From Thermoanaerobaculia bacterium (GTDB lineage Bacteria > Acidobacteriota > Thermoanaerobaculia > UBA5066 > Gp7-AA6), in contig JBBSEW010000003.1 in the NCBI GenBank assembly GCA_038239305.1, positions 51,022 through 115,021 of the forward strand: a stretch of DNA of 64,000 nucleotides. Reading direction: 5' to 3'. This document shows positions 1-64,000 of the stretch, one piece after another. How positions within the stretch are numbered: the first letter of the stretch is position 1; the number at the start of each line of letters is the position of its first letter. A program made the position numbers and the translations under genes. Below the pieces are notes generated by a model. That model ran no database searches, was not told the origin of the DNA, and saw nothing but the letters and a program-made list of their open reading frames with translations.

Positions 1-73
1 CGCAGGACAGGGTGGCCAGGGTGCCGAGGATGGCGAGCAAACCGGCGATCCGAATTCCGCTTCGTCGCATCAT
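1..73 (-). CDS. 5' end of a gene running off the window; signal-peptide/lipoprotein-like N-terminus (MMRRSGIRIAGLLAILGTLATLSC...)
   Basis: Reverse-strand ATG ATG at 73..68, then a basic n-region, a hydrophobic core and a Cys. Only 24 codons are visible. Confidence 0.3.
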   Translation of the reverse strand, partial: MMRRSGIRIAGLLAILGTLATLSC

Positions 74-174
74 GCGCGCATTCTATCCATGCAATGAGCC
101 GCCGGCCGGCGAGAAAATGCCGTCGTCTGGTCCGGAAGGATCGCGGTACCATCGGGCGCTTCGCAGGAGGAAAA

Positions 175-720
175 ATGGCGCGGATTCGCGGAGTGGGGCG
201 CTCCGAGGTAGCCGGAGCCGCACGGGACGCTTTCGAGAGGAAGATCGCGGAGAGGGGAAACATCCCGAACATGTATCGGGTGTTCGCCCACCGCCCGTGG
301 ATCCTCTCCACGATGGACGCTCACTTCGCCGCGGTCATGGGGTCGGGCACCGTACCCCTGAAGCTGAAGGAGCTCCTCGCGCTCCAGACGTCCCTCGCCA
401 ACGAGGCCCCTTACTGCACGCGGTCCCGCACCGCCAGCGCCGAGCGCCTCGGGGCCACGCCGGAGCAGATCCGCACTCTCCTCGACTTCGAGAACGGCCC
501 GTTCGACGAGCGCGAAAAAGCGGCGCTCCGCTTCGGCCTGCAGATGACCCGTCAGGCGAAGGGCGTGACGGACGCCATGTACCGGGACCTCGAGCGGCAC
601 TTCGCGGAAGGGGAGATCGTCGAGATCGCCTGCGTCGTCGGCCTCTTCGCCTACTTCAACCGTTTCAACGAAGCGCTCGGCACAGAACCGACGGGTCCCA
701 AGGAAGGACTGGATAGCTGA
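175..720 (+). CDS. Carboxymuconolactone decarboxylase / AhpD-like family protein
   Basis: ORF 94..720. ATG at 175 follows AGGAGG (165..170). The helical AhpD-like sequence (FAHRPWILSTMDAHF...LKELLALQTS..NEAPYC) is typical of CMD-family proteins. Confidence 0.7.
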   Translation: MARIRGVGRSEVAGAARDAFERKIAERGNIPNMYRVFAHRPWILSTMDAHFAAVMGSGTVPLKLKELLALQTSLANEAPYCTRSRTASAERLGATPEQIRTLLDFENGPFDEREKAALRFGLQMTRQAKGVTDAMYRDLERHFAEGEIVEIACVVGLFAYFNRFNEALGTEPTGPKEGLDS

Positions 721-745
721 TTGGTCCTTAGTCGGCGGTTGGGAG

Positions 746-802
746 AATCGGGTGATCGGGTGATCGGGTGATCGGGTGATCGGGCGAACGATCGGGTGAT
801 CC
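746..802. repeat. 8-bp tandem array (GATCGGGT-type, about 7 units)
   Basis: Direct reading: aatcgggt gatcgggt x3 gatcgggc .. gatcgggt gatcc. GATC recurs every 8 nt. Confidence 0.9.
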
Positions 803-835
803 GAAGATGTACGGGGACCTGAAGGATCTACTTTT

Positions 836-877
836 CGTTTCCCGTTTCCCGTTTCCCGTTTCCCGTTTCCCGTTTCA
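836..877. repeat. 7-bp tandem array (CGTTTCC x5 plus CGTTTCA)
   Basis: Direct reading; perfect heptad phasing. It is followed at 881..892 by GATCACCCGATT, the exact inverted copy of 746..757. Confidence 0.95.
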
Positions 878-935
878 CCGGATCACCCGATTCGTTCTGA
901 TACCCTCGCTCTCCCTATTTGCTAAAGGATTCTGA

Positions 936-2342
936 ATGACCGACACCAAGTCTTACGACCTCTCCATCATCGGCTCCGGGCCCGGCGGATACGTCGCGGC
1001 GATCCGGGCCTCTCAGCTCGGCCTGACCGTCCAGGTCATCGAGCGCGAGCCGCGGCTCGGCGGGGTCTGCACTCTCCGGGGGTGCATTCCGACCAAAGCT
1101 CTTCTCCACACCGCGGACCTTCTCGAGGAGGCTCGCCACGGTTCCGAGATCGGCGTTTCGGCCCGCGAGGTCAAGCTGGAGATGGCGGGAGCGCAGAAGC
1201 ACAAGGAAAAGGTGGTCCGCCAGAGCTCGAACGGCGTGCAGTACCTGATGAAGAAGAACCGCGTCGACGTCACGGCCGGATTCGGACGGATCGCGGGCCC
1301 GGGACTCGTCGCCGTGAAGGCGGCCGACGGCTCCGAGACGACGTTCGGGGCGAAGAACATTCTCGTTGCGACGGGCTCGTCGCCGCGCTCGCTTCCGGGC
1401 ATGGAGATCGATCACAAGGTGATCCTGTCGTCGGACTCCATCCTGGAGCTCACGGATGTTCCGAAGTCACTCCTCGTGATCGGGTCGGGCGCCGTGGGAG
1501 TGGAGTTCGCTTCGATGTTCGCGCGGTTCGGATCCAAGGTCACGATCATCGAGGTGCTGCCGCGGATCGTGCCGGTCGAGGATGAAGAGATCTCCCGCGA
1601 GCTCGCGGCGTCGTTCAAGCGGCAGGGAATCGCCGTTTACGTGGATACGCGGGTCGAGAAGGTCACGAAGTCCGATGGCGGCGTCGAGGTCATCGCGCGA
1701 ACCTCCGCGGGCAAGACGGAGACTTTTCGCGCGGAGAAACTGCTTCTCGCGGTCGGCCGAAAGCCGCTCTCCGAAGGCATCGGGCTCGAGCAGGCTGGCG
1801 TCGCGACCGACAAGGGTTACATCCGGATCGATTCCATGATGCGGACGAGCGCCGCCGGCGTCTATGCGATCGGAGATGTCGTTCCGACGGCGTGGCTCGC
1901 CCACGTGGCTTCGGCGGAGGGGATCGTCGCTGTCGAGCATATGGCGGGAAAAAATCCGCCGGCGATCAACTACGACCAGGTGCCGGGCTGCACCTACTGT
2001 GCGCCGGAAGTCGCGTCGGTCGGTCTCACCGAGGCGAAGGCGCGGGAGCGCGGGTACGACGTCGCCGTCGGCAAGTTTCCGTTCTCGGCGGTCGGCAAAG
2101 CCCGGATCATCAACGAGACCACCGGTTTCGTGAAGATCGTCGGGGAGAAGAAGTACGACGAGGTCCTGGGCGTGCACATCATCGGACCGAAGGCGACCGA
2201 GCTGATCGCCGAGGCGGGCGCGGCCCTTCGGCTCGAGGCGACGTCCGAAGAGATCGTCCGCACGATCCACGCGCACCCGACTCTCTCCGAGGCGATGCAC
2301 GAAGCGGCGGAAGCGGTCTCCGGGCACTCGATCCACATTTAG
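936..2342 (+). CDS. lpdA: Dihydrolipoyl dehydrogenase (E3 component)
   Basis: 468 aa. FAD-binding GSGPGGY motif, redox-active disulfide motif GGVCTLRGCIPTK, NAD-binding GSGAVGVE, and a C-terminal HAHPTLSE interface motif. Confidence 0.95.
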   Translation: MTDTKSYDLSIIGSGPGGYVAAIRASQLGLTVQVIEREPRLGGVCTLRGCIPTKALLHTADLLEEARHGSEIGVSAREVKLEMAGAQKHKEKVVRQSSNGVQYLMKKNRVDVTAGFGRIAGPGLVAVKAADGSETTFGAKNILVATGSSPRSLPGMEIDHKVILSSDSILELTDVPKSLLVIGSGAVGVEFASMFARFGSKVTIIEVLPRIVPVEDEEISRELAASFKRQGIAVYVDTRVEKVTKSDGGVEVIARTSAGKTETFRAEKLLLAVGRKPLSEGIGLEQAGVATDKGYIRIDSMMRTSAAGVYAIGDVVPTAWLAHVASAEGIVAVEHMAGKNPPAINYDQVPGCTYCAPEVASVGLTEAKARERGYDVAVGKFPFSAVGKARIINETTGFVKIVGEKKYDEVLGVHIIGPKATELIAEAGAALRLEATSEEIVRTIHAHPTLSEAMHEAAEAVSGHSIHI

Positions 2343-2361
2343 GCGGCTGTCGCGCGCGCTT

Positions 2362-2394
2362 CCTCTCCCGGCGGGAGAGGGCCGGGGTGAGGGG
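2362..2394 (+). repeat. REP-like 33-nt palindromic element, copy 1 (CCTCTCCCGGCGGGAGAGGGCCGGGGTGAGGGG)
   Basis: Near-perfect palindrome CTCTCCCG-G-CGGGAGAG, 20 nt after the lpdA stop. It is 32/33 identical to 7607..7639. Confidence 0.85.
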
Positions 2395-2400
2395 CCCCAT

Positions 2401-2527
2401 TCGATCCTCCGATCACCCGATTCCCCGATCCCGCGATCAGCCGATCAAACTCGATCCTCGATCTCCACTTCACGCGATAGTTCGATTGATCGCGAGATCA
2501 TGAGATCGCGAGATCGCGAGATTCGGC
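2401..2527. repeat. GATC-rich composite repeat ending in an 8-bp array (GATCGCGA/GATCATGA)
   Basis: 11 GATC sites counted in 2401..2520. Octamer array at 2488..2523. It contains GATCACCCGATT (2411..2422), identical to 881..892. Confidence 0.9.
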
Positions 2528-2560
2528 CAAGGGCCCGGGTCCGTCCTTAGTCCGCCCTCG

Positions 2561-3190
2561 TCAGTTCGGCTTCGGCGGCGGCGGGTCGGGCATCCTCGGC
2601 GTGTCGCCGGGGTACGACTGGACGGCGCCGGGGGCGGGGTACGCGAACGTCTTGCCCTCGCGATAGTCGTTCGGGGAGGCGGGGAAGGCGAGGTTCATCC
2701 CGGGGACCTGCTTCGAGTCGACATCCGGTTGGTATTTGCGATCGGGATTCAGAACGGCCGTTCCATCCTTTCGCTCTCCCGGGCCGACGGGCGCGCGAGC
2801 GGCGCCCTTTCCTCCTGTCGCGGGGGCGGCGTCCCGGCGGCCGTTTCCGCCGGTGATGCCGATGTCCACGGCGCCGTTCGCGTGTGCGGCCACGCGCTCG
2901 GCCGAGACCCGGCGGATCTCCGACCGGCGGACGCTCACCAGCGTGCCGGCCGGGTGCTGGTGAAAAGTCACCTGGTCCCCGGTCTGGAGCGGATGATCGG
3001 AGGACCAGAGCGTGCCCAGCTGAACCGTTTCGATGCGGTAGAGCGTGACCGTTCCCGACGCGCTCGTGACGGGAGAGGCCGGTTTCGATGCGGGATCGGG
3101 TGTCGCGCCGGACGATGGAACGGCGACGGCGGCGGCGACAAGAATCGTCGCGGCGGCCGCCGGCAGAAGCTGGAAGAGCCGCGTCGTCAT
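2561..3190 (-). CDS. Secreted hypothetical protein (signal peptide, ~50-aa conserved module, Gly/Pro-rich tail); paralog of 11484..12416
   Basis: ORF 2561..3241; ATG at 3190 gives MTTRLFQLLPAAAATILVAAAVAV. The module LYRIETVQLGTLWSSDHPLQTGDQVTFHQHPAGTLVSV aligns with the 11484..12416 product. Confidence 0.6.
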   Translation of the reverse strand: MTTRLFQLLPAAAATILVAAAVAVPSSGATPDPASKPASPVTSASGTVTLYRIETVQLGTLWSSDHPLQTGDQVTFHQHPAGTLVSVRRSEIRRVSAERVAAHANGAVDIGITGGNGRRDAAPATGGKGAARAPVGPGERKDGTAVLNPDRKYQPDVDSKQVPGMNLAFPASPNDYREGKTFAYPAPGAVQSYPGDTPRMPDPPPPKPN

Positions 3191-3294
3191 GGCTGTTTCC
3201 CAGTATACGCGCGCGGCCTCGGGACACCGCAGTCGGCACACCGTTCGCGCGTTCCACCGGAGGGGAGAAGAAATAGAATGGCGGACCGTCCATC

Positions 3295-4461
3295 ATGAGC
3301 ATCATCCAGCCGCCCGACCGAGCGGAGACGGATCTCTCCGCGCTGCGGATCCGACGCGTGCCCGAGAAATCGGGTGGCCGCGGATGGATCCTCATCCTCG
3401 CGATCGTCGTCGTGGCGATCGGGCTCGGCGTCTATTATTTTGCGGGCCGGTCGTTGCGCCCTCTCAAGGTCGACGTGGTCACGGCGTCCGTCGTTACCGA
3501 GGGCCAGGCGACCACCGTCCTGAGCGCCACGGGATACGTCGAGGCGGAGCGCAAGGCGGATCTCTCTCCCAAGATCACGTCCCGCATCACCGAGCTGAAT
3601 GTGACGGAAGGCTCGCGCGTCCGGAAGAACGACGTGATCGCCCGCCTCGATCATACGGACATCGACGCGCAGCTCGCGGAGGCGCGCGCGAACTGGGTCA
3701 ACGCGCGGGCCGATCTCGCCCGGCAGCGCTCTCTGCAGGAGCAGGGTCTCGCTCCGCAATCGACTCTCGACGTCTCCGTCTCGCAGGAGTCGGCGACGCG
3801 GGCGCGGGTCGAGTACACGCGGGCGCTTCTCGACTACACGGAGATCCGCGCTCCCTTCACCGGCGTCATCACCGCGAAGCGCGCTTTCGTCGGCGAGGCG
3901 GTGTCGCCGTTCGGCTCGTCGCCGTCCGGCGGCGGGTCCGGCGGAGCGATCGTGACGATCGTCGAGTTCTCGAGCCTCTACGTGGGCGCGGACGTCAACG
4001 AGTCGAACCTCTCGCGGCTTTCGCCCAACCAGCCGGCGGAGATGTCGCTCGACGCCGTTCCCGACAAGATCTACCACGGCCATCTCCGGCAGATCGTTCC
4101 GGCCGCCGACCGCCAGAAGGCGACCGTCCGCGTCAAGGTCGCTTTCGACGACGCGGACGACAGGATCCTTCCGGATCTTTCGGCGCGCGTCTCCTTCACC
4201 TCCGAGGCCACGCAGGGGAAAACGAACCGGTCGCGGATCCTGATCCCGAAAACGGCGATCGCCGCCGTGGAGGGAAAGTCCGGAGTGTTCCGCATCGTCG
4301 AGGGTCGCGCACGATTCGTCCCCGTGCAAACGGGCGGAGAAGTGCAAGGGCAGATCGAGGTCACTTCCGGTCTGCAGGGCGGAGAGAAGATCGTCGCGTC
4401 TCCCGGTCCCGTGAAGTTGCGGGATGGCGACCGTGTTCGGGTCGATGGGGAGAATTCGTAA
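3295..4461 (+). CDS. Efflux transporter periplasmic adaptor subunit (HlyD/MacA family)
   Basis: 388 aa. N-terminal TM, coiled-coil region (DAQLAEARANWVNARADLARQRSL) and beta-barrel regions typical of membrane fusion proteins. It is the first gene of the ABC operon. Confidence 0.85.
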   Translation: MSIIQPPDRAETDLSALRIRRVPEKSGGRGWILILAIVVVAIGLGVYYFAGRSLRPLKVDVVTASVVTEGQATTVLSATGYVEAERKADLSPKITSRITELNVTEGSRVRKNDVIARLDHTDIDAQLAEARANWVNARADLARQRSLQEQGLAPQSTLDVSVSQESATRARVEYTRALLDYTEIRAPFTGVITAKRAFVGEAVSPFGSSPSGGGSGGAIVTIVEFSSLYVGADVNESNLSRLSPNQPAEMSLDAVPDKIYHGHLRQIVPAADRQKATVRVKVAFDDADDRILPDLSARVSFTSEATQGKTNRSRILIPKTAIAAVEGKSGVFRIVEGRARFVPVQTGGEVQGQIEVTSGLQGGEKIVASPGPVKLRDGDRVRVDGENS

Positions 4462-4521
4462 CCGGTTGTTTCGCAACGAGCGTTCGAGAGTGATTCGGAG
4501 AAGCGGAGGAGGATTCACGCT

Positions 4522-5235
4522 ATGGCCGAGCCGTTGATCGACATCGCCCACGTCGAAAAAGTGTATCGCCGGGACGCCCTGGAGATTCCCGTGCTGAACG
4601 ACATCAACCTGAAGATTCCAGCCGGCGAGTTCGTCTCGCTCATGGGTCCATCGGGATCCGGGAAGACGACGCTCCTGAACCTCATCGCCGGGATCGATCA
4701 GCCGACCCGCGGAAGCATCGCGATCGGAGGTCGGGACATTTCGAAGATCTCGCAGACGGAGCTCGCGAAGTGGCGGTCGACGACGATCGGATTCATCTTC
4801 CAGCTCTACAACCTTCTTCCGGTCCTGACGGCGTTCGAGAACGTCGAGCTGCCGCTGCTGCTGACGCCGTTGAAAAGAGCGGAGCGCCGCACGCACGTCC
4901 AGACCGCTCTGAACATCGTCGGCTTGTCGGATCGCGTGGATCACTATCCGCGCCAGCTCTCCGGAGGACAGGAGCAGCGGGTCGCGATCGCGCGGGCGAT
5001 CGTGTCCGATCCGACCATCCTCGTCGCGGACGAGCCCACGGGAGACCTCGACGCGAAATCCGCCGAGGAAATCCTCGTGCTCCTGAACCGGCTGAATGCC
5101 GAGTTCGGCAAGACGATCGTCATGGTCACGCACGATCCCCGCGCCGCCTCCCGGGCGCACCGGATGGTGCATCTCGACAAGGGCGTCCTGCATGCCGACG
5201 AGCGAACGGCGGCCGGGGCTGCGAGGAACGCATGA
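4522..5235 (+). CDS. ABC transporter ATP-binding protein (MacB/LolD type)
   Basis: Walker A GPSGSGKTT, signature LSGGQEQR, Walker B ILVADEPT. Confidence 0.9.
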   Translation: MAEPLIDIAHVEKVYRRDALEIPVLNDINLKIPAGEFVSLMGPSGSGKTTLLNLIAGIDQPTRGSIAIGGRDISKISQTELAKWRSTTIGFIFQLYNLLPVLTAFENVELPLLLTPLKRAERRTHVQTALNIVGLSDRVDHYPRQLSGGQEQRVAIARAIVSDPTILVADEPTGDLDAKSAEEILVLLNRLNAEFGKTIVMVTHDPRAASRAHRMVHLDKGVLHADERTAAGAARNA

Positions 5236-6398
5236 AGTACCTGAATCTGATCTGGAGGAACGTTTTCCGGAAGAAAACACGGACCGTCCTGACGACGAGC
5301 TCGATCGTGCTCGTTCTCGTGCTCATCGTGGTCCTGACGTCGCTCCTGCAGGCCATGGATCAGGATCCTTCCGGCAACAAGGGCTCGAATCGCCTCGTCG
5401 TTCAGCACGCGACCGGTCTCGCCAATTTCCTTCCGCTCTCGCAGCGGCAGCGGATCGAGCAGATCCCCGGTGTCGTGGCCGTCAGCCCGCAACTCTGGTT
5501 CGGGGGGATCTACAAGGATGATCGCCCCGAGAACTTCTTCGGCCAGCTCTCCTGCGATCCGGAGGTCTTCTTCACGAAGGTCTTCGACGACGCCACGATC
5601 GATCCGGCTGTCGAGAAGCAGTTTCGCGGGCAGCAGAACTCGTTCGTGGCCGGACAGGCGCTCGTCGACAAGTTCCACTGGAAGAAGGGCGAGCACATCA
5701 TCCTCCGCGGAACCTACATCCCGGTCAACCTGGAGCTCGAGTTCGTGGGCCCGTACCACTCCGGCGACGAGTCGAACGTCTTCTTTCACAACGAGTACCT
5801 GAACCAGTCGAAGTGGTTCGGCGCCAACAAGTACACGGGGATCTATTACCTGAAGGTTGCCGACGGGAAGGATCTGCCTCGCGTGACGGCCGCGATCGAC
5901 TCGATGTTCGAGAACAGCGATGCCCCCACGAAGACGCTCACGGAGAAACAGTTCCAAGCGTCCTTCATGGAGATGATGGGCAACATCAAGGGGCTGATCC
6001 GCGGGATCTCACTCATCATTCTCTTCGCCGTGACTCTGATCGTGGCGAACACCGTTGCGATGTCGGCGCGCGAACGGGTCACGGAGATCTCCGTGATGCG
6101 GACCCTGGGCTTCCGGCCCGGCCACATCCTCGGGTTCATCCTGTCCGAGTCGGTCCTGATGTCGCTCATCGGAGGATTCGTCGGCGTCGTGCTCGCCAAA
6201 TATCTCTTCATCCCCGGGATGGTGAAGGGCATGGCGACGACCCCGATGGCGCCGTTTCTCATCAACTTCAAAGTGACGTGGGCCGTCCTGTCGGCCGCGT
6301 TCCTCGTGTCCGTCGGCGTGGGCGTTCTCGCCGGGTTCGTGCCGGCCATCCGGTCCTCCCGCATCCGCATCGTCGACGGCCTGCGGCAGGTGGTGTGA
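5232..6398 (+). CDS. ABC transporter permease, FtsX/MacB-like
   Basis: ATG at 5232 overlaps the upstream stop (ATGA). N-terminal TM, a large extracytoplasmic domain and three C-terminal TMs. Confidence 0.85.
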   Translation: MKYLNLIWRNVFRKKTRTVLTTSSIVLVLVLIVVLTSLLQAMDQDPSGNKGSNRLVVQHATGLANFLPLSQRQRIEQIPGVVAVSPQLWFGGIYKDDRPENFFGQLSCDPEVFFTKVFDDATIDPAVEKQFRGQQNSFVAGQALVDKFHWKKGEHIILRGTYIPVNLELEFVGPYHSGDESNVFFHNEYLNQSKWFGANKYTGIYYLKVADGKDLPRVTAAIDSMFENSDAPTKTLTEKQFQASFMEMMGNIKGLIRGISLIILFAVTLIVANTVAMSARERVTEISVMRTLGFRPGHILGFILSESVLMSLIGGFVGVVLAKYLFIPGMVKGMATTPMAPFLINFKVTWAVLSAAFLVSVGVGVLAGFVPAIRSSRIRIVDGLRQVV

Positions 6399-6399
6399 C

Positions 6400-7572
6400 A
6401 TGCCGATCCCGCTGAAATACAACGCCCGCAATCTCGTCAACCGGAAGGTCTCCACGGGGATGACCGTGGCCGTGATCACCCTCGTGGTCACCGTGTTCCT
6501 GTTCGTGCTCGCGCTGTGGCAGGGCGTGACGCGGACGCTGTCCGTGAACGCCTCGACCCGCAACATCCTCACGATGCGCGTCGGCTCTCAGGCGGAGATG
6601 CAGAGCGTCGTGACGCGCGACTCGTACGACATGATCCGCGCGCTGCCGGGCATCGAGCGCAACGGCAAGGGGGAGCCTCTCGTGTCGCCTGAGCTCCTCA
6701 CGCTCATCAACACGCGCCGGCTCGACGGGAAGAGCTCCAACGTCCAGATCCGCGGCGTCGGTCCCATGGGGCTCGAGATGAGGCCCGGCGTCCGGATCGT
6801 CGAGGGGCGCGTCATGAATCCGGGCACCAACGAGGCGATCGTCTCGAAAAATCTTTCGACGCGGTTCGCCGGAATGGCCGTGGGGGACACGGTCAAGTCC
6901 GGGAGCTACCGGTGGGTGATCGTCGGGCACTTCGATGCTGCCGGAAGCGCGTACGAGTCGGAGATGTGGGTCGACGTCAAGGATCTCCAGCAGCAGACGA
7001 AGCGTCCGATCTTCTCCTCCGTGTTCGTGCGGACGAGCGACCCGGAGGCTTCCGCGCGTTACATCGAGACCGTCAAGGGTGATCAGCGGCTCAAGCTCGA
7101 GGGCAAGACGGAGAAGAAATATTACGAGGAGCAGATGGTCACGGGCGCACCCATCAAGGTCCTCGCGATCCTCGTGGGCATCTTCACGGCGATCGGGGCT
7201 TCCTTCGGCGCAATGAACACGATGTATGCCCAGGTGTCGGCTCGCACGCGCGAGATCGGGACCCTGCGAGCGATCGGATTCTCGCGCCGTTCCGTGCTCG
7301 CTTCTTTCGTCCTGGAAGCGCTGCTTTTGTGCCTGGCAGGCGGCGTCGCCGGGACGCTTCTCGCCGTCGTGCTCTTCAACCTCGTGGTCACGAAGCCGAC
7401 GGGCACGATGAACTTCCGCACGTTTTCCGAAGTTCTCTTCAACTTTCGCATGACGCCTCCGCTCATCGTCGGCGGGCTCGCTTTCTCGCTGGCGATGGGG
7501 CTCTTTGGCGGATTCTTCCCCGCGTGGCGCGCGGCGAGGCTCAAGATCACGACCGCACTCCGAGAGGTATGA
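6400..7572 (+). CDS. ABC transporter permease, FtsX/MacB-like (second paralog)
   Basis: 390 aa with the same architecture as the preceding gene. The C-terminal FtsX region contains REIGTLRAIGFSR. Confidence 0.85.
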   Translation: MPIPLKYNARNLVNRKVSTGMTVAVITLVVTVFLFVLALWQGVTRTLSVNASTRNILTMRVGSQAEMQSVVTRDSYDMIRALPGIERNGKGEPLVSPELLTLINTRRLDGKSSNVQIRGVGPMGLEMRPGVRIVEGRVMNPGTNEAIVSKNLSTRFAGMAVGDTVKSGSYRWVIVGHFDAAGSAYESEMWVDVKDLQQQTKRPIFSSVFVRTSDPEASARYIETVKGDQRLKLEGKTEKKYYEEQMVTGAPIKVLAILVGIFTAIGASFGAMNTMYAQVSARTREIGTLRAIGFSRRSVLASFVLEALLLCLAGGVAGTLLAVVLFNLVVTKPTGTMNFRTFSEVLFNFRMTPPLIVGGLAFSLAMGLFGGFFPAWRAARLKITTALREV

Positions 7573-7606
7573 AAAGCCGCCGGTCTATTCCGGCGCCGCG
7601 CTTCCC

Positions 7607-7639
7607 CCTCTCCCGGCGGGAGAGAGCCGGGGTGAGGGG
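7607..7639 (+). repeat. REP-like 33-nt palindromic element, copy 2
   Basis: CCTCTCCCGGCGGGAGAGAGCCGGGGTGAGGGG, 35 nt after the permease stop. One mismatch to copy 1, and the shared upstream GCGCTTCC context is also present. Confidence 0.85.
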
Positions 7640-7689
7640 AGCTGTTCCGACAGGAGCGCCGGCCTGACGCTTTACAACCGAGAGCAAGA

Positions 7690-9711
7690 CTAGCGGCGCG
7701 GCCTCGGACTGTTGCCGCAAAACCTCCTCACGTCCAGGAATCGAACCGCGCGGCCGGCCGGCGTCGTGGTGTCGAATCCGGGTGCGCGGCGGTCGGCTCC
7801 GGACGGTCTCGTCAGCGCCGGCTCGACTTCCAGCCAATCGATTCTGTCGGCCGCTGCTGACCGGCAGAAGTCCTCTCCGGTCGGCGCCGCGTAGAGGTCG
7901 AGGATGGCCTGCTGGCGGCGTCCCGTGTCGAATCCCGCCGAGGCGACCAGGGAGACCGTGCCGCGCTCGTCCGCGTCGTTTCCGATGAAGAGCTTCCGAC
8001 CCGCGAGATGCAACGCGTTGGCCTCGAAGCTCGCGAAGACCGAGCGCGGCGCCGTGCGAGCACGCACGGTCTCCGTGAACTCGGTGGGATACCGCGCGTA
8101 GAGCACCGTGGCGCGGCTCGTCATGTACGGGATCAGCTCGATCACCCCCGAGACCGTCATCAGGAACACGGCGACTGCGGCGACTGTGGCGACGAGGGCT
8201 CGCACGGGCGCCGGGAGCCTGCCCCGGACGACTCGCTCCGCGAGAAAGAACGCCGCCCCGAGGTCGAGGAAGAGATTCATGGGACGCAGCCACTTGTGGT
8301 TGTCGTACACGGACAGGGGCACGATCTGGAGCGCGTTGACCAGGAGAAATGTCGGCACGAGGACGGACGCGAGGGCGTGGAAGAGCGGCCGGCGTGAGCG
8401 GAAGGCGGCGGCGAGGCCCGCCAGCCCGAGGAGAGCCTTGAGCCCCCATGCGTATCCCCAGTAACCGGCGGCCCGGGAGAGCGAGAAGGAGGGACCTCCC
8501 GGGCCGGTCGAGAAGCCCGGGTTGATCCGGAGCGCGGGACGCCCCCCGGGCAGGAACCATTCCGGCCGCGCCACGCCCCGGACCCAGAGGAGAAAACCGA
8601 TTCCCACGAGAGCCATCCCCGAGAGCACGGCGGCCGTCTTCCGCCGGTCGGGCGCGAACGCGAGAAGCCACGCGACGGCGAGCCCGAGCGTGATCGTCAC
8701 GAACAGGTGCCAGAAAACGAAGATCCCGAAGAACGCTCCGGCGGAGAAGCCCGCCGCGACAGGCCAGCGGGAGCGGGTCGAGAGGAGAAGGACCGCGGCG
8801 AGGAGAAATCCGGAAGCGAACACGAGCTGGCGCTCTTCGAGGAAATAGAAGAGGTTGAACATCGTGCCGTTGTAGGCGAACGGGTTGCCCTTTGCGAAGG
8901 ACCCGAGGTACGGGTGAGCCGAAATTACCTCGTGAAAAATTTCGGACGCGGGCCGTCCGCCCGGAGACAGAAAGAGGGAGAAGGCGTGGAGGCTGCTCGA
9001 CGTGCAGGCGAGGAGGGCGGCGAGCATGCCCGGCGCGGAGCCTCCGCCGAGCTCCTCCCCGAATCCGACGAGCAGGCCGAGTACGGCGAACAGGCTGGCC
9101 GCGGAGACCATCCGGAAGGCCGGCGCGAGGTCGAGGCCGAGCGAGACCGGAATCGCGGTCAGCAGATCGAAGAAAAAATGGTACGTCTCCGGAACGCCCG
9201 CGAACGATTCGTTCTCCGCGGGAAAGTTGTCCCCGAACGCGAAGCTCTGCACGATCGGGGCGTGGACGTTGAAATCCCAGTAGATCGGAGTTCGGAAGAT
9301 GAGCCCTGCGCCGGGCGGCTGGTCGAGATGGGGACGGTAGAACGCGACGCAGAAGATCGCGGCTCCGGCGAAGAAGGCCGCCCGCCCCGCGAAGGACTTC
9401 GTAAAGGCGATCCGACTCCGAAAATCGGCCCGGGGCGAACGAAGGCGACGCCGGCGAATGCCGCTCTCCAGAACCGCCAGCAGGGCGGCGGACATCGCCC
9501 CGAGCACCAGCAAAGCCGCCTTTCGGAGCACGGCCTCCGTGTGCGGAACGAGGAGGATCGCGACCCCGTACACCGCGAAGACGGCGATGCATTCTCCGAC
9601 GAACCACCCGGCAAACACGCGCGCGGCACGCGACGTGAAGACTCGCGCCCGGCCGAAGAGAAAGGCGGCGAGGGCTCCGGGAAGGAGGAGGAACGCGGCC
9701 GCGGCGATCAC
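7690..9711 (-). CDS. Large polytopic integral membrane protein of unknown function (possibly GT-C/DUF2298-like)
   Basis: ORF 7690..9777 with many predicted TM helices and a ~170-aa soluble C-terminal domain. The GTG at 9711 avoids overlap with the upstream gene; the GTG at 9777 is the alternative start. Confidence 0.6.
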   Translation of the reverse strand: MIAAAAFLLLPGALAAFLFGRARVFTSRAARVFAGWFVGECIAVFAVYGVAILLVPHTEAVLRKAALLVLGAMSAALLAVLESGIRRRRLRSPRADFRSRIAFTKSFAGRAAFFAGAAIFCVAFYRPHLDQPPGAGLIFRTPIYWDFNVHAPIVQSFAFGDNFPAENESFAGVPETYHFFFDLLTAIPVSLGLDLAPAFRMVSAASLFAVLGLLVGFGEELGGGSAPGMLAALLACTSSSLHAFSLFLSPGGRPASEIFHEVISAHPYLGSFAKGNPFAYNGTMFNLFYFLEERQLVFASGFLLAAVLLLSTRSRWPVAAGFSAGAFFGIFVFWHLFVTITLGLAVAWLLAFAPDRRKTAAVLSGMALVGIGFLLWVRGVARPEWFLPGGRPALRINPGFSTGPGGPSFSLSRAAGYWGYAWGLKALLGLAGLAAAFRSRRPLFHALASVLVPTFLLVNALQIVPLSVYDNHKWLRPMNLFLDLGAAFFLAERVVRGRLPAPVRALVATVAAVAVFLMTVSGVIELIPYMTSRATVLYARYPTEFTETVRARTAPRSVFASFEANALHLAGRKLFIGNDADERGTVSLVASAGFDTGRRQQAILDLYAAPTGEDFCRSAAADRIDWLEVEPALTRPSGADRRAPGFDTTTPAGRAVRFLDVRRFCGNSPRPRR

Positions 9712-9745
9712 GCGGGGCTGGGCCTGTGCCGTGGGCAGCGCGGAA

Positions 9746-10630
9746 TCAGGCGAACACGTCCTGCGCGGCCGGTACACCGTGAACGCGTCGCTTACCGTTC
9801 GTTTCGTCCACGATGCGTCCCCAGGCGACGTTCGGATCGTGCTCGAAGACGCAGAGCCATCCTTCGCGAGCCGCGTCGTCGGTCAGGCGCTTCTTGCGGG
9901 CGATCAGCTCGACGGGGTAGAGGTCGTACGCCATGATCCAGGGGATCGGAACGTGCGCCGCGGTCGGCAGCGCGTCGGCGAAGTAGAACGCCGTGTGGCC
10001 CTGCGAGTCGACTCGGATTGCCTGCATCCCTGCGTTGTGACCGGGCAGAGGAATGACACGCACGCCCGGACGGATCTCGCGCTCTCCGAAAACGGTCTCG
10101 AGCCGCCCCGCCCGGGCGTACGGCTCCCAGTCCTCGGGCCGGTAGGAGGCCTGATCGCGCGGGTTCGGCGACCTCGCATGCTCGAGCTCGGCCGCCTGGA
10201 CGTAAAGCGTCGCGTTCGGGAAGACAGGAACGGCCTCCGGACCGGGGCTGTCTGCCCGGCTCGCTCCGCCGGCGTGGTCGAAGTGCAGGTGCGACAGGAT
10301 CAGTCCGTCAACGTCCTCGGGCCGGACGCCCGTTCGGGCGAGCGAATCGACGAGGCTCGGGGAATTTTCGATCGCATACATCTCGCGCTCACGGGTTTCC
10401 CAGCGCGTTCCGAGCCCGCTTTCGACGAGGAGCGTGAAATCGTCTCCCCGGACGAGGAGGCAGTTCGTCGCGAGCGCGATCCGGTTCTTCTCGTCCGCGG
10501 GGAACGTTCGCTCCCACAGGACCTTCGGCACCACGCCGAACATCGCGCCTCCGTCGAGACGGAAGTTCGCGTCCCGGACGATCGAGAGATCGAGAGTACC
10601 GAATTGCATGGCAGCGATGGTAATACTCAT
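9746..10630 (-). CDS. MBL-fold metallo-hydrolase
   Basis: ATG at 10630 (MSITIAAMQFGTLDL...). HxHxDH motif (SHLHFDHAGG) and a downstream GHNAGM. Confidence 0.85.
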   Translation of the reverse strand: MSITIAAMQFGTLDLSIVRDANFRLDGGAMFGVVPKVLWERTFPADEKNRIALATNCLLVRGDDFTLLVESGLGTRWETREREMYAIENSPSLVDSLARTGVRPEDVDGLILSHLHFDHAGGASRADSPGPEAVPVFPNATLYVQAAELEHARSPNPRDQASYRPEDWEPYARAGRLETVFGEREIRPGVRVIPLPGHNAGMQAIRVDSQGHTAFYFADALPTAAHVPIPWIMAYDLYPVELIARKKRLTDDAAREGWLCVFEHDPNVAWGRIVDETNGKRRVHGVPAAQDVFA

Positions 10631-10633
10631 CGG

Positions 10634-11374
10634 GTGCGTCTCCGCTTCTTCGGCACGAAAGGCTACGTCGAGGCCAGGTCGCGTGCGCACTCGGGTCACT
10701 CCGCCTTCACCGTCGAGGCCGCCGGTTTCCGGCTCCTGTGCGACTTCGGAGAGAACCGGAAAGGCCGTCTCGCCCGCATCCAGCCGGACGCGATTTTCGT
10801 GTCGCACGGCCATCCCGACCACGCGTGGGGCCTCGCGGAAGGAACGGATGCTCCGGTTTTCGCGTCCGATGCGACGCATGCGCTGCTTGCCGATTTTCCC
10901 CTGGGACGGCGGGTGGTCCTGAAGCCCGAGGAATCCGTCTCCGTCGGTCCGTTCCGGATCGTTCCGTTCCCCGTCATCCATTCGACCCGCTGCCCGTGCA
11001 TCGCGGCGCGCATCGAGACGCCCGAAGGCGTTCTCGTCTATTCGGGAGACATCGTCGGATTCGAGTCGGCGCAGGCGGCGTCCCGGGCCCTCGGGGGGGC
11101 GGGTGTTTACGTGGGCGACGGCTCGACGCTCACGGAATCGCTCGTGCGGCGGCAGGCTGGCGGAGTCCTCGTGGGCCACACGACGATCCGGGCTCAGCTC
11201 GGCTGGCTGGCCCGGGCGGGAGTACCGCGCGCCGTCTTCTCGCATCTGGGCGAGGGGCCGATCGGGATGGGGGATGCCGCGCTGAGGGCTGCGGTCGACG
11301 TGATGGCGCGCGCGAGGGCGCCCGGATGCGAAGTTTCGATCGCGAAAGACGGGGGAACGATCCTGCTCTTCTGA
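10634..11374 (+). CDS. MBL-fold metallo-hydrolase
   Basis: GTG at 10634 (VRLRFFGTKGYVEARSR...). Metal-binding motif SHGHPDHAWG. The N-terminus matches the usual MxLxFLGTxG start of this family. Confidence 0.75.
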   Translation: MRLRFFGTKGYVEARSRAHSGHSAFTVEAAGFRLLCDFGENRKGRLARIQPDAIFVSHGHPDHAWGLAEGTDAPVFASDATHALLADFPLGRRVVLKPEESVSVGPFRIVPFPVIHSTRCPCIAARIETPEGVLVYSGDIVGFESAQAASRALGGAGVYVGDGSTLTESLVRRQAGGVLVGHTTIRAQLGWLARAGVPRAVFSHLGEGPIGMGDAALRAAVDVMARARAPGCEVSIAKDGGTILLF

Positions 11375-11380
11375 GGTCCG

Positions 11381-11412
11381 GAAATGAAAACGGGCCGGGA
11401 GATCCCGGCCCG
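11381..11412 (-). terminator. Rho-independent terminator for the minus-strand gene 11484..12416
   Basis: 9-bp GC stem (11391..11399 / 11404..11412) with a 4-nt loop, followed on the minus strand by TTTTCATTTC. Confidence 0.55.
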
Positions 11413-11439
11413 TGGTGGGCGCTCGATAAGAAGCGATCG

Positions 11440-11490
11440 GTCAGTGGATCGTCAGTGGATCCGAGGATCCGAGGATCCGTGGATCAGTGG
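11440..11490. repeat. Tandem array of GGATC-ending units (GTCAGTGGATC x2, CGAGGATC x2, CGTGGATC)
   Basis: Direct reading. The array overlaps the stop codon (11484..11486) of the secreted-protein gene. Confidence 0.85.
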
Positions 11491-12416
11491 CCCGATCCAC
11501 CCGATTTAGCGCCCGCGGCCGGGGCTGCTGCTGGGGCCGCGGCCGGAGCCGCGCCGTTCGTCGTTCCCGCCGTTGCCGGAGTCGCGGGCGTTCCGTTCGG
11601 AGCCGTGGTCGTCGTCCCCGTCCCGTTGGCGGGACTGGCAGAGGTCGCCGGAGCCGTCGCGGGAAAGCCGTTCGGGTTGATCGGGTTGGTTCCGCTCTGC
11701 GGACCGGTGGTGGTCGTGGCCGGGAACCCATTCGGGTTGATCGGATTGGTTCCGCTCTGCGGTGCCGTCGCCGTCGTGGTGGGGGAGCCATTGGCGCCGG
11801 CCGGGTTCGTCGCGGTCGCGGCGGTGCCCGCCGTTGAGGTCGCCCCGTTCAGAGTGGGATTGATGCTGGTCGCCGGATTCGCGTTCGAGGCGGTTCCGGT
11901 CCCTCCACCCGTAGCGGGCGCCGGCAGATCGCCGGGGAACACCTGGTTGTCGATCGCCGCCTTGCCCTGGATATTCTGCTGGGAGCTCGCGGCCGAGGGA
12001 GCCGACGACATGCCGGCAGGAGTCGGAGCGCCGGCGCCGGTCGGGCCGATGACCATGGCCTGTCCGGGCGCAAGCGGCTGCGAGCCGGCAGGAACGATGG
12101 CCGTCGATCCGGCGACGGCGGGGGCGGAGGTCGTCGCGCCGGAGCGCGCCCGCGCCATCGACGGGCTGGCGGGCGTCGAAGAAAGCGGACGGATGGCAGC
12201 GACCTCTTCCGAGGGCACACTCGTCAGAATGCCGTCGGAGCTGCGGTGAAACATGAGGACGCTTCCCCGGGTGACCGGCTGGTCCCGGGACAGAAGGACA
12301 GTATTTCCTTTCAGTTCGATCCGGTACTGGGCTTGCGCACTGTGGATCCGGTTCCGGGCGCTCGCGAAGGTCGCGATCCCGACGGCGAGAACGGCAATTA
12401 CAGCGATCTTTTTCAT
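11484..12416 (-). CDS. Secreted low-complexity protein (signal peptide, conserved module, Thr/Pro/Gly/Ala/Asn-rich repeats); paralog of 2561..3190
   Basis: ATG at 12416 preceded by GAGGTGG. MKKIAVIAVLAVGIATFASA signal peptide, then YRIELKGNTVLLSRDQPVTRGSVLMFHRSSDGILTSV. PQSGTNPINPNGFPAT occurs twice. Confidence 0.65.
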   Translation of the reverse strand: MKKIAVIAVLAVGIATFASARNRIHSAQAQYRIELKGNTVLLSRDQPVTRGSVLMFHRSSDGILTSVPSEEVAAIRPLSSTPASPSMARARSGATTSAPAVAGSTAIVPAGSQPLAPGQAMVIGPTGAGAPTPAGMSSAPSAASSQQNIQGKAAIDNQVFPGDLPAPATGGGTGTASNANPATSINPTLNGATSTAGTAATATNPAGANGSPTTTATAPQSGTNPINPNGFPATTTTGPQSGTNPINPNGFPATAPATSASPANGTGTTTTAPNGTPATPATAGTTNGAAPAAAPAAAPAAGAKSGGSGH

Positions 12417-12528
12417 AGTGACCACCTCTGCGGGGGGTCACTGCAGGATTCATTCCCGCCCGCGGACCCTTGCGAAAAAGGGGGGTGGAGCCTAGATCGC
12501 CGCCCGCCCGTACCGGGGCGCGAGGCGG

Positions 12529-14877
12529 CTATAGGCGCGAGCGGGAGTGGACCGGAAGAGGCCCCGGACCGGCGGCGATCGGGTCCCGGGTGTCGCTCGC
12601 GGGGGCGACGACGGGCTCCGAGATCGCGGCGACGGCCCGGCTCGCCTCCCGCGCCCGTCTGACGAGGGCGAGAAGGGCTCCGGCCATCATGACGTAGAAG
12701 CCGCCCCACACGAGGCCGATCAGGGGCTTGTGCGTGACGTCCACGGAGAGCGACTCGGTCGTTGCCGCCTGGAATTCGTCCTTCGGATTTTTCGAGACGC
12801 CGCGCACCCGGAGAACCACGGCTCCGTCGTTCGGGGAGACCGCGACCACCGAGAGCTTACCGCCCGGCACGTTCTGAATGTCCATCTCCGGCGACTCCGG
12901 AGCGGCGCCTTCCATGTGGTACACGAATCGGACGGTCATGTCCTGCCGGGAGCCGTCGGGCGGCGTGATCGTCAGATCCGTCAGCACGAGAATCGTGGTC
13001 TCGCCCCGCATCATCGCGGACCGGTCCGCGTTGAAGTCCCGGAACGTGAATCCGGTGCCGTCGACGTTCGTCGTGGTTCCCTTGATGAGGCGCAGCTCGC
13101 GACCGACCTGCTCGGGCTGTCCGGGATCGTAGGACTGGGGCGCGATGTAGTAGTCGAAGAGAGCCGAGTTGCGGATGGCGGGGTTGGCCATCATCTGGTT
13201 CGTTTTCGTGTTCACGTACATCTTCGGGTATGCGTACGCGATCCGGCCGTCCGGAGCCTGTACCCGGACCTCCATCGCCTGCTTCGTCCGCGCGGTGCCC
13301 GGGACGACCCGGAGAAACGTCAGGGTCGATCCCGCCACGGGAACGGGCTTGTTCACCGGCAGGGTGACCCGGGTCGATTTCGCATAGACGCCGGAAATCA
13401 CGACGCCCGCGAGAAAGATCCCTACTCCGACGTGCGCCAGGTAACCGCCGGCTCCGCCGAACTTGCCGTTGCGGGCTTTGCGGATGACCGCGCGAAGATT
13501 CATGTCCGCCGCGAAGGCGGCGAGGAAGATCAGGACGAGCGAGCGGGGCTGGTGCGCTCCGGCGAAGAATGCGACCGCCAGAAGAACGACGGCCACGGCG
13601 AAGGAACGCCGCGCGCTCCGCATCACCGCCGGGAACGGGTCTCCCTTCCAGGAGACGAACGGCACGAGCCCCGCGAGGATCAGCAGCAGAGCGGCGGCCG
13701 GCGACGTGGTCGTGTTGTAGAAATCTCCCTGGACCTGGGAAGGGTTTCCGGAAACGCGCGTCAGCAGCGGCGCCGAGGTCCCGAGGAGGATGACGAAACC
13801 GAGCGCGCAGAAGGCCGCGATTCCCAGGATAAAAAGAACGCTGCGCGAGAAAAGCGGCGGCTCTTCCTCTTCCAGGGTCGGGATCGACCGCCACCGCACC
13901 GCGAGCATTCCGATCGAGAGCGCAAGGAATCCCAGCAGGATGGCCACGAGCCAGCTCGTGATCCCGAGGTCGACGAACGAGTGCACCGAGAAGTCCGCGA
14001 GGATCCCCGAACGCGTGAGAAAGGTCCCGTACAGGATCGCGATGTACGCGACGCAGGCGAGGAGCAGGTTCACCTTGCGATGCTTCTTCTTCACGCGCTG
14101 GAGGTACATCCCGTGCACCAGCGCCGCCGTGAAGAGCCACGGGACGAGGCTCGTGTTCTCGACCGGATCCCACCCCCAGTACCCGCCCCAGCCGAGCGTC
14201 TTGTAGGCCCAGTACCCGCCCATCAGGATCGCCGTGCCGAGCGTCACGAACGTAAAAAGCGCCCAGGGGATCGCGCGGGGCACCCACCCATCCCATTTCT
14301 TCTTCCAGAGAGCCGTGATCGCGAACGCGAACGGCACGGAGAGCGATGCGAAACCGGAGAACATCACCGGCGGATGGATGACCATCCAGGGGTCCTGGAG
14401 AAGGGGATTGAGGCCGACGCCATCCTCGGGAACGGCTCCCGGGAGGATGCGGAACGGGCTCTGCTTGCAGAGGATCGCGACCAGGCCGAGGAAGCTCGCG
14501 AGGTACACGACCATGACCGGCGCCTCGAGCTCTTTCGCGCTGCGCCAGACGACGAGGCCGATCAGCGCGCCCCAGAAAATCCAGAGGAGAAACGAGCCCT
14601 CCTGGCCGCCCCAGAATGACGAGATCAAGAAGTGCAGGGGAAGCTCGCGGCTCGAATACGAGTTGACGTACGCGACGTCGAAGCGGTGCTGGATGATGAG
14701 CGTCATCAGCACCGCGGAGGCGGCGACGATGCAGGTCGCGAAGACCGTGTAGGCGGTGCGCGCGGCGGGGAGCAGGTCTTTCCGGCCGCGATCGACCCGC
14801 AGGTAGAGGGCGACGGACGTCAGCCCGGCGCCGAGCGCGGCCCATATCGCCGCCACGCCCGGCCAGAAATAGGTCAC
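12529..14877 (-). CDS. ccmF: Cytochrome c-type biogenesis heme lyase CcmF
   Basis: WWD motif WAYKTLGWGGYWGWDPVEN and many TM helices. The GTG at 14877 overlaps the ccmE stop (GTGA). Confidence 0.9.
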   Translation of the reverse strand: MTYFWPGVAAIWAALGAGLTSVALYLRVDRGRKDLLPAARTAYTVFATCIVAASAVLMTLIIQHRFDVAYVNSYSSRELPLHFLISSFWGGQEGSFLLWIFWGALIGLVVWRSAKELEAPVMVVYLASFLGLVAILCKQSPFRILPGAVPEDGVGLNPLLQDPWMVIHPPVMFSGFASLSVPFAFAITALWKKKWDGWVPRAIPWALFTFVTLGTAILMGGYWAYKTLGWGGYWGWDPVENTSLVPWLFTAALVHGMYLQRVKKKHRKVNLLLACVAYIAILYGTFLTRSGILADFSVHSFVDLGITSWLVAILLGFLALSIGMLAVRWRSIPTLEEEEPPLFSRSVLFILGIAAFCALGFVILLGTSAPLLTRVSGNPSQVQGDFYNTTTSPAAALLLILAGLVPFVSWKGDPFPAVMRSARRSFAVAVVLLAVAFFAGAHQPRSLVLIFLAAFAADMNLRAVIRKARNGKFGGAGGYLAHVGVGIFLAGVVISGVYAKSTRVTLPVNKPVPVAGSTLTFLRVVPGTARTKQAMEVRVQAPDGRIAYAYPKMYVNTKTNQMMANPAIRNSALFDYYIAPQSYDPGQPEQVGRELRLIKGTTTNVDGTGFTFRDFNADRSAMMRGETTILVLTDLTITPPDGSRQDMTVRFVYHMEGAAPESPEMDIQNVPGGKLSVVAVSPNDGAVVLRVRGVSKNPKDEFQAATTESLSVDVTHKPLIGLVWGGFYVMMAGALLALVRRAREASRAVAAISEPVVAPASDTRDPIAAGPGPLPVHSRSRL

Positions 14878-15302
14878 GACGTGCGGCCTCCGGGGCGTGG
14901 CGCGGCGGCCGGCGGGGCGGAACCGTACGTCTTCTCGATCTCCGCTCCCTGGTATTTCGAGGGGCATTTCACGAGCAGCTTCTCCGCGTCGATACGGCCG
15001 GCCGAGTAACGCCCGATGGCGACGATCGAGATCGCGTCCTTGAAGTTCGCGGGCTTGATGCCGCGGTAGGTGACCGGCATCTTCGCGCCGCCGGCGTCCA
15101 CGATCTCGAAGGAGAGCTCTCCCTTTTCGGTGTCGTAGCGGTCGCTCTGCTTGTCGAGGCTGCCCATGACCTGGATCGTTCCGCGGGCCTTCTTCGCCTC
15201 GACGAAGCTCAGGTAGGGCGTCAGGGTCTTTTCAAATGCCGTTACGCCGAGGACGACGAAAGCGGCCGCGAGGACCGCGGCGACCCAGTAGCCTTTTCTC
15301 AT
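14874..15302 (-). CDS. ccmE: Heme chaperone CcmE, Cys-type variant (CPSKY instead of HDExY)
   Basis: 142 aa with an N-terminal TM anchor and an OB-fold-like core. The motif LLVKCPSKYQG (Cys113 codon at 14966..14964) sits where the heme-binding His normally lies. Confidence 0.85.
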   Translation of the reverse strand: MRKGYWVAAVLAAAFVVLGVTAFEKTLTPYLSFVEAKKARGTIQVMGSLDKQSDRYDTEKGELSFEIVDAGGAKMPVTYRGIKPANFKDAISIVAIGRYSAGRIDAEKLLVKCPSKYQGAEIEKTYGSAPPAAAPRPGGRTS

Positions 15303-15409
15303 CGGTCGCGCTCCCTTTCGGAGATCCGGCGGTCGAGGCGCCAGAGATAGAGGAAGAGTCCTGCCCAGATCACCACGTTCACGGCCGCGAGGAAGGCGAG
15401 GCTGCTCAC
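15299..15409 (-). CDS. ccmD: Heme exporter small subunit CcmD (36 aa; absent from the ORF track)
   Basis: GTG at 15409. VSSLAFLAAVNVVIWAGLFLYLWRLDRRISERERDR has a single TM and a basic tail. Its stop overlaps the ccmE ATG (ATGA), and it sits between ccmC and ccmE. Confidence 0.7.
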   Translation of the reverse strand: MSSLAFLAAVNVVIWAGLFLYLWRLDRRISERERDR

Positions 15410-15497
15410 GCCGCCATTCTCTCAGGTTGCGTGCACAGAGCCCTCGGATGCCAACGTTTTCGTGTGGCTCCGCATTTCTTCTCTTCGGAGGCGGGTC

Positions 15498-16148
15498 TCA
15501 TGCGGATTCCAGCCGCGCGAGCCGGGAAGACCGGGCGTCGAGCGAGAGCATCCAGACGAAGATTGCGCTGAAGCCCGCGAGGCCCGCGAAGAAGACGACT
15601 TTCGTCGGCGTGTCCATGAGGATCCTGCCCTGCGGGTTGATGACCGTCTGGGGGTGCAGCGACTGGGTGACGCGCGGCGCGACGAAGACGAGGAAAGGCA
15701 TCAGGACGCCCGCGAAGAGAGCGTATGCGGCCGAGATCCGTCCGCGGCGCGTCGGATCGTCGATGGCCGAGCGCAGGAACAGGTATGCCCCGTACAGGAA
15801 GAGCAGGAGAAGAAAAGAGGACTCGCGCGGGTCCCAGTTCCAGTAGGAGCCCCACATGATCTTCGCGAAGAACGAGCCGGTCACGAGCGCCAGGACGGCG
15901 AAGACGACCCCGAGGCGCACGGCGGCCGCGGCGACGTCGTCGTGCCAGGGATTTCCGCGGGCCAGGTAAGCGCCCGAGTACCCCGCCGCCACGAGGAAGG
16001 CGAGGGTCGCGGTCCACGCGCACGGCACGTGGAAGAAGACGATGCGGGAGGACTCGCCCAGAAACCCCTCCGCGGGCGCCGGCCAGAGGAACGCGGACGC
16101 GACCATCGCCGCCATGCCGGGGAGAAGAAGGAGCTTCAGGAATTTCAC
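15498..16148 (-). CDS. ccmC: Heme exporter protein CcmC
   Basis: 216 aa. Trp-rich motif WGSYWNWDPRE and conserved His residues in flanking loops. Confidence 0.9.
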   Translation of the reverse strand: MKFLKLLLLPGMAAMVASAFLWPAPAEGFLGESSRIVFFHVPCAWTATLAFLVAAGYSGAYLARGNPWHDDVAAAAVRLGVVFAVLALVTGSFFAKIMWGSYWNWDPRESSFLLLLFLYGAYLFLRSAIDDPTRRGRISAAYALFAGVLMPFLVFVAPRVTQSLHPQTVINPQGRILMDTPTKVVFFAGLAGFSAIFVWMLSLDARSSRLARLESA

Positions 16149-16239
16149 GTCTTCGAAAGCTTACAGGACCGGCCGCGGGCGGGAGGAGAATTCTCGGGAA
16201 AAGGCCGCCCGATCGGCCCTTCATCGTCCCGCGCCGGAG

Positions 16240-16944
16240 TCATTCGTCCCAGGCGGCCGACGCGAGCAGGTAGGCGCCGCACGCCGCCGCGCCGTCATAG
16301 GCGACGAGAACGCGCAGGGTGGTCCAGGGGATCTCTCCCCGGGAGGCGGCCACCGTCGCCGCTATCGCGCCGAGCAGCAGTGGAGCGACGAGAGGGAAAG
16401 AGACGATGACGAAGAGGACGCTCTTCTGGGACGCGCGGGCGACGAGAGCGGAAAGGAAGGTCGAGACGATCGAGAGCCCGACGCCGGCGAGAACGAGCAC
16501 CGCGACGAGTGCGAGCGGGGACTCGATCCTCCAGCCGAGCAGCAGCGCGAATGCCGGAACCGTCAGCACGGCTATTGCGAGGAACAGGATCGAGTTGAAG
16601 AGCGCCTTGCCCGCCAGGACGGCGGCAGCCGGGGCGACCCGCCGGAGGGCTAGCGCGGTTCCGCTCTCTTCCTCCCGGACGAACGCCCTCGGAAGCCCCG
16701 TCGCGGCCGAGAAGAAGAGCACGATCCAGAGGAGCGCCGAGCAGACCGTGTCCCGGCCTTCCGCGGGCAATCCGAACGGGCCGATCGCGAAGGACACGAG
16801 CGTGAGACATGCGGCGGCGAAGAAGAGGACCGAGGCCGCGGCAACCCTCCGCCGCAGCTCCACAGCCGCGTCCTTGCGGCAGATTGCGAAGGCCCGCCGC
16901 GCGAGCCCTGTCTCCGCGGAGAGAGTCCCGGCACCCTGGCTCAT
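16240..16944 (-). CDS. ccmB: Heme exporter permease CcmB
   Basis: ATG at 16944 overlaps the ccmA stop (ATGA). A 234-aa six-TM protein in the ccm context. Confidence 0.8.
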   Translation of the reverse strand: MSQGAGTLSAETGLARRAFAICRKDAAVELRRRVAAASVLFFAAACLTLVSFAIGPFGLPAEGRDTVCSALLWIVLFFSAATGLPRAFVREEESGTALALRRVAPAAAVLAGKALFNSILFLAIAVLTVPAFALLLGWRIESPLALVAVLVLAGVGLSIVSTFLSALVARASQKSVLFVIVSFPLVAPLLLGAIAATVAASRGEIPWTTLRVLVAYDGAAACGAYLLASAAWDE

Positions 16945-17615
16945 CGTCCGCCTCCGAGTGCGAGCGTCTGGTCGGGAGTTTCGAAGTCCCGCGCGTCGTT
17001 CGACGCGAGAATCACGGCGCCCTCTCTTCGGCTCGCCTCGACGAGGCGCGAAGCGATCTCCCGTCCGGAAGCGTCCAGGCCGTTCATCGGCTCGTCGAGC
17101 AGGAGGATCGGCGAATCGAAGAGCGTCGCGAGGGCGAGCCGGAGCCGCTGCTTCATTCCGGTCGAAAAGGCTCCGACGGCCTTCTCGGCGGCGTCGGAGA
17201 GCCCGACGTCGGCGAGCCGGGATCGGATTTCGTCGGGATGCGCGGGCCGCCCGCCAGCTCGCCGGAAGAAGGAGAGATTCTCGAGCGCGGACAGGTCCTC
17301 GTAGAACGCGAGGTCGGGTCCCGCCCACCCGATCGCGTGGCGGCGCATGTCGCCCGCCAGCTCGCGCGTGGCCTCGCCCTCGCCCCCGCCCTCGCCCCCG
17401 CCCTGGCTTTCCTCCTGCGGGCGAGTCCGGATCCGCAGAGTTCCCGCATCGGCCCGCAGGAGACCCGCGAGGATCTTCAGGAGCGTCGTCTTGCCGCTGC
17501 CGTTCTCCCCGGAAACGGCGACGAGACCGCGGTCGACCGTGAGCGACACGCCGGAGAAGATGCGCCGCCCGCCCCAGGACTTGGCGAGCCCCTCGGCCGC
17601 GAGCGTGGTTCGCAT
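16941..17615 (-). CDS. ccmA: Heme ABC exporter ATP-binding protein CcmA
   Basis: ATG at 17615 (MRTTLAAEGL...). Walker A GENGSGKTT, signature FSTGMKQR, Walker B LLLDEP. It contains an acidic/Gly insertion, QGGGEGGGEGE. Confidence 0.85.
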   Translation of the reverse strand: MRTTLAAEGLAKSWGGRRIFSGVSLTVDRGLVAVSGENGSGKTTLLKILAGLLRADAGTLRIRTRPQEESQGGGEGGGEGEATRELAGDMRRHAIGWAGPDLAFYEDLSALENLSFFRRAGGRPAHPDEIRSRLADVGLSDAAEKAVGAFSTGMKQRLRLALATLFDSPILLLDEPMNGLDASGREIASRLVEASRREGAVILASNDARDFETPDQTLALGGGR

Positions 17616-17715
17616 GTGTTGAGGTGAGTCTAAGCGGCCACGACCGCCGGCCGCATCTCTTCTTCCGGCGGCGGACGCAACCTTCGTCAGAGGAGGGCTG
17701 ACAGGAGACACCTTC

Positions 17716-17744
17716 TTGAAAGGTCCCATACCCTTCTATATGAT
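17716..17744 (+). promoter_or_regulatory. Sigma70-like promoter for the cox cluster (TTGAAA-N17-TATGAT)
   Basis: -35 at 17716..17721 and -10 at 17739..17744 with 17-nt spacing, ~110 nt upstream of the first cox-cluster gene. Confidence 0.4.
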
Positions 17745-17857
17745 CCCGGCGTTCCCATGACTCAACCGCTCTCGGCGCTCGGGACCTCGTTGACGCTCGC
17801 GAAAACCCATCGCTGCCGACGCCGTTTCCGAGGCTCGAGGCTTCAAGGAGAAGTTTG

Positions 17858-18667
17858 ATGTTGAAGCGTGCCCTGTATCTGTTGCTTCTCGTTCCCGCGC
17901 TGACGGTGACTCTCGTGGGCTGCGGCGGCAAGGACGAAGACGCCGACGCCGACGAGGACACGACTCCGACCGCGAAAACGGCGGCGACGACGGCCGCCCC
18001 CGCGGGAGGCGCCGCCGCTGCCCCGGCCGCCACCGGCGGTGCGACGGTCACCGGCAAAGTCGCCTTCGCGGGCGGTGCGCCGGCGAAAGAGCAGATCAAG
18101 ATGGACGCGGACGCCTTCTGCAAGGCCGCGCATTCGGGCCCGGTGTACACGGAGGAAGCCGTCGTCAACGGAAACGGGACGCTCGAATGGGCGCTCGTCT
18201 ACGTCAAGGACATGAAGGGCAATTTCGCGGCTCCCGCGCAGGCCGTGACGCTCGACCAGCGCGGCTGCCAGTATCACCCGCACGTTTTCGGTATCCAGGC
18301 GGGGCAGGACCTCAAGATCATCAACAGCGACGGCACGCTGCACAACATCCACGCGCTGCCCAAGGTGAACGCGGAATTCAACATCGGACAGCCGTTTCCG
18401 AAGATGGAGACCGTCAAGAAGTTCGACAAGCCAGAGGTTCCCGTGCGGTTCAAGTGCGACGTCCACAAGTGGATGGGCGCCTACTGCGGCGTGTTCAGCC
18501 ATCCGTTCTTCGCCACGACGAACGATCAGGGAACATTCGAGATCAAGAATCTTCCGCCGGGCACGTACACGATCGAAGCCTGGCACGAGAAGTACGGGAC
18601 GCAGGATCAGACCGTAACGGTCGGCGGCTCGGACACGAAGACCGTCGACTTCAGCTTCAAGGGCTAA
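17858..18667 (+). CDS. Lipoprotein with an amicyanin-like cupredoxin domain and a C-terminal CarboxypepD_reg-like domain
   Basis: AAGGAG (17845..17850) precedes ATG 17858. Lipobox LVGC. Candidate type-1 Cu ligands are HNIH ... CDVHKWM (C-x2-H-x2-M). The C-terminal part is GTFEIKNLPPGTYTIEAWHE. Confidence 0.65.
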   Translation: MLKRALYLLLLVPALTVTLVGCGGKDEDADADEDTTPTAKTAATTAAPAGGAAAAPAATGGATVTGKVAFAGGAPAKEQIKMDADAFCKAAHSGPVYTEEAVVNGNGTLEWALVYVKDMKGNFAAPAQAVTLDQRGCQYHPHVFGIQAGQDLKIINSDGTLHNIHALPKVNAEFNIGQPFPKMETVKKFDKPEVPVRFKCDVHKWMGAYCGVFSHPFFATTNDQGTFEIKNLPPGTYTIEAWHEKYGTQDQTVTVGGSDTKTVDFSFKG

Positions 18668-18691
18668 CCGGCTTTCGAGACGGATGACGCC

Positions 18692-19621
18692 GTGAACGAC
18701 ACCAGACCGCCCGCCGCACGCGCCGCCCGGATCGTCCGGACGGCGCTGTTCGCGTTACCTCTCCTGTTCCTCGCTGCCTCGGCGATGGCGTCGGCCTCGG
18801 GCTCCGCCGGCTCCGTCCTTCCGCGGTGGATGCATCTCCCCGCCGGCGAGTCGAGCTACAGCGCCAAGATCGACGGCATGTTCCACCTCATTACGTGGAT
18901 CACAGGCGTGGTCTTCGTGCTCGTCGAGGGAACGCTTCTCCTCTTCCTGTTCCGTTACCGGCGCCAGGAAGGGAAGAAGGCGCAGTACACGCACGGGAAC
19001 AACCGGCTCGAGGTCATCTGGACGATCATCCCGGCCCTGATTTGCGTCGTTCTCGCCCTCATGTCGCGTCGCACGTGGGCCGACATCAAGCAGAACATGC
19101 CAAAAGACGCGATGCCGATCGAGATCACGGGCGAGCAATTCTCATGGACGATCCGGTATCCCGGGCCGGACCGCCAGTTCGGCACGGCCGACGACATCGT
19201 TTCTCTCAATCAGCTCCACTTTCCGGTGGGCCGCCCCGTCGTCGCGACTCTGCGGTCGAAGGACGTCATCCACTCCTTCTTCCTGCCGGAGTTTCGCGTC
19301 AAGCAGGACGCGGTGCCCGGCATGTCGACGCGGATCTGGTTCGACGGCATGCACACCGGCCACTGGGAAATCGCCTGCGCCGAGCTCTGCGGCCTCGGCC
19401 ACTACCGCATGAAGGGATTCGTGACGGTCGAGACGCCGGAGGAATTCGACAAGTGGCTGGCCTCCCAGGCTCCCGAATCCGCCGCGGCCGCCACGCCGCC
19501 TCAGGAAGCGCAACCTGCACCGTCCGCGATGCCCCCGGCCGCGAGGAAGCCCGATGCGGGCCCGCCTGTACCCGAAACATCGCCGGCTCCGGCCGGCCAG
19601 GAGGCGAAACCAGTCTCATGA
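18692..19621 (+). CDS. ctaC: Cytochrome c oxidase subunit II (no fused cytochrome c domain)
   Basis: Two N-terminal TMs and a CuA site HSFF...CAELCGLGHYRM. The C-terminus is Pro/Ala-rich with no CxxCH. Confidence 0.9.
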   Translation: MNDTRPPAARAARIVRTALFALPLLFLAASAMASASGSAGSVLPRWMHLPAGESSYSAKIDGMFHLITWITGVVFVLVEGTLLLFLFRYRRQEGKKAQYTHGNNRLEVIWTIIPALICVVLALMSRRTWADIKQNMPKDAMPIEITGEQFSWTIRYPGPDRQFGTADDIVSLNQLHFPVGRPVVATLRSKDVIHSFFLPEFRVKQDAVPGMSTRIWFDGMHTGHWEIACAELCGLGHYRMKGFVTVETPEEFDKWLASQAPESAAAATPPQEAQPAPSAMPPAARKPDAGPPVPETSPAPAGQEAKPVS

Positions 19622-21393
19622 GCACTGTCGCCATCGCTCACGAACACGCTCCCGGGGTGCACGCGGCCCCGACCTCCTTCTGGCGGAAGTACATCTTCTC
19701 GCTCGACCACAAGGTGATCGGCAAGCAGTACATGTTCTACGCCCTCTTCATGCTGGTCGTGGGAGGGCTGCTCGCGACGCTCGTCCGGTGGCAGCTCGCG
19801 TGGCCCGGCAAGGCGATCCCCTTCATGGGCAAGCTCGCTCCGGAGGGGATGCCGGGCGGCCAGATGCTCCCCGAGTTCTACAACTCGCTCTTCACCATGC
19901 ACGCGACGATCATGATCTTCTTCGCGATCATGCCGCTCCTGATCGGGGCGTTCGGGAACTACGTCGTCCCGATCCAGATCGGCGCGCGCGACATGGCGTT
20001 TCCCGTTCTCAACATGGCGTCGTTCTGGACGGCCGTGCCGGGCGCGGTCGTCATCATCTGGTCCTTCTTCGTCACGGGAGGTGCCGCCGCCGGCGGCTGG
20101 ACCTCGTACGCGCCGCTCTCCGCGATCCAACCGAAGGGGCAGACGCTCTGGCTCATAGCCCTGTTGATTCTCGGACTGTCGTCTCTCCTGACGTCGGTCA
20201 ACTTCATCACGACGATCGTCAACATGCGCGCGCCGGGGATGACGTTTTTCCGGATGCCCCTGACCACGTGGGCGCTCTTCATCACGGCGATCCTGCTTCT
20301 CCTCGCGCTCCCGGTCCTGTCGGGCGCGATGATCATGCTGCTCTTCGACCGCATCCTCGGGACGACGTTCTTCCTGCCGGCCGGTCTCGTCGTGTCCGGT
20401 GAGAAGTGGAAGAACGCGGGCGGCGGACAGGCGCTTCTCTGGCAGCACCTGTTCTGGTTCTTCGGGCATCCTGAGGTGTACATCATGATTCTGCCCGCGA
20501 TGGGGATCACTTCGGAGATCCTCCCCGTGTTCTCGCGCAAGCCCGTGTTCGGCTATCGCGCGATGGCGTACTCGATGATGGGGATCGCCGGCCTCGGCTT
20601 CATCGTGTGGGGCCACCACATGTTCCAGAGCGGCATGAACCCGCTCCTCGGGACGACGTTCATGATTTCCACGATGGTGATCGCGGTGCCCTCCGCAATC
20701 AAGACGTTCAACTGGCTGGGAACCCTCTGGGGCGGCAGCATCAGCTTCACCACGCCGATGCTGAACGCGCTGTCGTTCGTGGCGATGTTCGTGATCGGAG
20801 GGCTGTCGGGCATTTTCATGGCCTCGACTCCCGTCGACATCTTCATCCACGACACGTACTTCATCGTCGGGCACATCCACTACGTGCTCTTCGGAGGCTC
20901 GCTCTTCGGGGCATTTGCCGGCCTGTATTTCTGGTACCCGAAGATGTTCGGCCGGATGATGAACGAGACGTGGGGCCGGATTCACTGGGCGCTCACGTTC
21001 GTCTGCTTCAACCTCGTCTTCTTCCCGATGCACTTTCTGGGGATGCGCGGCATGCAGCGCCGGATCTACTCGTATCTCGAGTACGAGCACCTGAAGGACC
21101 TGCAGCCGATGAACCAGTTCATGACGATCTCGCTCTTCGTGCTCGGCGCCGCGCAGGTGATCCTGGTCCTGAATTTCTTCCTGTCGATGCGGCGGGGCAA
21201 GCTCGCCGGTCCGAATCCCTGGCGCGCGAACACGCTCGAGTGGCAGACGCCATCCCCTCCTCCCCATGAGAATTTTCGCGAGATCCCGACCGTCTATCGA
21301 GGGCCCTACGAGTTTTCGGCGCCCGAACGGGCCGACGACCACTGGCCGCAGGACGAGCCGCCCGCGGGGACCGCTCCGGCGCGCGCGCACTGA
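19618..21393 (+). CDS. ctaD: Cytochrome c oxidase subunit I
   Basis: ATG at 19618 overlaps the ctaC stop (ATGA). Heme-copper oxidase signatures WFFGHPEVYI and HHMF; 12+ TM helices. Confidence 0.95.
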   Translation: MSTVAIAHEHAPGVHAAPTSFWRKYIFSLDHKVIGKQYMFYALFMLVVGGLLATLVRWQLAWPGKAIPFMGKLAPEGMPGGQMLPEFYNSLFTMHATIMIFFAIMPLLIGAFGNYVVPIQIGARDMAFPVLNMASFWTAVPGAVVIIWSFFVTGGAAAGGWTSYAPLSAIQPKGQTLWLIALLILGLSSLLTSVNFITTIVNMRAPGMTFFRMPLTTWALFITAILLLLALPVLSGAMIMLLFDRILGTTFFLPAGLVVSGEKWKNAGGGQALLWQHLFWFFGHPEVYIMILPAMGITSEILPVFSRKPVFGYRAMAYSMMGIAGLGFIVWGHHMFQSGMNPLLGTTFMISTMVIAVPSAIKTFNWLGTLWGGSISFTTPMLNALSFVAMFVIGGLSGIFMASTPVDIFIHDTYFIVGHIHYVLFGGSLFGAFAGLYFWYPKMFGRMMNETWGRIHWALTFVCFNLVFFPMHFLGMRGMQRRIYSYLEYEHLKDLQPMNQFMTISLFVLGAAQVILVLNFFLSMRRGKLAGPNPWRANTLEWQTPSPPPHENFREIPTVYRGPYEFSAPERADDHWPQDEPPAGTAPARAH

Positions 21394-21441
21394 ACGTGGG
21401 TGGGCGCACGCGAAACGGGACACGGAAAACGCCGGGACGAA

Positions 21442-22395
21442 ATGCGTAATATCGGGCTTCATCGGCTTGCGGTCGTCACGGCGCTTGCGACGGTTCTCCT
21501 CATCACGGCGGGAGGGCTCGTCACATCGACCGAGTCGGGGCTTTCCGTGCCGGACTGGCCTCTCTCCTACGGCCGCCTGATGCCCCCGATGGTCGGCGGA
21601 ATCTTCTACGAGCACGGACATCGGATGGTCGCGACCGCCGTCGGATTGCTCACCGTCGTGCTCGCGATCTGGCTCGCGCGGCGCGAGCCGCGGGCCTGGG
21701 TGCGGCGGCTCGGTTACGCCGCAGTCGGCACCGTGATCGCGCAGGGGATACTCGGCGGCCTGACGGTCCTGTTTCTCCTTCCCACGGCGATTTCCGTCGC
21801 ACACGCGTGCCTGGCCCAGACGTTCTTCTGCCTCGTCGTCACGCTGGCCGTCGTCACGTCGCCGCGATGGCGCGACGGGCGTAATGCGGAACCCTCTGCC
21901 GTATCGCATGCCGGCGCCTGGGCGGTGCTGGCGATCTTCGCGCAGCTTCTGATCGGCGCGATCATGCGCCACGACAAGGCCGGGCTCGCGATCCCCGACT
22001 TCCCGCTCGCGTTCGGAAGGATCGTTCCTCCAATCCACTCGTTCGCCGTGGCGATTCACTTCGCGCACCGCGTCTGGGCGCTCGTCGTCGCGGGGTGCGT
22101 CCTGAACTTTCTGGTCGCGGCATGGCGATCCGGACGGGTCGGCATGCGGCGCACGGCGCTCATCCTCGGCGGCGGGGTTCTCGCGCAGATCGCGCTCGGC
22201 GCGGCGACGGTCCTGACGCAGAAGGCGGTTCCGGTCGCGACCGCGCACGTCGTCACGGGCGCCCTGCTGCTCGGCACGGCCCTCGCGATGACGCTGGGAT
22301 CCAGGCGGATTCCCCTTCCCCGCGGGCAGCGGCAACCGGACGGCCGGCCGGCGCGGACCACGCTTCCCGAGACCGGAGCCATCGCGTGGAAGTAG
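21442..22395 (+). CDS. ctaA: Heme A synthase (COX15/CtaA family)
   Basis: MRNIGLHRLAVVT...GLSVPDWPLSYG...HGHRM, with eight TMs and conserved His pairs. The ORF-track start at 21400 is the alternative. Confidence 0.85.
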   Translation: MRNIGLHRLAVVTALATVLLITAGGLVTSTESGLSVPDWPLSYGRLMPPMVGGIFYEHGHRMVATAVGLLTVVLAIWLARREPRAWVRRLGYAAVGTVIAQGILGGLTVLFLLPTAISVAHACLAQTFFCLVVTLAVVTSPRWRDGRNAEPSAVSHAGAWAVLAIFAQLLIGAIMRHDKAGLAIPDFPLAFGRIVPPIHSFAVAIHFAHRVWALVVAGCVLNFLVAAWRSGRVGMRRTALILGGGVLAQIALGAATVLTQKAVPVATAHVVTGALLLGTALAMTLGSRRIPLPRGQRQPDGRPARTTLPETGAIAWK

Positions 22396-23273
22396 CGCGA
22401 GCCGCGGGGCTGGAAGAGGCACGGGTTCCCTCGCGGGCGCTCGACTTCCTGGAGCTCGCGAAACCCCGAATCACCTCCCTGGTGGTCGTTACGGCCGCCG
22501 TCGGTTATGCCGTGGGCCCCGGGGAGTTTCATGCCGCCCCGTTCCTCGCGCTCGTGCTCGGGACGGCTCTCGTGTCCGGAGGCGCGTCCGCCCTGAACCA
22601 GGTGTGGGAGCGGGTTCCCGATGCGTTGATGGAGCGCACGCGAAACCGCCCCGTGGCCGCCGGCCGGATCTCGCCCGGCGACGGGCGCATGTTTGGCCTG
22701 ATTCTCTGCGGGTTCGGTCTCGCGCTCCTGACCGCTGCGCATCCGGTCGCCGCGCTCCTCGGCCTCGCGGCGGCCGTCAGCTACGTGCTGGCGTACACGC
22801 CTCTCAAGCGGCGGACTTCTCTCTGCACCGTCGTCGGGGCGATCCCGGGAGCGCTGCCGCCGATGATGGGCTGGGCCGCCTGCCGGGGCACGATCGATGC
22901 GGGAGCGTGGGCTCTTTTCGCGCTGATGTTTCTCTGGCAGCTCCCGCATTTCCTGGCGATCGGCTGGATTTTCCGCGAGGACTACGCGCGCGGCGGCTTC
23001 CCGATGCTGACGGTGACGGACAAGGACGGCGCGTCGACCGGGCGCCAGATGATCCTGTACTCGGCGGCCCTGATTCCCGTGACGCTCTACGCGGGCGCGC
23101 TCGCGGGGGCGGGTCGGGGGTACCTGTGGAGCGCGCTCGCGCTCGGCCTCGTGTTCCTCGGGTTCGCGGTGCGGTTCGCCTGGGTGAAGACGGTGCGAGC
23201 GGCGCGATTCCTGTTTCTCGTGTCCGTGGTGTATCTCCCGGTCCTCCTCGGGCTCATGGTGTTCGACCGATGA
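22386..23273 (+). CDS. ctaB: Protoheme IX farnesyltransferase (heme O synthase)
   Basis: The GTG at 22386 overlaps the ctaA end. UbiA-family motifs NQVWERVPDALMERTRNRP and YTPLKRRT. Confidence 0.9.
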   Translation: MEVARAAGLEEARVPSRALDFLELAKPRITSLVVVTAAVGYAVGPGEFHAAPFLALVLGTALVSGGASALNQVWERVPDALMERTRNRPVAAGRISPGDGRMFGLILCGFGLALLTAAHPVAALLGLAAAVSYVLAYTPLKRRTSLCTVVGAIPGALPPMMGWAACRGTIDAGAWALFALMFLWQLPHFLAIGWIFREDYARGGFPMLTVTDKDGASTGRQMILYSAALIPVTLYAGALAGAGRGYLWSALALGLVFLGFAVRFAWVKTVRAARFLFLVSVVYLPVLLGLMVFDR

Positions 23274-23389
23274 CCGGCGTGCCGCTGGCAGTGCGAAAGG
23301 GCTGGACGGTCCTCCTGATCGTTCTCGTCGCGGGCGTGTTGTTTTTCGGGTCGATTCTCTTCATCCTGTCGCGGGCCCCGAGCCCGTAA
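23270..23389 (+). CDS. Small single-pass membrane protein (39 aa) in the cox cluster
   Basis: The ATG at 23270 overlaps the ctaB stop (ATGA). MTGVPLAVRKGWTVLLIVLVAGVLFFGSILFILSRAPSP shows G/C-rich third positions. Confidence 0.5.
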   Translation: MTGVPLAVRKGWTVLLIVLVAGVLFFGSILFILSRAPSP

Positions 23390-23403
23390 ACGGAAGGACG
23401 ACG

Positions 23404-23736
23404 ATGGCGACGAACGAGACGATTCAGGGAGCCGGGAAAGTGGAAGGCGAGCCGGGCCACCTCCACAAGGCGCCGAACTACATGGCGATCTTCTGGTGGC
23501 TCGCGGGCTTCACCGCCTTCGAGGTGGCGTACTCGACGATCATCCAGCCGCCGAAGGTGATGCTGATCACGGGTCTCGTCGTCCTCGCCGGCATCAAGGC
23601 GGTCCTCGTAGCGCTCTACTTCATGCACCTGGTCTTCGAGCGCAAGCTGCTCGGGATCCTGTTCGCCTCGACCCTCATTCTGGGATTGATCCTCGTATCC
23701 GTCGGCATGGCGGAGCATTTCCTGCCGCGGCCATAG
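23404..23736 (+). CDS. Cytochrome c oxidase subunit IV family protein (bacterial CtaF/CoxD type)
   Basis: 110 aa with three TMs. The motif KAVLVALYFMHL is typical of the prokaryotic subunit IV family. Confidence 0.75.
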   Translation: MATNETIQGAGKVEGEPGHLHKAPNYMAIFWWLAGFTAFEVAYSTIIQPPKVMLITGLVVLAGIKAVLVALYFMHLVFERKLLGILFASTLILGLILVSVGMAEHFLPRP

Positions 23737-23746
23737 GGAGCCCGGC

Positions 23747-23790
23747 GGGAAACGGAAAACGGGAAACGGGAAACGACGACGGAAAACGGG
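23747..23790. repeat. 7-bp tandem array (GGGAAAC/GGAAAAC, reverse complement of the CGTTTCC family)
   Basis: Direct reading. It fills the 67-nt spacer between the subunit IV and subunit III genes. Confidence 0.9.
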
Positions 23791-23803
23791 AGCCTAGACA
23801 CTG

Positions 23804-24412
23804 ATGGAACATGCAGTCGCCCTCTCCGCTTCGCACGGACACGCCGAAGAGGAATACACCACGACCGGAATTCCCCACGACAAAATGGGGATGTGGATCT
23901 TCCTCTGCTCGGAGGTCATGTTCTTCACGGGCCTGATCGGCGCGTACATCGTGCTCCGGTTCGCAAGCCCGCTCTGGCCCCAGCCCAGCACGATCCTGAA
24001 CATCCCTCTCACGGCGTTCAACACGTTCGTCCTGATCTGCTCGTCCGTGACGATGGTCCAGGCTCTCGCGGCGGTCCAGCGCGCCGACTACCGGAAGATG
24101 AAGCTCTTCCTCTGCCTCACCGTTCTCGGGGGAGCGCTTTTCCTGTCGATCCAGGCCGTCGAGTACTGGAAGCTTCTCCACGAGGGCTTCAATCCGCACG
24201 TCAGCCTCTTCGGATCGATCTTCTTCACGACGACCGGTTTTCACGGCTTCCACGTTTTCTGCGGGGTCGTGTGCATGGCATTCGTGACGGGGAAGGCGCT
24301 GCTCGGCAAGTACACGCAGGCGAACCACCAGGGGATCGAGACGATCGGGCTGTACTGGCATTTCGTGGACCTCGTCTGGATCGTGCTCTTCACGATCATC
24401 TATCTCTTTTGA
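23804..24412 (+). CDS. ctaE: Cytochrome c oxidase subunit III
   Basis: 202 aa, five TMs, and typical MWIFLCSEVMFF and FHGFHV motifs. Confidence 0.9.
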   Translation: MEHAVALSASHGHAEEEYTTTGIPHDKMGMWIFLCSEVMFFTGLIGAYIVLRFASPLWPQPSTILNIPLTAFNTFVLICSSVTMVQALAAVQRADYRKMKLFLCLTVLGGALFLSIQAVEYWKLLHEGFNPHVSLFGSIFFTTTGFHGFHVFCGVVCMAFVTGKALLGKYTQANHQGIETIGLYWHFVDLVWIVLFTIIYLF

Positions 24413-24470
24413 CGGGCGCGGATCGACTGGCGGGCGCGGTCCCCTCGACCAAAGACCGGCCGGCGCAGAG

Positions 24471-24911
24471 GTGAGGTTCGCTCTCGCCGATGTGCCGGCG
24501 CTGAACGCCACCCTGAACGGCGCGAGCGCCCTCTTTCTCCTGCTCGGCTGGTTCTCCGTCCGCGGCGGCCGCATCGAGCGGCACCGGCGCTGGATGCTGA
24601 CGGCGGCGGCGACTTCGACCGTCTTTCTCGCGTCGTACGTCGCGTATCACCTGCGCGTCGGGTCCGTCCGGTTCACGGGCCAGGGGACGGTGAGGACGGT
24701 TTACTTCTCGATCCTGCTGACGCACACGGTGCTCGCGATTGTGATCGTGCCGTTCGTTCTCCGGACCCTGTACCTTGGCTTGAAGCGGCAGGACGACCGG
24801 CACCGGCGGATCGCCCGGTGGACGTTTCCGATGTGGCTCTACGTGTCGGTCACGGGCGTGGTCGTGTACTGGATGCTCTACCGGCTTTACCCGCCCGGCG
24901 CGATCCGGTAG
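24471..24911 (+). CDS. DUF420 family membrane protein (CtaM-like)
   Basis: GTG start; 146 aa with four TMs. The sequence HRRWMLTAAATSTVFLASYVAYH...ILLTHTVLA is typical of DUF420, and it lies in the cox context. Confidence 0.75.
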   Translation: MRFALADVPALNATLNGASALFLLLGWFSVRGGRIERHRRWMLTAAATSTVFLASYVAYHLRVGSVRFTGQGTVRTVYFSILLTHTVLAIVIVPFVLRTLYLGLKRQDDRHRRIARWTFPMWLYVSVTGVVVYWMLYRLYPPGAIR

Positions 24912-24924
24912 GATTTTGGCGCTG

Positions 24925-25275
24925 ATGAATTTCTCGCTCTCGTCCCGCCGCCGCATCCTGCTGGCGCTCGCCGTGGTGGTGCTCGCGGCACTCGTGCTGC
25001 CCGCGGCCGCCGGGGCGTGTCCCCTCTGCCGGGACGCGAAGTCCGACTCGGACTACGCCGGCGGGACGGCGTCGCTTCCGAACGGCTTCTACTACTCGAT
25101 CCTCTTCATGATGGGAGCCCCGTTCGCCGTCCTGGGCACGCTCGCGGCCCGGATCGCCCTCGCGCGGCGCAAACGGTGTCTCGCCGCCGGCCACGCGATG
25201 GCGGCCGGGGAGACCGATTCGGCTCCGGGTGGAAACGGTCCCCTCGTCCCCGATTCCGCGGGGTCGCAAGTCTGA
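24925..25275 (+). CDS. Hypothetical membrane-anchored protein with a CPLC motif
   Basis: MNFSLSSRRRILLALAVVVLAALVLPAAAGACPLCRD, a later TM (FYYSILFMMGAPFAVLGTLAA) and a basic stop-transfer sequence. The TTG at 24916 is the alternative start. Confidence 0.5.
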   Translation: MNFSLSSRRRILLALAVVVLAALVLPAAAGACPLCRDAKSDSDYAGGTASLPNGFYYSILFMMGAPFAVLGTLAARIALARRKRCLAAGHAMAAGETDSAPGGNGPLVPDSAGSQV

Positions 25276-26228
25276 GCATCCGCGCCGCGAGCCGCCGGGC
25301 TGGCGCGGCGGCGTTCGCCGTTCTCCTTCTCTCGTTGCCGTCCGCTCTTCCGGCGGAGCCGCCTGCCGGCGCCGACTCCTGGCTCTCCGAGATCGCCCAT
25401 GAGGTCGTGTCGGAATTTCACGCGCAGGGCCTCTCGGACGACGGGATCGCGATCGCGCTGGTCGACCTGAAAGGTTCGTCGTCGGGCTCGTATCACGGCG
25501 ACGTCTCCTTCTATCCCGCTTCCGTCATCAAGGTGTTCTACCTGGCCTTCTACGAGGCGCAGAAGGAATCGGGAGCGCTGAAGGACACGCCCGAGATCGT
25601 GCGGGCCGTCAAGGACATGATCACGATCTCTTCGAACGATGCGACGGGGTTCGTGGTGGATTCGATCAGCGGCACGACCTCGGGGCCGGAGCTTTCGGGC
25701 GCCGAGTGGGAATCCTGGAAGGCGAAGCGCAACGTGGCGAACCGGTGGTTCGAGAAGCGGGGGTACCGGGATCTGAACGCGAATCAGAAGACCTTCTGCG
25801 AAGACGCATACGGGCGCGAGCAGATGTTCCGCGAGGACGGCCGGAACCGGAACCGGATGACGCCCAACACCGTGGCGCGCCTGTTCGGCGAGATTTCCCG
25901 GGGAGAGATCGCCGGCGCCGCCGGCACGAAGGAGATGCTGGGACTTCTTTCGCGAGACCTCACGAGCGAGAAGCCGCTCGAGGACATGGAGCCCGAAGAC
26001 GCGCGCCTCGCGGGCCGCCGCCTGCCGGCAGGCACGCGGATGTGGGCGAAGTCGGGCGACGCGTACGACGTGCATCACCTGGTGGCCCGGGTCGCGCTGC
26101 CCTCCGGCCGCGAGTTCGTCCTCGCCGTTTTCACGAAGGGCGTCAAGACGGTCCCGGGCGTGATCCCGAGAGTCTACGAAAGAGTGGCCGCGAGAGTCGA
26201 AGCCGCCGAGACCAGTCCACGGCCCTAG
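25272..26228 (+). CDS. Serine hydrolase, class A beta-lactamase-related (secreted)
   Basis: SxxK (ASVIK) and SxN (SSND) motifs; signal peptide RRAGAAAFAVLLLSLPSALPA. The start is uncertain. The CTG at 25272 overlaps the upstream stop (CTGA). The nearest canonical in-frame start is the GTG at 25176, which adds a 32-aa Arg-rich extension. Confidence 0.6.
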   Translation: MSIRAASRRAGAAAFAVLLLSLPSALPAEPPAGADSWLSEIAHEVVSEFHAQGLSDDGIAIALVDLKGSSSGSYHGDVSFYPASVIKVFYLAFYEAQKESGALKDTPEIVRAVKDMITISSNDATGFVVDSISGTTSGPELSGAEWESWKAKRNVANRWFEKRGYRDLNANQKTFCEDAYGREQMFREDGRNRNRMTPNTVARLFGEISRGEIAGAAGTKEMLGLLSRDLTSEKPLEDMEPEDARLAGRRLPAGTRMWAKSGDAYDVHHLVARVALPSGREFVLAVFTKGVKTVPGVIPRVYERVAARVEAAETSPRP

Positions 26229-26290
26229 CCGTTTCGTCCGGTCCTTCGCCCTCCGATACGATCGCGACCGTCTCGACAACCCGATTTCCA

Positions 26291-26349
26291 GATGACCAGA
26301 TGACGAGATCGATCGCGAGATCACGAAATCATGAGATCGCGAGATCGCC
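26291..26349. repeat. 8-bp tandem array (GATGACCA, GATGACGA, GATCGATC fragment, GATCGCGA, GATCACGA, AATCATGA, GATCGCGA)
   Basis: Direct reading. Same family as 2488..2523, 48923..48986 and 59359..59398. Confidence 0.9.
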
Positions 26350-26384
26350 TCTGAAGCGCTGTGCGGCCTCTTGAAACGACGACC

Positions 26385-27026
26385 ATGATCCTGTCGCGCC
26401 TCCTCGGTGCTGTTCTTTTACTGCACCGCTCCACGCTCCGCATCCGGTTCCTGCATCGCGAGCGCTACGAGTCGCTGCTTTCCCGCCCCGAGCCGATCCT
26501 GTTCGCGCTGTGGCACGGTCGGATGTTCGTCCCGATCCAGGTCCACCGGGGCCAGGGGATCGTGACGATGGCGTCGCGCTCGAAGGATGGCGGGATCATC
26601 GCCGGCTGGCTCACACGTCACGGTTATCTCGTGGCGCGGGGCTCGAGCTCGCGCGGCGCAGGCGCCGCCTTCCGCGAGATGGTCCGGGCGATCCGGGCCG
26701 GGCGATCTGCCGCGCTCACGGTCGACGGTCCGCGAGGCCCCGCGCGGGTCGTCCAGCCCGGCGTCGTCGAGCTGGCCCGGCTGACCGGCGGCTGGATCCT
26801 CCCGATCAGCTGTTCGAGTGCTCCGGGGAGATTTCTGGCGTCGTGGGACCGGTATCTCCTCCCGTTCCCGTTCTCGGCGAACGCGGTCGCTTACGGCGAG
26901 CCGTTCCAGATCCCGCGCGAAATGCCGGCCGAGGCGGCTGCGCGCCGGATTGCCTCCGCGCTGGACGAAACGACGCGCGACGCGGACGACAGCCTCGGGG
27001 TGGTTCCGCCGGACGCGTGGAGGTAG
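26385..27026 (+). CDS. DUF374 / lysophospholipid acyltransferase-like protein
   Basis: LWHGRMF...SRSKDGGIIAG...RGSSSRGAGAA...LTVDGPRGP matches the conserved DUF374 blocks. The ATG at 26385 sits within ORF 26361..27026. Confidence 0.7.
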   Translation: MILSRLLGAVLLLHRSTLRIRFLHRERYESLLSRPEPILFALWHGRMFVPIQVHRGQGIVTMASRSKDGGIIAGWLTRHGYLVARGSSSRGAGAAFREMVRAIRAGRSAALTVDGPRGPARVVQPGVVELARLTGGWILPISCSSAPGRFLASWDRYLLPFPFSANAVAYGEPFQIPREMPAEAAARRIASALDETTRDADDSLGVVPPDAWR

Positions 27027-27119
27027 GGGACCGGAGCTGTCGGATGGCGCCTGCCAGCCGCGAGTTATCCGTTGTCCGTGGTCGGGTCGGGTGCCCTGCC
27101 GGCGGCCGGCAGCCGTCGA

Positions 27120-28325
27120 TCAGGCGGGAACAGAGGCCGCTTCCGCGGCGATCGGCGGCGGCACCGGGGAATGGCGGACGACGCGGCGGTACCCGGCATC
27201 CCGCTCGAACGGCTCCCGGCCCGACTCGCGGATGATCCGCTCGAACTCGAGGCGCGTCATGCCGGAAGCCGTCGTCGCCCCGGCCGCGTGCGTGATCGTC
27301 TCGTCGACAACGGTCCCGACGAGATCGTCGGCTCCGAAGAAGAGCGCCACCTGGGAGAGCTTGGTCCCGATCTGGATCCAGTACGCCTTGATGTGCGCGA
27401 AGTTGTCGAGCAGCAGCCGAGAGGCGGCGATGACCCGCAGGTCGAGCTGACCGGAGGTTTCGGGAAGGTGGGCGAGCGGGGTGTTCTCCGGATGGAACGC
27501 AAGCGGGATCAGGCCGTTGAAGCCGCCCGTCTCGTCCTGCAGCGTGCGCAGGCGGAGAAGGTGATCGACGCGATCCTCGATCGTCTCGACGCTTCCGTAG
27601 AGGATGGTGGCGTTCGTGCGGACGTCCTGCAGGTGGCACTCGCGCGCGATCGCGAGCCACTCCTCACCGGTGATCTTGTTGGCGCAGATGACGTCGCGGA
27701 CGCGCTTCTCGAATATCTCCGCGCCTCCGCCCGGACAGGAATCCATCCCCGCGACCTTGAGCTCGCGGATCGTGTCCGGAATCAACTTCTTTCCGATGCG
27801 CGCGATCCAGTCGATCTCCACCATCGTCCATGCCTTGAGGTGAACACCGGGAAACCGCTCCTTGAGCGCGCGAAGGAGGCCGGTGTAATACTCGAAAGGC
27901 CACGTCGGATGGAGGCCGCCGACGATGTGAAACTCCGTGACCGCATCCGAGTAGCCCTTTCCCGCTTCCTCCACGACTTCGCCGATCGCCATGTCGTAGC
28001 CGCCGGGCTCGTTGACCTTCTTCGCCCAGGCGCAGAGGGCGCAGTCCACCCAGCAGAGGTTCGTCGGATTCAGGTACCGGTTGACGTTGTAGTACGCGAC
28101 GTTTCCGTGCCGCGCCTCGCGCACGGCGTTGGCGAGCCGCCCCAGGCCGAGGAAGTCTCGCGTCGTGAAGAGCCGGACTCCGTCTTCGAACGACAGGCGT
28201 TCCCCCGAGAAGACCTTGCCGGCGATCGGCGCCAGGTCCGAGTCCCGGAACGCGGCGAGGCCGGCCGGGTCGAGCCCCGGGTTTCCGGAGGGAGAGTCGC
28301 TCGCAGGGGACTTCCGGGAGCTCAC
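27120..28325 (-). CDS. Futalosine-pathway radical SAM enzyme, MqnE/MqnC family (closest by eye to aminodeoxyfutalosine synthase)
   Basis: The GTG at 28325 overlaps the upstream stop (GTGA). Cys triad NPTNLCWVDCALCAW (Cx3Cx2C), plus the blocks FHIVGGLHP, GGGAEIF, RVDHLLRLRTLQDETGGF and GADDLVGTV. Confidence 0.75.
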   Translation of the reverse strand: MSSRKSPASDSPSGNPGLDPAGLAAFRDSDLAPIAGKVFSGERLSFEDGVRLFTTRDFLGLGRLANAVREARHGNVAYYNVNRYLNPTNLCWVDCALCAWAKKVNEPGGYDMAIGEVVEEAGKGYSDAVTEFHIVGGLHPTWPFEYYTGLLRALKERFPGVHLKAWTMVEIDWIARIGKKLIPDTIRELKVAGMDSCPGGGAEIFEKRVRDVICANKITGEEWLAIARECHLQDVRTNATILYGSVETIEDRVDHLLRLRTLQDETGGFNGLIPLAFHPENTPLAHLPETSGQLDLRVIAASRLLLDNFAHIKAYWIQIGTKLSQVALFFGADDLVGTVVDETITHAAGATTASGMTRLEFERIIRESGREPFERDAGYRRVVRHSPVPPPIAAEAASVPA

Positions 28326-28546
28326 GGGATCGCGGGCTTCGTCACCGGCTGAAAGGGCATGCGGGACTCGGGATCCACTTCGTCGACGAAGGGCTGGATG
28401 TACCGGTAACACTCCCAGCAGTATTTCTCGTCGGGATGGAAGGTGAAGTCGACCACGTGCCCGACCGCGGGGTAGTCGATGGTCTCCTTGCCGCACCGGT
28501 GGCACATGTCCTTCTCGCCCTTGATGAGCCGCCAGACGGGTCCCAT
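28322..28546 (-). CDS. Small 4-Cys zinc-ribbon-like protein (74 aa)
   Basis: CHRC ...24 aa... CWEC, with G/C-rich third positions throughout. It is translationally coupled to the Mqn-family gene. Confidence 0.6.
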   Translation of the reverse strand: MGPVWRLIKGEKDMCHRCGKETIDYPAVGHVVDFTFHPDEKYCWECYRYIQPFVDEVDPESRMPFQPVTKPAIP

Positions 28547-28573
28547 GGCCGCGATTCTATCGCGGGCGATCCG

Positions 28574-28594
28574 CTGTCCGCTGTCCGCTGTCCG
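28574..28594. repeat. 7-bp tandem array (CTGTCCG x3)
   Basis: Direct reading. It lies in the 51-nt spacer between the MFS gene stop and the zinc-ribbon gene start. Confidence 0.9.
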
Positions 28595-28597
28595 CTC

Positions 28598-29848
28598 TCA
28601 GCGGTCAGCCGGAGTGGTGCCCGGCGGGACGACGAGCGCCGCCCGCGCGAGGAAGAGCGCCGCGAGGGCTACGACCGCGAGGCCGGCTCCGATCAGGAAG
28701 GCCGTCCGCGCGCCGTAGAGCTTCCACCAGAGACCGAAGAGAATCGACGACGGCAGCGCCGCCAGCCCCACCGCTCCGTGGAAAACACCGAAGGCCCGGC
28801 CGCGGAGGGATCCGCCGGCAAGGTCGGCCACGAGAGCCCGCTCGGCTCCTTCGGTGAGCGCGAAAAAGAAAGCGTAGAGGCCGAAGAGCGACCACAGGCC
28901 GCGGGGTCCCGTGACGAACGCGAACCCGGCGTACGAGACCGCATAGACCATCCATCCGAGTGCCACGGCGCGGACGCGCCCGATGCGATCGGCGAGAATG
29001 CCCCCCGGAACGCCCGCCGCAGCCTTCACGGCGTGAAAGAAGGCCCAGAGCAAAGGGATCTCCCAGAGGGCGACACCGGAGTCGCGGGCGCGCAGGAGCA
29101 GGAAGGCGTCGGTCGAATTGGCGAGCGTGAAGAGGACGAAGATCGCGGTCGCGATCCAGACGCCCCGGGGAAGGCGCTCGGGTTCGGAGGCGTTGATCCC
29201 ATCCGCCGGAAGCCCGCCGCCTGCCGCCATGCCGGTGCTTCTGTCCGGCGGCTTCCGAATCGCGGGAGGCGTCTCGCGCACCCGCCGCACGAGGAGGATC
29301 ACGGCAAGGATCCCGGGAATCCATGCGAGGAGAAAAACGTGGCGCTCGTCCGGGACGAACGTGTGCAGGAGAAGGGCGGCCGTGAGCGGCCCGGCGACGG
29401 CGCCTGCGTTGTCCATCGCGCGCTGGAGTCCGTAGGCCCGACCGCGGTTCTCCGGGGTGACGAGGTCGGCGAGAAGAGCGTCGCGCGGGGCCGTACGGAT
29501 GCCCTTGCCGACCCGGTCCGCGAATCGGACGAACAGCACCTGGATCCAGGAGGAGGCAAAGCCGACCAGCGGACGAACGAAAGATGCGAGGGAGTACCCG
29601 GCCACCACGAGCGGCTTGCGCCGGCCCGCGCGGTCCGACCACCAGCCCGAGATCATCTTGAAGGTGGACGCGGTCGCTTCGGCGACGCCTTCGATCAGGC
29701 CGAGGACGGCGGGGCCGGCGCCGAGCGAGCGCGTCAGGAAGTCCGGCAGAAGCGGATAGATCATGTCGGAGGAGAAGTCGGTGAGAAAGCTCACCCATCC
29801 GAGCGCCACGACGCCGGAAGAAAGCTTACGGGATGACTCTTTTGCCAT
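28598..29848 (-). CDS. MFS transporter
   Basis: 416 aa and 12 predicted TMs. The N-terminal sequence WVSFLTDFSSDMIYPLLPDFL is typical of an MFS subfamily. Confidence 0.85.
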   Translation of the reverse strand: MAKESSRKLSSGVVALGWVSFLTDFSSDMIYPLLPDFLTRSLGAGPAVLGLIEGVAEATASTFKMISGWWSDRAGRRKPLVVAGYSLASFVRPLVGFASSWIQVLFVRFADRVGKGIRTAPRDALLADLVTPENRGRAYGLQRAMDNAGAVAGPLTAALLLHTFVPDERHVFLLAWIPGILAVILLVRRVRETPPAIRKPPDRSTGMAAGGGLPADGINASEPERLPRGVWIATAIFVLFTLANSTDAFLLLRARDSGVALWEIPLLWAFFHAVKAAAGVPGGILADRIGRVRAVALGWMVYAVSYAGFAFVTGPRGLWSLFGLYAFFFALTEGAERALVADLAGGSLRGRAFGVFHGAVGLAALPSSILFGLWWKLYGARTAFLIGAGLAVVALAALFLARAALVVPPGTTPADR

Positions 29849-29924
29849 AATTAATAAGGAATAATGTCAAGTAATCTGAATTTTGTACGGACTCCTCCAT
29901 CCGCCGCTCCATCATAATGTTTCC

Positions 29925-30665
29925 GTGCCCCTCCACGCCTCCGACGCCTTCATCCTCGGAACTTACCCGCTGCGGGAGCGCGATCGGATCGTATCGTTTC
30001 TCACGCGGGATACCGGGAAGAAGCGGGGCGTCGCCCGAGGGTCCCGCGGGCCGAAGAGCGCTTTCGGCGGGGCCCTCGAGCCCATGACGGAAGTCCGGGT
30101 CCTCTATTTCGAGAAGGAGGGGCAGGAGCTCGTGTCGCTCAACTCCGCGGACGTCGTGCGGTCCTCGTTTCCCCTCTCGAACGATCTCGATCGGGCGCTC
30201 CTCCTCTCGGCACTCGCCGAGAGCCTCCAGACATTCGTCTCGGACTCCGATCCGGCCGAGCCTTTCTACCGCCTCGCGCGGCACGTGTTGGATGCGCTCT
30301 TCGCGGGCGCGCCGGCGGATCTCGTAGCGGCCTATTTCGACGTCTGGATCCTGAAGCTGTCGGGTCTCTTTCCGAGCCCGGCCGAATGCGTCGTCTGCGG
30401 CGCGCCCCTCGACGCTTCCGGCGGACTGTCGTTCGACGAGAGCCGCCCGGGTTTTCTTCACGCCGAGTGCCGCCGCGGCGAGGTATTCCGGCTCTCACCG
30501 GCCGGACGCGAGACGCTGCGGCGCATTCTGTCGTCGCCTCTCGACCCGGCGAGCCGTCCGCCGGCCGTCGCCGAAGTCGCGTCCGTTGCGCGCCGCGCCC
30601 GCCGGCACTTTCTCGGGCACGACCTGAAATCTCAGCGCGTCCTGGCAGAGGTGCGGGGCGAATAG
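29925..30665 (+). CDS. recO: DNA repair protein RecO
   Basis: An OB-fold N-terminus (AFILGTYPLRERDRIVSFLTRDTGKKRG) and a C-terminal Cys cluster (CVVCG...HAEC). The GTG at 29925 is preferred over the TTG at 29883, which lies in the AT-rich promoter tract. Confidence 0.8.
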   Translation: MPLHASDAFILGTYPLRERDRIVSFLTRDTGKKRGVARGSRGPKSAFGGALEPMTEVRVLYFEKEGQELVSLNSADVVRSSFPLSNDLDRALLLSALAESLQTFVSDSDPAEPFYRLARHVLDALFAGAPADLVAAYFDVWILKLSGLFPSPAECVVCGAPLDASGGLSFDESRPGFLHAECRRGEVFRLSPAGRETLRRILSSPLDPASRPPAVAEVASVARRARRHFLGHDLKSQRVLAEVRGE

Positions 30666-30692
30666 GCCGGGACCGTGCGATAAACTCGCGCG

Positions 30693-31631
30693 GTGCTCAC
30701 GCTGCAGAAGCTCATCACCGAGCTCACCGCATTCTGGGAGGGTGAAGGCTGCCTGATCGAGCAGCCTTACGACCTGTCCATGGGGGCCGGAACCATGCAT
30801 CCGGCCACGTTCCTCAAGGTCCTGGGGCCGGATCCCTGGCGCTGCGCGTACGTGCAGCCGTCCCGCCGGCCCGCGGACGGCCGTTACGGGGAGAACCCCT
30901 TCCGCCTCCTGAAGCACCTCCAGCTCCAGGTCGTCCTGAAGCCGTCGCCGCCGGACGTGCAGGAGATGTATCTCCGGAGCCTGGAGCGGCTCGGCGTCGT
31001 GCTGAAGGAGCATGACGTCCGGTTCGAGGAAGACAACTGGGAGTCTCCGACGCTCGGGGCGTGGGGGGTGGGCTGGCAGGTGCTGATGGACGGGATGGAG
31101 ATCACCCAGTTCACGTATTTCCAGCAGGCGGGCGGCATCGATCTCTCGCCGATCACCGCCGAGATTACCTACGGGCTCGAGCGGATCGCCATGTTCCTGA
31201 ACAAGCTCCACTCCGTGTTCGACGTGCCCTGGAGCGCGGACACGACCTACGGCCAGGTCCGGCATCGCGACGAGGTCGAGCTCTCGAAGTACGTCTTCGA
31301 GGTCGCGGATGCCAGCCTCGCGACGCTTCTCTTCGACCGTTCCGAGGCGGAGGCGCGCCGCGCGCTGGCCGCGGGTCTCGTCCTTCCGGCGTACGAGGCG
31401 ACGCTCGTGTGCTCGCACCAGTTCAACCTCCTCGACGCGCGGGGAGCCGTGTCCGCGACCGATCGCGTCGGGCTGATCCGGCGCGTTCGCGATCTCGCGT
31501 GCGCCTGTGCGCGAGCGTTCGTGGCACGGTCGGAAGGCGCCGTGTCGCCGGCCGGGACGAGAAGCAGCGCGCCGCCTGCCGCCGCGGAAGGCACCGCGCC
31601 GGCCCAGCCTCAGCCGGCAGCCGCGAGCTGA
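30693..31631 (+). CDS. glyQ: Glycine--tRNA ligase alpha subunit
   Basis: [24 protein letters not shown]...[16 protein letters not shown] are highly conserved GlyQ blocks. Confidence 0.95.
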
Positions 31632-31675
31632 GACGGCGAGAAATCCTCTCCCGAACCGCCTCTGGATACGACGAC

Positions 31676-33760
31676 ATGAGCCGCCACGATTTTCTTCTCG
31701 AGATCCGCACCGAGGAAATTCCGGCCGGCGCCCTGACAGGCGCGCGGACCGACCTGTTGCGCCGCACCGTGGAGGCTCTCGCCGACGAGGGCCTCGTGCC
31801 CGAGGCGAGCCAGTCCTTCGCGACGCCCCGCCGGCTCATCCTGTGGTTGCGGGGTCTCCCGGAACGCCAGGAGGACCGCTCGTCGGAGGTCGTCGGGCCG
31901 TCGGCCACGGCGGCGTTCGACGCACAGAACAATCCGACGAAGGCCGCCGAAGGGTTCGCGCGGGCGCAGAAGGTGGAGGTGTCGGAGCTCGTCGTCATCG
32001 ATTCACCGCGCGGCCGTGTCGTGGCCGCCCGCCGGACGATCCCGGGCCGCCCGAGCGAGGACGTGCTCGCGGAGGTTGTTCCGCGGGTGCTCGGCGGCCT
32101 CTCCTTTCCGAAGACGATGCGATGGGGACGGGGCGAGAACGTGTTCGTGCGCCCGGTTCGCGGTGTGCTCGCTCTCTTTGCGGGAAGGGTGGTTCCTCTC
32201 CAGGTCTTCGGCGTCGCGGCCACGGACACGACCGTCGGGCATCGCATTCTGGCGGACGGCTCGCTCCCGGTGACCGGGGCGGAGGACTTCCTCGCGAAGC
32301 TGCGCGCGGCCGGCGTCGAGCCCGACGGCGAGGTCCGGAGGCTCACGATCCTCGAGTCCTCGCGGGCGATGGCGCAGGAGGTGGGCGGCTCGATCGAGAC
32401 GGACGCCGATCTGGTCGCGACGCTCGCCGATCTCGTCGAGTGGCCGGGCACGGTCCGCGGATCTTTCTCTCCCGAGTTCCTGGACATCCCCGAGGAGATC
32501 ACGACGACGGCGATGCGCGTGCACCAGAAGTATCTTCCCGTGCGCGGGCCGGCCGGCCTGCTGCCGCATTTCGTGGCGATCATGGACAACGACCAGGACC
32601 GGAAGGGTCTCATCGCGAAGGGCAACGAGTGGGTCTTAAATGCGCGCCTCGGCGACGCCCGTTTCTTCTACGAGACGGACATCCGGCAGCCGCTCGATTC
32701 GCGACTCGAGGATCTCGCGCGGCTGACGTTCCAGGACCGTCTCGGCGACTACCGGCAGAAGACGGGCCGGCTGCAGGACCTGGCCGAGACCATCGCGCAC
32801 GTCGTCGGGCGGCCGGATCTCGTCGAGCCGGTCCTGTCCGCCGCTCGCCTGTCGAAAGTCGACCTCACGACCCTCATGGTCAAGGAATTCACCGACCTCC
32901 AGGGCGTCGTCGGAGGAATCTATGCGCGCCGCGAGGGATATTCCGACTCCGTCTGGCGGGCGATCTACGACCAGTATCGGCCCTCCTCCTCGTCGGACGA
33001 CCCTCCGCGGGAAGCGGCCGGAGCCGTGCTCTCCCTCGCGGACCGCTTCGACACACTGGTCGGGCTGTTCACGGTCGGCCTGATTCCGACGGGCTCTCGC
33101 GATCCGTACGGGCTGCGCCGGGCGGCATTCGGGATCGTGTCCATCGCGACCTCGCGGCGCTGGCGTCTCGACTGGCGGCCGGTGGTCCGCAAGGCCATCT
33201 CGCTGTACCCGCACGCCTCGGGAGGCGACGGCGAGAAGGGGGAGAAGATCGTCTCGGACCTGGAGGGATTCTTCGCGGAGCGGATGAAGACCCTGCTCGA
33301 GCGCCGCGGCCACGCGCATGACGAGATCGCCGCCGTGCTGAACGTCGGGATCTGGGACTTCGCGGATGCGGCCGACCGGGCCCAGGCGCTCTCGCAGGCG
33401 CGCCGGGAAACGGATTTCCGGACGCTCGTTCTCGCGTTCAAGAGGATCCGCAACATCGTGGGGACCGACGATCACGGCGCTCCCCGCCAGGACCTGTACC
33501 GGGAGAGCGCCGAATCGCAGCTCGCGGCCGACTTCGCGCAGGCGCGGCAGGCGCTCGAGGAGCTGACCCGATCCCGGCGGTACGGAGAAGCGATGGGGAT
33601 GATCGCGTCGATCGCGCCGTCTCTCGACCGCTTTTTCGTCGAAGTCCTCGTCAACGCCCCCGAGGAGGACCTCCGCCGGAACCGGCTGGCTCTCCTCGCG
33701 GCCATCCAGAAGGAGTTCTCGCATCTCGCGGACTTCTCCGAGATCGTTGTAGAAAAGTGA
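31676..33760 (+). CDS. glyS: Glycine--tRNA ligase beta subunit
   Basis: ATG at 31676 (MSRHDFLLEIRTEEIPAG), 694 aa, immediately downstream of glyQ. Confidence 0.95.
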   Translation: MSRHDFLLEIRTEEIPAGALTGARTDLLRRTVEALADEGLVPEASQSFATPRRLILWLRGLPERQEDRSSEVVGPSATAAFDAQNNPTKAAEGFARAQKVEVSELVVIDSPRGRVVAARRTIPGRPSEDVLAEVVPRVLGGLSFPKTMRWGRGENVFVRPVRGVLALFAGRVVPLQVFGVAATDTTVGHRILADGSLPVTGAEDFLAKLRAAGVEPDGEVRRLTILESSRAMAQEVGGSIETDADLVATLADLVEWPGTVRGSFSPEFLDIPEEITTTAMRVHQKYLPVRGPAGLLPHFVAIMDNDQDRKGLIAKGNEWVLNARLGDARFFYETDIRQPLDSRLEDLARLTFQDRLGDYRQKTGRLQDLAETIAHVVGRPDLVEPVLSAARLSKVDLTTLMVKEFTDLQGVVGGIYARREGYSDSVWRAIYDQYRPSSSSDDPPREAAGAVLSLADRFDTLVGLFTVGLIPTGSRDPYGLRRAAFGIVSIATSRRWRLDWRPVVRKAISLYPHASGGDGEKGEKIVSDLEGFFAERMKTLLERRGHAHDEIAAVLNVGIWDFADAADRAQALSQARRETDFRTLVLAFKRIRNIVGTDDHGAPRQDLYRESAESQLAADFAQARQALEELTRSRRYGEAMGMIASIAPSLDRFFVEVLVNAPEEDLRRNRLALLAAIQKEFSHLADFSEIVVEK

Positions 33761-33797
33761 CATCCGGCCGCGGCATGGCCGCGGGAGGAGGCCCTTC

Positions 33798-36506
33798 GTG
33801 AAGAGAGTTTTCTTTTTCGGCAACGGCGTTGCGGAGGGAGCGGGTCTCGGGAAGGAAACCCTCGGAGGGAAAGGATCCGGGCTCGCGGAAATGACCGCGC
33901 TCGGGATTCCCGTTCCGCCGGGCTTCACGATCGAGACGGCCGTGTGCGCCGATTTCTCGCACGGCGCGAGCCTCGACGGCGTCCGCGACGAGGTCGAGTC
34001 CTCGCTCGCGCACCTCGAGCAGACGACGGGCAAGAGGTTCGGCGACGCCGTCGATCCGCTGCTCGTCTCCGTGCGGTCCGGCGCCCGGTCCTCCATGCCG
34101 GGCATGATGGACACGATCCTGAACCTCGGGTTGACGAAGAACGCGCTGAAGGGCCTCGCGGCCGCGTCCGGAGACCGTTTCGCGATGGACTGCCGGCGAC
34201 GCTTTCTCGAGATGTATTCGGACGTCGTGCTCCGCGTGCCGCGCGAAGAGTTCGAGAGCGTGCTGGCCGCACAGAAGAAGGCCCGCGGCGTCGCCTCGGA
34301 TCTCGAGCTCGGAGCGGACGACCTCGCCGCGATCGTCCATCGCAGCGAAGAGATCGTCCGGGCCAAGACCGGCAAGGACTTTCCGGACGACGCGCGCGAG
34401 CAGTTGTGGGGCGCGATCGCCGCGGTCTTCCGCTCCTGGGAGAACGATCGCGCCAAGACCTATCGCAAGCTGCACCACATCCCGGACGACTGGGGCACGG
34501 CCGTCAACGTCCAGTCGATGGTTTTCGGAAACCGGGGGGAGACGTCGGCGACCGGTGTCGCCTTCACCCGCGATCCGTCGACGGGGGAGCGCCTTTTCTA
34601 CGGAGAGTTCCTGCCGAACGCGCAGGGGGAGGACGTCGTCGCGGGGATCCGCACGCCGCGCCCGCTCACGAAGGATGGGTCGGGGACCTCCCTCGAGGAG
34701 ACGATGCCGGAGGCATTCGCGGAGCTTCTGCGGCTGCGCGACGTCCTCGAAATGCGATATCGCGACATGCAGGACCTCGAGTTCACGATCGAGGATCGAA
34801 AGCTCTATCTCCTCCAGACACGCAGCGGGAAGCGAACGGGATTCGCCGCCGTCCGGATCGCCACCGAAATGGTCGACGAGGGACTCATCTCGGAAGAAGA
34901 GGCCATTTCGCGCGTGGAATCGGAGCAGCTCATCCAGCTCCTGGCGCCGGTGTTCCCCGGCAAAGAGAAAGAGATGGCCGTGAAGGGTGGCCGGTTCCTC
35001 GGCAAGGGCCTCCCCGCGGGGCCGGGAGCGGCTTGCGGCCGCGTGGCTTTCACGGCCGAGCGGGCGGTGGAGATGGCGAATACCGGCGAGCCAGTCATCC
35101 TCGTGCGCGAGGAGACGTCGCCGGAAGACATCGCCGGCATGCACGCCTCCGTCGGCATCCTGACGACGCGAGGTGGCATGACGTCGCACGCGGCCGTCGT
35201 CGCGCGCGGCATGGGGAAGACGTGCGTCGTCGGCGCGGGGGACATTACCGTCGACCTGGCGCATGGCCAGGTTCGTGCCCTCGGTCTCTCTGCCTCGGAA
35301 GGGGACTGGATGTCCGTCGACGGGTCCACGGGCGAGGTCATCCTCGGGCAGCTCCCGACGTCGCCCTCCGAAGTCCTGCGCGTCGTGATCGGGGGCGCGA
35401 TGCCGGTCGAAGAATCGGCCGTGGCGCTTTCATTCACCCGACTCCTCGCGTGGGCGGACTCCCGCCGCCGGCTGGGAGTCCGGGCCAACGCCGACACTCC
35501 GGAGGATGCCCGCATCGCCCGGCTCTTCGGAGCCGAGGGCATCGGGCTGTGCCGTACCGAGCACATGTTCTTCGAGGAGAAACGGATCCTGGCCGTCCGC
35601 GAGATGATCCTCGCCCACGACGGCGAAGGGCGGAGGGCGGCGCTCGCGAAGATTCTCCCCATGCAGCGCGAGGATTTTCTCGGGATCTTCCGGGAGATGG
35701 GCGGAAGGCCCGTGACGATCCGTCTGCTCGATCCGCCGCTGCACGAGTTTCTGCCGAAGGAGGAGGAAGCGGTGCGCAGGACGGCGGAGGACCTCGGCGT
35801 GTCCCCCGAATTCGTGCGCGAGCGCGTCCACGCCCTGGCCGAGGTCAACCCGATGCTCGGTCACCGCGGCTGCCGGCTCGGCATCACGCACCCCGAGATC
35901 TACGAGACCCAGGTCTGCGCGATTTTCGAGGCCGCCGCGCTGGCGCTCGCGGAGGGCGTCCATCCCAATCCCGAGATCATGATTCCCCTGGTCGGCGCAA
36001 AGGGCGAGTTCGATCGGCTGAAGAAGCTCGTCGACGAGACGGCGAAGAGGATCGCGGGCAATCGCGTCAACTACCGCGTCGGAACCATGATCGAAGTACC
36101 GCGCGCCGCCCTGCGCGCCAACCGCATCGCGTTGAACTGCGATTTCTTCTCGTTCGGGACGAACGACCTCACGCAGCTGACCTACGGCTATTCGCGCGAC
36201 GACGCCGCGTCGTTTCTCCCGGCCTACATCGCGGAGGGGATTCTCCCGGAGGATCCGTTCGTGAGCCTCGATCAGTACGGCGTCGGAGAGCTCGTCTCGC
36301 TCGCGACGCGGCGCGGAAGGGAAGCGAAGCCCGGCCTCAAAGTGGGCATCTGCGGCGAGCACGGGGGCGATCCGCGCTCGATCGAGTTCTTCCACACGGT
36401 CGGACTCGACTACGTCTCCTGCTCCCCGTTCCGCGTCCCGATCGCCCGTCTCGCGGCGGCCCGCGCGGCGATCGCGGGGGGAGTGTCCGGGTCGGCGACG
36501 GCGTGA
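33798..36506 (+). CDS. ppdK: Pyruvate, phosphate dikinase
   Basis: 902 aa. Phosphohistidine motif GGMTSHAAVVARG, an N-terminal ATP-grasp domain and a C-terminal PEP-utilizing TIM barrel (FFSFGTNDLTQ). Confidence 0.95.
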   Translation: MKRVFFFGNGVAEGAGLGKETLGGKGSGLAEMTALGIPVPPGFTIETAVCADFSHGASLDGVRDEVESSLAHLEQTTGKRFGDAVDPLLVSVRSGARSSMPGMMDTILNLGLTKNALKGLAAASGDRFAMDCRRRFLEMYSDVVLRVPREEFESVLAAQKKARGVASDLELGADDLAAIVHRSEEIVRAKTGKDFPDDAREQLWGAIAAVFRSWENDRAKTYRKLHHIPDDWGTAVNVQSMVFGNRGETSATGVAFTRDPSTGERLFYGEFLPNAQGEDVVAGIRTPRPLTKDGSGTSLEETMPEAFAELLRLRDVLEMRYRDMQDLEFTIEDRKLYLLQTRSGKRTGFAAVRIATEMVDEGLISEEEAISRVESEQLIQLLAPVFPGKEKEMAVKGGRFLGKGLPAGPGAACGRVAFTAERAVEMANTGEPVILVREETSPEDIAGMHASVGILTTRGGMTSHAAVVARGMGKTCVVGAGDITVDLAHGQVRALGLSASEGDWMSVDGSTGEVILGQLPTSPSEVLRVVIGGAMPVEESAVALSFTRLLAWADSRRRLGVRANADTPEDARIARLFGAEGIGLCRTEHMFFEEKRILAVREMILAHDGEGRRAALAKILPMQREDFLGIFREMGGRPVTIRLLDPPLHEFLPKEEEAVRRTAEDLGVSPEFVRERVHALAEVNPMLGHRGCRLGITHPEIYETQVCAIFEAAALALAEGVHPNPEIMIPLVGAKGEFDRLKKLVDETAKRIAGNRVNYRVGTMIEVPRAALRANRIALNCDFFSFGTNDLTQLTYGYSRDDAASFLPAYIAEGILPEDPFVSLDQYGVGELVSLATRRGREAKPGLKVGICGEHGGDPRSIEFFHTVGLDYVSCSPFRVPIARLAAARAAIAGGVSGSATA

Positions 36507-36537
36507 TGGCGTGCAGTTGTCAGTGGGCGGCCTTCCG

Positions 36538-36594
36538 CTGTCCGCTGTCAGTTCTGAGTTCTGAGTTCTGAGGTTGGGTTTGGTTTTTGGGTTT
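36538..36594. repeat. Heptad-phased tract (CTGTCCG, CTGTCAG, TTCTGAG x3, GTTGGGT, TTGGTTT, TTGGGTT)
   Basis: Direct reading: eight consecutive 7-nt units. Confidence 0.9.
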
Positions 36595-36681
36595 CGAATT
36601 ATTCTCGCGGGGCTTCGAGCCAGGCACCGAACCGGATACGGGAGAAGGGATAACGGAGTACGGCCCGGCCGCCTGCGAGCC

Positions 36682-36737
36682 GAGAGCGGAGAGCTGAGAG
36701 CTGAGAGCTGAGAGCTGAGAGCTGATAGCTGATAGCT
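36682..36737. repeat. 7-bp tandem array (GAGAGCG, GAGAGCT x5, GATAGCT x2)
   Basis: Direct reading. It ends 7 nt before the ATG of the amidohydrolase gene. Confidence 0.95.
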
Positions 36738-36744
36738 TAACGCC

Positions 36745-38406
36745 ATGCTCTGGCTCGCCACCCTCATCCTCCTGGCGCGGGTCTCTCCCACGCCGGAAGC
36801 TCCACCCCCCGCAGACCTCGTGCTCGTGTCTGCGAAGATCTGGACCGGCGACCCGGCACGTCCTGAGGCGGAGGCGCTCGCGGTCCGGAGCGGGCGCATC
36901 GTCGCGGTCGGAACGAATGCCGCGATCGAGAAGCTTCGAGGCCCGTCGACGACCGTCGTGGACGGAAAGGGCCGGCGCGTCCTTCCCGGCCTGATCGACG
37001 CGCACACCCACATGTCGGGAGGAGGCCTCGACCTTCTGGCGCTCGACCTGCGGCACACGAAGGACCCGGCCGATTTCACGAAGATGGTGGCGGACTACGC
37101 GAAGACGCGGCCGGAAGGCGTCTGGCTGACGGACGGCGCATGGGATCACGAGCAGTGGTCGCCGGTCCGGCTTCCGACCCGGGAGATGCTCGATCCCGTG
37201 ACGACCGGTCACCCGACCTGCCTCCCGCGCCAGGACGGCCACATGTCCGTCTGCAATTCCCTCGCGCTTCGACTCGCGAAGATCGGGCGCGGAACGCCGG
37301 ACCCGCCCGGAGGCGTCATCGTCCGGGACGCGAACGGAGAGCCGACGGGCGTGCTGAAGGACGCGGCGATGGATGCGGTCAACGCGGTGCGGCCGGCTCG
37401 GACGCGAGCGGAGCTGCTCGGTGCGCTGCGGGCGGCCATGAAACACGCCGCGAGCGTCGGCGTGACATCCGTTCAGGATCTTCCCGGCGATCCGGACGAC
37501 CTCGGTACATGGGAGGCGCTGCGAGCGGCCGGCGAGCTGACCGTGCGCGTGCACTATCGGCTTCCGCTCTCGAGCTGGGAGAAGGCCCGCGACCGGCGCG
37601 CGTCCATGAGAAACGACGAGTGGCTTCGACTCGGAGGCGTGAAGGGCTACGCCGACGGATCCCTGGGCTCGGAGACGGCGCTGTTCGACGCCCCCTACGG
37701 CGGGGATCCGAACAACCGGGGCGTGTTCGCGTCGGAAGCCATTCCGATGTCGCGCCTCGAAGAACGCGTCGCCGGAGCGGACAGGGCGGGGCTCCAGGTC
37801 GTCATCCACGCCATCGGTGACCGCGCGAACGCGGAGATCCTCGACGTGTACGAGAGGGTGGCGCGCGCGAACGGACCTCGCGACCGCCGGTTCCGCATCG
37901 AGCACGCGCAGCACCTTCGCCCGGCGGACATCGCGCGGTTCGCGCGGCTCGGCGTCGTGGCATCGATGCAGCCGTACCACGCAATCGACGACGGCCGGTG
38001 GGCAGAGTCGCGGATCGGTCGGGAGCGCAGCCGGACCACGTACGCGTTTCGATCGCTTCTCGACGCCGGCGCCCGGTTGGCTTTCGGTTCCGACTGGGAC
38101 GTCGCCCCGCTGTCGCCGATCTTGGGCATCGACGCGGCGGTCACGCGGAGGACTCTCGACGGCAGGAATCCCGAGGGCTGGTTCCCGGAGCAGCGGATCT
38201 CCGTCGGAGAGGCTGTCGCGGCGTACACGTCGACCGCTGCCTGGGCCGCGTTCGAGGAGAACGAGAAGGGGACGTTGTCCGAGGGAAGGCTCGGAGATTT
38301 CGTCGTTCTCTCGCGGGACCTTCTCGCCGTTCCGAAGGACGAGATCGTCCGGACGCAGGTCGACGAGACCGTCGTCGGCGGGAAGATCGTTTACACGAGG
38401 CGATGA
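36745..38406 (+). CDS. Amidohydrolase family protein (amidohydrolase_3/YtcJ-like), secreted
   Basis: 553 aa with a signal-like N-terminus. Metal-binding GLIDAHTHM near the N-terminus and HAIGD / H..H blocks further on. Confidence 0.8.
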   Translation: MLWLATLILLARVSPTPEAPPPADLVLVSAKIWTGDPARPEAEALAVRSGRIVAVGTNAAIEKLRGPSTTVVDGKGRRVLPGLIDAHTHMSGGGLDLLALDLRHTKDPADFTKMVADYAKTRPEGVWLTDGAWDHEQWSPVRLPTREMLDPVTTGHPTCLPRQDGHMSVCNSLALRLAKIGRGTPDPPGGVIVRDANGEPTGVLKDAAMDAVNAVRPARTRAELLGALRAAMKHAASVGVTSVQDLPGDPDDLGTWEALRAAGELTVRVHYRLPLSSWEKARDRRASMRNDEWLRLGGVKGYADGSLGSETALFDAPYGGDPNNRGVFASEAIPMSRLEERVAGADRAGLQVVIHAIGDRANAEILDVYERVARANGPRDRRFRIEHAQHLRPADIARFARLGVVASMQPYHAIDDGRWAESRIGRERSRTTYAFRSLLDAGARLAFGSDWDVAPLSPILGIDAAVTRRTLDGRNPEGWFPEQRISVGEAVAAYTSTAAWAAFEENEKGTLSEGRLGDFVVLSRDLLAVPKDEIVRTQVDETVVGGKIVYTRR

Positions 38407-38455
38407 GAACCGTCTCCCGATCCGCGACTTCCGATCCCCGGCCCGGGCGCTCCTG

Positions 38456-40216
38456 ATGGCGCGCGTCCACAAGCTCTCGAGCGCGGTCATCGATCGCATC
38501 GCGGCCGGCGAGGTCGTGGAGCGTCCCGCTTCCGTCGTCAAGGAGCTCGTCGAAAACGCGCTCGACGCGGGGGCGGCGCGGATCGACGTCGAGATCGACG
38601 GCGGGGGAATCGCGCGGATCCTGGTCCGCGACGACGGGTCCGGAATGTCATCCGAGGACGCGCGGCTGGCGCTCGAGCGCCACGCGACGTCGAAGATCTC
38701 GTCGGACGAGGATCTCGCCGCCGTGTCGAGCTACGGGTTTCGCGGTGAAGCTCTTCCGTCGATCGCATCGGTTTCCGCGTTGACGGTGACGACCTCGGAC
38801 TCGGCCTCCGGCGAGGCCGTGCGCATCCGGTCGGACTTTGGAACCCCGCCCGTCGCCGAGCCGGCTGCGCGGCCCCGGGGGACGGACGTCCTCGTCGAGA
38901 ACCTCTTCGCGAAGACTCCCGCCCGCCGAAAGTTTCTCTCCTCCCCGGAGGCCGAGGGCCGCGCGGCCGCAGCCGCAGTGACGCGCGCGGCCCTGACGAA
39001 CTCGTCCGTGGCGTTCTCCCTTCGGTCTTCCGGCCGGGAGCTGCTCGACGCGCCGGCGGCGGTCGACCGGTCCGCGCGAATCCTGCAGGTCTTCGGCCGC
39101 GAAACGCTCGGCGAGCTCGAGCCGTTCGAGGCCCGCTCGGGCGCCCTCCGAGTTTCCGGATTCGTGACGCGGGGGTCGGTCACGTTCGCGAGCCGGCGAT
39201 TCCACTATCTCTTCGCGAACGGACGCCCGATCGAGGATCGGTCGCTCGCGCGGGCGATCGGCCAGGCGTCGCGCGACGCGATTCGGACCGACCGCCATCC
39301 TGCGGTGTTTCTCTTCCTGACTGCCGAGCCGGGGGCTCTCGACGTCAACGTGTCGCCCTCGAAAACGCAGGTTCGTTTCGCCGACTCCGGCACGGCGTAC
39401 CGTCTCGTGTACCACGCCGTCCAGTCGGCGCTCCTCTCGGGGAAGGAGGAGCGACGGTTGAAGCCGGTTCCGGCCGGCCCTTTCGAGGCGTCGCGCGTCG
39501 GCGAGGCCTCTGCGCCGTATCCGGCCGGAGAAGGAGCGGGAGCGGGCCCCTCATCGGTTCCTCCGCCGTCGATCGCGGGTTCCGGAATCGGGCCCTCGGA
39601 GATGCGTTCGTCCGATCCGGCGACCCCGGCCGAACGGCGCCCGCCCGAGACGGTTCCGATCGGGCAATACCGCGAGTCCTTCATCCTCGCGTCGGGACCG
39701 GAAGGTCTTCTCGTCATCGATCAGCACGCGGCCCACGAGCGCGTCCTGTACGAGCGGATCCGGGACCGGATCGCCTCCGGACGGCTTCTATCGCAGCGGC
39801 TCCTCGTTCCCGCTCTCTTCGAGGCGACACCGGAGGAGGCGGAAACGCTCGCGCTGCGGGAGCCTGACCTCGAGGCGGCGGGTTTCGAGATCGCGCCCAT
39901 GTCCGGGCGCTCGTTCGGGATTTCGGCCCTGCCGGCGGAGGCTCTCTCGCGGACTCCCGCGGAAATGCTGCGGGAGGCGCTTGCGCGGCTCGCCGAGACC
40001 GGGACGGCCGACGAGGGGGAGCGCCGCGACCGCATGGCGGCCGGGATCGCGTGCCGGTCCGCGGTGACCATTCGATACCACCTGGCGCCCGAAGAGATCC
40101 GCCGCCTTGTTTCGGACTGGATGCGCTGCGAGGACCGCTTCACGTGCCCGCACGGCCGCCCGGTCGTGCTGTCGATGAGCGAGGAGGAGCTCGAGAAGTA
40201 CTTTCACAGACGGTGA
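38456..40216 (+). CDS. mutL: DNA mismatch repair protein MutL
   Basis: ATG at 38456. GHKL ATPase motifs IAAGEVVERPASVVKELVENALDAGA and DDGSGM, plus a C-terminal dimerization/endonuclease region. Confidence 0.95.
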   Translation: MARVHKLSSAVIDRIAAGEVVERPASVVKELVENALDAGAARIDVEIDGGGIARILVRDDGSGMSSEDARLALERHATSKISSDEDLAAVSSYGFRGEALPSIASVSALTVTTSDSASGEAVRIRSDFGTPPVAEPAARPRGTDVLVENLFAKTPARRKFLSSPEAEGRAAAAAVTRAALTNSSVAFSLRSSGRELLDAPAAVDRSARILQVFGRETLGELEPFEARSGALRVSGFVTRGSVTFASRRFHYLFANGRPIEDRSLARAIGQASRDAIRTDRHPAVFLFLTAEPGALDVNVSPSKTQVRFADSGTAYRLVYHAVQSALLSGKEERRLKPVPAGPFEASRVGEASAPYPAGEGAGAGPSSVPPPSIAGSGIGPSEMRSSDPATPAERRPPETVPIGQYRESFILASGPEGLLVIDQHAAHERVLYERIRDRIASGRLLSQRLLVPALFEATPEEAETLALREPDLEAAGFEIAPMSGRSFGISALPAEALSRTPAEMLREALARLAETGTADEGERRDRMAAGIACRSAVTIRYHLAPEEIRRLVSDWMRCEDRFTCPHGRPVVLSMSEEELEKYFHRR

Positions 40217-40256
40217 GAGCGGCCTCGCGGCCGCTCGCGGGATTCGGTTATCGGTC

Positions 40257-40337
40257 AGCTATCAGGTATCAGCTATCAGCCACTCGTTTCCCGTTTCCCG
40301 TTTCCCCGGGCTTCGTTCTCTCGTTCTCTCGTTCTCT
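40257..40337. repeat. Three adjacent arrays: AGCTATC/AGGTATC x3, CGTTTCC x3, CGTTCTCT x3
   Basis: Direct reading (40257..40277, 40285..40305, 40314..40337). Together they fill the convergent spacer between mutL and 40342..40977. Confidence 0.9.
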
Positions 40338-40341
40338 TTTC

Positions 40342-40977
40342 TCAAGGCGTCCTCGGTGGCATCCCCAGCCCGGCCTCGTTCTCCTGCCGCTTCCGGCGGA
40401 CGTGGGTCACGATCAGGATCAGGCCGAGCAGGATGAACGCCGCCGGGGCGCCCCACCGGTCGAGAAAACTCCAGTCGATGTCGACGTACCGGTCGATGAG
40501 CCAGAGAGACCCCAGGCCCACGAGGATGACGCCCCAGGTCAGGCTCGCGGCGCTGTCGGACCGGCGCCGGAGGGCCGGGGTGCTCGCCGCGAACCCGGAC
40601 TCGACGACGACGCCGCGATTCATTGCGTGCGCCTGCCGGACCGCGTCGATGATCGCGAAGAACCAGACGAAGGCGATCAGGGGGCCGAAGAACTCGCCTC
40701 GGTGAGCCGCCGCGGTGATGCAGAACACGAAGGCGAGGCCGAAGAAGATCCCCCGCTGATAGAGGCCCAGATAGAGGTGTCCCAGGCCGGGGAACATCGA
40801 CAGAAACCCCGCCAGCGCCGGTGACTTCTGGTCGGGGCCATACGCCACCGGCATCGGCGGCGGATAGGGCCCGGCGGGCGCGGCGTAAGGCGGCGGGGGG
40901 GACGCGGGCGGCGGCACGGCGGCCGCCGGGGGCGGCGTCGGGCCTGCGGAGAGCGGGGTTTCGTCCATGGCGTTCAT
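40342..40977 (-). CDS. Membrane protein with a Pro-rich N-terminus and multiple TMs (TM2/DUF5668-like), third gene of the ECF sigma operon
   Basis: 211 aa. Contains the PGLGHLYLG motif, and the C-terminal TM pair resembles LiaF-type TM modules. Confidence 0.55.
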   Translation of the reverse strand: MNAMDETPLSAGPTPPPAAAVPPPASPPPPYAAPAGPYPPPMPVAYGPDQKSPALAGFLSMFPGLGHLYLGLYQRGIFFGLAFVFCITAAAHRGEFFGPLIAFVWFFAIIDAVRQAHAMNRGVVVESGFAASTPALRRRSDSAASLTWGVILVGLGSLWLIDRYVDIDWSFLDRWGAPAAFILLGLILIVTHVRRKRQENEAGLGMPPRTP

Positions 40978-40996
40978 ATCCTCCTGGCGGCGCCTT

Positions 40997-41809
40997 CTAG
41001 GCTCGCCACGTTGGGGTCGCGTTTTCGTTCTCGTTCTTCTGCGGGGCCCGCTCTTCGCCGTTGCGCGGACGGGAGGGCGGGGGCGTGTCTTCGGTTCTCA
41101 TGACGAGGGCGATGACATTCGAGAGCGCGGCGCGTCCGTATCCTCCGACGCGTCCCCGCCATACGGCGAAGGCGCGGGAGGTGCGATCTTCGAACGCGCC
41201 CACGCGGTCCGCGAGGGAACCTCGTGCGGCAGCGGCAGCCGTGCGCGTTTCCGAGCGGAGGTTCGCACCGGCCTTGCGGGCGAGGTCCGCCGGGTTGAAA
41301 CCGGCGAGCATCACGACGACGGCGGCGCCATATGCGAAGCCGATGGCTGCGCGTGGGTCGAGAATCCCCATCCAGCGCCGCCGCCGCCGCGTGGGGCGCG
41401 CGGCCGACAGCCGCTCGGCCACCCAGGGGGCCGGCCGGGGGGCTTCCAGGAAGGGGATGCCGGACAGCGTTTCCCACGCTTCGCGGCACCCGTCACACCG
41501 GGAGAGATGGAAATCGAGGCGGGAGCGATCCGCCGCGGTTCCAGAGAACGGTTCGCCGGTCTCGGCCTCGAGCCGCGCGGCAATCAGAAGCCCCGCGTTC
41601 TCGCAGGAGACCGTTTTTTCCGGAACCGCGAGGAGCGCATCGCGCAAGGAAGCGCTCCAGGCAGGCTGGACGAGCTCGGCGGTCAGGCTCTCGATCGGGT
41701 CGATGCCGGCCCCGATCGCTTCACAGGCGATGCAGGCGGCGCGGTGAGCCGTCCGTTCGCTCTCCGGCGCTCCGGAGCCGCGGAGACGCTCGAGCTCCTG
41801 GCAGCTCAT
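40997..41809 (-). CDS. Anti-sigma factor (zf-HC2 type), single-pass membrane protein
   Basis: Hx3Cx2C motif (HLSRCDGC) and a central TM (AAIGFAYGAAVVVMLAGF). Its ATG overlaps the sigma-gene stop (ATGA). Confidence 0.7.
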   Translation of the reverse strand: MSCQELERLRGSGAPESERTAHRAACIACEAIGAGIDPIESLTAELVQPAWSASLRDALLAVPEKTVSCENAGLLIAARLEAETGEPFSGTAADRSRLDFHLSRCDGCREAWETLSGIPFLEAPRPAPWVAERLSAARPTRRRRRWMGILDPRAAIGFAYGAAVVVMLAGFNPADLARKAGANLRSETRTAAAAARGSLADRVGAFEDRTSRAFAVWRGRVGGYGRAALSNVIALVMRTEDTPPPSRPRNGEERAPQKNENENATPTWRA

Positions 41810-42417
41810 ACGAAGGCTCCGGCCGCCATGGCGATCGACGTCAGGACGTTGCCGCCGCGGGACTCGTGCCGCTCGCGGATCTTCTTCGCGACTTCGGCCC
41901 GCGCCCGAAACAGGCGCGACTTCACGGTTCCGTCCGGGAGCGCGAGGGCGCGGCCGATTTCCTCGTAAGCCAGTCCGTCGAGATCGCGAAGGACGAGGAT
42001 CTCGGCGAGATCGTCGGGAATCTCCGCGAGCGCGGAGAACAGCATCTTCGTGCGCTCCTTCCGGAGCGCTTCGGCGGACGGGTCATCGGTCGATTTCAGG
42101 AGAGGGAGGACGGCGTCGTCCGACACGAAGCGGAAAGACTTTTCCCGCTTGCGGCGGCGATACCGGTCGATGCAGAGGTTTCGCGAGATCGAAACGATCC
42201 ATGCGATCAGCGGGAATCCGCCGTCGTACCGATCGAGGTTCTCGAAGATCTTCAGGAAGATCTCCTGGGAGAGCTCTTCGGCATCCTCACGCTTCAGCGT
42301 GAAGTGGTAGGCCACCGAATAGACTCTCGGCCCAAACCGGTCCACGAGCTCCCTCCAGGCGTCGTCGTCGCCCTTGCGGCACCGTTCGACGAGGCTTTTG
42401 TCTTCGTTTCCGTTCAA
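41806..42417 (-). CDS. RNA polymerase ECF-type sigma-70 factor
   Basis: Region 2 (FLKIFENLDRYDGGFPLIAWIVSISRNLCIDRYRR) and region 4 (LRDLDGLAYEEIGRALALPDGTVKSRLFRAR). Confidence 0.9.
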   Translation of the reverse strand: MNGNEDKSLVERCRKGDDDAWRELVDRFGPRVYSVAYHFTLKREDAEELSQEIFLKIFENLDRYDGGFPLIAWIVSISRNLCIDRYRRRKREKSFRFVSDDAVLPLLKSTDDPSAEALRKERTKMLFSALAEIPDDLAEILVLRDLDGLAYEEIGRALALPDGTVKSRLFRARAEVAKKIRERHESRGGNVLTSIAMAAGAFV

Positions 42418-42446
42418 TCTGACCTCACAGGGGAAAGACGCAAACC

Positions 42447-42464
42447 GTCCGAAAATGTTCGGAC
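42447..42464. promoter_or_regulatory. Perfect palindrome GTCCGAA-AATG-TTCGGAC upstream of the ECF sigma gene
   Basis: Direct reading, 30-47 nt upstream of the sigma start codon on the minus strand. Confidence 0.2.
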
Positions 42465-42600
42465 ATCGAGGTTTCCGGGCCGGCGGAGTCCGCGGCGGCC
42501 GGGGAAAGCCTGGATTTCGGGCCTGTTGGCGAAAGTGTATCGAAAAGGAGCTGGCGTCCGCTCTCGGCGAGCGCTCCGCCGGAAGCTGTCCGGGGCGGGC

Positions 42601-43908
42601 TCAGACCGGGCGCCGACCTCGTCCGCGCCCGCCGCGTCGCCGCCGCTTCGGACCGGCCGGCGGTGTCTTCTCCGCGTCCGCTTCGAGGCTGTCCCGCGTT
42701 TTCCAGGCGAGCTCGGAGAAGGCGCGCCATGCTGAGACGAGCTCGTCGTTACGGCCGGTGGCCATCGATACGAGATCGAACACGTCGAGCGCGGCGGCGA
42801 AGCCCTCCCGAAAGACGAGCCTTCGGGTCGCGATCCGGTTGTCGGGCCGGAAGGAGAACCGGCCGATCGTCAGGAGCGCCTGCTGGATCTTGTGCGTGAT
42901 GGCGTGCGGCAGGGTCATGCGGAGAGCGATCGGCGGGATGATCTCCTCGAAAACTTTTCCGAGGAGGCCCGGATCCGGATCGCCGCCGGGAGCCGCATCC
43001 CGGATTCGCGCCCGGGCGATCGGGAGGAAGAAGAGCGAGAAGAGAGCGGCGTCGTCGAAGACGCGCCCGCGCCGCCGTTCCGCGTCGAGCACCTCGAGAA
43101 GCGACCAGAACAGGTGGCCGGTTCCGTGGGGATGATCGGGGTCGATCTCGCGGAGCACGTGGGCGAGCTCGGGGAGGAGCGCGTCCAGGAGGCCCACCTC
43201 GCGCAGCAGGAGGAACGTCGGAAGCGCGTGCCCGCCCTTGAGCGACTGAAGGAGCTCCTCGGTCACGCGCGGAGGTGCGGACTTGACGATCTCCTTCCGG
43301 CATTCGAGGATCGCCTCGTACGCGTCGGGCGTGATGGCGAACCCGAGCCGGCTCGCAAACTCGACGGCCCGCAGCATCCGGACGGGATCCTCCTGGAAAC
43401 GGATCCGGGGGTCGCCGATCGTCCGGACCAGGCCCGCCTCGAGGTCGTCGAGGCCGCCGACGTAGTCGATGACGGAGAAATCCGAGACGTCGTAGAAGAG
43501 GCCGTTGATCGTGAAGTCGCGGCGGAGGGCGTCCTCGCGGGCCGTCCCGAACGTGTTGTCGGAGGTCATCAGCAGCTCGGGCGTCTTTTCGTCGGCCGGA
43601 TCGGGCCGGCGGCGGAACGTGGCCACCTCGACGACTTTTCCATTGGCGAAGAGGAGGTGGGCGAGCCGGAAACGGCGCCCGATCAACCGGCAGTTCCGGA
43701 AGAGCCGGCGTATGGCCTGGGGATGGGCGTCGGTGCCGATGTCGAAGTCCTTCGGCGTCCGCCCGAGGAGAAGGTCGCGGACGCTGCCGCCCACGAGATA
43801 CCCCTTGTTACCCGCGGACGAGAGACGGTAGAGAACCTTCAGCGCGTCCGGGTCGATCCGCTTGCGCGAGATGGGGTGCTCGCTGCGCGGCCGAACGCGC
43901 GGAGGCAC
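42601..43908 (-). CDS. pcnB: Poly(A) polymerase / CCA-adding nucleotidyltransferase family (PcnB-like)
   Basis: GGSVRDLLLGRTPKDFD nucleotidyltransferase motif, RRDFTINGLFYD, and an Arg-rich C-terminal tail. Confidence 0.8.
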   Translation of the reverse strand: MPPRVRPRSEHPISRKRIDPDALKVLYRLSSAGNKGYLVGGSVRDLLLGRTPKDFDIGTDAHPQAIRRLFRNCRLIGRRFRLAHLLFANGKVVEVATFRRRPDPADEKTPELLMTSDNTFGTAREDALRRDFTINGLFYDVSDFSVIDYVGGLDDLEAGLVRTIGDPRIRFQEDPVRMLRAVEFASRLGFAITPDAYEAILECRKEIVKSAPPRVTEELLQSLKGGHALPTFLLLREVGLLDALLPELAHVLREIDPDHPHGTGHLFWSLLEVLDAERRRGRVFDDAALFSLFFLPIARARIRDAAPGGDPDPGLLGKVFEEIIPPIALRMTLPHAITHKIQQALLTIGRFSFRPDNRIATRRLVFREGFAAALDVFDLVSMATGRNDELVSAWRAFSELAWKTRDSLEADAEKTPPAGPKRRRRGGRGRGRRPV

Positions 43909-44146
43909 CGGGAGAGCTTCGGAGTGTGAAATGGTCGGGCTCGAGATCGGCGAATTCGCTTCGTTTATGACGGTCCTCGTTCAGGTGACAGGGGTCGGTG
44001 GCAGGCGACCGGGTTTCGAAATGGAGTGCGGCGTGGCTTGCCTTGCCGCGGCCGCCGGGAGCCAGGGATCGTGATCATCACTCATCCGGCGACCGGCATC
44101 GAACATCCGGCTCATTCTAGCCGAAATGATTGACGGAATTGATCTT

Positions 44147-44176
44147 TTGACTTTGTTCGACGCTCTGCGAAAGAAT
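44147..44176 (+). promoter_or_regulatory. Possible sigma70-like promoter for the liv operon (TTGACT-N18-AAGAAT)
   Basis: -35 at 44147..44152 and a -10-like hexamer at 44171..44176. The spacing is one nt longer than optimal. Confidence 0.25.
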
Positions 44177-44215
44177 ACGCCGTCTTTCCGTTTCTCATTC
44201 GAGGAGGCTTCATCC

Positions 44216-45367
44216 ATGAGGTTGCGTACCGCACTCGCCGCCGTGGCGGCCGCTGTTCTGGTCACTATTCTCGCGTGCGCCAAAGCGAGCTCGGGCAATG
44301 AAATCCTGGTCGGAGAATACGGCTCGCTGACCGGCGGAATCGCGACTTTCGGCATCTCGACCCGCGACGGTTCCCAGCAGGCCTTCGACGAGATCAACAA
44401 GGCGGGCGGAGTCCTTGGCAAGAAAATCAAGCTCCTCGTCGAGGATGACCAGAGCAAGCCCGAGGAAGTCGGAACGATCGTCACGAAGCTCATCAACCAG
44501 GATCACGTCGTCGCGATGCTCGGCCACGTGGCCTCGACCCATTCGCTCGCCGCGGCCCCCGTCTGCCAGAAGAACGGCATCCCGATGATCACGCCCTCAT
44601 CTACCAATCCGGCCGTCACCCAGAAGGGCGACTACATCTTCCGCGTCTGCTTTATGGACACGTTTCAGGGCGCGACGATGGCGAAGTTCGCGGCCGACAC
44701 GCTGAAGGCGAAGAAGGTCGCGATCCTGGTGGACGTCCGCAGCGACTACTCCGTGGGCCTCAAGGACGTCTTCAGCGAGAACTTCACGAAGCGCGGCGGC
44801 AAGATCGTCGTCGTGCAGTCCTACAGCCAGGGCGACTCCGACTTCCACGCGCAGCTCACCCAGATCAAGGCGACCTCCCCCGACGCGATCTACGTGCCCG
44901 GGTACTACACGGAGGTCGGCACCATCGCCCATCAGGCGAAGGAGCTCGGCGTGACGGTGCCTCTCATGGGAGGCGACGGCTGGGACTCGCCGAAGCTCTG
45001 GGAGATCGGCGGCGAGGCGCTGAACGGATGTTTCTTCTCGGATCATTATTCGACGGACGACCCGTCGCCGATCGTCCAGAAGTTCGTGACCGAATACAGG
45101 TCGCGCTACAAGCAGACTCCGGACGCGCTGGCCGCGCTCGCCTACGACGCCGCCAAGATCCTCGCGGAGGCATTCACGCGCGCGGGGACGACCGAGGGTC
45201 CGAAACTGCGCGACGCGATCGCCGCGACGAAGGATTATCAGGGCGTGACCGGGAAGATCACGCTCGACAAGGATCGCAACGCGGTCAAGCCGGCCACGGT
45301 GCTGAAGGTCGAGAACGGCAAATACGTCCTCGTCGAGACGATCTCGCCGGAGTCGGTCAAACTCTGA
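44216..45367 (+). CDS. Branched-chain amino acid ABC transporter substrate-binding protein (LivJ/K-like lipoprotein)
   Basis: GGAGG (44203..44207) precedes ATG 44216, and a lipobox-like ILAC is present. Type I periplasmic binding-protein fold blocks are present (LVEDDQSKPEE, GHVASTHS). Confidence 0.85.
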   Translation: MRLRTALAAVAAAVLVTILACAKASSGNEILVGEYGSLTGGIATFGISTRDGSQQAFDEINKAGGVLGKKIKLLVEDDQSKPEEVGTIVTKLINQDHVVAMLGHVASTHSLAAAPVCQKNGIPMITPSSTNPAVTQKGDYIFRVCFMDTFQGATMAKFAADTLKAKKVAILVDVRSDYSVGLKDVFSENFTKRGGKIVVVQSYSQGDSDFHAQLTQIKATSPDAIYVPGYYTEVGTIAHQAKELGVTVPLMGGDGWDSPKLWEIGGEALNGCFFSDHYSTDDPSPIVQKFVTEYRSRYKQTPDALAALAYDAAKILAEAFTRAGTTEGPKLRDAIAATKDYQGVTGKITLDKDRNAVKPATVLKVENGKYVLVETISPESVKL

Positions 45368-45483
45368 CCACGGAGGCATTCGCGGAGAGCCTCTAGACGC
45401 CGCCTTCCGATCCGGCACGGCCGGGAATCGATCCGCGGCCCCATCCCGCCCCGGCGGTGTCTGGCGCTCCCCGGCATTCCGAC

Positions 45484-46380
45484 ATGACGACTTTTTTTCA
45501 ACAACTCGTCAACGGACTGTCGCTCGGCGCAATTTACGCCCTGATCGCCCTCGGTTACACGATGGTGTACGGCGTCCTGCGCCTGATCAACTTCGCCCAT
45601 GGAGACGTCTACATGGTCGGCGCCTACGTCGGGTACTACCTGTCGCGCCGCCTCCAGGGGAAAGAGCCCTCCCTTCCCTCGGCGATCCTCGTGATGCTCG
45701 GCGCCATGCTCGCCTGCGCCATCTTCGGCCTCCTGATCGAGCGGCTCGCGTACAGGCCCGTGCGACGCGCGTCGCGGCTCACGCTTCTCATTACGGCGAT
45801 CGGCGTGTCCCTATTCATCGAGAACGCGGCCCAGCTCGTCTTCGGGCCCGATCCCAAGTTTTTTCCATCGCTCGCGCCTCGCGCGGACTTCATCATCGGG
45901 GGCGTCCGGCTGACGAGCGAGCAGATCACCGTCGTCGTCGTCTCCTTTTTGCTGATGATCGCCCTGCGGTTCTTCATCCAGAAGACACGGACGGGCAAGG
46001 CGATGCGCGCGGTCTCCTACAACCTCGACGCCGCCAAGCTCATGGGGATCTCGACGGATCGGATCATCGCGACGACCTTCGCGATCGGGTCGGCGCTCGC
46101 GGCCGCCGCGGGTGTTCTCATCGGCATGCAGATCCCCAAGATCGACCCCCTGATGGGCATCCTGTACGGCCTCAAGGCGTTCGTCGCCGCTGTGCTGGGG
46201 GGGATCGGCAGCGTGCCGGGCGCGGTCCTCGGGGGCCTGCTCATCGGGACCTCCGAGGTCATGGTCGTGGGATACCTGTCGTCGACCTATCGCGACGCGA
46301 TTGCCTTCGGCATCCTGATCCTGGTCCTCATTCTTCGTCCGCAGGGCATCCTGGGCCGGGTGCACAAGGAGAAGGTTTGA
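45484..46380 (+). CDS. livH: Branched-chain amino acid ABC transporter permease LivH
   Basis: MTTFFQQLVNGLSLGAIYALIALGYTMVYGVLRLINFAHGD is the canonical LivH N-terminus. Confidence 0.9.
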   Translation: MTTFFQQLVNGLSLGAIYALIALGYTMVYGVLRLINFAHGDVYMVGAYVGYYLSRRLQGKEPSLPSAILVMLGAMLACAIFGLLIERLAYRPVRRASRLTLLITAIGVSLFIENAAQLVFGPDPKFFPSLAPRADFIIGGVRLTSEQITVVVVSFLLMIALRFFIQKTRTGKAMRAVSYNLDAAKLMGISTDRIIATTFAIGSALAAAAGVLIGMQIPKIDPLMGILYGLKAFVAAVLGGIGSVPGAVLGGLLIGTSEVMVVGYLSSTYRDAIAFGILILVLILRPQGILGRVHKEKV

Positions 46381-47396
46381 GGAACGCGCTCATCGCGGCC
46401 GGTACCATCGGTCTCCTCCTCGCGCTGAACGCCCTCTTCACGGGCTCGCTCGTTGCCGGCGTCGCGATGCCTCCGTACATCCTCCAGGTCCTCTGCCTGG
46501 CGGGCATCAACATCATCCTGGCCGTGAGCCTGAACCTGATCAACGGGTTCACCGGGCAGTTCTCGATCGGGCATGCCGGGTTCATGGCGATCGGGGCGTA
46601 CGCGTCGGCCTACGTGACGGTGGGCTGGGGCGATCGGATTCGCGCCGTGATCGGATTTCTTCCCGAGTTCGCCCGGGACGGCGCGCTCCTCGTCATCGCG
46701 CTGGCGGTCGGGGCGCTCCTGGCGGCGATCGCGGGATTCTTCGTCGGCGTGCCGTCGCTGCGGCTGCGCGGCGACTATCTCGCGATCGTGACGCTCGGAT
46801 TCGGGGAGATCATCCGCGTCTTCATCCTGAACATCGACGCCGTGGGCGGCGCGCGCGGCTACTCGGGCATTCCGAAGCTCGCGAACTTCTTCTGGATCTA
46901 CCTTTTCGCGGCGTTGACCGTAGTCGTCGTTTCCCGGACGGTGAGCTCGTCGTTCGGGCGCACGCTCATCGCGATCCGCGAGGACGAGATCGCCGCGGAA
47001 GCCATGGGTGTCGACACCACGCGCGCGAAGGTAATTTCCTTCGTCATCTCGTCGGCCCTCGCCGGGATCGGAGGCGGCCTCTTCGGCCACTACCTCATGT
47101 ATCTCCACACCAACTCGTTCACGTTCATCAAGTCGATCGAGATCATCATCATGATCGTCATCGGCGGGCTGGGCTCGATCACGGGATCGGTGCTCGGCGC
47201 CATCCTCTACATCGGCCTCACGGAGGGCCTCCGCGAGTTCGCCCAGTACCGGATGATCCTGTTTTCGCTGCTGCTCATCATCATCATGATCGTGAGGCCG
47301 CAAGGGATCCTCGGCCACTTCGAGGTGCGCCAGCTGTTCACCCGGCGCCGGCGGGCCGACGCTCCCGAGCCGCCGCCGGTGAAGAGCCAGGCCTAG
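46377..47396 (+). CDS. livM: Branched-chain amino acid ABC transporter permease LivM
   Basis: 339 aa. The block NLINGFTGQFSIGHAGFMAIGAY is typical of LivM. Confidence 0.9.
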   Translation: MRNALIAAGTIGLLLALNALFTGSLVAGVAMPPYILQVLCLAGINIILAVSLNLINGFTGQFSIGHAGFMAIGAYASAYVTVGWGDRIRAVIGFLPEFARDGALLVIALAVGALLAAIAGFFVGVPSLRLRGDYLAIVTLGFGEIIRVFILNIDAVGGARGYSGIPKLANFFWIYLFAALTVVVVSRTVSSSFGRTLIAIREDEIAAEAMGVDTTRAKVISFVISSALAGIGGGLFGHYLMYLHTNSFTFIKSIEIIIMIVIGGLGSITGSVLGAILYIGLTEGLREFAQYRMILFSLLLIIIMIVRPQGILGHFEVRQLFTRRRRADAPEPPPVKSQA

Positions 47397-47405
47397 GCCG
47401 ACGTC

Positions 47406-48167
47406 ATGGCGATCCTCGAGCTCTCCGACGTCACGATGCGGTTTGGCGGCCTGGTCGCCGTCAACGCGCTGAACCTGAAAATCGAGCCCGGGCAACTGTA
47501 CGGGCTGATCGGCCCGAATGGCGCCGGCAAGACAACGGCGTTCAACGTGATCACGGGCGTGTATTCGCCGACATCCGGGGCCGTCCTGTTCGACGGGAAC
47601 GACATCGCCGGAGAGCGGTCCGGTCTGATCACGCGCCGCGGAATCGCCCGCACCTTCCAGAACATCCGGCTCTTCGGAGACATGACGGTGCTCGACAACG
47701 TCAAGGTCGCGTTCCACTGCCGCCAGGAGGCGGGGGTGGCGGCGGCGGTCCTTCGGACGTCCACCCACCGGTCCGAGGAGGTTCGCGTGGATCGGGAGAG
47801 CCGCGAGCTCCTGAAGATTTTCGCGCTCGAAGCCTTCGCAGAAGACAAGGCGCGCAACCTCCCGTACGGCAGCCAGCGGAGGCTCGAGATCGCCCGCGGC
47901 ATGGCGACGTCGCCGCGCCTCCTCCTGCTCGACGAGCCGGCCGCGGGCATGAACCCGCAGGAATCGGTTCAGCTCATGGACCTGATCCGCTGGATCCGGG
48001 ATCGCTTCGGGATGGCGGTTCTCCTGGTAGAGCACAACATGAAGGTCGTCATGGGAATCTGCGAGACCGTTCACGTGCTCGATTACGGATCGACGATCGC
48101 CGTCGGCAAGCCGGCGGAAATCCAGAGCAACCCGAAGGTCATCGAAGCCTACCTGGGCGGCGCATGA
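47406..48167 (+). CDS. livG: Branched-chain amino acid ABC transporter ATP-binding protein LivG
   Basis: Walker A GPNGAGKTT, LPYGSQRRLEIARG, and Walker B LLLLDEPAAG. Confidence 0.9.
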   Translation: MAILELSDVTMRFGGLVAVNALNLKIEPGQLYGLIGPNGAGKTTAFNVITGVYSPTSGAVLFDGNDIAGERSGLITRRGIARTFQNIRLFGDMTVLDNVKVAFHCRQEAGVAAAVLRTSTHRSEEVRVDRESRELLKIFALEAFAEDKARNLPYGSQRRLEIARGMATSPRLLLLDEPAAGMNPQESVQLMDLIRWIRDRFGMAVLLVEHNMKVVMGICETVHVLDYGSTIAVGKPAEIQSNPKVIEAYLGGA

Positions 48168-48901
48168 GCCTGCCCTCCGGAACGATGCTGACCGAGCCGG
48201 TCCTGGAGGTGCGGGACCTGCGCGTCTTTTACGGCGCGATCGAGGCCTTGAAGGGCGTGTCGCTCGTGCTGCGTCCGGGAGAGATCGTGACGCTGATCGG
48301 CGCCAATGGCGCGGGCAAGTCGACCACGCTGCGGGCGATCATGGGCCTCGTGCCGGTGAAGTCCGGCGACGTCTTTTTCCAGGGCCACCCGGCGAAGAAC
48401 GAGCCGACGTTCCGGCTCGTCCGGAACGGGCTCGTGCTCGTTCCCGAAGGGCGGGCGATCTTCGCGAACCTGTCCGTGCATGAAAACCTGGAGATGGGCG
48501 CGTACGCGCGGCGTGACAAGGAAATCGACTCGGATATGGATCGCGTCTTCCAGGTCTTCCCGAGGCTGAAGGAGCGGGACAAGCAGACGGCGGGGACCCT
48601 GTCGGGAGGCGAGCAGCAGATGCTCGCGATCGGGCGCGCGCTGATGTCGCGGCCGAAGGTTCTCCTCCTGGACGAACCGTCTCTCGGTCTCGCTCCGCTT
48701 CTCGTCCACACGATCTTCGAGGCAATCGAGGAGATTCATCGCCAGGGAACGCCCGTCCTCCTCGTCGAGCAGAACGCGAACGCCGCCCTGAAGCACTCGA
48801 GCCGGGCGTACGTACTGGAGACCGGGACCGTCTCGCTCGAGGGGACCTCCGCCGAGGTCGCCGCGAATCCGAAGGTCAAGGAAGCGTATTTAGGCGAATA
48901 G
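48164..48901 (+). CDS. livF: Branched-chain amino acid ABC transporter ATP-binding protein LivF
   Basis: The ATG overlaps the livG stop (ATGA). Walker A GANGAGKST, signature LSGGEQQM, Walker B LLLDEPS. Confidence 0.9.
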   Translation: MSLPSGTMLTEPVLEVRDLRVFYGAIEALKGVSLVLRPGEIVTLIGANGAGKSTTLRAIMGLVPVKSGDVFFQGHPAKNEPTFRLVRNGLVLVPEGRAIFANLSVHENLEMGAYARRDKEIDSDMDRVFQVFPRLKERDKQTAGTLSGGEQQMLAIGRALMSRPKVLLLDEPSLGLAPLLVHTIFEAIEEIHRQGTPVLLVEQNANAALKHSSRAYVLETGTVSLEGTSAEVAANPKVKEAYLGE

Positions 48902-48922
48902 AGAGATTCGGGCAGGAACCCT

Positions 48923-48986
48923 GATCTCGCGATCTCGCGATCTCATGATCTCGCGATCGATCGTTCGATCGTGGGATCGGGTGATC
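48923..48986. repeat. 8-bp tandem array with GATC in phase (GATCTCGC x2, GATCTCAT, GATCTCGC, GATCGATC, GTTCGATC, GTGGGATC, GGGTGATC)
   Basis: Direct reading. This is the reverse-complement orientation of the 2488..2523 array. Confidence 0.95.
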
Positions 48987-49018
48987 GGGAACTTCGATCG
49001 CGGAATGCGGATGCCGGG

Positions 49019-49534
49019 TCAGGCCATTCGCGGGGCGACGATACCGGTCGTCGCGCTTCTCCTCTCGAGCAGGACCACGTCGCGCCAGCGGTTCTGTCCG
49101 AATCCGACGCGCTCCCGGACTCCGATCCTGCGGAAGCCGTGTCGTTCGTGGAGGGCCAGGGAGGCGGCGTTTTCGGGAAAGACTCCCGCCTGGAGAGTCC
49201 AGATCCCCGCATCTTCCGAGCCATGGACGAGCGCCGCGAGGAGCGCCGTCCCCACGCCGCGGCCCCGCGCGTCCGAGCGGACGTAGATGCTCACCTCGGC
49301 CACTCCCGCATAGACGGGGCGCAGCGAAACAGGGGAGAGGGCGGCCCAGCCGAGAGTCCCGTCGGATCCGGTCGCGAGGTACCGACACTCCTTCCGGTGG
49401 GCTGCATCCCACGTCTCCCACGCGGGAGCTCGCGTTTCGAAGGTCGCATCTCCGCTCGCGATCCCCTCGAGGAAGATCTGACGGACGGCGTCGCGGTCCG
49501 AGGGCCGCAAGGGGCGAACCGCGATGTCAGGCAC
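49019..49534 (-). CDS. GNAT family N-acetyltransferase (phosphinothricin acetyltransferase-like)
   Basis: 171 aa. The PAT-like blocks are ATFETRAPAWETW, VSIYVRSDARGRGVG and HERHGFRRIG. Confidence 0.8.
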   Translation of the reverse strand: MPDIAVRPLRPSDRDAVRQIFLEGIASGDATFETRAPAWETWDAAHRKECRYLATGSDGTLGWAALSPVSLRPVYAGVAEVSIYVRSDARGRGVGTALLAALVHGSEDAGIWTLQAGVFPENAASLALHERHGFRRIGVRERVGFGQNRWRDVVLLERRSATTGIVAPRMA

Positions 49535-50135
49535 GGGCGAGGATCGCTCGAATCTTCTCGATGGTGTTCCAGGTGCGCGCGGTGGCCGGGACCCCGAATT
49601 CTCTCTCGACGACGTCCATTGCGAGGAGCCGGGGGGAGGGCCTCCAGAAGGAGAGCACGAAGGGCCCGGCCGCCGCGAGCACCTGCATTTGCCAGTCCGT
49701 CCCGTCGGGTCTCCGGATCGGAAGCCGGGGCCGGGTCTTCGGCTCCCGCGTGAGCACCGTCAGGAGACGTCGAACGTCGCCCGGCGGGCTCGCCGGAAAC
49801 GGTTCGCTGTCCATGAGAGCGAGCAGCTGTTTCGCCGGGACGATCGCCACCTCGGCCTCGAACGGGAGCTTTTCGAGGAGAGCCGCCCGAAGCGCCGCGA
49901 TGCTCGGAGCCTTCAACGCCACGAAAGTTCCCGCGGCGCCGACGTTGACGAGCCCGAAGGCCGCGAGCTCCCGCGCGAGCGCTGCCGGCTGGAAGGTCTT
50001 GTTTCCGCCCACGTTGACGCCCTTCAGGAACGCGACCAGGCGAAGGGTGCGCCCGGAACCCGTCTCCGTGCGGGCCGGGACCGTCTTCGCCTTTCCCGTC
50101 CGCTTGCGGGGCGTTGCCGTCTCCCGGGGGCTCAC
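49527..50135 (-). CDS. DUF1697 domain-containing protein
   Basis: LVAFLKGVNVGGNKTFQPAALARELAAFGLVNVGAAGTFV matches the DUF1697 signature. Its GTG overlaps the upstream stop (GTGA). Confidence 0.75.
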   Translation of the reverse strand: MSPRETATPRKRTGKAKTVPARTETGSGRTLRLVAFLKGVNVGGNKTFQPAALARELAAFGLVNVGAAGTFVALKAPSIAALRAALLEKLPFEAEVAIVPAKQLLALMDSEPFPASPPGDVRRLLTVLTREPKTRPRLPIRRPDGTDWQMQVLAAAGPFVLSFWRPSPRLLAMDVVEREFGVPATARTWNTIEKIRAILARA

Positions 50136-50980
50136 GGGCGTTTGCTCTTTTCCCGGAGGTAGGCCGCGATCTCCGGGCGGTTCAGGTGCTCGGCCCAGTC
50201 CGCGGGGGTGCCGTCGTAGATGCGATCCCGGAGTTCGAGGTCGCCGCCCGCCTCGACCAGCGTCCGCACGGCCTCGAGAGAACCGGAGTCCACCGCGTGG
50301 TGGAGCGCCGTGGCGTGCGGGTGGAAGGAAGCTTCGCCGTAGGCATTCACGTCGACGCCGCGGGCGAGCATGGGCACGAGCAGGAGGCGGAGCGCCGGAA
50401 CGTCTCCATTGAGGGCGGCTCCGGCCAGGGCCGCCTGGTATTCCACCGGGTCTGCCGCCGCTAGCAGACGCGAAGCGTCGTCCATCCGGCCCGTGCAGAC
50501 GGCGGTCAGCAGATCGAGCGAGGCGCCGTGCTCGAGCAGGCGCTCGACCGCCGCCACCTCGCGGTGCGCGAGGGCGGCGGTCTTGGCGGCGTCCGCCCGG
50601 GCTCCCGCCTCGATCAGGAGATCGATGAGCTCGAGCTGGACGCCTCGCTCCCGCGGGACGCGGCCGGAGCTCACGAGCCCGAGCGCGTAGTCGGCCTGTT
50701 CCGGGAGGCTCTCGACGCGGTGGCGCTTCGCCGCCCCGAGAATCGTCCGGGTGACGTCGCCGATGTTCGCGGGCAAGGTGCCGTTCCGGATCGGATTCTC
50801 CGCCACGAACCAGAGCAGATACGGCCGGCGGAAGTATCCGAGCCCCTCGTAGTCCTCGAGCCGCTCCCGGACGAGCCGCGGCTCGGCGGCGAGGAGCTTT
50901 TCCAGCGCGAGGACGTTCCCCGCGTCGATCGCCGCGACCGCCTCGCGGAAGGCCGGGTCGGCGATCTCGGGAGCGCTCAT
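50132..50980 (-). CDS. Ankyrin repeat-containing protein
   Basis: Ankyrin consensus in TALHHAVDSGSLEAVRTLVEAGGDLELRD, with additional degenerate repeats. Confidence 0.65.
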   Translation of the reverse strand: MSAPEIADPAFREAVAAIDAGNVLALEKLLAAEPRLVRERLEDYEGLGYFRRPYLLWFVAENPIRNGTLPANIGDVTRTILGAAKRHRVESLPEQADYALGLVSSGRVPRERGVQLELIDLLIEAGARADAAKTAALAHREVAAVERLLEHGASLDLLTAVCTGRMDDASRLLAAADPVEYQAALAGAALNGDVPALRLLLVPMLARGVDVNAYGEASFHPHATALHHAVDSGSLEAVRTLVEAGGDLELRDRIYDGTPADWAEHLNRPEIAAYLREKSKRP

Positions 50981-50996
50981 GCTGCCGGCGAGTCGG

Positions 50997-52118
50997 CTAC
51001 CGCGCCTCGAGCGGCACGTAGGGCTGGGGGTAGGCCGGTCCGATGTATTCCGCGCGCGGCCGGATCAGGCGGTTGTGGGCGTACTGCTCGAGCACATGCG
51101 CCGTCCAGCCGGAGATTCGGGAGATGGCGAAGACCGGCGTGAACAGGTCGATCGGAATTCCGAGCATCGGGTAGACGGACGCCGAGTAGAAATCCACGTT
51201 CGCGTTCAGCTTCTTTTCCTGACGTATCAAGTCCTCGATCCGGTGAGACATGTCGTACAGCGTCGTGTCGCCGGCCTCGCGCGCGACTTCCTCCGACATG
51301 CGGCGCAGGTGGGTGGCGCGCGGATCCTCCGTGGTGTACACGCGGTGCCCGAAGCCCATGATCTTGTCCTTGCGTGCGAGGCGCGCATGGATGTCGGCGT
51401 CCACCCGGTCGAGCGAGCCGATCTCCTTCAGCATCTTCAGCACCGCCTCATTGGCGCCGCCGTGAAGCGGTCCCTTGAGAGTGCCGATCGCGGAGGTGAC
51501 GGCGGAGTGGATGTCCGAGAGCGTCGCGGCCGTGACGCGAGCGGCGAAGGTGCTTGCGTTCAGCTCGTGATCCGCGTGCAGGATGAGAGCGATGTCCAGG
51601 GCGCGGACGGCCGACGACCGGGCGGTCTCGCCATTCAGCATGCGAAGAAAGTCCTCGGCGTGGCCCCGGCCGGGATCCGGCGGAACGGGAGCCTTTCCGG
51701 TGCGGAGCCTGTGAAAGGCGGCGACGAGCGTCGCGATCTGGCCCGTGAGACGGACGGCCTTCCGGCGATTCGCGTCCGGAGTCATGGACGCCGCGTCGGG
51801 GTCGGTGGCCGAGAGCGCCGACACCGCTGTCCGCAGGGCATCCATCGGAACGGCGCTCTTTCCGAGCCGCTTCAGGAGCTCGATCGATTCCTCCGGAACA
51901 GGCCGTTCCCGACCGATCTCCGCGCGCACCCGCTCGAGCTCATCGCGTCGGGGGAGCCGGCCCTCCCAGAGAAGAAAGCAGACTTCTTCGAAGGAAGATT
52001 TCTGCGCGAGCTCGTGGATGTCGATCCCGCGGTACGAGAGAATTCCCTTTGCCCCGTCGATGTAGCAGATCGCCGAATCCGCCGCGACGATGTCCTGGAG
52101 GCCTTCGACGTCGACCAT
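50997..52118 (-). CDS. gltA: Citrate synthase (short, 373-aa type; citrate/2-methylcitrate synthase family)
   Basis: GFGHRVYTTEDPR, HADHELNAST and other catalytic blocks. Confidence 0.9.
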   Translation of the reverse strand: MVDVEGLQDIVAADSAICYIDGAKGILSYRGIDIHELAQKSSFEEVCFLLWEGRLPRRDELERVRAEIGRERPVPEESIELLKRLGKSAVPMDALRTAVSALSATDPDAASMTPDANRRKAVRLTGQIATLVAAFHRLRTGKAPVPPDPGRGHAEDFLRMLNGETARSSAVRALDIALILHADHELNASTFAARVTAATLSDIHSAVTSAIGTLKGPLHGGANEAVLKMLKEIGSLDRVDADIHARLARKDKIMGFGHRVYTTEDPRATHLRRMSEEVAREAGDTTLYDMSHRIEDLIRQEKKLNANVDFYSASVYPMLGIPIDLFTPVFAISRISGWTAHVLEQYAHNRLIRPRAEYIGPAYPQPYVPLEAR

Positions 52119-52122
52119 CCGG

Positions 52123-53667
52123 CTATCTCTCCGACTCGATTGCGCGTGCGATGGCGGGATCGAGCCCGGGGAATTTCACCAGCCAGTCCCGGCGCTCCTC
52201 CCGGAGCTTTTCGACGAGCTCCCGGTACTCGGAGTCGGAGTATCGCGTTCCCGGCGTGTACTTCTCGAGGTCTACTCCCGGGACGTCGGTCGGGACCTCG
52301 TAGCCCCAGTCAGGATCGGTATCCCAGCGGATGCCCTCTTTGGCAATCTGCTTCATGATCTCCGTGGACACGCGGATCGTGATTTTCTCTCCGGCTCTGT
52401 CCGCGCGCGCCCCGACCGACCCCGTGTTGAGGATGTAGGCCTGCATGTCGGGGTTTTCGCGCAGGATCTGCAGGAGCCGGTTGCCCTCGTCGGCCTCCGG
52501 GCCCACGATGAACGGATTCGTTCCGACCTCGCGTTTGGCCTGCCCGGCTTTCGTCGGGTCTCCGGCGGACGTTTCGATCGACTCGCCCAGCATGAAGTAC
52601 GCCGCGGCCTGCTCGGGCGTGAGCCGCGCGCAGACCGGGACGATGTCGTTGCGCCGGGTGATGAAGACGATCTTGTTCGCCTTCGGGAGGTCGATTCCGT
52701 CGCTCGTGCCGCGGATGAAACGCCGCAGCACGACTCCCCGTCCGTTCGACGTGATCGACGTGTCGAGGAAATCCACCTTCCCGGAATCATCCACCCGGAT
52801 GTTCTCGTACGTCGCCGACGCGTGCGTCGCGGCGCCCCAGAGAACGGTCTGCGACGGTTCCAGGCCCTCGGTCTTGATGTAGAAGCCGTCCTCGGTGCCG
52901 AACGCCCGGCCCCCCCGGGTGAGAAGAACCACGTCGTCCTGCTTGATGATCGCGGCCTCCGGGGGCTGAAGCCCGTGGTCGTGGAGCGTCAGGGTCGTCT
53001 TGCCCGTCCCCGACAGGCCGAAGAGAAGGAACCCGACGTCCGAGAGCGTCCCGTCGGGACCCGCGACGCGAAGGATCTTCGAGCCGGCGTGCAGCCCCAG
53101 CCCTCCGCGCCTCTTGATCCAGTACATCGCCTGGCGGAGCATCGACTTCTTGGCCTCGCCGGGGTAATCGCTGCCGAGGATGTAGGTGTATCCCTGCGTG
53201 ACGTCGCAGAAGATCAGTCGCTCCGGCCAGTCGGGCACGTACACCGAAACGAAATCAGGCTCGTGCGTCGAGTCCGACTCGAACAGCATGTTGTGCCACA
53301 TGTACGCGATGCGCGCGTATTCGACGGGGACGAAGAGCCGGCAGCGGAGAGTCGCTTCCGGGTTGTCGCCCATGCGGCGGTCCACCTGAACGAGGTCCAT
53401 CCCGAGGAGCGCTTCCTGGACTTTCCGAACCGTCTCCTCCGCTTTCGCCCGGTCGATCGGCTGCTGCATCACGCCGACCGGAACGTCCGACACCACGTAG
53501 GTGTTCTTCGCGGACCGGTTCTTGACGCGCGTCGCGTAGACCGGGGAGCCGTACTCCGTCGTTTTCTCTCCCGAGCGGGCGAGAGCGCGCAGCTCGTCTC
53601 CCGGCAGATCCTTGCGGATCGTTCGGGCGCGGATCGTGCGGGGCGACGCGGTCTCGGTGGTGCTCAT
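52123..53667 (-). CDS. pckA: Phosphoenolpyruvate carboxykinase (ATP)
   Basis: 514 aa. Kinase-1a motif GLSGTGKTTL and the PEPCK-ATP blocks FITRRNDIVP and NTGSVG. Confidence 0.9.
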   Translation of the reverse strand: MSTTETASPRTIRARTIRKDLPGDELRALARSGEKTTEYGSPVYATRVKNRSAKNTYVVSDVPVGVMQQPIDRAKAEETVRKVQEALLGMDLVQVDRRMGDNPEATLRCRLFVPVEYARIAYMWHNMLFESDSTHEPDFVSVYVPDWPERLIFCDVTQGYTYILGSDYPGEAKKSMLRQAMYWIKRRGGLGLHAGSKILRVAGPDGTLSDVGFLLFGLSGTGKTTLTLHDHGLQPPEAAIIKQDDVVLLTRGGRAFGTEDGFYIKTEGLEPSQTVLWGAATHASATYENIRVDDSGKVDFLDTSITSNGRGVVLRRFIRGTSDGIDLPKANKIVFITRRNDIVPVCARLTPEQAAAYFMLGESIETSAGDPTKAGQAKREVGTNPFIVGPEADEGNRLLQILRENPDMQAYILNTGSVGARADRAGEKITIRVSTEIMKQIAKEGIRWDTDPDWGYEVPTDVPGVDLEKYTPGTRYSDSEYRELVEKLREERRDWLVKFPGLDPAIARAIESER

Positions 53668-53720
53668 AAAAGCTCTCCGTGGCCCTCCTGCGGGGAGAAC
53701 GTTATATCAGGCGTCCGCTC

Positions 53721-54290
53721 TCACATCTCGGCACGGATGACGTAGCGCAGCGGTCCGCCGGGAGTGATGGCGTCGAACGGATAGCAGGTCACGAGCGTCA
53801 GCGCATACCCCTCCGTCCGTTCGAGCGCCCGCGTGTTCGCACGGTCGACGATGCCGGTTTCGGAAACGCGATACACGTGACGCCGGCCGTCGGGCGTTTC
53901 GAGCACCACGGAATCTCCCGGGACGAGGCCTCGGAGGCAGGCGAACTGAGTGTCGCGGTGAGCGGACAGCACGCAGTTGCCGGGCTCGCCGGGCGAGGCG
54001 CTCCCGTCGAGATGGCCGGGCCCGAATGCCAGGGTCCGGCCCGACGCGCCGGACAGCACGATGAAGTCCGCCCCCGCCCCCGCCGACGGGATCGAGAGCC
54101 GGGCGACGGGCCACGTGTCCGCGGAAGGCCAGGGCTTGACCCCGCGCTCGCCCGCCCGCGTGCGGGCCCAGGCCCTGTGGAGGAGCACCTGCGCCAGGCG
54201 CGCTTTTCCGTAAATCCCGAGGCCGTGACCGAAGAGGGCGATTCCCAGTCCGAGCGCGGCGGCTGCCACGACGGGGACCCGGCGCTTCAT
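53721..54290 (-). CDS. Sortase of the Gram-negative 'dedicated sortase system' type
   Basis: The ATG at 54290 overlaps the target-gene stop (ATGA). N-terminal TM, catalytic His (LSAHRD), TLVTC active-site motif and a C-terminal Arg (RYVIRAE). Confidence 0.8.
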   Translation of the reverse strand: MKRRVPVVAAAALGLGIALFGHGLGIYGKARLAQVLLHRAWARTRAGERGVKPWPSADTWPVARLSIPSAGAGADFIVLSGASGRTLAFGPGHLDGSASPGEPGNCVLSAHRDTQFACLRGLVPGDSVVLETPDGRRHVYRVSETGIVDRANTRALERTEGYALTLVTCYPFDAITPGGPLRYVIRAEM

Positions 54291-56488
54291 GACCGGGCTC
54301 CGGTTCCGTTGGGAAAGGAGTAGCTCGAGCGGAAGCGGCCGTGCGCGCGAGCGTGGACGAGGAAGAGGAGGAGCCCGAGACCGATGAGCCCCGAGCCGAG
54401 GAGCAGGCAGAGCGTTCCCGGCGTGGCGGTCCGGGGCATCTCGCCGAAGACGTGCTCGGCGCTCCAGCCGTCCGGCAGGTTCACGGGGATCGGCCGTGCC
54501 ACGCATGCCTGACTCGTCTGGCCTTGCGGGCCGGCTGCCGGGGTGACATCGACGGCGACGAGACTCGTGAATTCCGAAACGAGGTGGTGCGCCAGGGCCA
54601 CGGGGAGAACCTGCGCGCGCACGGCTTCCCGCGTCGGTCCGTCGGAGCCCGCCGTGAGCGCGTCCATCAACGCCGCGATCTTCCGGCTGGCCCAGAGCCG
54701 GTGGACTCCCGAATCGGGCGATCCGGCCGAGAACATCAGGCGCGTGGACCAGGGCCCGTCGGCCCTCCGGCCTCCGATCGTCACGGCGCCTCGCGAGGAA
54801 GCCAGGCGGACCGCGAGGATGAGGGGCTCGCCCGCATACACGTCCGGAAGCTTTGCCGGCCACATCTCCGCGGACGGGTCGTCGAACTGGACCTCGAGAT
54901 TCGTGAGCACAGGCGACTCGAGCTTCCGGAAGAGGTCCGCCATCTTTGTCTCGACCTCGGCCGGGCTCGCTATGTACGTGAAGGTGCCGCGCCCGAACTC
55001 GGCGGCCTTTGTCATGAAGTGGGAATTCGGCGCCGAGCCGAGACCGACGGTGAACAGGCGGCTGTTGCCGAGGTGCTCGCGGATGAATCGGAAGAGGGCT
55101 TCTTCGTTCGATACGCCCCCGTCGGTCATGAACAGGACCTGCCGGACGTTTTCTTCGCCGGACGGGCTCTCGAGCGCGGCCGCGAGCGCGGGCAGCATCT
55201 CCGTGCCGCCCTGCGCCTCGAGCCGGGAGACCCAACGGACGGCCGCGTCGATCTCGGCCGGCAGCGCGCGCCGGCAGTCGGGAAAGAGCCGCCGCGTGAC
55301 GCTGTTGAACTCGATGACGTTGAAACGGTCCTCCGGGCCGAGTCTCTTCAGCGCGAGAGTCAGGGCTCGCCGGGCACCGTCGATCGACGTGCCGTGCATG
55401 GACCCCGACGTGTCGATGACGAAGACCGTCTCGCGCGGGAGCCGGACTTCGGGAGCCGCTTCGGCCGCCGGCGGAACGACCATCATGAGAGCGAACGCTT
55501 CGCCGGTGAGCTCCTGCGTGAAGACGGCCGCCTTCGGTTCGCGCCCGAGGTCGAGAGACCACGACACCTCGAGATCGCGATCCGCGAACACCGTCTCGTC
55601 CGAAAGGGTGACCGCGTAGCGCGATTCCTGGAGAAGCGCGGTGTGGAGAGCATGCGTCCCGCTCGAGACGTCCCTCAGCGGAAATCCGGCGTCGAGATCC
55701 AGCGTGACGTGGATCGCGTTGACCTTTCCGTCGCTCGCATCCGGACGAAGAACGGGCGGCGTGATCCGGGAAGCGTCCGGGACCGCGTCGGTGTCGGGGG
55801 ACCAGCCCGTTCCGGTTCGAGCCTTCCCGTCCGTCGCGAGCGTCGATCCCGGCACGTACCGGGGGCCGACCACGGTCGGGAAGCGGAGGCGAAAACGGCC
55901 CTGGTCGTACCGCAGTGCCTGCTGATAGACGACGTCGACGCGGACGTCCTCGTCCGGCCCGATGCCCGAGACCGACATGGTGAACACGTTCGGCCGCTCC
56001 TGCTCGAGCAGCGACGCCTTGCGGCCTTCCGACCGGGCCTGTTCGTAGACCTGCCTGGCGTCCTGCCGCTCCCGGATCTCGGCCTCGATGATCCGTCCCC
56101 CGATCGTCATCCGGAGCTCGTCCACGGCCGCGTCCTCGGGAAGCGGAAACACGTAGATGCCTTCGACACACGTTCCCGTGGCGTTGTGGAAACGCTGCGA
56201 GACTTCTCCTCGCGCGATCATGCCGGTCACCCGGATGCGGACGTCGGTTTCCACCGAAGGCGCAGGCAGGAAAGCGCCCGGCGAAGACGTCTTCCAGAGG
56301 AGCGAGGCCTGCGTGACCTCGTTCATGCGGACCGGCGTCGAGAGGACCTGTCCGCGGGCATGCGACGCCGAGAGCGCGCCGAGCAGGAGGAGGAGAACCA
56401 CCTGCAGGATCCTCCAGGCGAGTGTGGCGGTGGCGGTGGCGGTGGCGGTGGCGGTGGCGGCTAGGGGCTCCAGGCGAGTGCGGTTCAT
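54287..56488 (-). CDS. Sortase target protein with VIT and von Willebrand factor A domains and a C-terminal sorting signal
   Basis: Signal peptide; VIT block (VSQRFHNATGTCVEGIYVFPLPEDAAVDELRM); vWA MIDAS motif (VIDTSGSMHG...GGTEM...MTDG). The C-terminus is MPRTATPG, then a 20-aa hydrophobic segment, then HARAHGR. Confidence 0.8.
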   Translation of the reverse strand: MNRTRLEPLAATATATATATATLAWRILQVVLLLLLGALSASHARGQVLSTPVRMNEVTQASLLWKTSSPGAFLPAPSVETDVRIRVTGMIARGEVSQRFHNATGTCVEGIYVFPLPEDAAVDELRMTIGGRIIEAEIRERQDARQVYEQARSEGRKASLLEQERPNVFTMSVSGIGPDEDVRVDVVYQQALRYDQGRFRLRFPTVVGPRYVPGSTLATDGKARTGTGWSPDTDAVPDASRITPPVLRPDASDGKVNAIHVTLDLDAGFPLRDVSSGTHALHTALLQESRYAVTLSDETVFADRDLEVSWSLDLGREPKAAVFTQELTGEAFALMMVVPPAAEAAPEVRLPRETVFVIDTSGSMHGTSIDGARRALTLALKRLGPEDRFNVIEFNSVTRRLFPDCRRALPAEIDAAVRWVSRLEAQGGTEMLPALAAALESPSGEENVRQVLFMTDGGVSNEEALFRFIREHLGNSRLFTVGLGSAPNSHFMTKAAEFGRGTFTYIASPAEVETKMADLFRKLESPVLTNLEVQFDDPSAEMWPAKLPDVYAGEPLILAVRLASSRGAVTIGGRRADGPWSTRLMFSAGSPDSGVHRLWASRKIAALMDALTAGSDGPTREAVRAQVLPVALAHHLVSEFTSLVAVDVTPAAGPQGQTSQACVARPIPVNLPDGWSAEHVFGEMPRTATPGTLCLLLGSGLIGLGLLLFLVHARAHGRFRSSYSFPNGTGARS

Positions 56489-56567
56489 GGCGGTTTCCCT
56501 CCGAGGCCCATTCGAGCGCGCGCGGGAAGCACGGGCGTGGAGGCGGCGGGGAGATTCGGCGGCTGTT

Positions 56568-56585
56568 TGTGGCGAAAATGTGGCG
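56568..56585. promoter_or_regulatory. Direct repeat TGTGGCG-AAAA-TGTGGCG (11-bp register), candidate OmpR-family operator
   Basis: Direct reading. It lies in the 136-bp divergent region between the target/sortase operon and the RR/HK operon, 40 nt upstream of the RR ATG. Confidence 0.3.
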
Positions 56586-56624
56586 GCGCTTTCCGCCGCC
56601 CGGAAAGCACGGGAGAATGCGCGC

Positions 56625-57335
56625 ATGCGATCCGCCACGCCGGAAACGGTTGCGTTCGTCGAGGATGAAGCCACGATCCGGGAGACCGTGTCCTTCGCCC
56701 TGAAGCGCGAGGGTTATCGCGTGCGTCTCTTTTCCGACGGTCGGGAGGCGTGGGAGTCCTTCGAGAAGGAGCTCCCCGGTCTCGCCATCCTGGACATCGT
56801 GCTGCCGCGCATGGACGGCCTCGAGCTCTGCCGGAAGCTGCGCGCGCGATCCGAGGCTCTCCCCATCATCTTCCTGAGCTCTCGCGACGAGGAGCTCGAC
56901 CGCGTCCTCGGACTGGAGCTCGGCGCGGACGACTATCTCTGCAAGCCGTTCTCGATGCGGGAGCTCGTGACGCGCGTGAAGGTGCTCTTTCGCCGCGCCG
57001 CTCTGGCGCGATCGAGCACCCTGCCGGCGCCGGAGAAGATGCTCTCGGAAGGGGCGCTCGAGCTCGACCTGGACCGATACACGGCAAAGTGGGAAGGGTC
57101 GCTCGTGCCTCTGACCGTCACGGAGTTCCTCCTTCTGCTGGCTCTCGCGAAGCATCCCGGGCACGTCAAGACGCGGCGCCAGCTCATGGAGGAGGCGTAT
57201 CCCCACGACGCGTTCGTGAGCGAGCGGACGATCGACAGCCACGTGAAGCGGCTGCGGCGCAAGTTCGAGGAGCGCGAGACGGAGTTCTCGAAGATCGAGA
57301 CGGTCCACGGCCTCGGCTACCGCTACGGGGAATAG
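56625..57335 (+). CDS. OmpR/PhoB-family response regulator (receiver plus winged-helix)
   Basis: ATG at 56625. Receiver Asp in LAILDIVLP, and a C-terminal trans_reg_C domain (TVTEFLLLLALAKHPGHVKTRRQL...VHGLGYRY). Confidence 0.9.
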   Translation: MRSATPETVAFVEDEATIRETVSFALKREGYRVRLFSDGREAWESFEKELPGLAILDIVLPRMDGLELCRKLRARSEALPIIFLSSRDEELDRVLGLELGADDYLCKPFSMRELVTRVKVLFRRAALARSSTLPAPEKMLSEGALELDLDRYTAKWEGSLVPLTVTEFLLLLALAKHPGHVKTRRQLMEEAYPHDAFVSERTIDSHVKRLRRKFEERETEFSKIETVHGLGYRYGE

Positions 57336-57406
57336 GGGGGCGCGGATTGAAAGGGGTCGGGGCGGATCCTTCGCCGGTGGCGGCGGGCTCGAAGAAGTCC
57401 CGGCGC

Positions 57407-59029
57407 ATGCCCGCCGGGCTTTCTGTCCGCCTTCTCGCCTTCAACCTGCTTCTCGTCTTCCTCCCCGCGGCGGGTTTTCTCTATCTCGACACCTACGAGA
57501 AGCAGCTCCTCGAGGCCCAGGAACGGGCGATGGTCCAGCAGGGGCGCGTCCTGTCGGCGGCGCTGTCGGAGCGGGGCGCGCCGTCCGCGTCGGCCGTAGG
57601 CCGGATCCTGGCGCTTCTGAACCGGCGGATCGAATCGCGGATTCGCGTGGTCGACGCGGAGGGGCGGGTCCTCGGGGACTCGAGCCGCCTCGGCCCGCGT
57701 TCCGAGAAGGGGCCGGAGAAGGAGAAGGAGAAGGAGAAGGAGAAGGAGACAGGGAGGGAGAAGGCCATGGGGGAGCCGGCAGGGCGCAGCCGCTTTCTGT
57801 ACCGGACCGGGGCCGCTCTCTACTCTGTCGCGTCTGTCGCGAAGCGGATCGCGCTCCCCCCGGAGCCGCCTGCGGCCGCGCCGAGCGAGCCCACGGACGC
57901 GGAGGGCCGGCTCTCGGGGCGGGAGGTGCGGGCGGCGCTCGCCGGCCGATATGGAACGACAGTCCGCACGTCCGCGGGAGGCCAGCGCTCGGTCACGCTC
58001 TACAGCGCGATTCCGATCATGAGCGGCGGGCGTCCGACGGGCGCCGTGCTCGTGTCCCAGTCGACCTATCGGATCCTCCAGGATCTTTACTCGATCCGGC
58101 TCGGGGTCTTCCAGGTATGCCTCGCCTCGGTCGTCGTCGCCGTCCTGCTGTCGTTCCTCGCCTCGGCGACCATCGCCCGTCCGCTGCGCCGCCTGCGGGA
58201 CGAGTCCGCGGCAATCCTAGACCGGCGGGGAAGGCTCCGCGGGAACTTCCGGCGCTCGGAGAAAGCGGACGAGATCGGCGACCTTTCGCGAGCGCTGCAC
58301 GACCTGACGAGACGGCTCGAGGAGTACCAGGGCTTCCTGGAAACCTTCGCGGCAGACGTGTCGCACGAGTTCAAGAACCCGCTCGCTTCGATTCGGACCG
58401 CCGCCGAGATGATGGCCGAGGCGGAGAATCCCGCAGATCGCCGGCGGTTTCTCGCGATGGCCCAGGGTGAAGTGCGCCGCATGGAGCGGCTCCTGTCCGA
58501 CCTGAAGGAAATGACGCGGATCGATGCGCGCCTCGAATCGGAAGGCGAGGAGACGGTGTCCCTGACCGCCCTGCTGGAGCGTCTGTGCGAGGGCTATCGC
58601 CTGCGCGGGACGAGAACCCGCTTTCTCTTCGAGTCGCCGGCGGAGGCGGTGGGAGTCCAGGCGTCGGAGGAGAGGCTGGCCCAGGTGTTCGAGAACCTGC
58701 TCGACAACGCCGCGAGCTTCTCGCCGGACGAGGGAGAGGTGAGCATCCGGGTCTTGCGGGAGCAGGGAGCGGCCACCGTGACCGTGTCCGACCGAGGTCC
58801 CGGGATCCCGCCGGAACACTTCCATCGGATCTTCGACCGCTTCTTCACGTGGAGACCGGCCGAGCGAGCCCGTTCCCGCGAACATTCCGGCCTCGGCCTC
58901 GCGATCGTCAAGACAATCGTGGAGGGCTATGGCGGAAGCGTCGAAGCGGGGAATCGGGAAGGAGCGGGAGCCGTGTTCACCGTCCGCATCCCGGCATCGC
59001 GGACGGGGGTGTTCCGGAAGAACGCATAG
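57407..59029 (+). CDS. Sensor histidine kinase (two TMs, periplasmic sensor, HAMP, HisKA, HATPase_c)
   Basis: H-box VSHEFKNPL, N-box LLDNAASFS, G-boxes DRGPGI and GLGLAIV. The TTG at 57347 is the alternative start. Confidence 0.85.
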   Translation: MPAGLSVRLLAFNLLLVFLPAAGFLYLDTYEKQLLEAQERAMVQQGRVLSAALSERGAPSASAVGRILALLNRRIESRIRVVDAEGRVLGDSSRLGPRSEKGPEKEKEKEKEKETGREKAMGEPAGRSRFLYRTGAALYSVASVAKRIALPPEPPAAAPSEPTDAEGRLSGREVRAALAGRYGTTVRTSAGGQRSVTLYSAIPIMSGGRPTGAVLVSQSTYRILQDLYSIRLGVFQVCLASVVVAVLLSFLASATIARPLRRLRDESAAILDRRGRLRGNFRRSEKADEIGDLSRALHDLTRRLEEYQGFLETFAADVSHEFKNPLASIRTAAEMMAEAENPADRRRFLAMAQGEVRRMERLLSDLKEMTRIDARLESEGEETVSLTALLERLCEGYRLRGTRTRFLFESPAEAVGVQASEERLAQVFENLLDNAASFSPDEGEVSIRVLREQGAATVTVSDRGPGIPPEHFHRIFDRFFTWRPAERARSREHSGLGLAIVKTIVEGYGGSVEAGNREGAGAVFTVRIPASRTGVFRKNA

Positions 59030-59358
59030 CTGTCCGCTCTCGGCTCAAAAACGGGGGATTCCAAGCGATTCGGTTTCTCGTTTCCCCATTGTGAGGTCGT
59101 CTCGCGCCGAGACGCCCGGGGCCGTCCGCCCTCCACTCCGTCGACACGGCGCGGCTCTGGATGCGTGAGAAGAGAGATGGCAGCCGCGCCTCCGCGAAAT
59201 CGGCGCAGGAGCAGCGCGGCGAGGCCAACGGATGGGTGTGCGCCGATTTCGAGGGTCTCCTCCGGGAGGGCTACCGGCCCCGGGCTCGCGTTTGCTGAAA
59301 GAGTGAGACGGGCAAGTCTCTCGTACTTGTTCCAAGAGACGCACTCCGCGGAAGACCG

Positions 59359-59398
59359 GATCTCGCGATCTCATGATCTCGCGATCGATCGAACTATC
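59359..59398. repeat. 8-bp tandem array (GATCTCGC, GATCTCAT, GATCTCGC, GATCGATC, GAACTATC)
   Basis: Direct reading. The reverse complement of 59359..59398 matches 2476..2515 with one mismatch over 40 nt. Confidence 0.95.
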
Positions 59399-59680
59399 GA
59401 GTTGAGGAGAATCTGGAGGCGCAATAGACCCCGGCTCGCCCGTAACGAAAGTCTCCCTGGAGCCCGCCGCCGGCGGAGCCTCCCTTCCGAGGCCATGAGT
59501 GAGGGAGCACACCGAACTCGAACTATCGCCTCTCGGCGAGTGCGACCGAACGACGAGCGGCGGCCCGGTTCTCCTCGAGCGGCAAGGCCGACGCGTGCCT
59601 CGGGAGGGAGGCGTAGTCGGCGGCGGGCGGATCGGCGGCGCTCACGCCCTTTCCTCGATATCCCGGCATGGTTCGCAAGA

Positions 59681-59698
59681 TGCACATCAAACTGTGCA
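59681..59698. promoter_or_regulatory. Perfect palindrome TGCACA-TCAAAC-TGTGCA upstream of the glnA promoter
   Basis: Direct reading, ~40 nt upstream of the putative -35. It resembles the TGCAC..GTGCA half-sites of NtrC-type enhancers but has one extra spacer nt. Confidence 0.3.
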
Positions 59699-59736
59699 TG
59701 ATTGTTCAAAACGAGGCCGATTTCGGTTCCCTTGGC

Positions 59737-59764
59737 TTGACTTTCTGCAGGGTGTCACTAGAAT
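59737..59764 (+). promoter_or_regulatory. Sigma70-like promoter for glnA (TTGACT-N16-TAGAAT)
   Basis: -35 at 59737..59742 and -10 at 59759..59764. GGAGG at 59786..59790 precedes ATG 59796. Confidence 0.4.
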
Positions 59765-59795
59765 CGTGGCCTTCTTGCAAAAAATGGAGGTCAGC

Positions 59796-61169
59796 ATGGC
59801 GAAGGCGAAGATCCTGAAATTCGATCCGGCCGGGCCCGGACTGTCGAAGACCGAGATCCTGAGTGTGTGCGACGCGGAGAACGTGCGGTTTCTGAGGCTG
59901 CAGTTCACCGACATCCTCGGCGTCATCAAGAACGTCGAGATTCCCCGCTCGCAGTTTCCCAAGGCGCTCGACGGCGAGATCCAGTTCGACGGGTCGTCGA
60001 TCGAGGGCTTCACGAGGATCGAAGAGTCGGACATGAACCTGGTGCCGGACCTGAATTCTTTCGCCATCTACCCGTGGGCCCACCAGGGCGGCGAGAAGGT
60101 CGGGCGGCTGATCTGCGACGTGTACACACCGGACGGCAACGCCTTCGCCGGCTGCCCGCGCATGACACTCAAGAAGCAGATGGACAAGGCGTCAGCGCTC
60201 GGGTACACGCTCGTCACGGGGCCCGAAGCCGAGTTTTTCCTCTTCCGGCGCGACGCCAACGGCGATCCCATCATCGATACCCACGACAAGGGCGCCTATT
60301 TCGACCTGACCCCGGTCGACCGGGGCGAGGAAGCGCGTCGCGACGTCGTTCTGGCCCTCGAGCAGATGGGATTCGAGGTCGAGGCAGCCCACCACGAGGT
60401 GGCGCCCGGCCAGCACGAGATCGACTTCAAGTACGCCGACGCGATCACGACCGCGGACCGTGTCTCGACGTTCCGCTTCGTCGTCAAGAAGGTGGCGCTC
60501 GACCACGGTTTGCACGCGACGTTCATGCCGAAGCCGATCTTCGGTGTGAACGGATCCGGAATGCACGTGCATCAATCCTTCCTCGACAAGCGCGGCAACA
60601 ACGTCTTCTACGACGCAAAGGCCACGTACCAGCTCTCGAAGACGGCGCTCCACTACACGGGCGGCATCCTGAAGCACGCCCGCGCCTTCGTCGCGGTCAC
60701 GAACCCTCTCGTCAATTCCTACAAGCGCCTCGTTCCGGGCTACGAGGCACCGGTCAACGTGGCGTGGTCGATGCGCAATCGCTCGCCGCTCGTGCGGGTG
60801 CCGGCGCGGCGCGGAATGGGAACGCGGATCGAGGTCCGCATGCCGGATCCGTCCTGCAACCCGTATCTCGCCTTCGCGGTCATGCTCGCCGCCGGCCTGG
60901 ACGGCGTGAAGAACCGGATGGATCCGGGTGAGCCGGTCGACAAGAACGTGTTCACGATGAGCGAGCGCGAGAAGCGGCGTCTGAAGATCGACCAGCTTCC
61001 GGCCAATCTCTCCGACGCGCTCGACAACCTGGAGAAGGACCCCGTCGTGACCGACGCCCTCGGCGAGCACATCTTCACGCACTTCACCGAGGCCAAGCGC
61101 GCGGAGTGGGCGGAGTACATCTCGAGGGTCCAGCCGTGGGAGACGGAGAAATATCTCGACATGTATTGA
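59796..61169 (+). CDS. glnA: Glutamine synthetase type I
   Basis: 457 aa. Conserved blocks FDGSSIEGF and KPIFGVNGSGMHVHQS, plus NPLVNSYKRL. Confidence 0.95.
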   Translation: MAKAKILKFDPAGPGLSKTEILSVCDAENVRFLRLQFTDILGVIKNVEIPRSQFPKALDGEIQFDGSSIEGFTRIEESDMNLVPDLNSFAIYPWAHQGGEKVGRLICDVYTPDGNAFAGCPRMTLKKQMDKASALGYTLVTGPEAEFFLFRRDANGDPIIDTHDKGAYFDLTPVDRGEEARRDVVLALEQMGFEVEAAHHEVAPGQHEIDFKYADAITTADRVSTFRFVVKKVALDHGLHATFMPKPIFGVNGSGMHVHQSFLDKRGNNVFYDAKATYQLSKTALHYTGGILKHARAFVAVTNPLVNSYKRLVPGYEAPVNVAWSMRNRSPLVRVPARRGMGTRIEVRMPDPSCNPYLAFAVMLAAGLDGVKNRMDPGEPVDKNVFTMSEREKRRLKIDQLPANLSDALDNLEKDPVVTDALGEHIFTHFTEAKRAEWAEYISRVQPWETEKYLDMY

Positions 61170-61188
61170 GTCGGTCGCCTAATAAAAT

Positions 61189-61220
61189 AAGGCCGGAGGT
61201 CACTCCGGCCTTATTTATTT
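61189..61220 (+). terminator. Rho-independent terminator after glnA
   Basis: 10-bp stem AAGGCCGGAG / CTCCGGCCTT (61189..61198, 61203..61212) with a 4-nt loop, followed by ATTTATTT. The A-rich tract upstream could make it bidirectional. Confidence 0.8.
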
Positions 61221-61241
61221 AGTCCTGTTTCCAGGGAGCAG

Positions 61242-62117
61242 ATGGATTTTCGGAGCCGGCTCTGCGGGCCTAAGCCCCTCCTTCTCGACGCGGCAATGGG
61301 GACGGAGCTCGAGCGGCGTGGCCTCGCGGCGGAGGGGTCGCTCTGGAGCGCCCGCGGGTTGATCGACGCGCCCGAGGCGGTCCGCGAAATTCACGCCGCG
61401 GATGCGGCGGCCGGAGCGGACATCCTGACCGCAAACACGTTTCGCACGCACCGGCGGTCGCTCGCGCCGGCGGGGCTCGCGGACGAGGCGGCCCGTCTCA
61501 CGCATCGCGCCGTCGAGCTCGCCCGGGAAGCCGCCCGAGGCCGGACGATCTTCGTCGCCGGGTCTCTCTCGCCTCTGGGAGACTGCTACCGGCCGGACCT
61601 CGTTCCGGCCGATGCCGCCCTCGAGGTCGAGCACCAGGAGCAGGCGCGGGCTCTCGCGGGCGCGGGAGTGGACGTGATCCTCCTCGAGACATTCAACTCG
61701 TGCCGCGAGCTCGGGGCCGCTCTTCGCGCCGCGCGGGCGACCGGCCTGCCGGTGGTGGCCTCCATCGTGACGGACGGGCAAGGGCGGCTCCTCTCGGGAG
61801 AGCGCATCGAGGAGGCCGTCCGCGAGGTCGAGCCGATGTTTCCGGATGCGCTCGCCATCAACTGCGTCCCCGCGCGAAGGCTCTCGGCGGACCTTCGTAT
61901 TCTGGCGCGAACGCTCCGCGGGCTCCGGTCGTGGGGCGCCTGGGGCAACCTCGGCTGCCCGGATCCGGCGGGCAGGCTCGACGAGCCAGCCTCTCCCGAG
62001 CAGCTCGCCTCTCTCGCGCGGGAGTGGAGCGACGCGGGGGTCCGCATCGTGGGCGGCTGCTGCGGGACCACGGCGTCTCACACGGCGGCTCTCCGCCGGA
62101 TGATCGACGCACGCTGA
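61242..62117 (+). CDS. Homocysteine S-methyltransferase family protein
   Basis: 291 aa. Contains DAAMGTELERRG, and GGCCGTT at the C-terminus supplies the zinc-binding Cys pair. Confidence 0.85.
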   Translation: MDFRSRLCGPKPLLLDAAMGTELERRGLAAEGSLWSARGLIDAPEAVREIHAADAAAGADILTANTFRTHRRSLAPAGLADEAARLTHRAVELAREAARGRTIFVAGSLSPLGDCYRPDLVPADAALEVEHQEQARALAGAGVDVILLETFNSCRELGAALRAARATGLPVVASIVTDGQGRLLSGERIEEAVREVEPMFPDALAINCVPARRLSADLRILARTLRGLRSWGAWGNLGCPDPAGRLDEPASPEQLASLAREWSDAGVRIVGGCCGTTASHTAALRRMIDAR

Positions 62118-62130
62118 CGCCGCCGAGGCT

Positions 62131-63174
62131 CTACGCGATGAACATCGCGTCGCCGTACGAGTAGAAGAGGTAACCCTCGCGGACGGCCTCCTCGTACGCC
62201 GCGAGCACCCGCTCCCGACCCGCGAAGGCGGACACCAGCATCAGGAGAGTCGAGCGCGGGAGGTGGAAGTTCGTCAGCAATGCGTCCACCGCCCGGAAGT
62301 CGAAACCGGGCGTGATGAACAGGCTTGTTTCGAAGGCGAGGTCGTCGGAGCCGGCGACCCGATCGAGGCGGGCGGCCGCTTCGAGGGAGCGCGCGACGGT
62401 CGTTCCGACGGCGACCGTGCGACCCCCCGACGATCGTGCGGCAGCAACGGCCCGGAGGGTTCCGGCTGGAAGAGAGACGGACTCGGCGTCCATCGCGTGG
62501 GCTTCGATTTCTTCCGCCGTGACGGGCTTGAACGTGCCCGCGCCGACGGCGAGCGTCAGGTCGGCGATCGTCACCCCCTGCTGGCGGACGTCCTCCAGGA
62601 TCCTCTCCGTGAAGTGCAGTCCGGCGGTCGGAGCGGCCACCGCGAGGGGCTCCCGCGCGAAGACGGTCTGGTAGGCCTCGCGGTCTGCGGACCGGTCCGG
62701 CTCGCCGGGCGCACGCCGGATGTAGGGAGGCAGGGGCAGGGCGCCGAAGCGCTCCAGGTACGCGTCGTCGATCGCTCGGTCGAACGACACTTCCCGGCGC
62801 CCGTCCGCGTGGATGTCTTCGATCCTCGCGGTGACGTCCCCCGGCAGCGATACCGCGCGGCCCGATCTCGCCCGGCGTCCCGGACGGGCGAGCGCGAGCC
62901 ATCGATCCCGGCGGTTCGAGACCGGGTTCAAGAGGAAGAGCTCGACGAGGCGGCCCTCGAGATCGCGGCCCCAGAGCCGCGCGTGCCGGACGCGGACGTC
63001 GTTGCGGACGAGGACGTCGCCCTTCCGGAGAAGCGAGGGGAAGTCGTCGAACGCGTGGTGCGCGATCGCGCCTGTCGCCCGGTCGAGGACGAGCAGGCGG
63101 CTCGATCCGCGCGGGCGGGCCTCCTGCGCGATGCGGTCGGCGGGAAGGACGTAGTCGAATAGGTCGGTGAGCAG
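62131..63174 (-). CDS. queA: S-adenosylmethionine:tRNA ribosyltransferase-isomerase QueA (no canonical start codon; CTG at 63174 proposed)
   Basis: The conserved QueA N-terminus (DLFDYVLPADRIAQEARPRGSSRLLVL...) is encoded upstream of the first ATG/GTG/TTG (the TTG at 62931). There is an in-frame TAA at 63195..63193. The length from the CTG is 347 aa, which is typical for QueA. Confidence 0.7.
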   Translation of the reverse strand: MLTDLFDYVLPADRIAQEARPRGSSRLLVLDRATGAIAHHAFDDFPSLLRKGDVLVRNDVRVRHARLWGRDLEGRLVELFLLNPVSNRRDRWLALARPGRRARSGRAVSLPGDVTARIEDIHADGRREVSFDRAIDDAYLERFGALPLPPYIRRAPGEPDRSADREAYQTVFAREPLAVAAPTAGLHFTERILEDVRQQGVTIADLTLAVGAGTFKPVTAEEIEAHAMDAESVSLPAGTLRAVAAARSSGGRTVAVGTTVARSLEAAARLDRVAGSDDLAFETSLFITPGFDFRAVDALLTNFHLPRSTLLMLVSAFAGRERVLAAYEEAVREGYLFYSYGDAMFIA

Positions 63175-63198
63175 GGCGGGTCTCTTTGTCCGTTATCC

Positions 63199-63297
63199 GT
63201 TTTTAGTTTTTAGTTTTTAGTTTTTAGTTTTGAATCTTGGGTTCTGGGTCTTGGGTCTTGGGTCTTGGGTTTTGAATTCCGGGTTTTCGAGTCTTGG
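63199..63297. repeat. Heptad-phased tract of about 14 units (GTTTTTA x4, GTTTTGA, ATCTTGG, GTTCTGG, GTCTTGG x3, ...)
   Basis: Direct reading. The first 35 nt are strikingly AT-rich for this genome. It occupies the divergent spacer between queA and the MBL gene. Confidence 0.95.
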
Positions 63298-63388
63298 ATC
63301 GTGAGTCTCCCTCATCGGAAAAGGCTCGGCTGTGAGCTTAGACCCGGAAGGCCGAACCGGGGTCGCTCCCAGCTGATAGCTTCTCCTC

Positions 63389-64000
63389 GTGCGCGAAGAC
63401 TCGGATTATCCGCCGGAGCGCGGGCGTGTGCGGCTCGACGCGGGCGGTATCCCGATCGAAGGCGTATCGATCGCCGGCCACGAGTCGTACTTCAAGCTGC
63501 CGGGTTTCCGGACCTTGCTCGAATTCGGCCGGGCTCCGGAGGACACCCTCGGCTATTCGACGATCGGCCTCACCCACGGGCATCTCGACCACGCTGCCGG
63601 GCTGGCGCACCACGCTTCGCGGCGGACGCTGACGGGTCTCGGGCCGGCACGGGTGTTCGCGCCCGAGGAGGCGATCCCGGACCTCGAGACGTGGATCCAC
63701 GCGTGCGAGCGTCTCGAAGGCGTCGAATACGGGACGCGGTTCGAGGCGGCCGTCCCGGGAACATCCGTCCTGCTCCGGCGCGATCTCGAGCTGCGCTTCC
63801 TGCCCGGGCGGCATCGCGTTTCTACGGTCGGCTTTCTCTTCTCGGAAGTGAGGCGCAAGCTCCAGGAGGAGCATGCCGGCGCTTCCGGCCCGGAGATCGC
63901 GGCCCTGCGGGAGCGCGGCGTCGAGGTGACGCGCCGCGAGGAGATCCCGCTTCTCGCCTACCCCGGTGATTGCGGCCCCGCGATCTTCGACGCGGCCCCG
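63389..64000 (+). CDS. MBL-fold metallo-hydrolase (RNase Z/ElaC-like), 3' end beyond the window
   Basis: GTG at 63389, just after in-frame TGA TAG. The frame stays open to the window end (204 codons). Contains the HGHLDH motif and has G/C-rich third positions. It is absent from the ORF track because it has no stop in the window. Confidence 0.7.
   Translation, partial: MREDSDYPPERGRVRLDAGGIPIEGVSIAGHESYFKLPGFRTLLEFGRAPEDTLGYSTIGLTHGHLDHAAGLAHHASRRTLTGLGPARVFAPEEAIPDLETWIHACERLEGVEYGTRFEAAVPGTSVLLRRDLELRFLPGRHRVSTVGFLFSEVRRKLQEEHAGASGPEIAALRERGVEVTRREEIPLLAYPGDCGPAIFDAAP

Follow-up and report, generated by a model that had tools for sequence, protein, structure and literature searches.

A modular intergenic repeat built from GATC-containing octamers in a Thermoanaerobaculia genome

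Introduction

The spacer between lpdA and its convergent neighbor in an uncultured soil acidobacterium holds a tract in which the tetramer GATC recurs at short and regular intervals. An earlier note had taken positions 2401..2527 for a dispersed REP/MITE-like element whose defining feature is clustered, phased GATC, the Dam/MboI-type recognition tetramer. The locus thus raises the question of what kind of DNA fills such a spacer: a dispersed repeat, a selected binding site, an RNA element, a methylation target, or a microsatellite that grew in place. The window analyzed here is the whole 64,000-nucleotide stretch C3:51022-115021 of assembly G000, a 3.80-Mb Thermoanaerobaculia MAG of 109 contigs and 66.9% G+C that is rated 81% complete; relatives are labeled in the same way. 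Genes of G000 were called with our own codon-bias scorer (2,995 genes, 87% coding), and all statistics on gene context (convergent, divergent, and tandem spacers, distances) depend on this caller. Copies of the element termed module A below were counted as matches to a 20-nt core (anchor GATCTCATGATCTCGCGATC) with at most two mismatches.

The GATC tract is part of a three-module composite

All 11 GATC sites previously counted in 2401..2520 are present (2403, 2411, 2427, 2435, 2443, 2453, 2460, 2488, 2496, 2504, and 2512). Against a window mean of 11.2 sites per kb, the Poisson probability of at least 11 sites in a span of this kind is 1.5e-7, and 0.01 such spans are expected per 64-kb window. 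The 3' part is indeed an octamer array, reading GATCGCGA GATCATGA GATCGCGA GATCGCGA, and TRF reports period 8 at 2409..2447 and at 2488..2522. Segment 2476..2515 matches 59359..59398 on the opposite strand at all but one position, as the earlier note had it, and the two segments that it listed as close variants (26311..26349 and 48923..48962) both carry variants of the same core. Smaller claims needed adjustment. The GATC phase at 48923, described as strictly 8 nt, is interrupted by one 4-nt step (spacings of 8, 8, 8, 8, 4, 8, 8, and 8 in 48923..48990); segment 879..891, said to share a word with the left part of the tract, reads CGGATCACCCGAT, one mismatch from CCGATCACCCGAT rather than identical to it; and the inverted match to that word reported at 48977..48989 exists, one base off.

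What did not stand were the boundaries of the element. On the minus strand the locus runs from module A (2526..2473) through module B (2465..2401) to module C (2398..2352), so that the tract taken for one element comprises modules B and A of a single composite (2352..2526) seen from the opposite strand (Table 1). Segment 2401..2465 fits the B consensus in an alignment of 8 A-B-C composites. The 5' end of module A lies ~34 nt past the stop codon (2561..2563) of the gene at 2561..3241 and shares that gene's orientation. A longer ORF at 2547..3395 (-) was rejected as lpdA's convergent neighbor, since it is an Arg-rich shadow frame. Neither a promoter-like site nor a U-tract terminator was found at the locus, and a reading as promoter or intrinsic terminator was accordingly dropped. 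Rfam, which covers curated RNA families only, returned no match at gathering level and two far sub-threshold matches attributable to chance, so that a known RNA family was likewise set aside.

Table 1. Repeat modules and flanking features in the window (positions of the 64-kb stretch)
Feature	Position	Strand	Remarks
Module B array (GATCGGGT x4-5)	746..802	+	Part of block 746..892, in the spacer before lpdA
Module D, (CGTTTCC)6	836..877	+	Part of block 746..892
Inverted B unit	881..892		Part of block 746..892
Whole convergent spacer	2343..2560	.	218 nt, between lpdA (936..2342, +) and gene 2561..3241 (-)
Module C, REP-like G+C-rich hairpin (CCCCTCACCCCGGCCCTCTCCCGCCGGGAGAGG)	2352..2398	-	Begins ~10 nt past the lpdA stop codon (2340..2342)
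Module B, degenerate copy	2401..2465	-	GATCGGGT-type octamers (G-rich strand), ending ...GGGGAATCGGGTGATCGGAGGATCGA; plus strand is a C-rich CCGATCAC array
Module A (40-mer of the earlier note)	2473..2526	-	Core 2488..2522; defined by the consensus from 193 copies and the unit order
Module A core	2488..2522	-	Minus-strand reading ATCTCGCG ATCTCGCG ATCTCATG ATCTCGCG ATC
Module A tail (AATCGAACTATCGCG)	2473..2487	-	
Second module C	7600..7645	-	Convergent spacer of 117 nt here, 7 nt in G014
Second module A copy, variant core	26288..26349	-	Plus strand GATCACGA AATCATGA GATCGCGA GATCGCC, CCAGATGA tail; antisense to both plus-strand neighbors, 5' end towards the start of the gene at 26361; orthologous spacer <=30 nt in G013 and G014
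Third module A copy	48923..48990	+	Core 48923..48958; continues as GATCG.. and GATCGGGT units; ~21 nt past the TAG stop of an upstream plus-strand ABC-ATPase-like gene
Fourth module A copy, short form	59359..59400	+	One GATCTCGC before GATCTCAT; tail GATCGAACTATCGAG; long spacer upstream of glnA

Module A is a directional unit with a fixed internal order

Genome-wide, module A occurs in 194 copies, which makes the earlier figure of at least four near-identical copies a large underestimate and bears out the view that this is a dispersed intergenic element rather than a microsatellite; called genes contain 2 of the 194. All but one of the copies (193) align without gaps to one consensus, tcGAATCTCGCGATCTCGCGATCTCATGATCTCGCGATCaATCGAaCTATCGA...ATCGggg. 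Module A is ~50-55 nt long and directional: a run of (GATCTCGC)1-4 is followed by exactly one GATCTCAT, one GATCTCGC, the sequence GATCAATCG, and a decaying (AACTATCG)n tail. The units ahead of the CATG unit number from 0 to 4, usually two, and those after it are almost always 1; the pattern of two before and one after accounts for 75 copies. A single CATG unit stands in its place in 127 of 176 cores. The 35-nt core is perfect in 64 copies of G000 and has one mismatch in 32 more. Unit number would change by replication slippage: in line with that mechanism, only the run of identical units varies.

Within units, GATC positions are 96-99% invariant. Across the 176 cores they have ~3-fold fewer mismatches than other positions, with much of the excess elsewhere falling at the CGCG/CATG positions, where the units differ. 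Single copies fold no better than shuffled sequences (z -1.09 and -0.91), and a stable fold of module A or of the whole lpdA spacer was rejected as not significant against shuffles.

The exact 28-nt core of module A is restricted to just two other genomes among 185,579 species, both MAGs, labeled Thermoanaerobaculia and Acidobacteriota. A search of viral contigs gave 0 matches, and a phage vector was rejected on that ground.

Module A joins other repeat modules in oriented composites

Three further modules recur in the same genome. Module B (AGAATCGGGTGATCGGGTGATCGGGTGATCAATCAGGGGAATCGGGTGATCGGAGGATCGG) is present in ~130 copies (111-161 by method); module C, a hairpin (GCCCCTCACCCCGGCCCTCTCCCGCCGGGAGAGGGGGAA) with folding energies of -24.8 to -27.5 kcal/mol and z ~ -2.1, in ~100; and module D, a heptamer array (CGTTTCC)n, in ~115. 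Modules that lie side by side point the same way and follow the order A>B>C> (or D>). Module A stands alone at ~95 loci, about half of its copies; elsewhere it heads composites at their 5' end (A-B-C and A-B-D) or bounds A> <A doublets on both outer sides. Among short-range pairs there are 14 such inverted doublets and 0 of the reverse arrangement. Their spacers measure 100-220 nt, with interiors that share no homology between copies, and the two doublets tested form long hairpins (z -4.6 and -5.1 against shuffles). A junction, GATCAATC, that follows the arrays of both A and B suggests common descent of these two modules.

Orthologous spacers are filled, empty, or differently filled

Each module has its own distribution among relatives. 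By core matches, G000 has module A 164 times, G012 and G013 have it 4 times each, and 38 other relatives lack it; it is absent from 12 of 14 congeners. The B core numbers 111 copies in G000, 31 in G006, 26 in G009, and 2 in G012, and hairpin C occurs in 12 of the 17 genera of the order. Four GATC sites at 8-nt pitch occur 343 times in G000 and are absent from 32 of the 40 relatives. These differing distributions indicate that A, B, and C are modules with separate histories that meet in this species.

The spacers themselves were compared across the genus. lpdA and its convergent neighbor are syntenic in 13 of 14 congeners, G004 giving a weak match only. The spacer between them measures 218 nt here. 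In G013 and G014 the two stop codons overlap (-4 nt), and in G010 the genes are 18 nt apart; the other congeners among the 12 with both genes located have 51-161 nt. In spacers of the last kind the 7-nt array family differs between nearly all species, and inverted pairs are frequent. The window has further module-bearing spacers whose counterparts in G013, G014, and G009, compared over 25-60 kb of conserved gene order, are likewise short or empty: pairs measure 215 nt here versus 52 nt (block 746..892 before lpdA, compared with G013), 132 versus <=30 nt, and 117 versus 7 nt. Module A has been copied as a unit into ~190 spacers of G000 that are short or empty in congeners. In two filled/empty pairs (L034 versus C5:32962-32986 of G000, and the lpdA spacer versus G013), the junctions are too diverged for a target-site duplication to be read.

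Between species, too, copies are retained at orthologous sites, and the 35-nt core there is unchanged. At one such site, just upstream of the start codon of a glgA-like gene, the cores of G012 and G013 are identical at 35 of 35 positions between flanks of 78% and 70% identity; G000 has other arrays there in place of A. Fifteen metagenome contigs contain the exact core, two of which (L045 and L046) are G012 loci, while the other 13 come from related species whose flanking genes are 74-83% identical to those of G000. These relatives were found by an exact core match, which is biased towards perfect copies, so that only the G000 side of the comparisons is unbiased. In about 6-7 of the ~13 informative contigs, the A copy has a counterpart at the orthologous site of G000. 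At four shared sites a perfect core stands beside an unalignable spacer; the G000 copies at C23, C18, and C17 have perfect cores opposite relatives with 74-82% flank identity, where the adjoining spacer cannot be aligned. The C17 copies have a private tail variant in common, which shows descent rather than re-insertion. Two G000 copies at shared sites have decayed, and ~6 contig sites lack A in G000, including one 24-nt empty spacer. The consensus of module A is identical in at least five species. A 35-nt core that is 100% identical between flanks of 70-82% is fitted better by selection or gene conversion than by a neutral selfish repeat.

On balance, the explanation we favor is that the tract represents modules B and A from a single copy of a dispersed repeat that is modular, non-coding, and non-autonomous. 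Such a repeat would spread through machinery acting in trans, or through recombination or gene conversion between copies. The Y1/RAYT transposase domain (PF01797) had no match in the 81%-complete G000 assembly. Y1 genes are present in 27 of 41 genomes of the clade and in 11 of 14 congeners, with or without module A, and none of six loci inspected in G012 (one), G013 (three), and G006 (two) adjoins module A, B, or C. A RAYT link was therefore rejected: G000 has no Y1 match, and in congeners the Y1 genes are neither flanked by modules nor related to the copy number of A. The genes enclosed by inward-facing A pairs have housekeeping functions (LOG-like, phosphoribosyltransferase, PHP, rubrerythrin, and DUF3501), and the idea of an autonomous parent element was set aside on this evidence, which is weak because MAGs often lose IS copies.

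A different account of the same persistence is that the module A core is a selected cis-element, predicted to be a binding array for a sequence-specific protein (e.g., a nucleoid-associated or topology factor, as for BIMEs). Each of 4-5 octamers would offer a GATC half-site at 8-bp pitch, a spacing at which four units span about three helical turns, and copies would be kept since they work, not merely because they spread. This is possible, though we consider it unlikely. It would explain the full identity of the G012 and G013 cores between diverged flanks, the perfect G000 cores at C23, C18, and C17 beside unalignable spacers (descent being shown by the C17 tail variant), the single consensus in at least five species, the ~3-fold fewer mismatches at GATC positions over 176 copies, and the CATG unit kept in place in 127 of these. 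However, 12 of 14 congeners lack any copy, so no conserved cellular process depends on A; at the A site of G012 and G013, G000 has other arrays; related species fail to share about half of the sites, and two of the shared ones hold decayed copies. In addition, discovery by exact match biases the relatives' copies to perfection, gene conversion among ~190 copies could equally hold the consensus, and no candidate protein was found. In its fullest form, this account would make the core a methylation-independent array of 4-5 GATC-centered octamers for a putative protein of this Thermoanaerobaculia subclade, with every letter preserved at orthologous gene ends as the spacer around it is rebuilt, a proposal that we put forward as rather doubtful.

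Module A lies at the gene-proximal edge of repeat blocks

Convergent spacers contain 67 copies of module A versus 26.5 expected by their share of bases (a 2.5-fold excess, p 4e-14), and divergent spacers 19 versus 43.5 (a 2.3-fold deficit). In 148 of 162 cases (p 2e-29) a gene is closer to the 5' than to the 3' end of module A, so that A marks the gene-proximal edge of the repeat block; the median distance to a gene is 59 nt at the 5' end and 236 nt at the 3' end. Stop codons of a co-oriented gene lie within 60 nt of the 5' end in 71 cases and start codons in 11, and some copies begin merely 4-6 nt past a stop codon. Module D has the opposite polarity to A, and module C is internal or 3'. Read most simply, these positions mean that a directional composite with module A at its 5' terminus was inserted into spacers of no more than a few bases, so that the outer end of A abuts a gene. 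The skew in location would be one of tolerance, insertions that split a promoter being lost. As a separate observation, 39 of 84 genes adjacent to module A end in TAG, compared with ~30% of genes with long 3' spacers, a real but modest difference.

The same positions might instead be those of 3'-UTR elements acting at the RNA level, with the A> <A doublets and the C hairpin as bidirectional terminator-like or mRNA-stabilizing stems in convergent spacers. The co-oriented copies whose 5' ends lie within 60 nt of a stop codon (71, some at 4-6 nt) and the strong excess in convergent spacers agree with such a role, as do the doublets, which fold far better than their shuffles, and the C hairpin at -25 to -27 kcal/mol; the same geometry has been published for GGGNATC heptamers, which are mostly transcribed (PMC4692102). 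We nevertheless judge this explanation improbable. Module A alone folds no better than its shuffles, and for the whole spacer at the tract z is -0.45 (plus strand) and -1.7 (minus strand). In tandem spacers, 31 copies are sense and 45 antisense, which argues against any rule of mRNA strand, and the tract locus has no U-tract terminator, promoter-like site, or Rfam family match.

Phased GATC as a probable property of the octamer units

Phased GATC was described in the earlier note as the hallmark of the element, and it is in fact the top 8-nt-phased tetramer of intergenic DNA: intergenic GATC pairs number 1,138 at a distance of 8, 733 at 16, and 411 at 24, versus ~45 at neighboring distances. 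When the density of the tetramer was checked, period-8 arrays were found to contain 88.9 sites per kb versus 8.5 in the remaining intergenic DNA, so that 2.5% of intergenic bases hold 21% of intergenic sites. TRF places 340 of 355 period-8 arrays of G000 in intergenic DNA, and 270 of these 340 contain GATC, mostly as the A unit (144) or the B unit (95). By comparison, among 199 intergenic heptamer arrays in the same niches, only 1 contains it; GATC thus marks two related octamer families, not arrays generally. The 8-nt phasing would be intrinsic to the octamer unit, whose GATC overlaps two palindromes, TCGCGA and TCATGA.

Could the clusters nonetheless serve as targets of methylation? In E. 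coli, Dam GATC clusters occur at oriC and at the dnaA promoter, where SeqA binds, and in pap-type switches. By analogy, the tract would be a Dam/SeqA-type or restriction-linked cluster recognized by a hemimethylation-sensing or GATC-cutting protein. The strength of the phasing, the concentration of sites in few bases, and the preservation of GATC as the best-kept positions of the unit would suit such a role. Yet searches of the 81%-complete assembly for PF02086 (D12/Dam), PF01555 (N6_N4), PF00145 (C5), PF02976 (MutH/Sau3AI), and PF04556 (DpnII) were all negative, each family having been matched in control genomes. The genome holds 40,444 GATC sites, an observed/expected ratio of 1.03 under a second-order Markov model, at equal density in coding and intergenic DNA (10.6 versus 10.4 per kb). 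The near-absence of GATC from heptamer arrays in the same niches and the absence of phased GATC arrays from 32 of 40 relatives also tell against it, as does geometry: at an 8-bp spacing successive sites lie on different helix faces, and SeqA pairs sites on the same face. A Dam system is unlikely in view of several independent negatives and a GATC frequency without bias, though one gene could be missing at 81% completeness. The Dam/MboI link drawn in the earlier note was accordingly rejected, and we rate a methylation or restriction role for the phased GATC as very improbable, no GATC methylase, MutH/Sau3AI, or DpnII gene having been found.

Finally, independent local microsatellites that slipped in place with no copying between loci, to which the variable unit numbers, the many families among the 199 heptamer and 340 octamer arrays, and the filling of the same spacer with a different array family in every congener might point, are hardly credible and for module A are refuted, because the order CGCG, CGCG, CATG, CGCG, GATCAATCG, and tail recurs at >100 loci and in several species, and slippage alone cannot recreate a fixed, non-repetitive unit order.

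Relation to known intergenic repeats

REP, BIME, BOX, and STRR elements have been known for decades, most without a proven function or copying mechanism. Module A can be placed beside the intergenic repeats already known from bacteria as a new relative confined to one lineage. Likened by organization, and not by alignment to the sequences of those families, it is best read as an element that would work like a BIME, BOX, or REPIN. The earlier designation as REP/MITE-like holds insofar as the element is dispersed, intergenic, and of high copy number; against a REP, module A is not a palindromic hairpin and has no flanked RAYT, and against a MITE, it has no parent IS.

BIMEs and REPs are bound by gyrase, IHF, and Pol I. 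With those of Enterobacteria the present repeat shares hundreds of extragenic copies (194 of A, ~130 of B, and ~100 of C), mostly at the 3' ends of genes, and mosaics of ordered, oriented modules that include one G+C-rich hairpin, here module C. Unlike them, module A is a phased octamer array rather than an imperfect palindrome and forms no fold alone, and the assembly has no RAYT gene. REPINs are REP doublets that form hairpins and whose populations are reported to persist at orthologous sites (Bertels and Rainey 2011; PMC3116915; PMC3337134). The 14 hairpin doublets of single A> <A polarity and the persistence of copies at orthologous sites across species resemble these; however, most A copies are singlets or part of A-B-C composites, the doublet spacers of 100-220 nt are unconserved, and there is no cognate Y1 transposase. 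The BOX elements of Streptococcus pneumoniae have the structure boxA-(boxB)n-boxC (Croucher et al. 2011; PMC3049150). They are likewise modular, directional, and variable in the number of internal units, with ~100-200 intergenic copies and no known mobilizing agent. Their sequence is, by description, unrelated, and the modules here differ in being built of 8-nt tandem units, each with its own species distribution.

Long simple-sequence repeats of 7-8 nt include the cyanobacterial STRR and the GGGNATC heptamers of Xanthomonas and Nostoc (Rehm et al. 2015; PMC4692102), as well as TAACTGA repeats (MacGregor 2015; PMC4679880). All share with the present arrays short, tandem, non-coding units that are rarer between divergent genes and lie near ORF ends, and module B, (GGGTGATC)n, is a G-tract repeat in this style. 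Module A is intergenic and composed of a short unit repeated head to tail, as are these repeats, but it is not a uniform, locally slipped array: its unit order is fixed and non-uniform, its unique tail is copied between loci, and its units are octamers with an invariant GATC. As module A has no G-tracts, no quadruplex is expected of it. Relative to the Dam clusters described above, the local GATC density is similar, at ~ten times background; the differences are ~190 dispersed copies versus one or a few loci, the 8-bp pitch, the absence of any Dam, MutH, or GATC restriction gene among the families searched, and the absence of an origin context.

MITEs, such as Correia/NEMIS and RUP, are small, non-coding, and of high copy number. 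Module A shares these traits, and 14 doublets are bounded by inverted terminal A copies. By contrast with MITEs, the doublet interiors are not homologous, most copies are one-ended, with C or D at the far end of composites, and a parent IS was not found.

Implications

Module A is an unusually clean case among intergenic repeats. Its unit is a simple 8-nt sequence, yet a fixed internal order marks copying; copy number differs ~40-fold between congeners; and one genus offers filled, empty, and differently filled orthologous sites, with a core that is perfect across species. These features make selection, gene conversion, and transposition separable for module A. There are practical consequences as well. 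Repeats of this kind disrupt assembly, as 30 of the 194 module A copies lie at contig ends, and they generate spurious ORFs in high-G+C MAGs. Dense, phased GATC alone should also be read with caution, being no indicator of a Dam system. If the module A core is selected, the species-specific 7-8-nt arrays found genus-wide in the same tiny spacers would reflect an active, shared process that builds or uses such arrays, and not passive slippage.

Turnover of the lpdA convergent spacer

At the convergent spacer 3' of lpdA (window 2343-2560), which holds the tract under study, turnover of spacer content outpaces species divergence. Among congeners in which the orthologous spacer was located, its length ranges from -4 to 218 nt, and the filler is a different family of 7- or 8-nt arrays in nearly each species, frequently arranged as inverted pairs (see table). 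The conserved gene downstream of the tract is 2561..3241 (-), whose 226-aa product is 50-66% identical in congeners; it matches no Pfam family and appears to be secreted or lipoprotein-like. The longest open reading frame downstream of the tract, 2547..3395 (-), was rejected as a gene, being an Arg-rich shadow frame.

Repeat arrays in the window of the genome under study (G000) and in orthologous lpdA spacers of congeners
Feature	Genome	Window position	Repeat unit
Module B array	G000	746-802	
Module D array	G000	836-877	CGTTTCC
Module D array	G000	23755-23775	CGTTTCC
Module D array	G000	40285-40306	CGTTTCC
lpdA spacer array	G006		CAGTTAT/ACTGAAA
lpdA spacer array	G008		GGCGGTA/CCGCCTT
lpdA spacer array	G002		GGTCAGA/TGTCACC
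lpdA spacer array	G012		GGTAGTC

Read on the opposite strand, the (CAGTTAT)n array of the G006 spacer (L014) is (TAACTGA)n, the same heptamer as that published as an abundant direct repeat in Beggiatoaceae, cyanobacteria, and Bacteroidetes (PMC4679880). Genome-wide, G000 contains five arrays of the TAACTGA unit, together with several arrays of near variants (AAAACTG, AACTGAC, and AACTGAG).

Orientation of repeat modules B and D

Where module B lies in a tandem spacer of G000, its G-rich strand, (GGGTGATC)n, is mostly antisense to the genes on either side (27 of 35 spacers; p = 0.002). Intergenic canonical quadruplex motifs made of GGGNGATC or GGGGAATC units number 58 in this genome. Module B resembles, in octamer form, the GGGNATC quadruplex repeats described in the literature. 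Module D, (CGTTTCC)n, forms approximately 115 heptamer arrays in G000. Its 3' end is the one closer to a gene in 82 of 102 cases (median distance, 33 nt), a polarity reversed relative to that of module A (the GATC-octamer module). Within the composites, module D apparently acts as an alternative terminal module.

Assembly breaks and Y1_Tnp domains

Because many of their copies lie at contig ends (30 of 194 for module A and 26 of 106 for module C, a REP-like hairpin), these two modules are a main cause of assembly breaks in G000. The break at the start of contig C69, whose possible partner is on C29, corresponds to a doublet of inward-facing module A copies that is unbroken in a related metagenome contig (L035). 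A survey covering relatives G001-G040 found Y1_Tnp (IS200/RAYT-like) domains, at 1-10 copies per genome, in 27 of 41 genomes; the host proteins are ~300-330 aa long with a long C-terminal extension, and one orthologous copy is common to G012 and G013. No Y1_Tnp domain was found in the 81% complete assembly of G000, and modules A, B, and C flank none of the six Y1_Tnp loci read.

Stop codons and CTAG

Genome-wide, CTAG is strongly depleted in G000 (603 sites; observed/expected, 0.29 under a second-order Markov model), with TCGA and AGCT slightly over-represented. TAG is the stop codon in 39 of the 84 G000 genes having module A within 60 nt of the stop, the baseline being ~27-31% where the 3' spacer is long and 22.5% across all genes. 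Convergent stop codons that overlap as CTAG, an arrangement seen at lpdA in G013 and G014, may represent a preferred ancestral site.

Follow-up and report, generated by a model that had tools for sequence, protein, structure and literature searches.

Tandem arrays of 7- and 8-nucleotide units in the intergenic spacers of a Thermoanaerobaculia genome and their pairing into predicted hairpins

Why are the spacers between genes in a bacterial genome filled with tandem repeats of seven or eight nucleotides, and do such repeats do anything for the genes beside them? The question is raised by the spacer between ppdK and an amidohydrolase gene (36507-36744) in the window, the 64,000-nucleotide stretch of DNA analysed here. 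The window has a GC content of 67% and is from a soil Thermoanaerobaculia/Acidobacteriota MAG of an uncultured lineage. A first-pass annotation had described phased 7-bp and 8-bp tandem arrays in the spacers, and Tandem Repeats Finder (TRF) recovers an array at each locus that it named, with scores of up to 95; in all, the window has about 20 tandem arrays, each with units of 7 or 8 nt. When a gene map built from codon usage is used to split coding from non-coding DNA, a strict detector (periods 7/8, at least three copies, at least 85% identity) finds 13 arrays in 5.45 kb of non-coding DNA, where 0.02 are expected from 200 dinucleotide shuffles, and a single array in 58.5 kb of coding DNA; the arrays inside genes have periods of 3 and 6. 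The description of arrays in nearly every sizeable spacer was too broad, as nine of the 19 spacers of at least 100 nt, about half, have arrays, plus two short spacers, while the array reported inside the cox operon is real and takes up the 67 nt that separate the COX4_pro and COX3 genes. Scanning the window against Rfam and for tRNAs gave no matches. The arrays and their partners are as follows.

747-784: 4.8 copies of ATCGGGTG, an octamer with GATC (TRF, 100% matches)
879-891: inverted partner of the array at 747-784; arms 791-803 and 879-891, 13 nt, 100% complementary
836-876: 5.9 copies of CGTTTCC (TRF, 100% matches); read on the other strand as GGGAAAC, it conforms to a G-quadruplex motif
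2409-2447: 4.9 degenerate copies of CCGATCAC in a convergent spacer; reverse complement of the GATCGGGT family (TRF)
2488-2522, + strand: the 35-mer GATCGCGAGATCATGAGATCGCGAGATCGCGAGAT, four octamers with a fixed ATGA variant (TRF)
11435-11490: 2.3 copies of GATCGGTCAGTG, then 4.5 octamers of GGATCCGA type (TRF)
23746-23789: 6.4 copies of CGGGAAA/CGGAAAA in the COX4_pro-COX3 gap (TRF)
26288-26348: 2.8 copies of CCAGATGA, then an GATCGCGA copy of the 35-mer family with one mismatch; the array ends 12 nt from the next start codon (TRF)
28570-28596: 3.9 copies of TCCGCTG between an MFS gene and a 74-aa ORF (TRF)
36531-36572, + strand: CTGTCCG, CTGTCAG, then three copies of TTCTGAG; left hairpin arm (TRF arrays 36534-36549 and 36550-36572)
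36572-36594, + strand: degenerate G/U-rich units of GTTGGGT type; inner part of the left hairpin arm
36673-36737, + strand: five copies of GAGAGCT with degenerate units before and two copies of GATAGCT after; right hairpin arm (CTGAGAG by TRF, period 7, 9.3 copies, 91% matches)
40255-40337: adjoining arrays of TCAGCTA (3.7 copies), CGTTTCC (3.1) and TCGTTCTC (3.1), downstream of mutL in a convergent spacer; TCAGCTA is the reverse complement of GATAGCT (TRF)
48923-48987: 4.5 copies of GATCTCGC, the 35-mer family in reverse complement, then GATCG[TG]G / GATCGGGT units, in a convergent spacer (TRF)
59359-59386, - strand: another reverse-complement copy of the element, GATCGCGA/GATCATGA (TRF)
63199-63274: 4.7 copies of GTTTTTA, then 5.7 copies of TCTTGGG, in the sole divergent spacer of the window with arrays (TRF)

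The recurrence of unit families in both orientations, also reported from the first reading, is well borne out: among the 21 arrays, 14 pairs belong to an identical family where 0.27 would be expected, and no more than four arise in any of 2000 unit shuffles. Identical units are also present in other genomes and other phyla; among the matches listed from a scan of genome contigs with GATCTCNNGATCTCNNGATCTC, the phyla are mixed and some of the matches are coding. The units are rich in CTGA/TCAG (32 of 147 units against 9.3 expected) and in TGA/TCA (59 of 147 against 32). The idea that arrays are seeded by stop codons or supply stops in all frames was rejected, as TGA in stop-proximal arrays is found 38 times in sense and 39 times in antisense; the counts of arrays with a stop in each of the three frames are 32 against 27. 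Heptad arrays are common in viral contigs too, where scans with heptad patterns containing CTGA, AGTC or GCTA each gave at least 119-120 stretches; the 35-mer, scanned for by its 22-mer core, had no viral match. The units GGTGATC and CAGGAGG resemble SD/anti-SD sequences, and a mini-ORF is present within the 35-mer.

Assembly artefact, which had been named as a way in which the arrays might prove false, is ruled out. Two independent Logan contigs from SRR24807096 match the window with 100% identity, and one of them (L001) crosses the arrays at 40255-40337 unchanged; isolate genomes and MAG contigs of megabase scale also have arrays. Both Logan contigs have one end within a long array (at 36701 and, for L190, at 63228), as is typical of k-mer assemblers. 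The arrays break short-read assemblies and are mistakable for regulatory motifs or small RNAs.

In the ppdK-amidohydrolase spacer the arrays had been recognised, but their complementarity had been missed: the left and right arrays are the arms of one sense-strand RNA hairpin and are paired in register. The + strand RNA of 36507-36744 has a predicted fold with a single hairpin of about 86 bp (46 GC, 24 AU, 16 GU), the stem of which extends from 2 nt past the ppdK stop codon to the base adjoining the amidohydrolase ATG. The predicted energy is -115 to -117 kcal/mol (z -5.2 to -5.9), the MFE structure is also the centroid, and in 1000 permutations that preserve the arrays no fold is as good. In the left arm, CTGTCAG pairs with GATAGCT at 7/7 positions and TTCTGAG with GAGAGCT at 6/7, while the GTTGGGT-type units (36572-36594) pair through G-U with GAGAGC-type units at 36673-36690; as DNA motifs, the two arms match at just 5/7 positions. 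The right-arm array ends 7 nt ahead of the amidohydrolase ATG. The minus-strand RNA is not significant (-68 kcal/mol, z -0.7), nor is either strand of the spacer when folded as DNA, and no promoter-like site, terminator-like site or intrinsic terminator was found in 36300-36900. Units are homogeneous within an arm and divergent between arms, a combination that fits slippage. Several array spacers of the window do not fold unusually (23737-23803, 28547-28597 and 26229-26360), and 72 array spacers between co-directional genes show no greater stability of the sense strand over the antisense strand (54%, p = 0.99), so that the strand asymmetry of the ppdK-amidohydrolase spacer is an extreme case and not a rule. 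General selection for sense-strand RNA, as G-U asymmetry might have indicated, was rejected, with no sign of it over the 72 spacers.

Beyond the window, 104 kb of non-coding DNA from an unbiased set, compared for periods 2 to 16, has 40 arrays with a period of 7 nt, 13 with a period of 8 nt, and none or one at each other period; the coding DNA in this survey has arrays of periods 3 and 6 only. The arrays were at first thought to lie between convergent, tandem and divergent genes alike. All three types of spacer are occupied, but the convergent type is enriched and the divergent type depleted, with 2.99 arrays per kb of spacer between convergent genes, 1.0-2.0 between co-directional genes and 0.45 between divergent genes. 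Position relative to flanking genes is biased to gene 3' sides; strand bias, a check suggested in the first-pass annotation, is absent from folding. An inverted partner, defined as at least two reverse-complement units no more than 300 nt away, is present for 30% of 104 arrays at up to one mismatch (0-1% in reversed or complement controls) and for 46% at up to two mismatches (1-4% in controls); in the window, just two or three of about 20 arrays have one. The 35 inverted array pairs collected are from many taxa, the loops between inverted arrays are 4-100 nt long, and in 13 of 27 pairs the first array starts no more than 10 nt from the stop codon upstream of it. Runs of T after the stems are rare (at least five T in the next 10 nt in 5 of 32 paired elements), and the canonical terminator at 61170-61241 looks quite unlike the array hairpins. 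Mirror-order covariation of variant units was tested in 27 pairs and is absent (combined p = 0.97); because variant units are not mirrored between arms, covariation does not support selected pairing.

Relatives with the syntenic order recO-glyQS-ppdK-amidohydrolase-mutL and 74-81% protein identity provide the comparison loci. Their orthologous spacers have other units (TCAGTTT/AACTGAC, or GATCGGAT in 11 copies) or no arrays, and arrays are wholly missing from some close relatives (L106 and L107), while a genuine promoter region is well conserved across the genomes of those relatives. Orthologous spacers are nevertheless array-bearing repeatedly, with differing units. In the sole pair of near-identical assemblies (L191 and L192), compared for differences in copy number, all spacers are identical. 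The arrays turn over quickly between related genomes.

The first-pass annotation was correct to call the arrays STRR-like; the resemblance is one of form. Like the STRR of cyanobacteria, they are phased intergenic tandem heptamers (here also octamers) of a few recurring families at many dispersed loci. STRR1, STRR2 and STRR3, reportedly described by Mazel et al. in 1990, are said to have the units CCCCA(G/A)T, TT(G/T)GTCA and CAACAGT. No window unit is a cyanobacterial STRR unit, and no window array has these units exactly or at one mismatch. The STRR host is cyanobacterial, whereas here the closest homologues of the amidohydrolase are proteins of Thermoanaerobaculia/Acidobacteriota MAGs and the synteny is common to such MAGs. 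The window arrays are an analogue of STRR, outside the STRR families. TAACTGA repeats in Beggiatoaceae and cyanobacteria are almost all direct and upstream of start codons (PMC4679880); TAACTGA, with its CTGA-type core, is also the unit of relative L108, but its hosts there differ from the window in phylum and GC.

The view that no equivalent is known from a high-GC genome does not hold, since there are precedents in LSSR(5-11), in Xanthomonas (65% GC) and in Geobacter metallireducens. As far as it is relayed in PMC4679880, the work of Mrazek, Guo and Shah (2007) reports LSSR(5-11) from free-living bacteria with large genomes, high-GC ones included, and proposes slippage as their source. In the same relayed account, repeats of 5-11 nt, heptamers foremost, are over-represented in Burkholderia, Xanthomonas, actinobacteria and cyanobacteria, and units that are not multiples of three are kept from genes (Mrazek 2007 via PMC4679880). 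The window arrays are similar in exceeding chance (13 against 0.02), in the dominance of heptamers and in having non-triplet units outside coding DNA; they belong to this LSSR(5-11) or 'STRR-like' class, here in Thermoanaerobaculia. In the portion relayed, that work is a genome statistic, without inverted pairing, 3'-side bias or Acidobacteriota.

The GGGAATC heptamer arrays of Xanthomonas are 89-93% intergenic and include 70-75 convergent inverted pairs (Rehm et al. 2015, PMC4692102). They are near the upstream ORF, are commoner between convergent than divergent genes, and vary in length among related species (PMC4692102). Xanthomonas has essentially one G-rich family, whereas the window has more than 10 families, the majority without G tracts, and also has octamers. 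Geobacter metallireducens has three to five tandem units of 7-9 nt, mostly as opposite-strand pairs at variable distance (Aklujkar et al. 2009, PMC2700814); the families GTTGCTYN, TCTCCGTS[Y] and MTYCTGA are missing from its sister species (PMC2700814), and MTYCTGA resembles GTTCTGA of the window. Heptamer arrays have thus been known since 1990 (STRR) and counted genome-wide since 2007, and Thermoanaerobaculia are now added, with a sharper description: a near-exclusive period of 7 and then 8, a 3'-side bias, frequent inverted pairs, and quick replacement of units at fixed spacers.

Other classes of repeat were also compared. CRISPR repeats are 24-48 nt with unique spacers of similar size, but the units here are 7-8 nt and contiguous. 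Phase-variation SSRs, which sit in a reading frame or between the promoter elements of a surface or virulence gene and switch its expression by copy number, are not a match, as the arrays are downstream of housekeeping genes (ppdK, mutL, cox, MFS) and mostly outside promoter-bearing spacers, and the stem-loop with U-tract of an intrinsic terminator is lacking at 36300-36900. There is a likeness to REP/BIME elements, which are high-copy stem-loops outside genes that have their place in operons or on gene 3' sides, take either orientation, are seldom found between divergent genes and are unevenly distributed among genomes. REP elements affect mRNA stability and, when near a stop codon, translation termination. 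A REP is a single imperfect palindrome with a conserved tetranucleotide and a link to RAYT transposase, whereas the stems here are tandem 7/8-nt units, and in place of near-identical palindromes of 20-40 nt there are varying units with unique loops and flanks.

The preferred explanation, given slightly less than an even chance, is that the arrays are driven by slippage and tolerated at gene 3' sides, where many would form REP-like stem-loops. Slipped-strand mispairing would create, resize and homogenise the arrays, which would persist only where a length change of 7 or 8 nt spares reading frames and promoters. Where arrays are paired, the transcript may fold into an intercistronic or 3' stem-loop similar to REP/BIME. 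In the ppdK-amidohydrolase spacer, the two flanking genes are probably co-transcribed, and the hairpin of about 86 bp would then span from stop codon to start codon. Such a hairpin would be expected to protect or process the upstream ppdK message, as a barrier to 3' exonuclease or as an RNase III substrate, and to mask the ribosome-binding region of the amidohydrolase-mutL cistrons, so that these would be expressed independently of ppdK. It is proposed that unit sequences can be swapped in evolution because the effect is generic and not gene-specific. If the stem-loop reading is true, the arrays are a REP-like, easily resized insulation of neighbouring cistrons.

A purely mutational proposal, possible though rather unlikely, is that the arrays and hairpins are a functionless by-product of mutation, with slippage expanding 7-8-nt units under weak selection. 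The fast turnover and the full absence from the close relatives L106 and L107 are consistent with this, as are the patchy density (0.054 per kb across 838 kb of anchored metagenome loci, the majority with none), the lack of mirrored covariation in the arms, and the finding that neither folding nor stop codons nor the CTGA motif favours the sense or the antisense strand. Avoidance of coding DNA and of divergent promoter spacers would be expected from purifying selection alone, and LSSR(5-11) are viewed in the same way in what is relayed of Mrazek 2007 (via PMC4679880). Against it are the 14 family pairs where 0.27 are expected, the identical units in other genomes and phyla, the CTGA/TCAG excess, inverted partners 10- to 30-fold above controls, and the return of arrays, with differing units, to orthologous spacers. 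A further difficulty is the octamer element, conserved at 35/35 positions while its flanks are 66-77% identical.

Three features count against the preferred explanation in that passive slippage gives no account of them: the sharpness of the 7/8 period, the return of the same units both within genomes and between them, and the 35/35 octamer element beside diverged flanks. An unlikely alternative is that tandem-armed 7/8-nt hairpins are a distinct cross-phylum class of 3'-side element made and maintained by a dedicated mechanism and not by passive slippage, for which a factor reading one unit per 7-8 nt or templated copying would be candidates. Tandem-armed hairpins are present in Acidobacteriota, Polyangia, Planctomycetota, Nitrospirota, Beta- and Gammaproteobacteria, and Bacteroidota. 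A dedicated mechanism would explain the 7-then-8 period, the TGA/CTGA-rich units across phyla, the unit recurrence and the exact conservation of four octamers.

It is more doubtful that the arrays are cooperative double-stranded DNA sites with one protein per 7- or 8-bp unit, either RHH dimers (omega/ParB-pSM19035, MetJ, ParG) or proteins of IHF-HU type. Arrays of the 8-bp metbox are RHH binding sites. The RHH ParB/omega binding array consists of contiguous 7-bp heptads, direct and inverted, of which at least four are needed (PMC9499535), and 8-bp parH arrays are likewise RHH sites (PMC3130281). Unit number and length in the window fit such arrays, although inverted arrays here are separated by loops of 4-100 nt while the RHH ones are contiguous. 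Typical arrays have 3-6 units in discrete recurring families, four octamers form a fixed set in one element, and family-level, unmirrored complementarity between arms suits a motif read both ways; moreover, the very similar paired arrays of Geobacter were read by their authors as binding sites for global regulators or IHF/HU (PMC2700814). However, more than 10 unrelated families in 64 kb would require many cognate proteins, no candidate protein gene was identified, arrays are depleted in the divergent promoter spacers where regulators act, units are swapped freely in orthologous spacers, and the arms of the ppdK-amidohydrolase spacer match at 5/7 as DNA motifs but pair at 6-7/7 as RNA.

Non-B DNA or RNA structures besides hairpins, mainly G-quadruplexes from families with G3 tracts, are very improbable as the explanation. 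G-quadruplexes have been proposed for Xanthomonas GGGAATC and Nostoc GGGGAYT and shown in vitro for the Xanthomonas repeat (PMC4692102). GGGAAAC (the reverse complement of CGTTTCC, at 836-876, 23746-23789 and 40285-40306) is one mismatch from that repeat, and the ATCGGGTG and TCTTGGG arrays yield at least four G3 tracts with loops of 4-5 nt. G-quadruplex formation cannot explain the whole class, because most window families (GAGAGCT, TTCTGAG, TCCGCTG, GATCGCGA, GTTTTTA and TCGTTCTC) have no G3 tract.

Copies of mobile elements with tandem-repeat ends, MITE-like or REP-like via a RAYT-type transposase, are scarcely credible: identical units and the 35-mer do recur at dispersed sites, placement at gene 3' sides is REP-like, and Geobacter has insertion sequences at a fixed distance from paired octamer sites (PMC2700814), but no such tie is seen in the window, where BLAST against all loci matches the arrays alone and inter-array sequence is unique to each locus, no target-site duplications or conserved cores are seen, and the 64 kb have no transposase gene. 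A separate REP-like element is present in the window at 2363-2394 and 7608-7639.

Tandem Repeats Finder returned period-7 or period-8 repeats at every position where the first-pass annotation had placed an array in the window (67% GC). A strict detector counted 13 such arrays in the 5.45 kb of the window that is non-coding, where dinucleotide shuffles gave 0.02, and one in 58.5 kb of coding DNA, where the genic repeats are of period 3 and period 6. The statement that nearly every sizeable spacer is tiled in this way was too broad: of the 19 spacers that reach 100 nt, 9 (about half) carry arrays, as do two short ones. The reported recurrence of unit families in both orientations was borne out, with 14 same-family pairs among 21 arrays (null mean 0.27, null maximum 4). 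The gene map was built from codon usage, with several genes checked against Pfam, and the array said to lie inside the cox operon (23746-23789) is indeed flanked by COX4_pro and COX3.

Genes, arrays, and unit families in the window (rc, reverse complement)
28570-28596, array adjoining an MFS gene (gene Pfam-checked)
33798-36506, PPDK (Pfam-checked)
36534-36549, TCCGCTG x2.3, ppdK-amidohydrolase spacer (Tandem Repeats Finder)
36550-36572, AGTTCTG x3.3, same spacer (Tandem Repeats Finder)
36673-36737, CTGAGAG x9.3, same spacer (Tandem Repeats Finder)
36745-38406, Amidohydro_3 protein (Pfam-checked)
38456-40216, MutL (Pfam-checked)
836, 23746 (rc), 40285, CGTTTCC family
2488, 26311, 48923 (rc), 59359 (rc), GATCGCGA family
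747, 2409 (rc), 48966, GATCGGGT family
28570, 36534, TCCGCTG family
36718, 40255 (rc), GATAGCT family

The arrays are not an assembly artefact. Two Logan contigs from run SRR24807096 carry them and match the window at 100% identity, so they are present in independent raw-read assemblies, while the copy number of the longest depends on the MAG assembler. The first contig starts at 36701, within the GAGAGCT array, and spans three arrays at 40255-40337 unchanged, and the second ends at 63228, within a GTTTTTA array. The amidohydrolase protein also has 100% identical copies on an NCBI contig and in Logan assemblies, and its closest homologues are Thermoanaerobaculia/Acidobacteriota MAG proteins at about 80% identity.

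As plus-strand RNA, the spacer between ppdK and the amidohydrolase gene (36507-36744) is predicted to form one stem-loop of about 86 bp (46 GC, 24 AU, and 16 GU) at -115 to -117 kcal/mol (z -5.2 to -5.9), with the MFE structure identical to the centroid. The arms of the predicted hairpin are the left and right arrays, paired in register: CTGTCAG pairs with GATAGCT at 7 of 7 positions, TTCTGAG with GAGAGCT at 6 of 7, and degenerate GAGAGC units pair with G/U-rich units of the GTTGGGT type. The stem runs from 2 nt past the ppdK stop codon to the last base before the amidohydrolase ATG. Because dinucleotide shuffles destroy repeats, an array-preserving null was used, in which positions were permuted within units, independently for each arm, so that the arrays stayed whole; in 1000 permutations no fold was as stable (null mean -91.3, sd 5.5). 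The minus-strand RNA folds at -68 kcal/mol (z -0.7) and neither strand is significant as DNA (z -1.15 and -0.08); the sense transcript therefore holds the sole significant structure at the locus. Judged by these fold models, the hairpin is real and strand-specific. Searches of the spacer for a sigma-70-like promoter and a terminator-like site found neither.

Our preferred reading, put forward tentatively, is that slippage generates the 7/8-nt repeats, that they are tolerated on the 3' sides of genes, and that a large subset would form REP/BIME-like stem-loops. In the ppdK-amidohydrolase spacer, the predicted stem-loop would bracket the whole intercistronic region, with two expected effects: stabilisation or processing of the ppdK message, and occlusion of the ribosome-binding region of the amidohydrolase-mutL cistrons.

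Three sets of loci were compared. Related MAGs gave seven loci syntenic for recO-glyQ-glyS-ppdK-amidohydrolase-mutL; a second set, unbiased as to repeats, comprised 80 metagenome loci with the amidohydrolase gene as anchor; and a third comprised at least 104 genome loci matching a GATC-octamer pattern, isolate genomes and megabase-scale MAG contigs among them, which span, among the matches listed, Acidobacteriota, Polyangia, Planctomycetota, Nitrospirota, Bacteroidota, Proteobacteria, actinomycetes, and cyanobacteria. The unbiased set contains 104 kb of non-coding DNA, in which 40 arrays of at least three copies have period 7 and 13 have period 8, with 0-1 at each other period from 2 to 16. 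Their density in that set is 0.054 per kb overall and patchy, most loci having none, compared with about 0.2-0.3 per kb in the window. Per kb of spacer there are 2.99 arrays between convergent genes, 1.0-2.0 between co-directional genes, and 0.45 between divergent genes. Among heptamer units of many phyla, CTGA/TCAG (32 of 147 against 9.3 expected, z 7.8) and TGA/TCA (59 of 147 against 32, z 5.7) are over-represented and GTA/TAC is under-represented; a CTGA-type core is common to these units and the published TAACTGA of Beggiatoa and MTYCTGA of Geobacter. In IMG/VR viral contigs, five-unit heptads built on CTGA, AGTC, and GCTA each gave at least 119-120 stretches, some contigs having 6-7 arrays, so that viral or proviral DNA also commonly carries heptamer arrays.

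An inverted partner (at least two reverse-complement units within 300 nt) accompanies 30% of 104 arrays at up to one mismatch (controls 0-1%) and 46% at up to two (controls 1-4%), and complementarity reaches 85% or more in 37% of neighbouring same-period arrays, against 10.8% of random pairs. At least 35 such tandem-repeat hairpins are present in the comparison loci. In 13 of 27 pairs the first array begins no more than 10 nt from the upstream stop codon; loops have a median length of 42 nt, and a T-run follows only 5 of 32 pairs. Most window arrays have no inverted partner, and several array spacers of the window fold no better than shuffles. Sense folding was no better than antisense in a set of 72 co-directional array spacers. 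Variant units were not mirrored between paired arms, TGA-bearing units beside stop codons had no sense bias, and neither CTGA/TCAG nor TGA/TCA heptamer units favoured sense or antisense. In the array class as a whole, no sign of selection for RNA pairing is seen. That the arrays are a functionless mutational by-product is a doubtful proposition, albeit one to be taken seriously.

At the ppdK-amidohydrolase spacer of relatives whose amidohydrolase is 74-81% identical, L108 has left-hand TCAGTTT and right-hand AACTGAC units, L109 has 11 copies of GATCGG[GA]T and an inverted remnant, L191 has a degenerate TCAGCNN run, L106 and L193 have a REP-like element without arrays, and L107 has 49 nt with no element. 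The MFS/small-ORF and mutL-downstream spacers also bear arrays in several lineages, the units differing from one to the next. Downstream of mutL in L108 (13475-13674) and L194 (13450-13644), inverted heptamer arrays (CGTGAGG/CCTCACG, GGGTGAG/CCCTCAC) flank an inner element, a canonical A-tract/hairpin/T-tract terminator in L108 and (CGATTCC)x5 in L194, giving nested stems. Particular spacers thus keep or regain arrays whose sequence is replaced, an argument against recognition of a gene-specific sequence. Arrays of protein-binding sites at a spacing of 7-8 bp, as for ribbon-helix-helix proteins (PMC9499535) or as proposed for Geobacter (PMC2700814), are an unlikely explanation. G-quadruplexes are a very unlikely one, which concerns the G3-tract families, (GGGAAAC)n at 836-876 (minus strand), (GGGTGATC)n at 747-784, and (GGGTCTT)n at 63235-63274, which present at least four G3 tracts with 4-5-nt loops, the canonical motif; GGGAAAC is one base from the G4-forming GGGAATC of Xanthomonas. 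Identical units nonetheless recur at unrelated loci and in further genomes (CGTTTCC in L108; GATCGGGT in L109, L006, L070, and L103; CTGAGAG in L159 and L070). A mobile element is a highly improbable source of the arrays.

The first-pass annotation knew of no equivalent in a high-GC genome of this type, but the class is already known. Mrazek (2007, as cited in PMC4679880) described long simple sequence repeats with 5-11-nt units, heptamers dominant, from Burkholderia, Xanthomonas, actinobacteria, and cyanobacteria. Xanthomonas GGGAATC arrays are intergenic and near the upstream ORF, form 70-75 convergent pairs, and differ in length between species (PMC4692102), Geobacter has paired octa- and heptanucleotide sites (PMC2700814), and TAACTGA repeats occur in Beggiatoaceae and cyanobacteria (PMC4679880). 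In Nostoc, heptamers affect recO/recF expression. The likeness to cyanobacterial STRR holds for intergenic 7/8-nt arrays in recurring families and fails for the units, none of which equals an STRR unit. A literature search found no account of these repeats from Thermoanaerobaculia or Acidobacteria. The observation is confirmed and its earlier interpretation partly supported; the useful additions are the anatomy of the ppdK-amidohydrolase hairpin and the cross-taxon regularities.

Other elements accompany the arrays. The four-octamer element GATCGCGAGATCATGAGATCGCGAGATCGCGAGAT (GATCGCGA-GATCATGA-GATCGCGA-GATCGCGA-GAT), in which every octamer consists of GA and a 6-bp palindrome (TCGCGA or TCATGA), occurs four times in the window (2488-2522, 26311-26348, 48923-48958 rc, and 59359-59386 rc), and is 35/35 identical directly upstream of glgA in two other MAGs (L013 5797-5831; L042 3620-3654) with flanks 66-77% identical. 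Its ATG opens a mini-ORF of 7-16 codons (MRSRDRE...), whose TGA overlaps the glgA TTG start in both MAGs. The REP-like palindrome CTCTCCCGGCGGGAGAG[G/A]GCCGGGGTGAGGGG has two copies (2363-2394 and 7608-7639; 0 expected by chance), both in convergent spacers, and relatives in the ppdK-downstream spacers of L106, L193, and L194; it constitutes a further family of dispersed extragenic repeats, distinct from the arrays. The non-coding leader 5' of a livK-like (periplasmic-binding-protein) gene, GAATTGATCTTTTGACTTTG...GAAAGAATACG followed by GGAGG, has long invariant blocks in five genomes (window 44116-44215; L107 17225-17345; L108 17335-17436; L109 18640-18750; L194 17367-17468). It looks like a promoter with an operator or leader and is well conserved in relatives, unlike the array spacers of the same genomes; the ATG near 44216, not the called 44243, is the probable start of the window gene.

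Several arrays in other Acidobacteriota (L034 3444, L010 2961, L079 220, L057 2205, and L060 1561) consist of Shine-Dalgarno-like units (CAGGAGG, CAGGAGAT) and are paired, inverted, with anti-SD-like arrays (GATCTCCT), and the window unit GGGTGATC complements the 16S rRNA 3' end (GAUCACC); these likenesses may be coincidence. A textbook bidirectional intrinsic terminator lies at 61170-61241 (AAAATAAGGCCGGAG...CTCCGGCCTTATTTATTT; z about -7 on both strands). The organism does rely on terminators of the canonical kind, from which the repeat hairpins are distinct.

Follow-up and report, generated by a model that had tools for sequence, protein, structure and literature searches.

An acidobacterial variant of the dedicated sortase cassette of Gram-negative bacteria, with a two-component system outside the proteobacterial PdsS/PdsR families

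The cassette and its genomic setting

We found a genuine four-gene unit in an acidobacterial genome, at positions 53721-59029 of the window (the whole 64-kb stretch of DNA that was analysed). All four genes (sortase, sortase target, response regulator and histidine kinase; Table 1) are where an earlier note on this DNA had placed them. The target is the upstream gene of the target-sortase pair. Its TGA stop codon shares bases with the ATG of the sortase (TCATGA), which bears out the ATGA coupling of the sortase to the 733-aa target proposed in that note. The regulator-kinase pair is transcribed divergently from the target, again as proposed, with a 136-bp spacer between them. A 1195-aa open reading frame at 53721-57308 on the minus strand was rejected; it is a high-GC read-through artefact that joins the sortase frame to non-coding frames. 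There was no match to Rfam at gathering thresholds in the whole window.

Table 1. Genes, domains and sequence elements of the cassette (positions in the window; aa ranges, residues of the target)
Feature	Position	Strand	Details
Class GN sortase	53721-54290	-	189 aa
VIT+vWA sortase target	54287-56488	-	733 aa
Sorting signal of target	aa 684-733; 54290-54439	-	MPRTAT, hydrophobic helix (PGTLCLLLGSGLIGLGLLLFLV), basic tail
VIT domain of target	aa 80-188		
vWA domain of target	aa 354-503		MIDAS DxSxS at 359-363 (D359-x-S361-x-S363)
Perfect (GTGGCG)x6 repeat	56424-56460	.	TRF 6.2 copies, 100% match
Direct repeat GCCAC-ATTTTC-GCCAC	56569-56584	-	11-bp period; presumed response-regulator binding site
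Imperfect palindrome GCTTTCCG-N5-CGGAAAGC	56589-56609	.	between repeat and regulator start codon
-10-like hexamer GAGAAT	56613-56618	+	6 nt before regulator ATG
OmpR-family response regulator	56625-57335	+	236 aa; receiver and winged-helix domains
Sensor histidine kinase	57407-59029	+	540 aa
(GAGAAG)~10 repeat	57704-57764	.	TRF 10.2 copies, 78% match

The host was thought not to be a typical marine gammaproteobacterium, and by synteny it is non-proteobacterial. MAGs of Thermoanaerobaculia/Acidobacteriota that bear the same cassette show synteny with the window, and flanking housekeeping proteins are 82-92% identical. The gene order glnA-kinase-regulator<>target-sortase-pckA-citrate synthase is identical in at least nine species-level MAGs and at locus L053, and another locus (L051) has the same four genes in a different chromosomal context. 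The suggestion that this might be an out-of-clade instance holds in that the cassette lies outside the Proteobacteria. It is not a rare one, because close acidobacterial homologues already carry family names at NCBI ("class GN sortase" and "marine proteobacterial sortase target protein" for proteins of the syntenic MAGs). Thus, the placement outside the Proteobacteria was already visible in databases. Our literature search found no paper mentioning both sortase and Thermoanaerobaculia.

A single neighbour-joining tree of 37 target sequences, without support values, suggests that the sortase-target operon entered the acidobacterial lineage once, from Proteobacteria. One locus labelled 'Gemmatimonadota' (L026) was set aside as evidence for a further phylum; it groups tightly with a gamma-proteobacterial locus (L010) in this tree and is probably mis-binned.

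The sortase, its target and the candidate acceptor

The sortase is a member of the class GN family. It scored 195.1 bits against TIGR03784 (class GN sortase; cutoff 158.25), aligned over model positions 2-174 of 174, and 96.2 bits against Pfam Sortase. The TLVTC, His and Arg catalytic residues picked out in the earlier note are present as Cys169 (TLVTC), His111 (SAHRD) and Arg182. These three residues are invariant across 40 homologues and align with those of the class D sortase of B. anthracis (PDB 2LN7). An AlphaFold model (pLDDT 85.6) has an N-terminal membrane helix (residues ~4-45) and a sortase beta-barrel. Its best Foldseek match was 2LN7 (37% identity, target-normalised TM-score 0.70), also the best PDB sequence match (E 1.2e-13). 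No solved structure is closer to the window sortase than this class D enzyme, either in sequence or in fold; class C (polymerising) sortases (8T28) came second by sequence. The next-best NCBIfam match was 'class D sortase, LPxTATN-specific', but the window sortase misses the class D cutoffs (82-89 bits vs 140-165). GN sortases also differ from class D in having their own invariant PW..ADT.P segment, and the B. anthracis enzyme acts in sporulation of a monoderm host.

The target is a member of the TIGR03788 family (732.6 bits, cutoff 551.65, model positions 1-626 of 629), with Pfam matches to VIT (114.7 bits) and VWA_3 (90.6 bits). We recovered every part listed for it previously, namely a signal peptide, a VIT domain, a vWA domain with its MIDAS and a C-terminal sorting signal, the N-terminus being signal-peptide-like as judged by eye. 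The GTGGCG repeat gives this signal peptide an (Ala-Thr)6 stretch in its n/h region and is missing from relatives. The sorting motif is MPRTAT, not the canonical LPXTG, and relatives have MPSTATPG (Acidobacteriota) or LP[QKA]TAT (Proteobacteria) at the same position. As in the class D substrate, the motif ends in TA and not TG. The target carries the one convincing tripartite sorting signal in the window, and there was one candidate at each related locus. By Haft's definition, a dedicated sorting system has one enzyme and one target per genome (PMC3237569).

The target had PDB sequence matches to the VIT-vWA regions of PARP4 and ITIH4. Inter-alpha-trypsin inhibitor heavy chains are attached covalently to glycan through their C-terminus. 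The target has the same order of VIT and vWA domains as these eukaryotic proteins and PARP4 (PDB 9C4F, 6FPY, 11JF), but the attachment chemistry and enzymes are unrelated and the likeness is restricted to the two domains.

The class D sortase of B. anthracis joins LPNTA substrates to diaminopimelate cross-bridges. For the window target, the acceptor would be an amine, most likely the meso-diaminopimelate side chain of lipid II or of a peptidoglycan stem peptide. It is possible, although we think it rather doubtful, that the target is not anchored to peptidoglycan. The sortase could release it from the inner membrane by hydrolysis, or join it to a protein lysine (on an outer-membrane or lipoprotein partner) or to itself in a pilus-like manner. 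The class C match would fit polymerisation, as would the vWA domains found in tip adhesins of sortase-built pili. The OmpA-like PdsO protein of some gamma-proteobacterial cassettes could be a partner. However, class D enzymes are nearest by sequence and fold, and the cassette contains a single substrate gene, with no further gene that resembles a pilin. PdsO is missing here and at beta, alpha and some gamma loci, and so is not a universal acceptor. A tblastn search with two PdsO sequences, from the gamma loci L009 and L010 (TIGR03789, 149.4 bits, just below the cutoff of 152.2), matched nothing in the window, in the acidobacterial loci or in the other loci searched, and the 136-bp spacer is too short to hold a PdsO gene.

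The two-component system and the shared spacer

The earlier note described this architecture as a set of four TIGRFAM families (TIGR03784 sortase, TIGR03788 target, TIGR03787 response regulator and TIGR03785 histidine kinase). The mapping was correct. The assignment stands for the sortase and the target, which score above the family cutoffs, and fails for the regulator and the kinase, which score below them.

The regulator has the Pfam domains Response_reg and Trans_reg_C. Its top NCBIfam match was TIGR03787, at 247.4 bits (cutoff 335.7), and it scored 221.5 bits on CreB (cutoff 273). Genuine proteobacterial regulators scored 359-386 on TIGR03787. A creD-linked acidobacterial regulator without a sortase scored 244.7, indicating that this top match is not specific to sortase linkage. 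The window regulator is 81-84% identical to the regulators of the syntenic MAGs and 65% identical to a creD-linked acidobacterial one.

The kinase comprises a first transmembrane helix, a ChvG-type periplasmic domain of ~230 aa, a second transmembrane helix, a HAMP-like region, HisKA and HATPase_c. It scored 242.9 bits on TIGR03785 (cutoff 612.2) and aligned only at model positions 342-703; a gamma kinase scored 639.9 and CBM9-less beta-proteobacterial kinases 518-528. Its best NCBIfam match was ChvG (NF058527; 262.3 bits, cutoff 740), and on CreC it scored 215.2 bits (cutoff 356). Besides HisKA and HATPase_c, the Pfam matches were Sensor_TM1 (27.6 bits, cutoff 26.6, with the sensor region scanned alone) and a weak Stimulus_sens_1, two signals that were absent from the PdsS sensors tested. 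There was no match to CBM9_1 in the window kinase, whereas the gamma L010 kinase matched at 28.8 bits. One loop of the periplasmic domain contains a Glu-Lys run, encoded by the GAGAAG repeat, that is an insertion relative to all aligned kinases. Among the best 120 sensor-domain homologues listed, all those with a named organism were from Acidobacteriota/Thermoanaerobaculia; many were annotated as ChvG-type, and JGI annotates the relatives as ChvG. The likeness to ChvG-ChvI (ExoS-ChvI) of Alphaproteobacteria has its limits: the best score is far under the cutoff, phylum and regulon differ, and we saw no partner of the ExoR type.

The kinase and regulator are not members of the proteobacterial PdsS/PdsR equivalog families. 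We place them in an acidobacterial lineage in the CreBC/ChvGI/PdsSR neighbourhood, in which the sensor is of the ChvG type and lacks CBM9. They could instead be diverged PdsS and PdsR minus the CBM9 module, as in some beta-proteobacterial homologues; CBM9-less PghK homologues have been reported in Betaproteobacteria. Gene order and divergent layout agree with beta and gamma loci, TIGR03787 is the top match of the regulator, the kinase is collinear with PdsS save for the missing CBM9 insertion, and beta loci have a similar repeat in the spacer. We nevertheless regard this as unlikely. The two scores (247 vs 335.7 and 243 vs 612.2) lie well below those of the proteobacterial regulators and CBM9-less beta kinases, the kinase scores higher on ChvG and has sensor signals unlike those of the tested PdsS proteins, and a regulator linked to creD does equally well on TIGR03787. 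In addition, the regulator is 65-71% identical to acidobacterial relatives and merely 43-49% to PdsR, and PdsO is missing.

We found this two-component lineage in two settings. In our sample it was linked to a sortase at two loci (L051 and L053) and to creD at four (L050, L054, L055 and L056). The identity of CreD was confirmed (510 bits, cutoff 275). The sortase-linked and creD-linked kinases form sister clades. We looked for creD in the window and found none.

The spacer contains a direct repeat that precedes the start codon of the target by 80 nt and that of the regulator by 40 nt. It is the sole match to GCCAY-N6-GCCAC in the window (0.24 expected by chance; 0.09 for the 17-mer form). The motif is present in every divergent spacer examined of this two-component lineage, whether the partner is target plus sortase or creD. 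It always reads in the sense direction of the partner gene (target or creD), from whose start it lies 77-84 nt away; its distance to the start of the regulator is 39-42 nt. What is new here is that one acidobacterial two-component lineage lies beside either a sortase operon or creD, with a conserved repeat at the same position. The same repeat is also in two beta-proteobacterial cassettes. Gamma-proteobacterial loci keep one GCCAC half-site; the second half-site and the spacing differ (10- or 13-bp periods), and we therefore limit the cross-phylum claim to Acidobacteriota and the two beta loci.

The repeat resembles the cre/blr tag, TTCACN6TTCAC, which lies ~65-80 nt upstream of creD and is there a proven CreB target (PMC4689548). 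The two share a 5+6+5 direct-repeat layout, a CAC core and a similar distance to the regulated gene, and differ in the first two bases of each half-site (GCCAC-N6-GCCAC vs TTCAC-N6-TTCAC). Like CreBC-CreD and BlrAB (E. coli, Pseudomonas, Aeromonas and Stenotrophomonas), the window system falls in the same sequence neighbourhood, and its acidobacterial sisters adjoin genuine creD. Unlike CreBC, it scores below the CreB and CreC cutoffs, has a ChvG-type sensor and has a sortase operon, not creD, as its presumed output.

Other elements of the spacer lie nearer the regulator. AGAATGC is invariant in nine loci. Hexamers equivalent to the -10-like GAGAAT (TACATT, TAGATT, GAGAAT) are located 6-7 nt ahead of the start codon of the regulator at L050 and L053-L056, and TATAGT lies 6-8 nt before it at the beta loci L027 and L045. 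This arrangement suggests that the regulator-kinase transcript is leaderless or near-leaderless. A scan of 53400-59600 for sigma-70 consensus promoters found none. Terminator-like matches were inside genes and in no excess over shuffled expectation. In the palindrome, the outer four pairs are invariant in nine acidobacterial loci and the inner pairs covary weakly. We do not claim it as a conserved RNA hairpin, as the covariation term is just -0.74 kcal/mol.

The sortase operon and the two-component system could be mere neighbours, with the repeat autoregulating only the regulator and kinase and the sortase operon constitutive or controlled elsewhere, but this is improbable. The same lineage does occur beside creD without any sortase, the repeat is nearer the regulator start than the target start, and in Alphaproteobacteria the 10 kb around target-sortase pairs contain no two-component system. 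Against this, the adjacency is kept in two acidobacterial chromosomal contexts (that of the window and that of L051) and in beta- and gamma-Proteobacteria, the repeat has the orientation and distance to target or creD of the CreB-proven cre/blr tag (PMC4689548), and a divergent sortase operon in Shewanella is induced via the adjacent two-component system. An extra gene in the alphaproteobacterial target-sortase gap was rejected; longer protein ends account for the gap.

A possible output of cell-wall stress

The acidobacterial cassette does not represent a new kind of system but a known one, in the form of a lineage variant. In Shewanella oneidensis, SO2192-SO2196 encode PghK/PdsS, PghR/PdsR, PdsO, the VIT-vWA target and SrtA (TIGR03785, TIGR03787, TIGR03789, TIGR03788 and TIGR03784). 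The window shares with this proteobacterial system a sortase and target of the same equivalog families, the target ahead of the sortase in one operon, a divergent OmpR-type two-component system, an xPxTAT sorting motif and one substrate beside its sortase. It differs in host phylum, in a kinase and regulator below the family cutoffs, in having no PdsO gene and in a Met-initial motif (MPRTAT or MPSTAT) where the proteobacterial one is Leu-initial. It differs also in a ChvG-type sensor without the CBM9 that PghK signalling needs.

The statement in the earlier note that the role of this system is unknown is partly outdated. In Shewanella, PghKR (also PdsSR) is a sensor of peptidoglycan damage that switches on the sortase operon (bioRxiv 10.1101/2023.05.05.539549; PMC11580497), together with creD, blaA and relV; the induced operon is pdsO-target-srtA (bioRxiv 10.1101/2023.05.05.539549). 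A pdsS G547W mutant of S. algae overexpresses the sortase operon 126- to 799-fold (PMC11580497). Deletion of SO2194-SO2196 gave no ampicillin phenotype, and the Shewanella authors themselves describe the function of Gram-negative sortases as still unknown. Sensing by PghK depends on its CBM9 module. This module is missing from the window kinase, and thus the Shewanella input signal cannot be transferred directly to it. ChvG-ChvI is activated by cell-wall stress (PMC9731437).

Because the repeat and its position are shared between the sortase operon and creD, we argue that a regulator of cell-wall stress, similar to CreBC, PghKR and ChvGI, has the sortase operon as one of its outputs. We infer the following pathway. 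The trigger would be cell-wall or envelope stress, by analogy with CreBC/BlrAB, PghKR and ChvGI. The phosphorylated regulator most likely binds GCCAC-N6-GCCAC in the shared spacer and would activate both divergent promoters. The target would be exported by Sec and kept in the inner membrane by its C-terminal helix. Cys169 of the sortase would cut it after Thr687 (MPRT|AT), and transfer to the acceptor, most likely diaminopimelate, would leave the protein stapled to peptidoglycan in the periplasm, with a MIDAS domain for metal-dependent ligand binding. On balance, we favour the explanation that this is an acidobacterial variant of the Gram-negative dedicated cassette, tied to a stress regulator of the CreBC/ChvGI/PdsSR neighbourhood, with its target stapled to peptidoglycan.

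More tentatively, the sortase plus VIT-vWA operon and creD might be interchangeable outputs of one ancient family of stress two-component systems (CreBC/BlrAB, PghKR/PdsSR, ChvGI-like), acting through a shared xxCAC-N6-xxCAC site. Compatible sites could have let an acquired proteobacterial operon be wired to a native acidobacterial sensor, and the sortase would then be an envelope-repair effector.

Diderm sortases have been recognised from genomes for more than 15 years. Our results indicate that the 'marine' and 'proteobacterial' labels of these families are too narrow. The sortase-substrate pair occurs without PdsO and without a CBM9-type sensor, and therefore neither is essential to the core mechanism. 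In this lineage, the sortase-target pair fills the slot that creD, a marker of the cell-wall-stress regulon, holds in sister genomes, behind the same repeat. The locus yields a hypothesis that can be tested, namely that a vWA protein is stapled to peptidoglycan under stress, and it supplies a defined DNA site and regulator for doing so. If the interchangeable-output reading is true, a Gram-negative sortase would staple a MIDAS-domain protein onto damaged peptidoglycan.

The genes of the cassette and their families

We found the sortase, the VIT-vWA target, the OmpR-type response regulator and the histidine kinase exactly where an earlier note, made from the sequence alone, had placed them (table); the four-gene region is real and was well described. 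The spacer between the target and the divergent regulator is 136 bp. A 1195-aa open reading frame at 53721-57308 was rejected as a high-GC artefact.

Coordinates of features in the window and in homologous loci from other genomes
Feature	Position	Strand	Remark
Sortase, 189 aa	53721-54290	-	ATG overlapped by target TGA
Invariant sortase segment, residues 53-61	54108-54134		homologue alignment and model
Target, 733 aa	54287-56488	-	TGA stop overlaps sortase ATG
(GTGGCG)x6	56424-56460		in frame, in target gene
GCCACATTTTCGCCACA	56568-56584	-	regulator-type repeat in spacer
Response regulator, 236 aa	56625-57335	+	runs opposite to target-sortase
Histidine kinase, 540 aa	57407-59029	+	runs opposite to target-sortase
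(GAGAAG)~10	57704-57764		in frame, in kinase gene
Tandem repeat arrays, first set	747-876, 2409-2522, 11435-11490, 23746-23791, 26288-26348, 28570-28596
Tandem repeat arrays, second set	36534-36737, 40255-40337, 48923-48987, 59359-59386, 63199-63274
AGGCGTG x7.6	L029 16980-17032		related MAG locus
creD-linked loci	L050 4778-8599; L054 2779-6572; L055 2777-6575; L056 2726-6611

The sortase and the target belong to the families proposed for them: the sortase scored 195.1 bits on TIGR03784 (cutoff 158.25) and the target 732.6 bits on TIGR03788 (cutoff 551.65). The catalytic residues that had been read from the sequence, His111, Cys169 (TLVTC) and Arg182, are all present, do not vary across 40 aligned homologues, and align with those of the class D sortase 2LN7 from B. 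anthracis, which was also the best Foldseek match of the sortase model. In that AlphaFold model (pLDDT 85.6), a long helix at the N-terminus precedes the sortase barrel. Class GN sortases also have an invariant P53-W54-x-x-A57-D58-T59-x-P61, which lies between the membrane helix and the barrel's first strand. The target has every part attributed to it, that is, a signal-peptide-like N-terminus, VIT and VWA_3 domains (Pfam), a MIDAS motif (DxSxS), and a C-terminal sorting signal in which MPRTAT is followed by a hydrophobic helix and then by a basic tail. Proteobacterial targets have LP[QKA]TAT as their sorting motif, most acidobacterial ones have MPSTAT, and the window protein has MPRTAT. A distant VIT-vWA homologue in Labilithrix luteola (L047; 31% identity) has neither an xPxTAT motif nor an adjoining sortase, indicating that the wider VIT-vWA family includes proteins that are not substrates of a sortase.

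The regulator and the kinase fell outside the families to which they had been assigned. The regulator scored 247.4 bits on TIGR03787 (cutoff 335.7) and the kinase 242.9 bits on TIGR03785 (cutoff 612.2), the latter in an alignment limited to the transmitter half of the model. These low scores are meaningful because proteobacterial controls scored far higher: 359-386 for regulators of gamma- and beta-proteobacterial cassettes on TIGR03787 and, on TIGR03785, 639.9 for a gamma kinase and 518-528 for beta kinases lacking CBM9. For the window kinase, the ChvG model outscored TIGR03785 (262.3). By Pfam, its sensor has Sensor_TM1 and a weak Stimulus_sens_1, a ChvG-type architecture, instead of the CBM9_1 of the gamma sensor. 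Aligned kinases are 26-32% identical and are collinear apart from the CBM9 insertion.

Two in-frame hexanucleotide repeats encode (Ala-Thr)6 within the target signal peptide and a Glu-Lys run in the periplasmic domain of the kinase. Both are missing in every relative examined and are thus recent expansions; it is possible that they are sites of length variation. Many intergenic regions of the window contain short arrays of 7-8-nt tandem repeats, which resemble the short tandemly repeated repetitive sequences of cyanobacteria. Some unit families recur at separate sites (GATCGCGA/GATCTCGC, ATCGGGTG/CCGATCAC, CGTTTCC and TCCGCTG); further units are CTGAGAG (x9), GTTTTTA and TCTTGGG.

Distribution and inheritance of the cassette

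Searching the GTDB species representatives with the target protein gave 48 loci. The closest (63-66% identity) are in MAGs labelled Acidobacteriota or Thermoanaerobaculia and share with the window the order glnA, kinase, regulator, target, sortase, pckA and citrate synthase, with liv-type ABC transporter genes farther along. Flanking housekeeping proteins are 82-92% identical. Based on this gene order and identity, the window belongs to an acidobacterium of the Thermoanaerobaculia type; within that clade the cassette has been inherited vertically. The suspicion of the earlier note that this may be an out-of-clade instance was correct, in that the cassette lies outside the Proteobacteria. This placement is already evident from public annotation; the acidobacterial relatives carry the NCBI names 'marine proteobacterial sortase target protein' and 'class GN sortase'.

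Alpha-, Beta- and Gammaproteobacteria account for the remaining loci. We placed the target sequences in a neighbour-joining tree without support values; the acidobacterial ones form a single clade that is nested within the proteobacterial sequences and has the window as its deepest branch. This suggests a single ancient transfer. One contig labelled Gemmatimonadota (L026) is probably mis-binned: its target groups tightly with a gamma locus (L010) and the C-termini are near-identical.

The architecture differs between groups. Some gamma loci have a CBM9 kinase, regulator, PdsO, target and sortase, and others lack PdsO, which is encoded by the fifth gene in the Shewanella cassette (PMC11580497; bioRxiv 10.1101/2023.05.05.539549). 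Two beta loci and the Acidobacteriota have a short kinase and no PdsO; we did not find PdsO in the window or in any acidobacterial locus examined. The earlier interpretation of the cassette held for the sortase and target, did not hold for the families of the regulator and kinase, and was incomplete with respect to PdsO. A third, minimal architecture is the target-sortase pair alone (L013-L016, L018-L025, L028, L030-L043, L046 and L048), with neither an adjoining two-component system of the cassette type nor PdsO within 10 kb. These loci are mostly alphaproteobacterial (Brucella, Agrobacterium, Novosphingobium, Brevundimonas, Maricaulis and others); L028 is from Methylococcaceae.

A two-component lineage and a spacer repeat shared with creD

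The sensor half of the kinase, used as a query, found hundreds of homologues. Among the 120 matches listed, each organism name given by the source was Acidobacteriota or Thermoanaerobaculia, and many were annotated as ChvG-type. We sampled six genomic contexts of this lineage. Two were sortase-linked, one syntenic with the window (L053) and one in another neighbourhood (L051). In the other four, from other Acidobacteriota (L050, L054, L055 and L056), the regulator-kinase pair is divergent from creD, whose product scored 510 bits on the CreD equivalog (cutoff 275). Downstream, three of these (L050, L054 and L055) also share an MFS_3 transporter gene and a small gene of luciferase-like type, and L055 has a Gly-zipper_Omp ORF close by.

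A creD-linked regulator scored 244.7 on TIGR03787, level with the sortase-linked ones. That is, the top match of the regulator is a property of the lineage and is not evidence for a regulator dedicated to the sortase. The window regulator is 71% identical to that of L051, 65% to a creD-linked regulator, and 43-49% to proteobacterial PdsR; PdsS/PdsR (also PghK/PghR) is the two-component system beside the Shewanella sortase operon. The kinase tree has the sortase-linked group as one clade and the creD-linked group as its sister.

The two kinds of loci also share a direct repeat. GCCACATTTTCGCCACA has its sole match within the window in the spacer (0.09 expected by chance for the 17-mer; 0.24 for the looser GCCAY-N6-GCCAC). 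The looser pattern occurs once per corresponding spacer in every acidobacterial locus, whether sortase- or creD-partnered, and in both beta-proteobacterial loci; in the gamma loci one half-site alone is clearly similar. It is always sense to the partner gene. Its distance to the start codon is 39-42 nt for the regulator and 77-84 nt for the partner, or 110 nt for the partner in L056. Activated CreB/BlrA binds the cre/blr tag, TTCACN6TTCAC, upstream of creD (PMC4689548), and the repeat matches that tag in layout: two 5-mers with a CAC core and an 11-bp period. In all these tag-bearing loci, a -10-like hexamer lies 6-7 nt ahead of the regulator start codon, a position that hints at a leaderless regulator transcript. 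An imperfect palindrome between the repeat and the hexamer is conserved, but with only weak covariation.

The sortase operon as a possible stress output

The conserved adjacency, the cre-tag-like repeat and experiments in relatives point to the sortase operon being the local output of a two-component system that responds to envelope or cell-wall stress. In Shewanella, PghKR induces the sortase operon, creD, blaA and relV upon peptidoglycan damage, and deletion of the operon gave no ampicillin phenotype (bioRxiv 10.1101/2023.05.05.539549). A pdsS G547W mutant overexpresses the sortase operon (PMC11580497), and ChvGI responds to cell-wall stress (PMC9731437). The window kinase lacks the CBM9 module, so the input signal of PghK is not transferable to it.

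We infer a standard sortase pathway from the parts: the target would be exported by Sec and retained by its C-terminal helix, Cys169 would attack it at MPRT|AT, and the cleaved target would be transferred to an amine. The favoured acceptor would be a diaminopimelate side chain, in either peptidoglycan or lipid II, since class D sortases are the closest enzymes to have been characterised and since PdsO, missing from most architectures, cannot be the acceptor in every case.

New here are the connection with regulons of the creD type and the conserved repeat; through them, a cassette that had no explanation gains a stress-response hypothesis that can be tested.
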